From contig NC_068989.1 of the NCBI RefSeq assembly GCF_001194135.2, positions 59,531,009-59,595,008 of the forward strand: a stretch of 64,000 nt of DNA, read 5' to 3'. The stretch is from Octopus bimaculoides. Its lineage: Eukaryota. The position numbers and the translations under genes were made by a program. Of this stretch, positions 1 to 64,000 are shown piece by piece. The notes beneath the pieces are model-generated. The model worked only from the letters and a program-made list of their open reading frames with translations, did no database searches and was not told the origin of the DNA. Each line of letters starts with the position of its first letter. Position 1 is the first letter of the stretch.

Positions 1-78
<78 letters not shown>

Positions 79-859
79 ACAACAAAGCCTAATGGTGTGA
101 ATTTTTTTAAACTCCTTTAGGAATAAACGGTTTTCACAATGAATTCCAATTTAATTGGAATATACATGATCTGAAACATATTTGTAGAAAAGAAATATTT
201 AATTTTCTCAAGGCTATGAAGAAGCAAATCTTTGGAGCACAATTGTGTAGATATACCGCAATATTTATATATATATACAAGGATGTAATACTAGCTCTGT
301 AAAAATGTGTGTGTGTGTGTATTTGTATGTTTCTGTATGCATCTATAGATGTATAAGTTTCAGAAGACTTTAGAATAATGGAATAAAAAAATAAGATAAG
401 AGATCTTCCAAATATCTTTTTCCTTAATTTTTAACTACTGTTACTGGCACACGTATTTACGCAATTATGATTTCGAAATATTCAAAAAATTATTTGGAAA
501 TTATTAAGAGAAATGAATGGTAGATTCGGACTGTCCGTATTTTAAAACCATGAATTAAAAAGAAAAATTGTGTTTGTGTCAAATTTTTCTCTAGAAGTTC
601 ATGGCTTCACAGGAATAAGCGTGGAAAACTGCATCAATATAACCAATTTTCAGATTTTTTACTTCCTTTTTAAAAAAATGCAGATTTTGTGAATGAAACG
701 GACTAGATCTTGAATAAGAAATAAATGTTTACTATGACAAATTTTCAGATTTTTTTACGTCATTTTAAAAGGGGGCTGATTTTGTGACTCAAACTAACTA
801 GATCCAAGTACAGTGAATACCATCCTCCACAATTTGCTACTCATCTGAAGTACATTTGT

Positions 860-1339
860 ATTTCAACAATTTCTCTCAAATATACTCCCTTTCTTGAGCA
901 TAAAAAAAATCCTCTTCCCGGGTAATGATAATTTTTATATCAGATTGTTGCACAAGTTCTAACCGTTTTGATAACGGAAATCGGAAAATTTGAAATGATT
1001 TCATCGGCATTTACTTGTACCGAAGACTTTCGATAGACAACACGTTGATCTCATAAGTGTCGCGTGGGGGAAATAAACGCAATTACCAAGCTTTCAATCT
1101 ATTATTTCGCTTTTTTTTGTTTTGTTTTTTTTTTGTTTTTTGGCATTTTAATTTGTACATCTGTTCTCCCGACTGCGTACAAACGCATATGTAAAACGAC
1201 GTCCTTTATTCTTTTAGTCATTATCTGCTGATGTCAAAATAAGTAGTATATTGAAAAATAAAAATATTTTCTAGGGTGCCATTTGTGACACCAAGAGTCA
1301 AAAGGGGGCGTTTGGCCAAAATGGGTTGAGAACCTTTGG
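860..1339 (+). mobile_element. Possible hAT-like DNA transposon 3' remnant
   Basis: Ends in AAAATGGGTTGAGAACCTTTG, resembling the hAT/Charlie terminus GGTTGAGAACCxCTG; no TSD or partner TIR found. Confidence 0.3.
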
Positions 1340-1912
1340 TTTACATGATTATCAAAGTAGATCTCTAGATGTCAGATCTCTCACCTGATACATGTGCTGA
1401 GCATTACAAGACTTATACTTAATTAGAAGCAATGAAAATGAAAGTCAAAAATCGCAGGTAAAGTTAGGTAACATATAAAGACGAAATTTAGATAGCAAAA
1501 TTTGCTAAGATGTAAAAAAAAATAATAATAACATACAATGAAGTTATATTATAAAGTGAGCTATCTCTCTGTTGTAACGCTTGACACAGATCACGTGACT
1601 TTAATATGATGTAAAGCTAGCAGTATACAATAACCTTCATTTTCGTATCAACTGAACTGTCCTTACAACTGTATTTCGCATTCCAGATCGCAGACTTTCA
1701 TTAAACATCAAACATTCATTAAAATATTTCATTATTTTCTTCTTCTTTTTCTTCGTTGTTTAAATGTGCTAAATGATTGTCGGCGTGCTACAGTTATTAT
1801 ATAGGATTAAATAAATTAAAACACTGAAAAAACAATCAATTAAAGGTGTGTACTATTAAAGAGCGAAAGAACAGCAGTAAAACACTAAATCTGATTATAT
1901 ATCGATTTAACC

Positions 1913-1927
1913 CCTCTTCCCTCTCTT

Positions 1928-1969
<42 letters not shown>

Positions 1970-2007
1970 ACTATCTATCTATCTCCCTCTCTTTCTCACA
2001 GGTAAGC
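1913..2007 (+). promoter_or_regulatory. Polypyrimidine tract followed by CAG|GTAAGC (juxtaposed 3' and 5' splice signals)
   Basis: (CT)n-rich tract, then TTTCTCACAG at 1992-2001 directly followed by GTAAGC at 2002-2007. Confidence 0.3.
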
Positions 2008-2195
2008 GAACACTGCGGTAAGAAACATTTACAAGTCATGCTAGAACAATCGAAGACCAACTTCTTTCTTCTGAGGGCCAAATAATGAGCAGTATTGATC
2101 TGTTTCAATAAATGACTCTTGTGATTATCACGTGCGAGCAAAAATCTTGTGTCACGTGCTTATATTTACAGACACAGGTATATATCTCCCTCTCA

Positions 2196-2226
<31 letters not shown>

Positions 2227-2288
2227 TCCCTCTCTCTCTCCTTCTCTCTGTATCGTTTATATGTGTGTGTGTGTGTGTGTGTACATAT

Positions 2289-2417
2289 ATCTTTTATCTT
2301 TTATTTTTTACTTGTTTCAATCAGTTGACTACGGCCATGCTGGAGCTCCGTCTTCAAGAATTTCTAGTCGAATGAGTCGACCCCTGTACTTATTCTTTTT
2401 CCCTTTTTAAGCCTGGC
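2289..2417 (-). mobile_element. SINE family A, 3' tail fragment
   Basis: Matches the TTTTACTTGTTTCAGTCA..GGCCATGCTGGAGC tail seen in the other copies in this window. Confidence 0.75.
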
Positions 2418-2883
2418 ACAAAAATCTTATGTGTCACGTGCTTATATTTACANNNNNNNNNNNNNNNNNNNNNNNNNNNNNNNNNNNNNNNNNNNNNNNN
2501 NNNNNNNNNNNNNNNNNNNNNNNNNNNNNNNNNNNNNNNNNNNNNNNNNNNNNNNNNNNNNNNNNNNNNNNNNNNNNNNNNNNNNNNNNNNNNNNNNNNN
2601 NNNNNNNNNNNNNNNNNNNNNNNNNNNNNNNNNNNNNNNNNNNNNNNNNNNNNNNNNNNNNNNNNNNNNNNNNNNNNNNNNNNNNNNNNNNNNNNNNNNN
2701 NNNNNNNNNNNNNNNNNNNNNNNNNNNNNNNNNNNNNNNNNNNNNNNNNNNNNNNNNNNNNNNNNNNNNNNNNNNNNNNNNNNNNNNNNNNNNNNNNNNN
2801 NNNNNNNNNNNNNNNNNNNNNNNNNNNNNNNNNNNNNNNNNNNNNNNNNNNNNNNNNNNNNNNNNNNNNNNNNNNNNNNNNNN

Positions 2884-3135
2884 TATCTTTTACTTGCTTC
2901 AGTCACGAGACTTCAGCCATGCACCGCCTTCAAGAGTTTTTAGTCGAATGAATTGACACCTATACTTATTTTTTTTAAGCCGGGTATTTATTGTGTCGGA
3001 GTCTCTTGCCAAACCACAAAATTACGGGGACGTAAACACACCAACACCGGTTACCAAGCGGTAGTGGGGGACAAATCTAACACACACACACATACACACA
3101 CATACACACACACACACACACACATACACACACAT

Positions 3136-3166
<31 letters not shown>

Positions 3167-3324
3167 CGACGCGCTTCTTTCAGTTTCTGTCTACCAAATG
3201 CATTAACAAGGCTTTGGTCAGCCCGAGGCAATAGTAGAAGACACTTGCCCACGTTGCCACGCCGTGGGAATGAACCCGGAGACATGTGGTTGGGAAGCAA
3301 GCATCTTATCACACAGCCACACCT
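2884..3324 (-). mobile_element. SINE family A, full length with internal (CA)n
   Basis: Minus-strand tRNA-like head (GTGGCTGTGTG...GGGTTCATTCCC), core GGCAAGTGTCTTCTACTATTGCCTCGGG, microsatellite, then tail; multiple copies in the window. Confidence 0.88.
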
Positions 3325-3394
3325 ATATATATATATGTGTGTGTGTGTATGTGTGTAATTGTGTGTGAATATATACGTATATAGCGAAATGTTG

Positions 3395-4119
3395 CTTAAG
3401 TTTCCTAGGAAACAATGATCACACTTGTGTTTGATTTGATTCCGAGATGAGCAAGTCGTATTTAAGATGAAAGTGGATTCTGCACAATAATTAAAAAAAA
3501 ACGTTCTTCCCTGTTGTTGAACCAAAATGAAGCACCGAAAACCTTCTCTAAACTCGAGCTCTTCAAAAAGAAGGTTGTGGTGATTGTTTGGTGATGTACT
3601 GCTGAACTCATCCACTGTAACTTCTTAAAACCCGGAAAATCCATTACTGCAGAAATATATTGTCATGAAATTACCCAAAATGAACGAAAAACTGCTACTT
3701 CTCCGTCCCAGACTGGTCAACAGAAGAGGGCCAATCATTCTTCATAACATAGCTCGACCACACGTTTCACTAATGACACCCCAGAAGTTAAGGAAACCTG
3801 GCTACGAAGTTATTCTCCACCCAGCATATTCCTCAGACCTTTCTCCTACCGACTACCACTTTTTCAAGCTCCTTGATGGTTTCCTGAAAGAGAAAGAGTT
3901 CAAAAATCAAACCGATGCTGAAAGTGCGTTCAAAGAGTTCATCAACTCCAGAACTCTAGATTTTTATGTTACCGGAAAAAACAAACTTGAAACTAGTTGG
4001 CAAAAATGTGTTGATTGTATTGGTACTTACTTTGATGAATAACATTTCCGCATTGTTGAAACGTATCGTGATGAATTTCATGTTTCAAAACGTTGCTTAC
4101 TTTTTACTCAACCTGATAT
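3395..4119 (+). mobile_element. Mariner transposon 3' half, transposase pseudogene with 3' TIR
   Basis: ORF 3665-4042 contains LHNIARPH and HPAYSSDLSPTDYHFF (mariner DD34D motifs) and ends CVDCIGTYFDE. TIR-like TTACTTTTTACTCAACCTGATA followed by TA. Confidence 0.9.
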
Positions 4120-4315
4120 ATATATATATATATATANNNNNNNNNNNNNNNNNNNNNNNNNNNNNNNNNNNNNNNNNNNNNNNNNNNNNNNNNNNNNNNN
4201 NNNNNNNNNNNNNNNNNNNNNNNNNNNNNNNNNNNNNNNNNNNNNNNNNNNNNNNNNNNNNNNNNNNNNNNNNNNNNNNNNNNNNNNNNNNNNNTATATA
4301 TATATATATACACGC

Positions 4316-4362
<47 letters not shown>

Positions 4363-4369
4363 AGAAGGA

Positions 4370-4412
<43 letters not shown>

Positions 4413-4924
4413 GTACATACATACATTTGAGTTTACAAAATTGTACAGTCCAAAGCTATTGGAGTAGACACTTTTGTTCATAATGACATGTAGTAGGCTC
4501 GAACCCGTAACACTCTCCTATCGTTAGTCCATGCATTTACAAGGTGCTATTGCTCCACAACTCTTTACAACATAGTACATACAAAAAAAAGCAGATAGAA
4601 AAACAATGTTGGACAATACTACAATTCAATAGATTTCACAATAAGTGGGATGAGTACTATAGAGGCTTGGCTAATAGAAAAATATTAACACATAGATGCA
4701 GCACTGGAAATTAAGTGACAAATCTTTTGAATTTAAGTATTGAATAATATTCAAATCCACTGCTGGAAGCGGGAAGATTACCAGCACTCCCGTGATCCTT
4801 TCCTACTCAAAGAAAAGCTCGTCGAAACACCGTTCTTCAATCATTTTATTTGCCTATATGTGTGTGGAGTATTAACACCATATGTTTTAGATGTTTTCAC
4901 CCCACAAAAAAACACTCACAACGC

Positions 4925-4991
4925 CCTGGGAATCGAGACAGCGATCCGACGGCCGCGAGTCCACTGCCCTAACCACTGGGCCATTCCGCCT

Positions 4992-4993
<2 letters not shown>
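4925..4993 (-). mobile_element. SINE family C tRNA head fragment
   Basis: Reverse complement GGAGGCGGAATGGCCCAGTGGTTAGGGCAG...TCGATTCCCAG matches the start of the 30674 element. Confidence 0.8.
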
Positions 4994-5035
<42 letters not shown>

Positions 5036-5400
5036 NNNNNNNNNNNNNNNNNNNNNNNNNNNNNNNNNNNNNNNNNNNNNNNNNNNNNNNNNNNNNNNNN
5101 NNNNNNNNNNNNNNNNNNNNNNNNNNNNNNNNNNNNNNNNNNNNNNNNNNNNNNNNNNNNNNNNNNNNNNNNNNNNNNNNNNNNNNNNNNNNNNNNNNNN
5201 NNNNNNNNNNNNNNNNNNNNNNNNNNNNNNNNNNNNNNNNNNNNNNNNNNNNNNNNNNNNNNNNNNNNNNNNNNNNNNNNNNNNNNNNNNNNNNNNNNNN
5301 NNNNNNNNNNNNNNNNNNNNNNNNNNNNNNNNNNNNNNNNNNNNNNNNNNNNNNNNNNNNATGTACATATATACAAATATACATACATATACAGACACGT

Positions 5401-5769
5401 TCTTTTACTTGTTTTAGTCTTTGACCGCAGTCATACTGGAGCACCGCCTTTAATTGAACAAATGTACCCCAGGACTTAGTCTTTGTAAGCTTAGTACTTA
5501 TTCAATCGAACATCTTTTGCCGAACCGCTAGATTACGAGGACGTAAACACACCAACATCGGTTGTCAAGCGGTAGCGGGGGAGGGCAAACACAAACATAT
5601 AAATATATATATGACGAGCTTCTTTCAGTTTCCGTCTACCAAATCCACTCACAAGGCTTTGGTCAGTCCGAGGCAATAGCAGACACTTGCCCAAGGTGCA
5701 ACGCAGAGGGACTGAACTCGGAACCATGTAGCTGGGAAGCAAACTTCTTACCACACAGTCACACGCCTG
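5401..5769 (-). mobile_element. SINE family A, full length
   Basis: Same tail, core and head order as 2884-3324. Confidence 0.88.
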
Positions 5770-5803
5770 AGCCTATATATCCACATATACACATATGCAT
5801 ATG

Positions 5804-5889
<86 letters not shown>

Positions 5890-6689
5890 CAAACAGGCTC
5901 GCACGCGCATGCAAGTCTATGTGTATCTACATATAAGGATAGGAGAATTTAACAGTTATGTAAGATTGTACATGTTTATCTGTGCGTATGTGTTGTGTGT
6001 GTGTATCTGTGTGTGCTTGTGTGTGCTTGTGTGCGTGTGTCTGTGTGAATGTTTCACGTGTTTACCTATGGGATAGTTCTCAATCAAATGATATAACGAT
6101 AAATCATATTGCAACAGATTAGCAGATAATCCTCTTTAAGTGCACGTGATGTTGCTGTCACTGTGACAATAACATATCATAGATATAACCCGGGATTTCA
6201 CATTCGCAAATATGCACTTGACCTCGCTTTCAATTGACCTAGCGCCACTGCCACCTCCACCACCACGAACCCACTCTCTCCTATTTCACTGCCTCCCGCA
6301 TCGTTTTACTAACATCACTTCCTATTACAACTGTTATTTTTTTCTTTTCCTCCTACCCTCACTCCTCTCTCTCTCTCTCTCTCTCTCTACAATGTTCCTT
6401 TATTTTTCCACAGATTAACAAGTGTCCGAAACGCTGCACTTACACTCTTCACCGCAAATCACTTCTATTTTATCTGTTTATGTATTTATTTATTTATTTA
6501 TGTGTTTCAGCCAAGTGGCTGCGGTCATGCTGGTGCACCACCGTGAATGTATATATATATTTATATATTTATTCATTTGCCTATTCATTTTACACAAACA
6601 TATACACTCATGCATGCTTACATACACACACATGCACTCATGCATGCTTTTAAACACACACATACATACGCGCGCAAATATATATTTAT

Positions 6690-6697
6690 ATGTATAC

Positions 6698-6789
<92 letters not shown>

Positions 6790-6856
6790 AGAAAGATAGA
6801 TAGATAGACATATATGTGTGTATGTATGTAGGTATATATGTATATATATATATATA

Positions 6857-6899
<43 letters not shown>

Positions 6900-7064
6900 G
6901 TATGTATGTATATATCAATGTATATGTGTGTGTCTTTGTATTTGTTCTATATTTAATATATATACATATTTGTCTGTGTGTGTATGTGTATGTATGCGTG
7001 TATGTATGTGTATGCATGTGTGTGTGTGTGTGTATCTATCTATATATGCATGTATGTGTGTATA

Positions 7065-7104
<40 letters not shown>

Positions 7105-7500
7105 TATATATATGTGTGTGTATGTATATTTATGTATATATATATGTGTGTGTGTATGTGTATATATATATGTATGTACACATATACAGATATATATCCA
7201 TATACATATATATCTATACATGTACATATATGTATATATATATATGTATGTAGGTATGTATATGTGTGCATATGTATATACATGTATATACATATATATA
7301 TATATATAAATCTATATATGCATATATATGTATGGATATATATGTATATATATATATATGTATATATGTATATATATATGTATGTATATATATATATGTG
7401 TGTATATATATGTATTTGTGTGTGTGTATATATATATGTGTGTGTGTGCATATATACGTGTGTGTGTATATATATATGCGTATATACATGTGTGTGTGCA
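6690..7500. repeat. Compound microsatellite (AGAT)n(GATT)n then degenerate (AT/GT)n
   Basis: Directly visible; it generates many spurious Y/I/V/C/M ORFs. Confidence 0.95.
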
Positions 7501-7505
7501 TATAT

Positions 7506-7900
7506 TCTTTTATTTGTTTCAATCATCTGACAGCGGCCTTGCTGGAACACCACCTTATGGGCTTTTAGTCAAACAAATCTACCCCAGGATGTATTCTTTA
7601 AGAGCTTAGTACTTATTCTATGGGTCTATTTGGCCGAACCGCTAAGGTACGGGGACATAAACACACCGACATCGGTTGTCAATTGTTAGTGGGAGGACAA
7701 ACATAGACACAAACAAACAAATATAAACATATCCATATACGACGGGCTTCTTTCCGTTTCTTCTACCAAATCCGTTCACAAGGCTTTGATTGGCCCGAGG
7801 CTATACTAGAAGACACTTGTCAAGGTGCCACGCTGTGGGACTAAGCTCGGAACGATGTGGTTGTGAAGCAAGCTTTTTGTCACAAAGCTACGCTTGCGCC
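7506..7900 (-). mobile_element. SINE family A, full length, diverged
   Basis: Same modules as the other copies. Confidence 0.85.
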
Positions 7901-7910
7901 TATATATATA

Positions 7911-8152
7911 CAGGGTGAGCCAAAAGTAGCTATACACTTTGAAATTCGTTCATTTTATTACTTTTACACTCATTTGTCACAATTACATTTATGAAACACA
8001 GTTTAATCTCGTAAATGGTCGAAATATCCTCCTTCAACATGGGAACATTTATCAAACGTCCCAGAACCCTGTAACACACAGCAAATTATTCACGGTACCT
8101 GTAAAAATTGAATAAGTTAATTTTAAAAGTGTTTACCTACTTTTGGCCCACC
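7911..8152. mobile_element. Tc1/mariner-type MITE (right end runs into a gap)
   Basis: TIRs CAGGGTGAGCCAAAAGTAGCTATACAC and GTGTTTACCTACTTTTGGCCCACC; TA-repeat context. Confidence 0.75.
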
Positions 8153-8449
8153 NNNNNNNNNNNNNNNNNNNNNNNNNNNNNNNNNNNNNNNNNNNNNNNN
8201 NNNNNNNNNNNNNNNNNNNNNNNNNNNNNNNNNNNNNNNNNNNNNNNNNNNNNNNNNNNNNNNNNNNNNNNNNNNNNNNNNNNNNNNNNNNNNNNNNNNN
8301 NNNNNNNNNNNNNNNNNNNNNNNNNNNNNNNNNNNNNNNNNNNNNNNNNNNNNNNNNNNNNNNNNNNNNNNNNNNNNNNNNNNNNNNNNNNNNNNNNNNN
8401 NNNNNNNNNNNNNNNNNNNNNNNNNNNNNNNNNNNNNNNNNNNNNNNNN

Positions 8450-8480
<31 letters not shown>

Positions 8481-8499
8481 TATATAGGCTGCACACTAA

Positions 8500-9486
8500 T
8501 AACAAGTGCATGGAGAAGTACTAATGTGCTGCAGAAGGAGGTTGTAGAATTAGTAATCAACGGTTTGGCAGAGAAAGCATTAGCTGAAGTAATACCAGTA
8601 AATGACAGAGTAATCATATCCACGTTCAATCTAAACCCATCCACCACAGTTACTATTAAATATGCACCCACAGTGTGAAGTAAGGATGTAGAGGAGCACT
8701 ACGAAACACTGACAAACGTCATCAATAAAATACCAAAACACCATGTTACCTTAGAATGCGGTGATTTTACTGCTCATTTGGGAGAGGATGCAGACAGCTA
8801 CACATTCCATAGTGAGACCAGCAGGAATGGCCAGCTTCTCCTGGATCATGCGGCGGAATGTAATCTTCGCATCACTAGCACTCTGTACACAATATAGAAG
8901 CATATACTTGCTTTAGCAGCTTAGTAGGTGACCGTCGCTTAGAGACAGCCAGACTACGTCTTAGTCTACGTACAAGCAAAACTCCTGCAAGAAAAAAATG
9001 CTACGATTGGTCTGCATTGCGAAATACAGAACTTCAACAGCTTTTTACGCTTACAGTGCGTAACAGATTTGCTGAACTATCCAACAACAGGGATACAGTT
9101 ACAGAACAATATGGCAAGTTTGTGCAATCACGTGAAGAAGCGGCAGCAAAACTGATACCGATAAAGAAGAGGATGAAACGGAGAAAGTCAGTTGATGAAC
9201 CTAGGGTAGAAAAAACACGCAGTGAAGTACAAGAGGCATTCAGCAACCGAGGCATTTAGCAACTGAGGCATTCAGCCACTATCAAAAAGCTGCCGACAAA
9301 AATACTAAACAAACTTTACAAAGAAAGAAAGAGGGTCTAAAACAGGTGTACCAGGAGATTCACGAAGAGGAACTGGGTGAAATGATCTTCCAGGCCGAAA
9401 AGCACGGCGAAAGCTGGACGGTGATTAACTCCATCACTGGTCACAAAGCTGTAAAGCAGGGAAGCATCAAAGAGAAATCAAAGGAC
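8500..9486 (+). mobile_element. RTE-like LINE fragment, APE endonuclease region
   Basis: Degenerate YAPT and GDF(T)AHLG endonuclease motifs, then RNRFAEL; many stops. Confidence 0.7.
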
Positions 9487-10035
9487 TTTGTATCAAGATA
9501 TGAAAGCTAGAGTTAATTTTGGTAGTAGGCTCTCTGAATCTTTTGCCGTGGAAAATAGAGTAAAGCAAGGAAACTTTGATGCACCCATCCTCTTTCCAAT
9601 ATATTTTGCTAGTGTGTTGTCACACGCTTTTCAAAACTCCGAGCAGGGTATTTACATAAAATATCAAACAACAGAGAATGTTTTTAATCTGATTAGACTG
9701 AAATTCAAAACGAAGGTCTTTACTTCATTCATTAGGGAACTCTTATAAGCTGACGATTGCGATCTAGTCTGTCATCCTGAAACAGGTCTACAATCTCTTG
9801 TATCTGCATTTGGCTCAGCTTGTGATGATTTTGGCCTGACCATCAACTTGAAAACAGTAGTTGTAATGTATCAAACTGCATGTGGTGCAGTTTGCAACCA
9901 CCCTAAAATTTTTGTTAAGGGTAAGCTACTTTAGATTATTGATTCTTCCATCTACCTTGGAAGCTCTGTACAAAATTATGGAAATTTGGACACAGAAACA
10001 ATTCTGCGAATTGAAAGGGCAATACAAGCATTGAG
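9487..10035 (+). mobile_element. RTE/BovB-like LINE reverse transcriptase fragment
   Basis: SESFAVENRVKQG..APILFPIYF and LL*ADDC (YADD with a stop). Confidence 0.85.
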
Positions 10036-10053
10036 ACCGATAAATTAAGTACC

Positions 10054-10131
10054 AGGCTTACAAAGAATAAGTCCTAGAGTCGATTTCTTCGACTAAAGGC
10101 GGTGATCCAGCATGGCCGCAGTCAAATGACT
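10054..10131 (+). mobile_element. SINE family A tail fragment
   Basis: GGCTTACAAAGAATAAGTCC...CAGCATGGCCGCAGTCAAATGACTG. Confidence 0.8.
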
Positions 10132-10194
10132 GTATGTGTGTGTGTGTGTATGAATGCAGTGTACAGTATGTGTGCATGCGTGTATGTGATAGAT

Positions 10195-10225
<31 letters not shown>

Positions 10226-12094
10226 AACAGAGAGAAAGAAAGAAACAGAGAGAGAGAAAGAAACAGGGAGACATAGACAGAGACAGACAGACAGACAGAC
10301 AGACATATATGCACATTCATCTATTTACAAGTAAATGTCTTTGTTTGTTTGTTTTTTGCTTATACTAAGTATATGTGTGTGTGCGTGTGGTATATGGTTG
10401 CACCCACATATATATATATATATATATANNNNNNNNNNNNNNNNNNNNNNNNNNNNNNNNNNNNNNNNNNNNNNNNNNNNNNNNNNNNNNNNNNNNTATA
10501 TATTATTTCATTTGTTTATCTAAGAACTTTAATGAATTAACTTCTCTAACAAACACCGACCACCATCACTTAATTCCACATCTTACAAACCAAGTTAGCC
10601 GGATTTTGAGAATAAGAATACAATATTTTTCGTAAATAGGTTTCTTCCGATCAGGAGGATCCCTGTATGCTGTATGATTGATCAAATTTTATAGGAGCAT
10701 TTCATTTATTTATTACACTTGCCATTGCTAAGTTTGGATTAATTATTCATCACGTGACAAAATCATATATATAGATATGTGTGTGTGTGTGTGTGTTACA
10801 ATCTCCTCCCTTACCTCACCATATATATATAACATAATCAAGATAAGTAAATAATGGATGTGTGTGCTAGAGAGAGAAGGGAAGAGAGAAGAGTGTAAGA
10901 TAGAGAGATAACTACCTAGATTACGCTTGACATATAAACATATACCTATTCCCCCTCACCCACCCACTGTCTATTTCTCCGAATCTTGACTCCTGACTTA
11001 GCATCAGTCTTTCTTTTTCTCTCTCTCCCTCTCACTCTCTCTCTATCTCTATCTATTTATCTAGCTATCGCATACACGCATGCACACAGGTACTGTATAC
11101 TGCATTCATACATATTTAAATAAACACAAACTGATTACTGTTTCACCCTTACCCTCTTTTGTCATCATAACGCTCTCCCACACATACACACGTACCCTCA
11201 AATCCACAAATACGTTGCTGCCCAGAGAAACAAAGACGGAGACAGACAGACAGACAGACAGACAGACTTGTTATAGATCTACATATATACACATTCATCT
11301 ATTTACAACTAAATTATAAGCATGCCATAGAAAATTCTTACATGTGTGTGTGTGCTGTGTCATTACACTATAGTGTGCGTGTCTGTGTATTACTTGATTG
11401 TACTAAGTATATGTGTGTGTGCTACATGGTTGCACCCACATATATATAATTCTTTATTGCCTACAAGGGACTAAACATAGAGGGGAACATATACATGTAT
11501 GCTGTGTAATTGTATCTAAGTATTAGTGTATGTTGTGTGGTTGCATCTAATTCTATATATGTGTGTGTGTGGTATGATTGTACCTATGTGTATGTGTGTA
11601 TATTCTGTGATTGCGTCTAGTATGTGTGTTCTGTGTCTATCTATACCTAAGTCTATACCTAAAACTGTGCATGTGTTGTATAAACACCAGTTTAAGAACG
11701 ACGTAGACTGAAAATATAGCATCAGTCAAGATTTACACGCTTTAGCTCTAATATTGCATTATATCTGATACTGCACTATATAATTATAGGATATCGATCA
11801 ATCTGTCTGTCTGATATAATTGTCCCTTCAAGTATCTGTTTACAGTACACATCTTCCATCTTGTTACTTTAACGGCACCTTACATACCTTTCTTTAACGG
11901 TACCTTGCATATGTGCTTCTATTTATCTATTGCACCACGTGGTATTTATTTAATACAGCAATTTAAGAACATAGTGTCGTTGGTCACTTTTCTGACAGGC
12001 CACTAATTGGTTTAGTGCATATCTGACGGGAGTGGCATCAGCTTTTGTTTTTTGGGGGGGTCACCAACCGTCTTTCTTAGACTAAATAATCCTT

Positions 12095-12233
12095 TCTACT
12101 ATGGGTACAAGGCTTGAAATTTTGGAGAAAGAAACTGGTTGATTACGTCGACCCCCCCCCCCCCAGTATTTGACTGATACTTATTTTATCGACCTCAAAA
12201 AGGTGAAAGGCAAAATCGACCTCGGCAGAAATT
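12095..12233 (-). mobile_element. SINE family B core fragment
   Basis: Reverse complement of CCGAGGTCGATTTTGCCTTTCACC...GTCGATAAAATAAGTATCAG. Confidence 0.7.
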
Positions 12234-13205
12234 TCTTGAATTAAATAAAAACAATTAGTATGAAAGATAATAATTAACTTCAGCTTACAAGCCTAAACAA
12301 TTCATAGTCTGGGCTCAGTGCTCACCGATAATTAATTTAAAGAGAAGTTAACCAAATGAACTATTCACTAGCTATAAACAAAATATAAATCGAGTTTCTT
12401 GGCACATGAATTCGGAACTCAATTTTTATCCCAGTTGATGCATTTTACTTCATTTATAATACTAAGGCACGACGAAGAGCCTTAATGTGTCCCCATCACA
12501 ATTTTCTTCTTCAACAATTGACAATTCTTGAATAAGCCAAAAGAAAACCTTTATATACGAAACAATTAACAAGCAAAATAAAATGCAATTTTTTTCTCGG
12601 GTTGTAATAAAATAAACTTTAAATTGTTATTTAAAATTTGAGTCATTGGCATAAACCATCAGATTTATGAAAGAAATTAATATAATATCGTATGTCAAAT
12701 ACACTTGTTTTCCAGTATGTCTTTATTCAATATATGTTCGTTGAGCTCAGTATTTTTATGCAATATAATCAATTGTCTGATGCATATTTGTATTTTTTGG
12801 AATTGTTTAGATACATAAAATGGCTGTATTTTAATGTAGAGTCCGATTCCCCATCATCTTGAACAACCCGTAAAACTCCGTTGTCGTCAGCTCTCCCGAT
12901 ACTCTTCCTCTACGTCTCATCGATGTTGTCAAAACGTGGGCTGATTCACAGTTTGGAGACAGCGACGGATTTGGTGCCCGAAGAATCTGTAAGTTCTGAA
13001 GCCAGTTCAGACTGGTGAAACTATCGTCCAAATTAATTGAGCCGGTATTGTAGGTATCAGACGGGTATTTGGATAACCAATTCTCACGCAGTTGCTTTGC
13101 CAAGTTACTCGTCGTGTAAATGGGCATTTTGAGAAATGAAAGTACTCCAGTGCTCAGGAGAACTTCGCTACGGTCCATGGAAGTACCCACCACGGTTTAT
13201 TCTGA

Positions 13206-13346
13206 TTGCCAGCTTGGATCAGCCATCCGATAGTAAGCAAAATTGTATGTAATGCAGGAATATATCGCAGATAGAGTCATTTTGTTTGACGGTCTTACTT
13301 TCATAGTTATACATATTAGGGCAGTATAGGAAAATTGAGGTTTTAC
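13206..13346 (-). pseudogene. foxj1: Forkhead domain N-half (47 codons) of the foxj1-like retrocopy
   Basis: Manual translation, not reported in the ORF track; it ends exactly at W-Q and is followed by non-forkhead 5'UTR sequence. Confidence 0.92.
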
Positions 13347-13508
13347 ACAAGAGTTTGTTTATAATCAATTCTCTGATGCTTATTTGTATTTGTGGAATTG
13401 CTTAGATATATAAAATGGCTGTATTTTAATCTAGAGTCTGATTTCCCCATCATCTTGAACAACCCGTAAAACTCCGTTGTCGTCAGCTTCTTCCGATACT
13501 TCTCCTCT

Positions 13509-13733
13509 ATGAAAGCAAGTCCGTCAAACAAAATGACTCTATCTGCGATATATTCCTGCATTACATACAATTATTTTGTTTATTATCAGATGGCTGATCC
13601 AAGTTGGCAAGCAGAATAAACCGTAGAGGGTGCTTCCTCAGACCGTAGAGCTTCACTCTCCTGGAGTGCTTTCATCTCTCAAAATGCCTATTTACACGAC
13701 GAGTAACTTGGAAAAACAACTGTGTGAGAATTT
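13509..13733 (+). pseudogene. foxj1: Inverted segment of the foxj1-like retrocopy spanning a second exon-end/exon-start junction
   Basis: Plus 13509-13610 reads [34 protein letters not shown]. It is followed by GCAGAATAAACCG (same 5'UTR as minus 13205 onward) and an ATG at 13684 giving MPIYTTSNLEKQLCEN. Confidence 0.9.
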
Positions 13734-14382
13734 TTATGCAATACTTAATTGTGTAAATAAAGAAACAACAAAAATGATTGCTTTCAGACATAAAGCTCTA
13801 TGTTACATTGCACAATGTTAATAGCGGCTTAAGATAGGATGATTCTATTTTTGTTTTTCTCTTAATAATTCTCTCGTTCATATTCCGGAAGTTTATTACT
13901 AAGTATCGTCAGGTCTTAATCCTATTTCAATATTGTTTCAAACTGAAAAACCTACGGTCGACAAATAGTTTTTTTTATATAAGGAAAACAAAGGTTAATC
14001 TCCATAATACGTTAATAACCTAGAGTAACCATTCTGCTATTTTATAAATTGTGTATTTGACTAAATATAAAGAACATTTAATAAATCCATTTATTACAAG
14101 TAAAACTTGTTCGAAGTAATATCAGAGATTCAAAATGTTATACGTTAAAATTTGGCAAAATTATTGTATCTGAACAGTTGAGACTGGCGCATAACATTAA
14201 CATCGACTATCATTGAAAAGCAATTATCTTCTGTAAGCATACGCTAGAAATAGTATTGGCAATTGTTCTTCGAAGCTGACACTCTTTGACGTTGTGATTA
14301 TCAAGCACAAACTTATCATCATCTCTATTTTCAACATTGTTATCTATTTCCAATAAAGGCTGATTGAGAAAAGGAAGGAAAA

Positions 14383-14486
14383 TAAGTTTTGCTTAAGAGC
14401 ACAACGAACCGACTGGTCTAGAAATCGAAACCATAATCTTACAATCATGAGTGCAACGCCCTAACCACTAAGCCACGCGCTTTCAC
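14383..14486 (-). mobile_element. tRNA-headed SINE 5' fragment (another family)
   Basis: Minus strand GTGAAAGCGCGTGGCTTAGTGGTTAGGG...GGTTTCGATTTC: A and B boxes. Confidence 0.7.
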
Positions 14487-14581
14487 ATATGCACACACAC
14501 ACACACGCACATACACGCACACACACACACACACATATATATATTTATATACACTCATACATACGTACATACATACATACA

Positions 14582-14612
<31 letters not shown>

Positions 14613-14689
14613 CATACATACATACATACAGACAGACAGACACATACATACATACATACATACATACCTACATATATTTCCTCGTGTTT

Positions 14690-14745
14690 TGTTCTGTTGA
14701 AGAGCATAGGCTCGAAACGTAAAAGACCGCTCACCTTCCCGAGCG
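14690..14745 (+). other. Degenerate hammerhead-like motif followed by a small hairpin
   Basis: CUGUUGA-A-GAGC(AUAG)GCUC-GAAA-CG-UA. The core has an A6U change and stem I is weak. Hairpin CGCTC...GAGCG at 14728-14745. Confidence 0.4.
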
Positions 14746-14982
14746 TCAAACTAATAAACCTGCTTGTTGCTTATACACCTGTTTTTCTGTAAATTTCAAC
14801 TATATANNNNNNNNNNNNNNNNNNNNNNNNNNNNNNNNNNNNNNNNNNNNNNNNNNNNNNNNNNNNNTATATATATATACATATATATATGTATGTATGT
14901 ATGTATGTATACATATATATATATATATATATATGCATGTATATATATATATTTATATTTGTATATATATATATATATATTC

Positions 14983-15460
14983 GCAACACTATGACTGGGT
15001 GTTGAAACAATTAATGAATCGCTCAAATGTAGATGTGACATATCTTGACTTTGCAAAGGCCTTTGATAAGGTTGATCATGGGATGATATGTTACAAACTA
15101 CGGAGACTCGGCATAACTGGGAAAACTGGAGAGTCGTTGCATGACTTCTTAAAAGAGAGAGAAGCCAGGATGTAGCTGCCAACGGAACTCTCTCCACGGA
15201 AACATTAATAGAAAGTGGAGTGCCTCAAGGAACTGTATTGGGGCCACTACTGTTCATGGTGGCTCTATGCCATCAGTTACACAGATAGCCACGCTTACTA
15301 GGGACCTCCATGTAGGGGGAATAGATGTTTTCAAGAAACAACTATCTAAAATCCGAGATGAATCAATATAAAGGCAGGAAATTCCAAGAGAGCAGCGATA
15401 TCGAACTACCTCCTTCACCAGAAGCCAAACCCATAGAATTGGCCAATTAAAAGGTGATTC
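14983..15460 (+). mobile_element. CR1-like LINE RT fragment
   Basis: DVTYLDFAKAFDKVDHG...GITGK and SGVPQGTVLGPLLF. Confidence 0.88.
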
Positions 15461-15602
15461 CAAAGGCGGTGTCCCAAGGCCTCAAGGCTGAAACATATAA
15501 ACGAATAAAAGAATATATGTATACATATATTTATATACATTCATACACACGCACACACACACACATCTCTATATATATATATGTGTATATATNNNNNNNN
15601 NN

Positions 15603-15633
<31 letters not shown>

Positions 15634-18099
15634 TCATACATATATGATTCGATGGTCTTTTAGTCTAAAACTTACTACCCGCTGTGTTGTTGGTTCTTTA
15701 GATATATATATTCAAGATCTCGAAAAGATTAACCTTAAACTTTGTTATTGAGAACTGTCAATCTTTGACGTGAATGCTACAGAATCGTTTCAAAGGTATC
15801 TACATCAAGAATAAAGACGAAACGAGGCAATAGCTTAAGTTTCAAAGACTCACAGATTTTGAGTTTCCTGCAAAAAATGCATAAGCGATTTATATGGAAT
15901 AGATTTAAACACATTCAAGCAAAAGTTAGTTTGTCTAAGACACAAGATGAGATTACGTCACAGTATAAAACGCGATGTAGTTAGCTGTAGCAAATTCCTT
16001 TCACTAAAAATCAACTCCGGAACGAGAGTTGTAGCAACATTGATGACAGTATTCAAGCAGAGCCACATCCCACGGTCTGTAACTAGTAAAAAATGTTCTA
16101 GTATGAAATACATTAATTACTTCTATATCGGTTCCATACTTATCGTCCATCCACATCACGAACTGTGGGTGTAGAACGGAAATAGCAAACTATGTAGTCG
16201 GCCACTAAGAAGCGAATCCGTTTTTCAGTTGTCATGGAAGTATTAAATTTGACGAGACATAAGTACGTCACGAAGCTTTACTGAGAGAAGTATTGATAAA
16301 TTTCCATGAAGCAGGACAACTGTACGCCTTCATAACTGAACTAATGAATTTTAATGTTATTAGTCCCTAGTATGTTTCTGTAAAATGATTGTAGAATGTC
16401 TTTTAATGTCAGATGTTTATTGAGATATTCTGAAGAAAGTGAATAGATTTACCTTTCCATTTCAAATGCCAACTATATGTGTTGACTTAAAATCAAACAA
16501 CACAGTGTCACTAACTAGCTAGCAATTCAGTAATCAAATTTCTGCAGTTTAATTTTTGTTTTTTTCAGTCTTATTATTTGTCACTGTTCTAAAGCTAGGC
16601 TTTTGTATTTCAAAATAACCTTCTGCGTTGCCAATCCAAAATAACACTTATGACGTAATTCCCTAATTCAACGTAAACAATGTACTTAAACGTAGCACTC
16701 AGTATCATCACAATAATTCTTTCGTAAACAAAAGACATTATCCCGTCTAAAATCCTAATGTTTTGCTGATCTAAAGATGATTTTTGCCTCAAGATACACA
16801 GTACATCAATAATTGCAAAGTAGGTTTATTAAATACTTGACGAACGTATGTACTTTCATTCTTGTGGGCAAACGAAAACTTTGCGGTGGCTTGCAATATT
16901 TTCAAGTAGCTTTTGCAGTTTCTGCGTGGGGCAAAGTATTTCTCATTATTTATTCATCTTTCTCTCTATATGTGTGTGTGCGCGCGTGTGTGGTGTGAAA
17001 CGGCCGTAATGTATTGACACCTGTACATCTTTGTTACTTATTTACATTCTGTTCACCTAACTTGGAGCTGTGCGGATTATACCGAAATGGCAAGATGCCT
17101 GAATTTAATTACCTGATTCAACTGAATTTTAATTATATATATAAATGAAAGTAGCACTCGAGACACAGTCTGATACGGCTTCACATTAAACTTTCGGAGC
17201 TGCAAAGAACTTGTCTGTTCAGACGTTTTCTTTACCATCTGTCTAATTCTCTATAAATATATATACTCAGACACTCTCGCATGTTCATATAACATGCATA
17301 CACATGTATATACAGGTATGTATTTATGTATGTACTACGGCATATCTTTTCTTCCTTCACTCCTGAGAGCAGAGTCCTGGCTAATGCTGCATTGTAATAC
17401 TCTGTGTGTGAATTAAATATTGCTTCGTTCACAGAAAGCCTGGATATTCTGTTTGACGCACTTTTCCCTAAATCATTTAATACTGAATGTGAATGACTCG
17501 ATTTTAATCTTTTCTTTTTTTATATATGAAGTTTGTAAGCATTTTTGGTCTCCTGCTGCGCTAAGGAACTGACCATCTGTCGTTGATTTCCTTTGAAGTG
17601 GAACGGTAACAGACACAAGAGACAAGTAATTGTTAAAGTTTATCATTTTACGACACTATTGTCTTAGAATATTTTCCTATTTTCCCAAAAGTCGAGACAA
17701 GTCTATGGTTAAGATTGGAATGAATAAGGGGTTTATATTTTATTTTTTTATTTCCATCAGTTTATTTTTGGTATTTTTTCCGAGTTAGAGTAGACCTTGT
17801 GGTCTGATTGGGGTCTGATTTTAAAGCATTTAGGTTGCTATTTCTAGCAGGGAAAACTTGGCTAATTTATGCCATTTTGGTTGACGTTTGTCAGATAAAG
17901 TCAGAGATCAAGGAGGAGATAAATGACATTCGCTTCGTTAATTTTAAGTTGAGATAAGAACTTTGAGACAAATTAGCCAACAGTTGGAATTCAACTTGGG
18001 ACTGGAAGAATAGAATGCCAGTATTACACAATTAATTCTCATACGTCCTTAACCTCTGATCAAACACCACCGGACTCTATAGTCGCTATAGACGTATTA

Positions 18100-18202
18100 T
18101 AGTCATGCTATTTAGCCCACTTTAGTTTTAGGCCGCACGCCCAATTAGCCCTCCGCAGGAGCTAGCTTAAAAGTTTGCACGGAGGGCGGCTTTTAAGCTA
18201 GT
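18100..18202 (+). mobile_element. Possible Helitron 3' terminus
   Basis: GC-rich hairpin GCCCTCCG/CGGAGGGC followed by CTAG|T at 18198-18202. Confidence 0.35.
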
Positions 18203-20209
18203 ACATATACATACATACATATATATATACATATNNNNNNNNNNNNNNNNNNNNNNNNNNNNNNNNNNNNNNNNNNNNNNNNNNNNNNNNNNNNNNNNNN
18301 NNNNNNNNNNNNNNNNNNNNNNNNNNNNNNNNNNNNNNNNNNNNNNNNNNNNNNNNNNNNNNNNNNNNNNNNNNNNNNNNNNNNNNNNNNNNNNNNNNNN
18401 NNNNNNNNNNNNNNNNNNNNNNNNNNNNNNNNNNNNNNNNNNNNNNNNNNNNNNNNNNNNNNNNNNNNNNNNNNNNNNNNNNNNNNNNNNNNNNNNNNNN
18501 NNNNNNNNNNNNNNNNNNNNNNNNNNNNNNNNNNNNNNNNNNNNNNNNNNNNNNNNNNNNNNNNNNNNNNNNNNNNNNNNNNNNNNNNNNNNNNNNNNNN
18601 NNNNNNNNNNNNNNNNNNNNNNNNNNNNNNNNNNNNNNNNNNNNNNNNNNNNNNNNNNNNNNNNNNNNNNNNNNNNNNNNNNNNNNNNNNNNNNNNNNNN
18701 NNNNNNNNNNNNNNNNNNNNNNNNNNNNNNNNNNNNNNNNNNNNNNNNNNNNNNNNNNNNNNNNNNNNNNNNNNNNNNNNNNNNNTATATATATATATAT
18801 ATATATATGCATATATAAATATCTCTTTTGAATTATCTTATTTGTTATTCAAGCAAGCAAGAAAATCAAATTATATATATATATTATGTACGTATGTATC
18901 TATGTATGTATTTATGAATGCATGCAAGCAATTAGTTCGTATGCAGAACAGAAAGCAAATAAAAATACTTTATATTTCGAAATGATAATATCTTCGGCTA
19001 GATTCTCAATTCGAAGTAAAATCTCCGGTAGCGAAATAAGTTAAGAGTAAATGAGTTATTGAAGCATAAACGTAGGAGTTCAGTAGTTAATTATTCCTTT
19101 ATCACAACAGGAACAGTAGTGAGGAAAAGCTTTTGTTTTAGCTGAAACTACAGAAATCGATAGATGGTAAATTTCATTAAACCTCTTCGGACATTCCAAA
19201 GAAAATTTTAAGTATTTTGTGTAAAGCTTCACTGTGAAAACAGGTTTTATTTTAAGAAAATTGGGTCATTTGTGATTAGAAGATGTTAAATGCACTTTAG
19301 TAAATCGATATCTTACTAAAGAATTTCATTGAGAGAACTGTCTGGAGTAAATGTTAGTCTCTGTTATTTTTATTCAGAAAACACTGAAAACCGTGGCAGG
19401 TATGTTACTATTGTAAAAAATATTGATTTCTTGTTAGGGACGACAATACAACAGCTAGAGTTGGGGAGGAACTATTGGTAATATCGAAACCAATATTTAA
19501 CTGGTACTTATTTTATCGACCCTAGAAATATGACATAGTCAGCCATGGTGACATTCAAACTGCAGTGTATTAATATTGATCAGTCACTTAACAACAAGAA
19601 CATGTATATAGAGCAGTTAGTCATAAAGACTCTAATGTATTACTGATACTAGTTGTAGTAAAATATGCATTGATGAAAGTTTTTAGAATGGTGTCTTGGA
19701 CAAGCATGTGAATCTATAATTGTAGATTAATGGTGATTAATGTTGATTAATGTTGATTACCTTAACAAAATAACAGGTTCATAGAGCTGACCTACTACAT
19801 AGCACTCAAATATAGCATTTTTCACCTGACCAATAATGTAATGTATTGATCTATATTGATCACTGTACAGTCCTACAACACCATTATATCTAATCGCTAA
19901 TGCATAGCTTCTCACCAGTAACACACTCTATCTAAATACTCAGACCATAAAAGTTGTCCAGTAACGTGAAACATCTCTCTCACAATGTTTGACTAATATC
20001 ACATCATACTAATGACACAGTGTATCTGACCAATATCATAATATTTAACCTTTAACAAACTTCATCGCACCAATGAAAATACACCTCACCGGTAACTAAC
20101 AACAGTTCATGAATAAAACACTGCATCTTACCACTCAAATACTGGAATCAATATTATTGACTAATCCCCTACTCTCAAAGTTATCAGTTATTATTACTAT
20201 TATAATTAT

Positions 20210-20417
20210 TAAGGTGAGGAGCTGGCAGAATCGTAACCACGCCGGACAAAATTCTTAGGAGCATTTTGTCCGCCTTTACGCTCTGAATTCAAATTCCGTC
20301 TATTTTGCTTTTAATCCTTCCGGGGTCGATAAAATAAGTACCAGTTGAGCACTTGGGTCGATGTAATTGACTTACCCCTGCCCTAAAATTGCTGACATTG
20401 TGCCAAAATTTGAAGTC
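20210..20417 (+). mobile_element. SINE family B, near full length
   Basis: tRNA-like head GAGCTGGCAGAATCGT..GAATTCAAATTCC and core CCTTCCGGGGTCGATAAAATAAGTACCAG. Confidence 0.85.
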
Positions 20418-20434
20418 ACTATTTCTAGAAACAG

Positions 20435-20950
20435 CTTCGTTATCATCATTAGAACACTTTTCCAGGTGTACCCCGATGTCATTTTCCGTAGTAACACTGT
20501 GAGGGGTATCATACAAATCACAAACAGCAACAGTGATAGGCTATTTTCTTGAAATATGCCAAAATTTTTCCACGTGAAATTAACTCTGTAGTCCAGTTTT
20601 TCATTGATCTCCTAATAAGATTTGATGTTATCAGACACCTGTACCAGCTCAAGACTTTCTAAAATCCAAGAATAGGGGACCATGTCATATGCTTTCTTAT
20701 AATCGATCCACACCATGCCCAGATTAGTAAATGTTTTCTTGCAGTCGTTCAGTACCATTCTGTCTATCAGAAGTTGTTCTTTTATCCCTCGGTTTTTCCT
20801 TCTGCACCCCTTCTGTTCCACTGGGAGTTTTTCATTCATTTCCAGGAAGTTATACACATAATTAGATATTATTCCTGTCATCAGCTTCCACATCAGGGGC
20901 AGACAGGTGGTAAGCCGGTATCCACTGCACTGCCTTTGCTGAGATCCTTT
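20435..20950 (-). mobile_element. R4/Dong-like (RLE-type) LINE RT fragment
   Basis: [13 protein letters not shown]...EQKGCRR...QLLID...WIDYKKAYDMVP. Confidence 0.88.
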
Positions 20951-21550
20951 TGGCAAAGAATTGTTTTACTTGTGGTCAGCCGCTTTGGGATTTGTACACC
21001 GTTGTTGATCATTTTACCCAAATTTCTGGCCTTGTGCCTAAGATATAAACAATTAAGGATAGGGGATTCGTAGAATCGTTATGGTGTTAGCAAAATGTTT
21101 ACCGGTATATATTTCGGATCGCTACGTTTTGAGTCTTAAATCTCTGGCCTACATGCCTATGCTTAAAATAAGCCAAATTAGGCGCCACTCTCGCCACTCT
21201 CGCCACTCTCACCCACATTTTAGCAAATTTACTGGAAAATAGCACCTCCCTCTTCATCCTCACTTTCCTCTCCAAGTGGAACTTGAATAAATTGATGAAG
21301 AATTGGCCGAAGGAATGGGATGTCTTGGCCGACCGTGTAAAACATGACATGTCATCCAGAAGGATTACAAGATATTTGTGGCTCCAAAATAAATTGTAAA
21401 GATAAACATAAATTATTATGAAAATCAGTTAAAAATTAAATTCAGTATAAAAATATACACAAAGCGGTGAGAAGCGCCTCCTAGGAAGAATCCCATCTCC
21501 GACCACCTTCAGCTTGGCGCATGTTTTTTACTCTTTCTCTCCCTCTCCGT

Positions 21551-21611
<61 letters not shown>

Positions 21612-21838
21612 NNNNNNNNNNNNNNNNNNNNNNNNNNNNNNNNNNNNNNNNNNNNNNNNNNNNNNNNNNNNNNNNNNNNNNNNNNNNNNNNNNNNNNNNN
21701 NNNNNNNNNNNNNNNNNNNNNNNNNNNNNNNNNNNNNNNNNNNNNNNNNNNNNNNNNNNNNNNNNNNNNNNNNNNNNNNNNNNNNNNNNNNNNNNNNNNN
21801 NNNNNNNNNNNNNNNNNNNNNNNNNNNNNNNNNNNNNN

Positions 21839-22139
21839 CGTTTTTACCCACTTGCCGTCAAATTTGCCAAACATTTTGACTATTTTCTTTACGCTAGCGC
21901 CTGCCATACGAGCACCAACAATTTGACCTCTTTGAAAGTCCGATAGATCTGTCATTCTAATGAATTTTAATTACCTTTTTATGATGATATCTGAAAAGAA
22001 ACAGCAATTTTAGCAAAACATATGAAGCAACACTAATAATAAATCAAAAAACCTAAAAATAAACTTTTGATTTTTTGCAAATATTTCAAAATTATGATGC
22101 TATGATGCTAGGTGTTTCCATCATTTTATCCAACCCCAA
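21839..22139 (-). mobile_element. Tc1-like transposon 5' end
   Basis: MTDLSDFQRGQIVGARMAGASV N-terminus; TIR-like GGGGTTGGATAAAATGATGGAAACACC. Confidence 0.85.
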
Positions 22140-22162
22140 TATATATATATATATATATATAT

Positions 22163-22297
22163 GCGACAGGCTTCTTTCAGTTTCCGTTTACCAAATCCAC
22201 TCACAAGGCTTCGGTTAGCCTGGAGTTATAATAGAAGACACTTGACGAAGGTGCCAGGCAGTCGGACTGAGCTTAGAGCAATGGTTGGCAAGCACAT
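22163..22297 (-). mobile_element. SINE family A head/core fragment
   Basis: CAGGCTTCTTTCAGTTTCCG..CCAAATCCACTCACAAGGC core. Confidence 0.8.
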
Positions 22298-23482
22298 GTT
22301 TCCGAGGGACTCGATCGACTGACTAATCCGTCTTCCCTTACGATCACAGCCTTTCGATATAGCACCACATATCAAGAATATTTGGCCACTGAATGAATTT
22401 TGGACAAGCCAACTGACACACTTCCATCAGCAGCCCCTCCGCCGCTCTCCCCACCCCACACCGGTAATACAAGTGGCCAAGAATTTCTGGAAGTTCTTAT
22501 CAATCAATCATTGGTAGGAAAATCCGCCAGAATAACCTATTCTGATTGCCTTCCTTGGCGCCCAGTCCTCCGGTCTCCTCTAGTACATTGTCACTCAATC
22601 CAAATACTATATTTCTACTCAATTTTGTTCAATATCTTGAATTTGAATTCCATCTAAGTCATATTTTGCATTTTTCGTTCCTTTTGTGTTCATGAAATCA
22701 ATGTAGAACTGTATAAATCAATACCAGTTATAAACTGTGGCCGATTTCATTTGTTGTACAGAACATTAGACTTGTTACCCTTTAGTAAGAAAATGAAATT
22801 GAAGTACAAATCAATTTCTAATGAGAGCAACAAACAATAAAAATAAAGTTGTTAGATGACAATATCTTCGATTTTTAAGATTAGTGTCGCCACAATTATA
22901 ATATCTACGTCAGGTCGAAACAAGTTCTTTTTGTTTTTTGTTTTGTTTTTAATGATAAATTTCTAAATAAATTTTTATTATTATTTTTCCTGTTTGCCTT
23001 CAGATAGACACAAAATGTTAAAAAAAATATTTTTGAAATTCACACTGTTATGCTGCTGTTTCTCGGATCAATAATCAATAAAACGATCAATAATCTATAA
23101 AGAAATACTTTTGATCTCTGCTTGATATCACCTTCTTGCAGATAGATAGGAAAAAGAGCGGAAACAAGAGGAGTGGTTGGAGTTACCGACCTTTTGTGAA
23201 TCTGTACGTAACTTGGTGATGTCGAGTAGAGAACCAGGACTGGGTGAAACGTGTTGTGAATCAGTTAGATTAACAGGAGGTTATTCTGTTTATCTTCTGC
23301 AGATGTCTGCATCGAGACTTTCAATGCTGAAAACAATGAGATCATAAATCAATATTTTATTATTGAGACTTTTCCCAGGGGTTTCATTCTGCATGGAGAA
23401 TAAATAGTTAAGTGCGAACTGAGATACTTAATATAGTGAGCTAAAAATGAATGCTAATCAATTGAAATTACATTTGAAATTA

Positions 23483-23511
23483 CATAACCTCCTTCCTTGG
23501 CGGAGGTTATG
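23483..23511. other. 10-bp perfect hairpin resembling a Helentron/HINE terminal palindrome
   Basis: CATAACCTCC-TTCCTTGGC-GGAGGTTATG. Confidence 0.35.
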
Positions 23512-25062
23512 AAAAGTTACTATCATTGATCAATACCACAGAACAGAATAGAGAGAACTCCGAAATTTAAATTGTTAAAATTATGTTTGTTCCACTTTCG
23601 AAATATTTGCTTAGCAAGACAAGCTGCCTTATACTAAACAATGACCCCCTTGCTTAAAGAGAGATAGCAAATAAGAACAATCCCCGATAACAAGAAGTTT
23701 AAAACCATCAAAATGTGGAAAATAACTTTTTCACCATTCCCTTCAACCGTCAAATGTTGCATCTTGATATATTCGTTCCAAAATATTTAGCAGGTTCAAT
23801 AATGTTTCTATTACTAGTGAAAATGATTTTATCCACAGACCGGTGCCAATTTTATCGATTCCACCGAGATACGACCTTAGAGCGTTAAATGATAAACCCA
23901 TATACAAACTGATAGTCTTTTAATGTGATTCTGTCATTTTATTTAGACACTTGAAAATTAAATACTGCAAAACGATTGAAAATGCACCTCTCTATTTTCA
24001 ATGCTGTATGGAAAAGCATAGAAACGTGTTCGACCTGAAACCGCAAGGAATATAAGGAGTTTATGGACATCTATTAGAAGAAAATGAAGACGGAATCCCT
24101 TAAAATCTCCCTCTAAGCCAGCAATCCAAGAAGAAACTTATGAAGTTATATTTCGTCCATCTCTAAATATTCAGAATGGTTCTTGAGATGTAGAGTAAAT
24201 TCATCCACCACTAACACCATCCCCTGGCTCTTTACTGCCTTTAAAGGAGTCGACACTTCTGCATGTAATTGAGCCCGCTCTCTGATGTGCGGATATTTTT
24301 ATTCCCACCGGTGCCTAGGGTTCAGAAAAGGTCCCAGGCCTTTCCTCCTTTTTTTTTTACTCAGCCAATAACAAAATACACATCTCTAAAGAAAGAAAAA
24401 TGTTTGAATTACAGTACATTATAATATAAGTGATTTTCAACTAAAGAACATGTTTTGACATGTATAATGGTGACTCATCATATAACTATGTCATACAACC
24501 ATTGATTGAGTTATGAATGCTTTCTACATTATTCTACAAATCAATTCTTCTATCGCTTAAGATTAGCTGAGAATGTTACGCTTTTCAGCGTCAATTCAGT
24601 CACTATTTCTGTTCTTGGCACCGTGGTGGATCTAGCCATTCAATAAAGTAAATACCAGATATGTAATCAACTAAAATTGTTGAAGGCGGTACCCCAATAT
24701 AATAGCAGCTCAGTGACTGAAACCACTTCTGTGGGAAATATTAAACAATTTTCCAATCTAAAGTGTTCTGGTATAACAACGTAGTGGAAGAGTCAGGTTA
24801 GTTATTGAAAAGCATACAAAAGCCATTACATTCATTTTAATTAGTGATGTTTATTATGAAGTGTCAAAAAAATTCATCGCAATTACGTGGTCTGGTCACT
24901 GATACAATTCCACGGCAGTGATGCCGAAGAAATGTGTCAGTAATAAGGTCGTAGGTGTGTGACAATAGAATATGTTAGTTACTAGGTTGCAGAAGTGGAA
25001 CCAACATCCTTAATACATCATAATATTTAGAAATAATGAAAGGAATATAAAAGTGTTATTTC

Positions 25063-25285
25063 TTTTATCTTTTACTTGTTTCAGCCACTAGAATGCGGCC
25101 ATGCTGGAGCACCGCCTTGGGGACGTTTTAGTCGAGTGAATAGACACCAATAATTTTTTTTTTATTTAAAGCCTAGTACTTATTCTATCGGTCTTTTTGC
25201 CGAACCGCTAGGTTACGGAGACATAAACACACCAACACCGGTTGTCAAGCAGTGGTGGGGTACAAAGACTAACACAAATTCAAAA
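25063..25285 (-). mobile_element. SINE family A tail
   Basis: Matches the tail of the other copies. Confidence 0.85.
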
Positions 25286-25289
25286 AGAA

Positions 25290-25682
25290 AGCGCGGAGTG
25301 GCTAACAAAGGTGGAAAGACAACTTACAATTGTACCAAGCAAAAAGGACGCTACAATTGATATATATATATATACAGTGAGACAAGTTTTAAAAAAGGAC
25401 AAATTGGAAAGGACCAAGCCCGGATGGAGTACAAGGTTATTGGCTGACGAACTTTACACAATTGCATAAAAGTACCGCTGCGCAACTGGATGACAGCCTG
25501 CAGCAAGGTCACGTCCCTGCCTGGATGACAAATAGACGAATGCTGCTATGCCTCAAGGATCCCTTGAAAGGAACTTGGCATCAAATTTTCGACCTATAAC
25601 CTGTTTACCACTAATGTGGAAGCTTATGACTTGTGTCTTGTCGGAACAGTTATACAACCATCTGGAAAGTAACAATCTACTT
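25290..25682 (+). mobile_element. R4/Dong-like LINE, RT N-terminal fragment
   Basis: PDGVQGYWL...[16 protein letters not shown]. Confidence 0.85.
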
Positions 25683-25841
25683 TTATTTATTTTTTTAACC
25701 AGTTGAATATACACAAGATGTCGAAATATCGTTCACTAGATAGCAATGGCACTCTTCTTTTAATTTTAATAATAATAATAATAATAAATATAACAACCAC
25801 CACCACCACGACAACAACAACAACAACAACAACAACAACAG

Positions 25842-25872
<31 letters not shown>

Positions 25873-25896
25873 AATAATAATAATAATAATAATAAT

Positions 25897-49190: not shown

Positions 49191-52100
49191 CCCCATAAAA
49201 AGTGCAAATGTGATCTGGAAATAAAAATGGACTTTTAGTTTAGAAGATTGCTTCTGAATATATTTTCCATTAAAGAAGGATTTTATTTCTGGCCAATATG
49301 CAAATGAAGGAGCGCCATGACAGTTAATATGATCACCAAAGAAAATTGGATTTAGATCCAAACAGAATTTCGATGAGAAGTTGAGAAGTTGTAATACAAC
49401 TGCAACTATATTTCAGCAGCAATGCGGTTACTGGTGTGGAGATAAACTGATGTTTATTGTGAGAACTCGTAGTAAGACGTAGAAATATTTCTGAACTGAT
49501 TACTCATAGACAACCGATTTGAATAAGCACCTTCATATTTTATTTATAAAATATAATTTTAAAAAATACATTTATGCGTAATTTTTTCATTTTCAATTCC
49601 TGCTAGACTAACTTCATTTTTATTCAACGTAAATTTTTTTTAAATATTATTACAAGCGAATCAAAAATCAGTTTTAAAAAATGGAAGTTGACCTTAAGTG
49701 TCAATATTCGACAAATGAGTGTTTATTAGTCACGAAGAACACAAAAAAAAAATGATGAGAAAAAATATTCTCAGACAAAAGAAAATGTTATTCTAATAAA
49801 TTTATTCAAAAAATGTTATTCCTAAAAGCATTTTCCTTTTTTTTTTTCTTCTTCAATTTTAATGTTCAATATGGCATTTCGCTGTTACTATTGTTTTGCT
49901 CGATGTTTACCGTGAGTAGATCTATGATTAAAGCTTTCTAGTCATGACCGTCCATCTTAGTTTAAGATAATGCATCCAGAACTATTATCAAAGTATTCTT
50001 TTACAAAATGTAGGATGTAGTGTGAGGGGAATTTGACAGCCTTTTCTAGCAGGTCTAGCAACCACGTAAATATTTACTCTAGGCTTTTAGTGTGGCAAAC
50101 ACAGTAGAGTAGCGGTCCTCATACCAAATGGTAATGTCATCTCTCTCTAAGTACTAACCTCAAGCATTGCCGGAATCAAGATTACGTTTCGTTCCTCTAG
50201 AATAGCTTTCTTTTAATTAACTTTACCCTTCTCCTGCAACAATGTAAGATATTCAATATTTTTAGATTGATTACTCAGACAGCGTTCATGACTATCTCAG
50301 TAGCTAGTAAGAGGAAGTAAGTTAGCGTCAAACGGAAACTTGGCCAGAATACTTGCAACAAAATGGACTAAAGACGCTTGAGGGTTAAAAGACGTGAGGG
50401 TAGTGTTAAAATAACCGTTGAATTAAGTCTACCACCGAAAGATATGAATAGTTCCTCAATGGACTTACACAGTCACAGTCTTCATCCATCAAACTGCATT
50501 CACAAGACTTTGTCCGACCTGAGACTTAAGTAGAAGATACTTGTCTAAGGTATTGTGCAATGATATCGAACCCAGTACCACATATTTGCATCGCGATCTT
50601 CTTAACTACAAGACCTATTTGCATTTTGGTTAAAGGAAGCCATGATGATATTTTACTTAAATATGAAATCTGATAGATGAGGGTTAAGTGAAAGTGACGT
50701 GTACTGATTCCAATCAAGTATCGAAACTGAGCTGCCACTTCGGCTCATTGAGAGGAATTATTGTTGCGCGTTTTAAATTAAATAAAGACAAATTCTAACT
50801 TTACCATGACATCAACCATTTTTTGGGAGATGTGCAGCCGAATGAATCAACAATTTTGCATGACTCGTATTTATTCCGATCGCAAAGGAAGGTTGAAAAG
50901 TATTGCCCTACGTAGGATTTGAATTCAGAATATAGAGAACAACACTAAATAGTTGAAGGTGTTTAGTCCGAAATCCCGGTATTTCTGTTACTCCACCTCG
51001 CTAGCGATATTAACATATTTAATAGATGCCTCTTCAAACCCTAAATTTATAAACGCCGTGATTTATTTTGTTTTAGCATTTTATCTTTTTAGTAAATTGT
51101 TTGGACATGAAATATGCATCCCAACTCTGCTCAACAGGTCAAAAGTTATACAGATAATATGAAATAAAATTGAAATTAGTTCAAGTTCGGTACTGTTTCT
51201 AATATACTTCCATCCGTATAAGCATGATCTTTTCACTGTTATTTCAACAAAGACACACACTGCTAATGACACTATTCAGACGTCATTCTTAAGAAAACTG
51301 GATACATCAGACCAGACAGACTTTTCCAAATGAAACGGGTCATTCCTCAATCTAGAAGCCAAGCTCCTTCGTTCGCAAGCATCCGCTTACTTGTTGACTG
51401 AATTATGTCGACTCTAACGAATTATTTAAAAGGGTAATAAAATTGTATGACTACTATGTCCTCTTCAGAGTTAATCAAGCAATATGGTTCTACTTTAGAT
51501 AATAAAAGAATTAGCTTCAATATGGAATTGAAACCATGTTACTGTTTTTCGCTTCGCAGCACTTATTATTTGCTACAAGTTATTTTATGACAGCTTGAAC
51601 GAAATTTCAAAGGGAAGGCAGTAGAATGCCAAAAACTGTGATGCATCTACCAAAATAAAAGCTCTTCAGATTTTACTTCTCTCTCTCTATACTTCTTTTT
51701 TTGCTTTGACATTCGAACCTTCAGAATCGATAAAAAAAAAGATACCAGTCATATATTGGTTTGACCAATTGACAATACCACTCTTTAAATATTTCTAGCT
51801 TCAGCTAGAAATCGATATTTAAAGCATTTAAAGTCGAAATATGATTGATACTTTTAGACAGAATTGAAATATTTGTTCTTTGTTTATAAAAATACTTTTA
51901 AATATTAACATTTTATCTGCAATAATATTTTATTGATGGTTCGATCATTTTATTTATTTATTTATTTTTGGCATTATTTCCCACAAGCTATTCAAAGATA
52001 TTCTCTTTGAAAATATTTTAGTGTGCTGCCATATTTTTAATGAGATATTTCTAACTGACTGGCAGCTTTTTGAAACTGATGGCTCCGACTGATTACTAGA

Positions 52101-53563
52101 CCTTTACAATACCAGATCTAACTGATGGCCTTTAAGAGTAATCAGTTAACATTAATCTCAAATTTTTGAATTATGAGATTTGATTGAGTTAGAGGTATTC
52201 TAAAATATTATATCTGTAAGAAAAGTATTGGATAGTACAGCTCGAACTAACGATCAGATCTTTACAAGTGTTAAGTATATTATGTCATGACTAACTGCCT
52301 GACAGCTTTGTCTCATTCCCGTTTTAGAAAAAGACGAAATCGAAGTAATTACCAGATTTCAGGGCTAAATCTAAGAGTCTAATAAAATTATTCATGTCAT
52401 TCTTAGCTCTGTGTTTTATTTAGTTCCATACTCTAGTGAAAAAAATCATTTAGATATATTTAACAAAGCTATTAGTTATATATTAAGTTCTAGAAACATA
52501 TTATGCTGATTCAATTGGCTGAACGATCTCCCTGTAAAACTTATTTTTGTTCTTCGTCAAAAGAAACCAATATTTAGATTTTTGTTCGGCTGATTGTGAA
52601 AGAACGATCCAGACGATAGTCCGTCTTCTATTGATTATACACATTTAACTTCTCTTATGTTGCTAATACCTTTCAGAAAAGCATAACGGTACGATTTTTC
52701 ATTTCCCAGTCTCTTAAACTATTCAGCTTTTGTAGTCAGTGAAAAGAAACCTATTCTGAAATTATTTAACTCATCAAATAGAAGAACCTATTATGTTATT
52801 ATAGCACATTGTCTTTTTGGCTGAAGAATGAACAAATCATCCTCAATCTCGATAATATCATCTTCCAAAGAAAGGTGGTGCTCGTGGTAGCCGTCGTAGT
52901 CGTGATCGTTGTCTTGGTCATGGAGGTCATGATGGCAGTAATACTAATGTGATAGTATCAGAAAATAGTCGGCTTGTCGAGTTACTCCGGAGGCAGTGGT
53001 CCAACCGATAAGACATTGGATTGCATCATTGGATTCCTACAAGGGAACTTTCTTTCAGTAATTACCGGGATAAATATATAAATGAATAAATAAATAAGCC
53101 ACAAGTATCCTTGGTGTTATTGTTGGTGTGAACTAAATCAGTGATAAGTGTTTCATTGTCGTATTGTTCTCATAAGGCGAGAACAACAAGGCGAAGTCCA
53201 GGACCCAAATCAACGCCCACCGAGTAATGGCAATAATTAATCAATCAATCAATAAGTTAATCGCTAAACTCTCCGTTAGTTAACATTAAAATTCACTCTT
53301 GCTAAGTCTGTTATAGAAATATAGTGAGGTTGACTGTGCTACAACACTTTCAGCATCAATTGCATTGTTATTCTTGGTACACCATTGCTGTACTTGCAAA
53401 TGGGTTGTCTCCATAGTCATCAGCAAATTTTATCGACCTCACCGGTCTTGGCGAGATCGATGCAATTAATGTTTGAAAAACATGAGCAGGAAACGATTTC
53501 CTAATGACTGAAGTTTGAGGTGGGGTTTCTTTAACAGAATATTCTATTAATATTAAATTACCG

Positions 53564-54021
53564 AAGGTAGCGATCAGGAAGAATCGTTAGCATACCGGAG
53601 CAAAATACTTATCGGCGTTTCGTCCGTCTTTACAGTCTGAGTTCAAATTCCGCCGAGATCGACTTTGCCTGTCATACCTTTCTGGGTCGATAAAATAAGC
53701 ACCAGTTGAATACAAGGGACGATTTAATCGACTTACTCACTTCTGCGCAATTGCTGGCCTTGTGCCAAAATTTGAAACCAATATCAAATTACCTAAACCG
53801 GCGAGCTGGCAGAGTCGTTAGTACGCCGGGCAAAATGCTTAACGTCATTTCGTCTGTATTTACTCCCTGAGATCAAATGCTGCAGAGGTTGATTTTGCCT
53901 TCCATCCTTTCGGCCTCGATAAAATAAGTTCCAGTCGAGTAGAGTACTGGGGTCGATTTAATCGACTTAGCCCCTCCCCACGGACTGTTGGCCTTGTACC
54001 AAACTTTGAAACCAATATTAA
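53564..54021 (+). mobile_element. Two tandem SINE family B copies
   Basis: 53564-53785 and 53795-54021 each have the head and the GTCGATAAAATAAG core. Confidence 0.88.
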
Positions 54022-55994
54022 ATGGTCATCGTAAATTTGAATGTAAAGTTGGATAAGTTCGTGAATTTGAGTTGCAGCAAATGGTAACGTCTCCAGTAGA
54101 ATCTTTCAAAGTCAAAATCAAATACAAACATTGCCAATTAAAATGATTGTAAAGTTAGAGAGTAGAACACAAATATACAGATATACGATAATAACATCAT
54201 ATCCGCTGTTGCTGCCACTTACTTTTGAAGTCTTCTTTAAACAGTCAGACGTCAGTTTACCTGGAAAGAAACAATGAAATTATTAATAAGAAGTGTTAAA
54301 ATTAATACCTGCAGGATTTCACAGATCTAGCATCACTCCTTCATAGTTAGTCTACCTTCGTATACTCCCACATACTCTCACTAACACATATTTATTTCTT
54401 TATTGCCCACAAGGGGTTAAACATTGAGGAGACAAACATGGACAGACAAAGAGATTAAGGCGATTACATTATGATTTTTGTCATTCCAGTCAGTTTAATT
54501 ACATAACAAATGCTTTTCTTACCGAAAGGGTAAGTTTATTTGCTAAGTATTGAAGTAGTATTCAAGTGAAAAATATAAATAAAACTGTTGAATATCAAGA
54601 GACTAAGGCAAATCCTACACATCTCTGCCATTGGGAGAATGTAAATAAGTATAAAAGTCAGTGAACTTTTTCCAATAATCTATTATTAGTGAGAAATAAA
54701 ATCCACCAATAACTCCAACAAACGACAATAAAAGATCTCCCTGTTGATTGTCTATATGAAAAGAAGATGGGTCTAATGTAGTATAAATTGCTTTTATCAT
54801 TGCCATTTTGAATAATAACAACTGCGCATTTTGTGTAATTTAAAGGATCAAACTGTCTTGAACAAGAGACTCAATCCGTACAAATAATAAACAGCATGTA
54901 ACCGACCACACGGTTGATGCCGTTTCTAAAGTAAAACAACCGTTACAACTTGTTGGTTCGCATCTCCGAGTGCAAACTTTTCATTAGACTTTGGCCATCA
55001 TGATAAAGGGATTCACATCGTTCACTCGTTTAGCACTTTTTATCATCAACATGCTAACACAGAGTGAGCCTCTATACTGACACTTAACCTGCTAGAAGTA
55101 GCAGCCAAACTTCCATCAAATATCGTTCTACTGTCTAAAAAATGGATGAAGTCATTTTATAAAATAATCCTAAATAAACTATATCTGAAAATAAGATATG
55201 ATGGTGTCTGAACGCTTTTCATTGTAGTTTTGCTTGTTCAGAGCTCACCTCTGGCTAAATATAAACAGCAAAATTCTAATATGAAGTCAGTACGAATGAA
55301 TGATTTCTGATACTGAATTGCATACCTTCTTAGTTCAAGTCCCTTTTAGAGACAACTCAGCTTTTGATTCTTGGTAGAGTAAATGAACTAAAAACTTGTC
55401 AGATAATTGAATTAACCCTTTTGTTTCCATATTTAGGTTGCAATACGGTAATTTTGAAAATGAAAATAAATTTAATATAACTTTGTACTTATTAATCTGG
55501 AGTTTGGAACATAAATTAACTTGCTGGAAAATTTCAGTTTAGATTATTTTAATACATGAAGTTTGCATCATAGAACGAGAGACGGCTTCATGTGAGTTAA
55601 TATCACATGCAGAGAACTACATCCTTTCATACAATCCTTCTCTCCTGTCTGCTCTCTTTCTCTTCTCTCTCCTCATTTCTCTTTTTATCAGACAATAACT
55701 AAACAGCATTTATTATATTTTGCATCTAACTACCATATTTTCAGGAATAGTTTACCTGGAAATACATTGTTCAATGTGACCTTCTTTTTAAGATTGTGAA
55801 TTACGTCAGCTGAGAGAGATTTGGCTGCCACTTCTAACAAAACTGCGTGATGTCACATCATTGACTCGAGTGTACTGGGGTCGCACGTACATTTATGAAA
55901 ATATAAGTGTGTATGAGAGACTGTGTGTAAGAAAGTCTATGGGACTGTGTATGTGTGTTAGAATAGGCGTTTGAGAGTGAACGTATTTTGATGT

Positions 55995-56134
55995 GTGCGT
56001 GTGTGTGTGTGTAATATTTCAGCAAGTGCAAAAAATATGAGCGTCGTTCGCGCGCGCGTATGTATGTGTGTGTGTGTTTGTGTGTGTCTGTGTGTGTGTG
56101 TGTGTATGTGTGTTTGTGTGTGTGTGTGTGTCTG

Positions 56135-56169
<35 letters not shown>

Positions 56170-56218
56170 GTGTCTGTGTGTCTGTGTGTGTGTTTGTGTG
56201 TGTGTGTGNNNNNNNNNN

Positions 56219-56305
<87 letters not shown>
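55995..56305. repeat. (GT)n microsatellite
   Basis: Directly visible. Confidence 0.97.
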
Positions 56306-56307
<2 letters not shown>

Positions 56308-56369
56308 GTACATATGTGTGAATATTTATGTATGTACGTATGCATGTTTGTATGTATTTATGCATGTAT

Positions 56370-56790
56370 GTCTTTCAGATTTATTTCAAAATTTCTTGCC
56401 AATCGAGAAAAACTGGTTTCTAACCTCGATCCAAGGTTCCTTCATTGGAATTTCAACATCAACAGGGTACTTTTGCATGTATACGTGAATATGTGCAGTA
56501 TTTGGAGTCAGTGCATGAGTAGATTTGTGCTTTGTTTTATGTATTATTCACATGTATATAGTTGCATTCTAGACATGCGCACATATACTCAAATGATAAA
56601 CTTCTGGAAAGTTTTACAGATTTTTACAGTTCCAGTAATGGTTTTGTTTTGTAGTCTTCGAATCGGCTTTCTCCTTTCTGGTTTCGAAAAGCTTAATTTC
56701 TCAAAATTGGTACTTAGGCAGTATCCAACATATCCCAAGGCCCCAATAATTACAGGTATAACCCTGAACTTGTAAAGTTGACAATATTTC
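56370..56790 (-). mobile_element. RLE-type LINE 3' end (C-terminus plus 3'UTR)
   Basis: KFRVIPVIIGALG...LQNKTITGTVKICKTF. Confidence 0.8.
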
Positions 56791-56799
56791 ACCAAACTT

Positions 56800-56935
56800 T
56801 CGGCCGAGGTTGACTTTGCCTTTCATCCTTTCGGGGTCAATAAGATAAGTACCAGTTGAAAACTGGAGTCGAAGTAATCGACTCATTCCATTACTCGAAT
56901 TTTCTGACCTTCAGCCAAAATTTGAAATCAATATT
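56800..56935 (+). mobile_element. SINE family B core/tail
   Basis: CCGAGGTTGACTTTGCCTTTCATCCTTTCGGGGTC. Confidence 0.85.
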
Positions 56936-57489
56936 TCACCAAACTCCAGTCAAATCTAGAATTTTTTTTTTTTCGTTTTCAGTGTTTATATCATCCGATA
57001 CAGAGTACTTAAAATTACGTTTAGATTGCAAATTAATTAGAAATCAATAATATATTAGGAGTGATGTAAGGTGGTATGACCAAAACTACCTCATTTTGGA
57101 GATGGCACTAAAACGTAGCCATCAACACGACTAAAAGTCAAACTCTAAAATCACTACAATATAATTATAAAAGTGCAGAAGTTCACAGTGTTTTCGGTCG
57201 ATAATATCAGGCATTCATTAATTTCCTTTCTTTTAAAAACCTCCGAGTCATATTTGATCATAAAGCTGAAAGAAAACTCGTTATCTGTTACAGAAATCGA
57301 CTCTGGAGAAAGTTTCAGATAAACAAATAGGATATCTTGGAGACATTTTGTCATAATTTAGATTATAATTGATAATCAGTGTGTATGTGCGTGTGTGTGT
57401 GTGTGTGCGCGCCTGTGTGTGTATGTGCGTGCGTGTGTGTGCGTGTGCGTGCGTGTGCGTGTCTATGTGTGTGGCTGTGTGTGTGTGTG

Positions 57490-57548
<59 letters not shown>

Positions 57549-58039
57549 TCTTTAAAAGAAAATTTTCTTATCGTAAATGACGTTTATTATGACGTTTATT
57601 GAGAAGGCGAGAAGAAAACCTACGGTAGCTTACATAGCCACTGGCGGCAAAATAGCTGAATGAACTGGTAAAATTCTGGTTTATCAGACATTGAAGACGG
57701 TAGTTCGTGGTCTAGTCATCTTGAAATAATAACTTAAGATGCCATTACATTTCTGGTATTCTTTTATCTGTTTTATAGGAATTCGCCATACTTCAAGTCC
57801 AACGAAACATTAACATACTCGTAAGCTATCACATAAGTTAGATAAAAAAAATATTGGAAATCGCTTTAGTTTTTGGTGCTTTGTTAGCATTCCACCTGAG
57901 CAATCATAAATTGTTCATCCTTCCCAAAGCTTTCAGATGTCAGCCTGTCTATGAAGCTATACGATATGGATTATGTAACGCACGGTTGCAGGATTCGAAC
58001 GCTGCATCTTTTATAAATCGTATTGTTGTGTTGATATTT

Positions 58040-58173
58040 AGGCGCAGGGTGAGTGGTTAAAAATTTCGTTTTGCAACCATGTAGTTTGGAGCTCAGTCAA
58101 TAGTAGAAGACACTTGGGTAAGCGTCTTCTAATTATAGTGCCGAGCCAACCTTGTGAGTGAATTTGGTATACG
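58040..58173 (+). mobile_element. SINE family A head/core, degenerate, interrupted by a MITE
   Basis: CACTTGGGTAAGCGTCTTCT...CCTTGTGAGTGAATTTGGTA. Confidence 0.65.
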
Positions 58174-58175
58174 TA

Positions 58176-58391
58176 CGAGGAGATGCTGAAAAGTTCCTGG
58201 CTTTGGGTAAAAGAAGATACACGAGGATCGGTTAATTATGATTTATTCACCATATTTCCTCTCTCAGATTCGCACTCTTGTTGCAGCAGTCCTTCGGTTA
58301 TTCTAAGCCCTGTAAAAGAACTCGGTGTTTGAACCTCCAGCCAGGCCTTTCGCGATACCCTTAAAGCCAGGAACTTTTCAGTACCCTCTCG
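58176..58391. mobile_element. Mariner-type MITE
   Basis: TIRs CGAGGAGATGCTGAAAAGTTCCTGGCTTT and AAAGCCAGGAACTTTTCAGTACCCTCTCG, TA at 58174-58175. Confidence 0.85.
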
Positions 58392-58410
58392 TGTATAGAT
58401 AGATAGATAA

Positions 58411-58471
<61 letters not shown>

Positions 58472-59541
58472 CACTGGGGCTTCTCTAGGTCGTGCTGCTA
58501 TTCCTTTGCATTCTTCAAGCCGAGTCTAGCCTGACTAAAATAGCTTGAACATCAAAACTGGATTAGATCCAAATGGATTGAAATTACGATCCTTTGATAA
58601 GGATATCTGGAACTTCTTTTTATGATATTACAGCCCCAGAATTGTTTAAATCAAATTATGATTCAATATAGAGCTGTTAGAGCAACTATTAAGTTGACCA
58701 GAATCGTCTAGTTGGCGGATAAGTAATCATATGGACCAACTCAGGGATCTTGTATACCAATCATTACTCCCAGGTCATCTTCTAGAAGTATGATCGATGG
58801 CATTGTATCGATCCTTATATAATAAAGAGTTTAGGTAAAAGAATTCACTCAACTGTCCGTATATTTTGAATATACACAAATCCAGACACTTGTAAAGCAA
58901 TGGAAATGAGATTGTGTGGACTTCGGAGGTTTCTCAAAAGTTTTAATGGCCCAATAGAAATGAAGTAAAGAAACGGACCGGTTAGTAGATCTCTCACTCG
59001 GTGGTATTTTGTCATCCACAGATTCAAATTAGTATCTTTTTGTTGATTGGAAATATCCTGTGATTTAGTACAGAAATGAGAATTATTGTGCTCTGGGAGT
59101 TTATAAACCATTTGTTAATTTTACAGGACTGCTGTTATATGTATGGAATCATTCCACTTTGTGATATCAAGTTTCATTTTGGTATATTGTGATTTTGAAA
59201 GTTAAGTACTTTGGGTAAATACAACACCTAGCACTACCACTAGTGACATAATACGAACCACCGACTTATTGGTTACTTATCGACCTAGTCATCTGTATAA
59301 CTCAGCATTAGACCACATCAATGAAGAGAAAGATGTGTTAGAATAAGATTTAAATACCACAAGTTATAATTAGAAAACGTTATTTCTGTTTCAGTGGTGT
59401 TAATTAATTAATACTCTGTTGTTAATCAACTGATGCCCCACACGGCAATCACATACACGCAAACGTGCGTGTGTGCATGTGTGTGACTTTGCATATTCAA
59501 GTATGTGTATGTAAATTTGTCTTAAAATGTATGTCTTCATA

Positions 59542-59582
<41 letters not shown>

Positions 59583-60254
59583 CAGAGACAGAGATAATTT
59601 AACGGTCAAAATTTCTAAATACCTTGGATTCTAGGCTAACTTAACTTTAAATTGAAAATAGTCACTCTAATGAATTGAACCTCGAATTTGTTAGACAGGT
59701 CACGGAAAACACTTCGTAATGAATTATATTGAATATTGCATTCACACTTTTCAATCAAGAATTCTTTTGAAATCAAAAACTGTTGTCAGTCACGTGTTTG
59801 TTACCGAATTCTATTCTCTAAGAATGATGAAGTGTTCTGTTCAACCTCAGTAATACAAACAACCCAAACTAATTCTGTTGCTGGCTACTTCTTTGTTCTA
59901 TCATTGAATCTTCTGGTTTTTGGTTTCTGTTTTCTTGACAACCTTGTTGTGAAATATAACTCTGCTGGAGGATAAACGTTTTTTTACCATTCTTTAACAA
60001 TCAGCTGAGGAATAACATGTTATTTTTTTATCTCTATATTGATTTTAACATTTTAATTAAAATTTTTCAGCAGAAAGAAAAATACGTTTTAAAAAATGCT
60101 TATAAATCAGCTTGTTAAACATATATGATGTCTAAAATCGGCCATATTTTAATATATACATATTTTAATATATATATATATATTTTAATATATATATATT
60201 TTTAATATATATATATATTTAAATATATATATATATTAATATATAAATATTTTA

Positions 60255-60291
<37 letters not shown>

Positions 60292-60299
60292 AAACAAAG

Positions 60300-60715
60300 T
60301 AACTGAGATTCAAAGATTTATAGTGGCTAGATTCAGTGTTGATGTACTTAAGGTGTTGATTGGGTTTATGATATGGGAAGTAGAGTGAAGAGTTTAAATC
60401 TAAAGTAACATCTAGAAAATTTGCTGTCTTGTAAGAGTTTTCAAAAGAGATAGATAAGTTGAAGTTGGCGAAGAATTTATGTAAGAGTTTTCTAGTTTTT
60501 CTAATGCAGATTTTGTTAGGCCTGTTGCAATTAACAATTCATCGTCTCTATAGAAGCCTCCTTTGATGTGGGGGAATTGTGTGTAGAGGTGTTGAAGGAG
60601 GTACAGTCCGACTAGATCCGTGACCTGAGCGGAATCGGATGAATCCATGGTTATATCAAAGAAGTTGTTTCTGTTAGTATTGAGGTTAGCACGGGACCAA
60701 AACTTATTTTCGAAG
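60300..60715 (-). mobile_element. Penelope-like element reverse transcriptase fragment
   Basis: FDITMDSSDSAQVTDLVGLYLL...GGFYRDDEL, then (frameshift) NFLDVTLDL...YFPYHKPNQHLKYINTESSH; these match PLE RT motifs. Confidence 0.85.
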
Positions 60716-60853
60716 GATATGAGGGTCTGCCTGGAGCCCTGGTAATCCGTTACAGCACTTAGCTAGCGTACCTAGTCGTTTAGATCATCTGTGAACTAAA
60801 CCCCCATGCTTTGATACGTATATATATATATATATATATATACGCAATGATAC

Positions 60854-60932
<79 letters not shown>

Positions 60933-61144
60933 TAATTGCTTACAGAAAACTCTACGGTATGACATATTCCGTTAATACTCCAATGTTTGCTCCTTCTGAG
61001 TTAGTCACAAGAGTAAAAGAAGTTAAATCTACCTCAATATTTTACAAGTAGCTGTATTTATTAAAATATATATGCTGCATGCTGGAACGTACATTCAAAA
61101 GATACCATAAACAATCCCCCTATTTCTCTCTTTCTCTCTCGCTT

Positions 61145-61179
<35 letters not shown>

Positions 61180-61221
61180 TTCTCTCTCTCTCTCACTCAC
61201 TCTCTCTCTCTCTCTCACTCA

Positions 61222-61276
<55 letters not shown>

Positions 61277-62224
61277 TTTCTCTTAATATTGCATGATATG
61301 CCAAAATATCTACTTACCTAAGTTGTATTGCTTTCCCTAATGTCTATCTCATAACATTATTTTAACAAGTCACTTTCGGACTTGCAACGTGCAAATTTTA
61401 CACTTCATTTGATTAAGCCCACCAACCAGTAACTTACAGGGATTGACGTTATTAATTATACTTTGGCCTTGACCTACGCACACAGAAGGAAAAAGTACTG
61501 GATTGTTTATGGTAAATATCATGGCATACATTTTATAACTTTTAATAAATCATTGGATTCCTCCAAAGTTTTTCGCCTCCATGACGAGCATCGTAGAACA
61601 GTCATTCTGGTTAATCTCTCTCCAAAATTTTATAAGTTCAAAAAACTGAGTCAAAGAGTAAGTGAAGTTAATAGCCCAACCTGAAATCGAACCTGCACCG
61701 CAGTCTCTGTTTGCGAGTAGCCTTCCATTCTACACTGAAAACTTATTTGTTTTTCGTATTTTGATGAAATTTTTTCATTTCCCTTGTGACGTAATTGATA
61801 TTTAGTTGACGTCACGACTCGTAGTCCTTTACATTTTCCCACTCGTTTTGAAGATATTAGAAACATTGACAGCTGTTTCTATATTTATACATATATATAT
61901 TTAGAATTATGTCTGATAAATACATCTCTTTAATCTTTAGTCTGATAAATATCTCTCTATTCTACTCAACTTGCTAAAAATAGCAACCAAACTCCCTACC
62001 ATCTTAAAGAAAAGAACACATTGGAAAATATAGTTCCAGGGATACAAAAACAAAACGAGATGACCTTGGCTTGAATAACTTTGATCACGGGTCTGCTCGA
62101 TCAGGACTAGAACTAAGCAACGACATCTTTTTAAAGGCACATCTTGCTTTATGTGAGCAGAGAGTTAATGTAAGTGAATGTCCCTTTAGCTTGTATTAAT
62201 AAGTCGAAAACTACTAATGGTTGT

Positions 62225-62440
62225 GTAGTACCTCATGTACCTATACATGTACATGAGGTACTACGCAATTACAGATACGTACGGTACTATAAAACTACAT
62301 AAGATACTACAAAGTTACACGAGATACCACACGGCTCCATGAGATATTACATAGATACATGAAGTACTGTAGAATTACATGAAGTACTATATAGCAATAC
62401 GAAATGAGGTACTATACAGCTACACGGGGTACTACATGGT
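62225..62440. repeat. 16-bp perfect hairpin followed by a ~19-20-bp degenerate minisatellite
   Basis: GTAGTACCTCATGTAC/GTACATGAGGTACTAC, then repeated TACATGAGGTACTA-like units. Confidence 0.75.
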
Positions 62441-64000
62441 TAAAATAGCTTATACACTTGTATCCTTTTATTATGTCAGCTTTCTTGTTATCAGGAATAA
62501 CTGTTAATGACTGATACAGGGTCAAAATCAAAATATCTTAAAAGAAATATCAGTTTGATAAGTGCCATGCACGAAACTCTCTGTCCTTAAGTTACATTTT
62601 AACTTTCTGCCGATTAAAAATACTAACAAAATATAAATACCCGTGCATTGAGTTCGGTATATCTTGTCTGTTCTACCAAACCTGTTAAAACTAATATAGA
62701 AATTTCAATTTGAAACAATTTTGCTTTAAACTTAAATTCGAATCAATAACAACTTAAAATTTTTTTATCGCAGTTTTTAGAGATTTTTCTTCAACATTTT
62801 TTTACAAGTTCAAACTTCCCTTTTAAGTTTGTTTTGTTATTAATTTATATATTTTTTTTAATATATTTTGTAGTTGAAATTCCTAGCAAAATGTTCAGTA
62901 GTTTAAACTATAGCAGCAACTTGGCTCTTCATTCATATTGATTACATTAGTCAATATCTCTAACTCCATCATACAAATCCCGGTGGCCGAAATCGAAATG
63001 CAATTCCAGTTCCTGATTGGAGCAATATACCTTCGTTAATTTCTTTGGAGAAGGCATGAACATCACAATTTCCCTCTGCCCTCATCTAAAATAAAATGAT
63101 TTCGCGGTGAAGCAAAAACAAATCCAATAGCTTTATTTGTAAACAAGAAGACTAAATCACATTTTGTCCAAAAAATAATTATGTAACACAGTCTCTGAAT
63201 CCAATAAAAACTCGGTTTTGAGTATCTAATAAAGCTTCAAAGCTGATAACTGCATGTTGTGTCTACATTGTATTTGGGGAAAGTTAATACTCCCTGCACT
63301 GACAAGGGTAGCATTTCCTGCGCATGGAATAAAAGAAATGAAACAGAGTTCATTAGCTGCAATACCAGTAACCAACAATACAAATAAACGCACAATTATT
63401 AAGTTTATGGTAAAAATATATTGGAAAATTTCCTTTTTCTAGGATTCAGAAAAGAGTCCGGCTTTTTTTGTCTTTCTTTGTAAGATATGTTGTCAAAGGC
63501 TTCTTCATGAAGATTTTATGCTTGGTAAATCACTTTCAAAGTGAACGATTAATGAGGAAACGCTTAAGTTTGTGAAAGTTTTCATCATTAAATGTAACGA
63601 TGACAGTAAAAAAAAAAATGTTATACTTGGTAGGGATGGAGCACGAGCATTGTTTCTACAATGGATTGTTCCAACAGATCCAAGGACTATTACCAAACTA
63701 TATATGGTAGCATTTTATTATTCATAGGTAAGTTTCGGCTGTGAAATGCATGCCCTTTATTTTGAGCTCAACTCTTCAAGAATGTTGGAACTTTATTAAT
63801 TATTAAAAAAATCTCATCCATTAAATACAGAACTATGAACAGAATTAGAAAGTTAATCCGAAGATGTCTTATATTATCGGTCGTAATAGTGATCAGTTGG
63901 AATTGTTTTGAAGAGATTTTTTAATAAAATGTTTTAATATTTCTAGATCAATATTCTTAACTGGCAACAAATAACTTTAAAGATAGATTTCATTAATTTG

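What the first reader, a model, noticed from the sequence alone, without database searches (positions are those of the whole stretch)
12752..13743. foxj1 exon joined to itself: candidate circRNA-derived (back-spliced) retropseudogene
Seen in the sequence: the last codons of the exon (GAT CCA AGY TGG CAA, DPSWQ) run directly into ~75-78 nt of 5'UTR and the ATG of the same gene, twice (junctions 13206/13205 on minus and 13610/13611 on plus). There is no GT donor, intron sequence or downstream NSIRHN exon. Sequence repeats with a ~597-nt period (12765 vs 13361). Established knowledge: vertebrate FOXJ1 has an intron right after the WQ codons, and its first coding exon starts in the 5'UTR; non-colinear exon junctions mark circRNA-derived pseudogenes. 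Inference: a ~597-nt single-exon foxj1 circle was reverse transcribed by rolling circle (~1.9 turns) and inserted in the germ line. This is a fossil record of a circRNA of the motile-cilia master regulator in an invertebrate.
Basis: partly seen in the sequence, partly recalled or inferred. Interest (0 to 1): 0.95.

Follow-up and report, generated by a model that had tools for sequence, protein, structure and literature searches.

The report
Circular-RNA-derived foxj1 pseudogene, octopus-like genome
A dead insertion of about 965 bp consists only of one foxj1 exon whose end is joined back onto its own start, flanked by a 14-bp target duplication; it is best read as a reverse-transcribed circular RNA pasted into an octopus-like genome, a rare kind of pseudogene that in the papers I could search is reported only from mouse and human.

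Summary
Window 12766-13729 contains only sequence of the first coding exon of a FoxJ1 gene (78-nt 5'UTR + ATG...ADPSWQ, unit ~597 nt). It is flanked by a perfect 14-nt direct repeat, ATTTTTATGCAATA. The last codon (TGGCAA) runs straight into the first base of the same exon, twice. In the two closest relatives found, that exon is bounded by a textbook acceptor 77/78 nt upstream of the ATG and a GTAAGT donor right after WQ. A conserved 9-mer lies at exon positions 19-27 in both relatives, and at positions 19-27 after the junction in the window, exact in one copy and one mismatch in the other. The junction is therefore donor-to-acceptor of one exon, probably to the base, which is a back-splice junction.

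The architecture is not a 1.9-turn rolling circle. It is two head-to-head pieces: 1.25 turns on the minus strand and 0.4 turn on the plus strand. Their 3' ends face the target duplications, and all three joints have 2-3 nt microhomologies. That is the twin-priming (or snap-back) topology. There is no poly(A), and frameshifts and stops show it is dead.

The parent locus of this species could not be retrieved, so the decisive test stays open. This is a new member of a known kind (circRNA-derived pseudogenes, Dong et al. 2016), with unusually clean mechanistic scars.

The parts
12752..12765 (.). Left copy of the 14-nt target-site duplication ATTTTTATGCAATA. Its last 2 nt (TA) are also the first 2 nt of exon homology, so the left joint has a 2-nt microhomology.
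   Evidence: The only two occurrences in 64 kb flank the insert exactly.
12766..13509 (-). Long segment, sense on the minus strand. Read from 13509 down to 12766 it runs exon position ~294 to 597, then the junction, then exon position 1 to ~440. That is 1.25 turns of a ~597-nt unit. It contains frameshifts and stop codons.
   Evidence: Self-BLAST offset of 596, six-frame translation, tblastn with P0001 covering residues 1-77, 73-119 and 71-181 in shifting frames, alignment to L001.
13200..13211 (-). Junction 1: last exon codon TGGCAA (ends at 13206) joined to the first exon base (13205; TCAGAATAAACC...).
13128..13205 (-). 5'UTR part of the exon, copy 1, 78 nt. The relatives have 78 nt (L001) and 77 nt (L002) between acceptor and ATG.
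13507..13509 (.). Head-to-head joint of the two segments. The 3 nt CTA belong to both: they end the long segment at exon position ~294 and begin the short segment at exon position ~497.
   Evidence: Overlapping BLAST ends at 13509 and 13507; sequence reading.
13507..13732 (+). Short inverted segment, sense on the plus strand: exon position ~497 to 597, the junction, then exon position 1 to ~134 (0.4 turn). Its last 3 nt (ATT) overlap the right target duplication, a 3-nt microhomology.
   Evidence: P0001 residues 148-181 at 13506-13610 and 1-17 at 13684-13734.
13605..13616 (+). Junction 2: TGGCAA (ends at 13610) joined to GCAGAATAAACC (starts at 13611).
13730..13743 (.). Right copy of the target-site duplication ATTTTTATGCAATA.

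Best explanation
The insert is a processed pseudogene copied from a circular RNA.

Inferred origin of the template: in the germ line of an octopus-like cephalopod, the first coding exon of a FoxJ1-family gene (~597 nt: 78 nt of 5'UTR plus 173 codons ending in ADPSWQ) was back-spliced. Its donor after WQ joined to its own acceptor, giving a single-exon circle.

Inferred insertion: a reverse transcriptase acting at a staggered chromosomal break, most likely a non-LTR (LINE) enzyme working by target-primed reverse transcription, used this non-polyadenylated circle as template. It was primed by 2-3 nt of chance complementarity rather than by an oligo(T)/poly(A) match.

Shown: two stretches of cDNA ended up in the genome.
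- One is 744 nt long, runs 1.25 times round the circle, and therefore needed strand displacement (rolling-circle synthesis).
- The other is about 226 nt and also crosses the junction.
- They lie head to head, with their RNA-3' ends next to the two copies of a 14-bp target-site duplication, and are joined through a 3-nt microhomology.

Inferred: this is what twin priming produces, where both 3'-OH ends of the staggered break prime on the RNA and the two cDNAs then anneal. A single cDNA that snapped back and copied itself gives the same picture.

Shown: the copy has since decayed. It carries frameshifts and stops, and its internal repeats differ by 6-18%. It has no forkhead second half and is non-functional as a gene.
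For: 1. Content. All of 12766-13729 aligns to one exon of FoxJ1, and nothing else is present: no intron, no upstream or downstream exon, no poly(A).

2. Junction equals splice sites.
- In L001 and L002 the exon starts at ...ttttttgtag|GTGAACGG and ...ctttttag|GTGAACGG, 78 and 77 nt before the ATG. It ends at TGGCAG|gtaagt.
- L001 and L002 are 87-88% identical inside these limits and only 51-56% identical in the 100 nt outside them.
- The window UTR is 78 nt.
- The best ungapped register puts the first base after TGGCAA on the first exon base for copy 1 against both relatives. For copy 2 the correct register is best against L001 only by 24 versus 23 matches, and against L002 the -3 register scores higher (27 versus 25). 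The main anchor is therefore the 9-mer GGTGCTTCC, which sits at exon positions 19-27 in both relatives and at positions 19-27 after the junction in the window (exact in copy 2; GGTACTTCC, one mismatch, in copy 1).

3. The intron after WQ is general. 38 of 41 FoxJ1 loci have GT straight after the Q codon. The 2 cDNA-like contigs read WQ|NSIRHN, the normal linear splice. All 10 relatives in alignment A1 read WQ then V (GTN).

4. Retroposition scars. There is a perfect 14-nt TSD unique in the window, and microhomologies of 2, 3 and 3 nt at the three joints.

5. More than one turn. The same-strand repeat has a 596-nt offset.

6. One event. Overall divergence of the a/a' pair (6.8%) and the c/c' pair (11%) is not significantly different (Fisher p = 0.20).

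7. Precedent. circRNA-derived pseudogenes defined by a non-colinear exon junction and few 3' adenosines exist in mouse and human (PMC4897178). Twin priming with microhomology-joined cDNAs is the proposed model for L1 5' inversions (PMC10760644).
Against: - The parent gene of this species was not found, so the splice sites are inferred from relatives that are about 75% identical in the one N-terminal coding stretch I aligned (146 nt) and only ~37% identical ungapped in the UTR.
- The first four bases after the junction read (G/T)CAG, which looks like the end of an intron. Only the ungapped register with the relatives says these bases are exonic.
- Within the inverted pair, the UTR part is much more diverged (18% plus indels) than the coding parts (about 6-7%; Fisher p about 0.01). 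Pure neutral decay after one event does not predict this.
- Both inverted copies share a Trp-to-Cys and an acidic-to-Tyr change at positions conserved in all relatives. Either the template already carried them, or the arms were homogenised later.
- The nick sites implied by the TSD do not resemble the L1 TTTT/A consensus, and no responsible element is identified.
- There are no RNA data.
Confidence: 0.7

Rival explanations
1. The template was a linear transcript with the exon repeated in tandem. This could arise by trans-splicing between two pre-mRNAs ('exon repetition'), or by normal splicing of a parent gene that carries a genomic duplication of the exon with its flanking intron parts. It was retro-copied by internal priming.
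For: Each of the two segments covers less than two exon units, so an E-E linear RNA could template both. The junction sequence would be identical to a back-splice junction.
Against: Both cDNAs would have to start and stop inside the E-E part of a longer mRNA. No exon 1, no downstream forkhead exon, no 3'UTR and no poly(A) is present. The relative's locus L001 has a single copy of the exon in 20.7 kb. From general knowledge, exon-repetition transcripts are much rarer than single-exon circles.
Confidence: 0.1
2. The circular template is the same, but the architecture has a different cause. One cDNA of 1.25 turns was made. The inverted 0.4-turn arm then arose either because the cDNA 3' end folded back on itself (CTA pairing with TAG at about 13307-13309) and copied itself, or through a later DNA-level inverted duplication.
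For: A snap-back predicts exactly the observed arm, the reverse complement of 13069-13306, starting at a 3-nt self-complementarity. The shared Trp-to-Cys and acidic-to-Tyr changes and the near-identity of the inner 66 nt of the arms (97%) would fit a later duplication or gene conversion.
Against: A later DNA duplication would have to land exactly between the insert end and the right TSD copy. Snap-back and twin priming cannot be told apart from the final sequence. The outer parts of the arms are more diverged than the same-strand repeat, which argues against a younger duplication.
Confidence: 0.25
3. The structure was made by DNA-level rearrangement of an ordinary gene fragment or ordinary processed pseudogene, through tandem duplication plus inversion, with breakpoints that happen to fall at the exon ends. 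Alternatively, it is a short-read assembly artefact.
For: The window comes from a gap-rich, repeat-rich assembly (3726 N).
Against: Two breakpoints would have to hit a donor and an acceptor to the base. The region 12000-14500 has no gaps. The repeated parts differ by 6-18%, so they are not collapsed or duplicated reads. The insert is framed by a TSD.
Confidence: 0.04
4. It is a live foxj1 exon, or an alternative first exon, of a real gene.
For: A 120-codon ORF remains at 12831-13193 on the minus strand.
Against: Several frameshifts and in-frame stops are seen relative to P0001. There is a stop two codons after each junction. Neither copy of the WQ codon is followed by GT. There is no second forkhead exon in the 64 kb.
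Confidence: 0.01

Closest known systems
circRNA-derived pseudogenes of mouse and human (Dong et al. 2016, Cell Res 26:747; PMC4897178), e.g. the circRFWD2 exon6-exon2 copies
   Same: Both are recognised by a non-colinear exon-exon junction at splice sites. Both contain only circle-resident exon sequence. Both lack a real poly(A) tail and are inherited in the germ line.
   Different: - This case is a single-exon circle (exon end joined to its own start).
- It has more than one turn on one strand, plus a second, inverted segment.
- It has a clean 14-bp TSD and microhomology at every joint.
- No flanking LTR sequence was recognised.
- The host is an invertebrate (octopus-like).
- The mouse copies are LTR-associated, and the authors call their mechanism 'mysterious'.
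LINE-1 5' inversions by twin priming (Ostertag & Kazazian 2001; summarised in PMC10760644)
   Same: There are two oppositely oriented segments of one RNA inside one TSD pair. The RNA-3' ends face outward, and the inner joint is made through microhomology.
   Different: - The template is not a LINE and has no poly(A), so both primings are internal.
- The two segments overlap completely on the template instead of being adjacent. That is possible only because the template is circular or repeated.
- The implied nick sites do not match TTTT/A.
Ordinary processed pseudogenes (retrocopies of linear mRNA)
   Same: Intronless, flanked by a TSD, and decayed.
   Different: Exon order is circularly permuted. 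There is no 3'UTR or poly(A). Only one exon of a multi-exon gene is present.
Inverted-repeat pseudogene and hairpin-RNA loci that give endo-siRNAs (mouse oocytes, Drosophila hpRNAs). This comparison is recalled from general knowledge and was not tested.
   Same: The two arms (about 235 nt, 89% identical) with a 200-nt spacer would fold into a long hairpin if transcribed (-373 kcal/mol, z = -30.7). They match the parent's 5'UTR and start codon region.
   Different: There is no evidence of transcription or small RNAs. The hairpin is a by-product of how the insert was made.

Membership tests
circRNA-derived pseudogene ('high-confidence' class of Dong et al. 2016) | Non-colinear exon-exon junction: the 3' end of an exon is joined to the 5' end of the same or an upstream exon | tested here: met
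   TGGCAA|(T/G)CAGAATAAACC occurs twice: at 13206/13205 on the minus strand and 13610/13611 on the plus strand.
circRNA-derived pseudogene ('high-confidence' class of Dong et al. 2016) | The junction coincides exactly with the splice donor and acceptor of the parent gene | tested here: inconclusive
   The parent locus of this species was not retrievable. The feature is met by proxy. In the two closest relatives the acceptor lies 77/78 nt before the ATG and the donor directly after WQ, with conservation dropping from 87-88% to 51-56% at both limits. The window junction aligns to these limits without gaps, anchored by a 9-mer at exon positions 19-27.
circRNA-derived pseudogene ('high-confidence' class of Dong et al. 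2016) | Only sequence of the circle-forming exon(s); no introns, no exons outside the circle | tested here: met
   The whole of 12766-13729 is accounted for by one exon. There is no NSIRHN exon in the window.
circRNA-derived pseudogene ('high-confidence' class of Dong et al. 2016) | No or a very short 3' poly(A) | tested here: met
   Both outer ends run directly into the TSD.
circRNA-derived pseudogene ('high-confidence' class of Dong et al. 2016) | The corresponding circRNA exists in RNA data | not testable with these tools
   No RNA-seq access. No paper on a foxj1 circRNA in the searchable library.
LINE-mediated (target-primed) retrocopy | Target-site duplication of about 7-20 bp framing the insert | tested here: met
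   A 14/14 identical repeat, with only these two occurrences in 64 kb.
LINE-mediated (target-primed) retrocopy | 3' poly(A) tail and a TTTT/A-type nick site (mammalian L1 type) | tested here: not met
   There is no A tail. The implied nicks are ...CAATA/CTTAA and ...AAAAAT/ACTGA. This excludes a textbook L1 poly(A)-primed event. It does not exclude TPRT by another LINE clade using microhomology priming.
Twin-priming inversion | Two segments of one RNA in opposite orientation, RNA-3' ends outward next to the TSDs, inner joint with microhomology | tested here: met
   The segments are 13509 to 12766 (minus strand) and 13507 to 13732 (plus strand), and they share CTA at 13507-13509.
Twin-priming inversion | The two segments are neighbouring, non-overlapping parts of the template, with a small deletion or duplication at the joint | tested here: not met
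   The short segment (exon positions 497-597|1-134) is nested inside the range of the long one (294-597|1-440). This is compatible only with a circular or repeated template and a strand-displacing RT, or with snap-back.
Functional FoxJ1 gene | Intact reading frame encoding a complete forkhead domain | tested here: not met
   Frameshifts and stops are present. The domain stops at WQ, and the second half is absent from the window.

The most novel reading that the evidence does not exclude
In cephalopods a LINE-type reverse transcriptase can run round circular RNAs and paste them into the germ line by twin priming. This automatically builds inverted-repeat loci. This one would be a ready-made hairpin against the 5'UTR and start region of foxj1. 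If transcribed, it could yield dsRNA, either as endo-siRNAs or as an ADAR substrate, that feeds back on the motile-cilia regulator. On this reading the insert is a regulatory by-product of circRNA retroposition and not merely a fossil.
Probability: 0.04. Interest if true: 0.8.

Novelty: new member of a known kind. Interest (0 to 1): 0.55.

Why it matters
circRNA-derived pseudogenes are known from a handful of mouse and human cases, and the authors who described them call the insertion mechanism 'mysterious'. If confirmed, this locus adds three things.

1. It is evidence that the phenomenon exists outside mammals, in a cephalopod-like genome. My searches of the paper library found no primary report from any non-mammal.
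2. It is an unusually legible record of mechanism. It has a 14-bp target duplication, no poly(A), microhomology priming, more than one turn (so strand-displacing rolling-circle reverse transcription in vivo) and a twin-primed or snap-back inversion. Together these point to LINE-type target-primed reverse transcription, not an LTR route.
3. It is indirect proof that the first coding exon of a FoxJ1-family gene was circularised in germ-line or early embryonic cells of that lineage, which RNA-seq can test.

It is a single decayed locus with no sign of function, so its value is as a mechanistic and evolutionary marker.

Tried and rejected
- Parent locus. A protein search with the pseudogene translation, one with a frame-corrected alignment and a degenerate-pattern scan of metagenome contigs gave only two relatives in the same FoxJ1 sub-clade (P0001/L001 and P0002/L002; 61-65% amino-acid identity; about 75% nucleotide identity in the one N-terminal coding stretch aligned). 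Everything else was 44% identical or less over full length. An exact look-up of the 120-aa window ORF found no contig.
- Another copy or a parent gene in the window: none (self-BLAST, tblastn).
- Single 1.9-turn rolling circle: rejected, because the second junction lies on the opposite strand.
- Tandem-repeat and RNA-family explanations: TRF found nothing, Rfam nothing, ARAGORN nothing.
- A-to-I editing as the source of differences between the copies: by eye the differences are not A/G-biased on the sense strand (transitions 6 of 10 and 16 of 25). Dropped.
- An acceptor upstream of the ATG as a universal FoxJ1 feature: a crude splice-site score shows it clearly only in the two closest relatives and plausibly in a few others. 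I do not claim it is universal.
- The bacterial promoter/terminator scan is irrelevant to a eukaryotic locus and was ignored.
- The RT-like ORF at 20612-20956 gave no PDB sequence match, so its identity is unverified.
Full report
**What is in the sequence**

Reading 12000-14500 and translating both strands shows that 12766-13729 consists of fragments of one FoxJ1 exon.

The minus strand from 13127 downward encodes MPIYTTSNLAKQLRENWLSKYPSDTYNTGSINLDDSFTSLNWLQNLQIL... This includes the FoxJ1-specific N-terminal LDDSxTSLxWLQ motif.

The minus strand from about 13350 down to 13206 encodes [46 protein letters not shown]. That is the first half of a forkhead domain up to the WQ that precedes NSIRHN in intact Fox proteins.

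A protein search gave FoxJ1 first-exon ORFs as the only hits, all carrying Pfam PF00250. With frames corrected, the translation is 65% and 61% identical to the two best hits, P0001 and P0002.

The copy is dead. tblastn with P0001 needs three frames to cover it. There are in-frame stops, and a stop follows two codons after each junction.

**Geometry**

Self-BLAST of the region against the whole window gives two relations only.
- 12764-12912 equals 13360-13509 on the same strand, at an offset of 596.
- 13069-13306 equals the reverse complement of 13507-13741.

I number the exon e1 (first UTR base) to e597 (last base of the Q codon).
- The minus strand from 13509 to 12766 reads e294...e597|e1...e440, which is 1.25 turns.
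- The plus strand from 13507 to about 13732 reads e497...e597|e1...e134, which is 0.4 turn.

The two pieces therefore meet head to head at 13507-13509, where the 3 nt CTA belong to both. Their RNA-sense 3' ends point outward.

Immediately outside lie the only two copies in 64 kb of ATTTTTATGCAATA, at 12752-12765 and 13730-13743.

The left joint shares 2 nt (TA) and the right joint 3 nt (ATT) between exon and target. There is no A-run at either outer end.

That is not what is there.

**Is the junction a splice-site-to-splice-site junction?**

The parent gene is not in the window and could not be found elsewhere. I used the two closest relatives instead: L001 (an ENA assembly contig of 177 kb) and L002 (a Logan contig).

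In both, the exon starts after a textbook polypyrimidine-AG.
- L001: ...ttctttattttttgtag|GTGAACGGACC
- L002: ...ttatttttttttctttttag|GTGAACGGACC

These starts lie 78 and 77 nt before the ATG. Both exons end at AGTTGGCAG|gtaagtaatta.

L001 and L002 are 68/78 identical in the UTR part and 478/545 in the coding part. They are only 59/115 and 60/107 identical in the 100 nt outside the two limits. The limits are therefore real exon boundaries.

The window's UTR is 78 nt in copy 1 (73 nt in copy 2, which has deletions). For copy 1 the best ungapped register against both relatives puts the base after TGGCAA on the first exon base. For copy 2 the ungapped scores do not pick out that register: it is best against L001 only by 24 versus 23 matches, and against L002 the -3 register scores higher (27 versus 25).

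The placement of copy 2 therefore rests on the 9-mer GGTGCTTCC. It occupies exon positions 19-27 in L001 and L002, and positions 19-27 after the junction in the window (exact in copy 2; GGTACTTCC, one mismatch, in copy 1).

On the donor side, the intron after WQ is general.
- All ten relatives in alignment A1 read WQ and then V, that is GTN.
- Among 41 FoxJ1 loci pulled from metagenome contigs, 38 have GT directly after the Q codon.
- Two cDNA-like contigs read straight on into NSIRHN, which is the normal linear splice.
- One runs off its contig.

The window junction thus joins the donor of the exon to the acceptor of the same exon, probably to the base.

One caveat. The four bases after the junction read (G/T)CAG, which looks like an intron end. 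The register with the relatives says they are exonic, but only the parent locus can settle it.

**Most likely origin**

Four features together define a circRNA-derived pseudogene as Dong et al. use the term (PMC4897178):
- an exon end spliced to its own start;
- nothing but that exon;
- more than one turn on one strand;
- no poly(A).

The 14-bp target duplication and the 2-3 nt microhomologies at all joints point to target-primed reverse transcription at a staggered break, primed by chance complementarity.

The head-to-head arrangement, with 3' ends outward and a microhomology joint, is the topology proposed for L1 5' inversions by twin priming (PMC10760644).

A fold-back of a single cDNA on itself would give the same product. 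Its CTA-3' end would pair with TAG at about 13307-13309. I cannot separate the two models.

Either way, the 1.25-turn segment requires the polymerase to displace its own product. That makes it a record of rolling-circle reverse transcription in vivo.

Which steps are shown and which inferred:
- Shown: the sequence architecture, the TSD, the microhomologies, the pseudogene state, and the coincidence with splice sites in relatives.
- Inferred: the circle itself, the enzyme, the cell type (germ line, because the insert sits in an assembly), and the single-event origin.

**Things that do not fit neatly**

The two same-strand copies differ by 6.8%, and the coding parts of the inverted pair by about 6%. 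The UTR part of the inverted pair differs by 18% and has several indels (Fisher p about 0.01). The inner 66 nt of the arms are 97% identical.

Both arms also share a Trp-to-Cys change (YSCIT versus YSWIT) and an acidic-to-Tyr change (ITYNF versus ITENF). These positions are conserved in all relatives.

Possible explanations, none tested:
- gene conversion between the closely spaced inverted arms;
- a complex mutation in the UTR;
- a template from an already relaxed paralogue.

**Rivals**

A linear transcript with the exon repeated (by trans-splicing or a duplicated parent exon) would give the same junction. It then needs both cDNAs to begin and end inside the repeat, and it leaves no trace of other exons or of a tail. 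L001 has one exon copy in 20.7 kb. I give this 0.1.

DNA-level rearrangement with two breakpoints at splice sites, or misassembly, is very unlikely. The region is gap-free, the copies are diverged and a TSD frames the insert. A live exon is excluded by the disablements.

**Host**

The window is AT-rich (about 33% GC). It is full of microsatellites and assembly gaps (3726 N), and it carries transposon remnants. The only database homologues of the intact gag-like ORF at 36142-36915 are from Octopus sinensis (78% identity) and O. bimaculoides (51%). An octopod cephalopod is therefore the likely source. This is indirect evidence.

**Comparison and novelty**

The kind is known: circRNA-derived pseudogenes in mouse and human. 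Those are mostly multi-exon and LTR-associated, and their mechanism is undefined.

This case differs in four ways:
- the circle is a single exon;
- there are more than one turn plus an inverted second segment;
- the TPRT scars are clean;
- the host is an invertebrate.

My library searches found no primary report of such a pseudogene outside mammals and nothing on a foxj1 circRNA. That is absence from one searchable library, not proof of absence.

I class it as a new member of a known kind with informative structural detail. Confidence is 0.7 that it derives from a circular RNA. Interest is 0.55.

Noticed in passing
window 13128-13205 vs 13611-13683: The 5'UTR part of the inverted pair is far more diverged (18% substitutions plus 8 gap columns) than the flanking coding parts (about 6%), while the inner 66 nt of the arms (13241-13306 vs 13507-13572) are 97% identical. 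Simple neutral decay after one event does not predict this. Gene conversion between the arms or one complex mutation are possible explanations.
   Followed up: partly
window 13262-13270 (minus strand) and 13543-13551 (plus strand): Both inverted copies share TGC (Cys) where all relatives have Trp, and TAC (Tyr) where the relatives have Glu or Asp (YSCITYNF vs YSWITENF). The template therefore already carried these changes, or the arms were homogenised later.
   Followed up: partly
window 13069-13741: If transcribed, the inverted arms would form a hairpin of about 235 bp with a 200-nt loop (-373 kcal/mol, z = -30.7). It matches the parent's 5'UTR, start codon and half forkhead domain. There is no evidence of transcription.
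   Followed up: partly
window 3665-4042 (+): Remnant of a mariner-family transposase. The C-terminal catalytic half matches the human SETMAR/Hsmar1 transposase domain at E = 1e-44 and Mos1 at E = 2e-15.
   Followed up: yes
window 36142-36915 (+): Intact 257-codon gag-like ORF with a CCHC zinc knuckle. Its only database homologues are from Octopus sinensis (78%) and O. bimaculoides (51%). It suggests a young retroelement and hints at the host's identity.
   Followed up: partly
window 20612-20956 (-) and 25703-26338 (+): ORF fragments that look like retroelement reverse-transcriptase pieces by eye (e.g. ...GMVWIDYKKAYDMVP...; ...ILWDMPIHTDREIKANRPDIVVKD...). The first has no PDB sequence match, so the identity is unverified. 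They may be relevant as a possible source of RT activity in this genome.
   Followed up: partly
window ~14400-14470 (-): A stretch resembling a tRNA-derived SINE head (GCGCGTGGCTTAGTGGTTAGGGCGTTGCACTCATGA...) sits next to long (ACAT)n, (AC)n and (AT)n microsatellites. ARAGORN calls no tRNA here.
   Followed up: partly
whole window: The window contains 3726 N in many short gaps, nearly all inside microsatellites. It is a short-read, repeat-rich assembly. The foxj1 insert region 12000-14500 is gap-free.
   Followed up: yes
L003 694-720 and L008 645-670: These two metagenome-collection contigs read ADPSWQ|NSIRHN without an intron, so they look like cDNA (metatranscriptome) contigs. They show the normal linear splice product for comparison.
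   Followed up: partly
L001 10544-20741: No second forkhead exon lies within 10.2 kb downstream of the exon in the closest relative, so the intron after WQ is long there. From general knowledge, long flanking introns are a feature associated with exon circularisation.
   Followed up: partly
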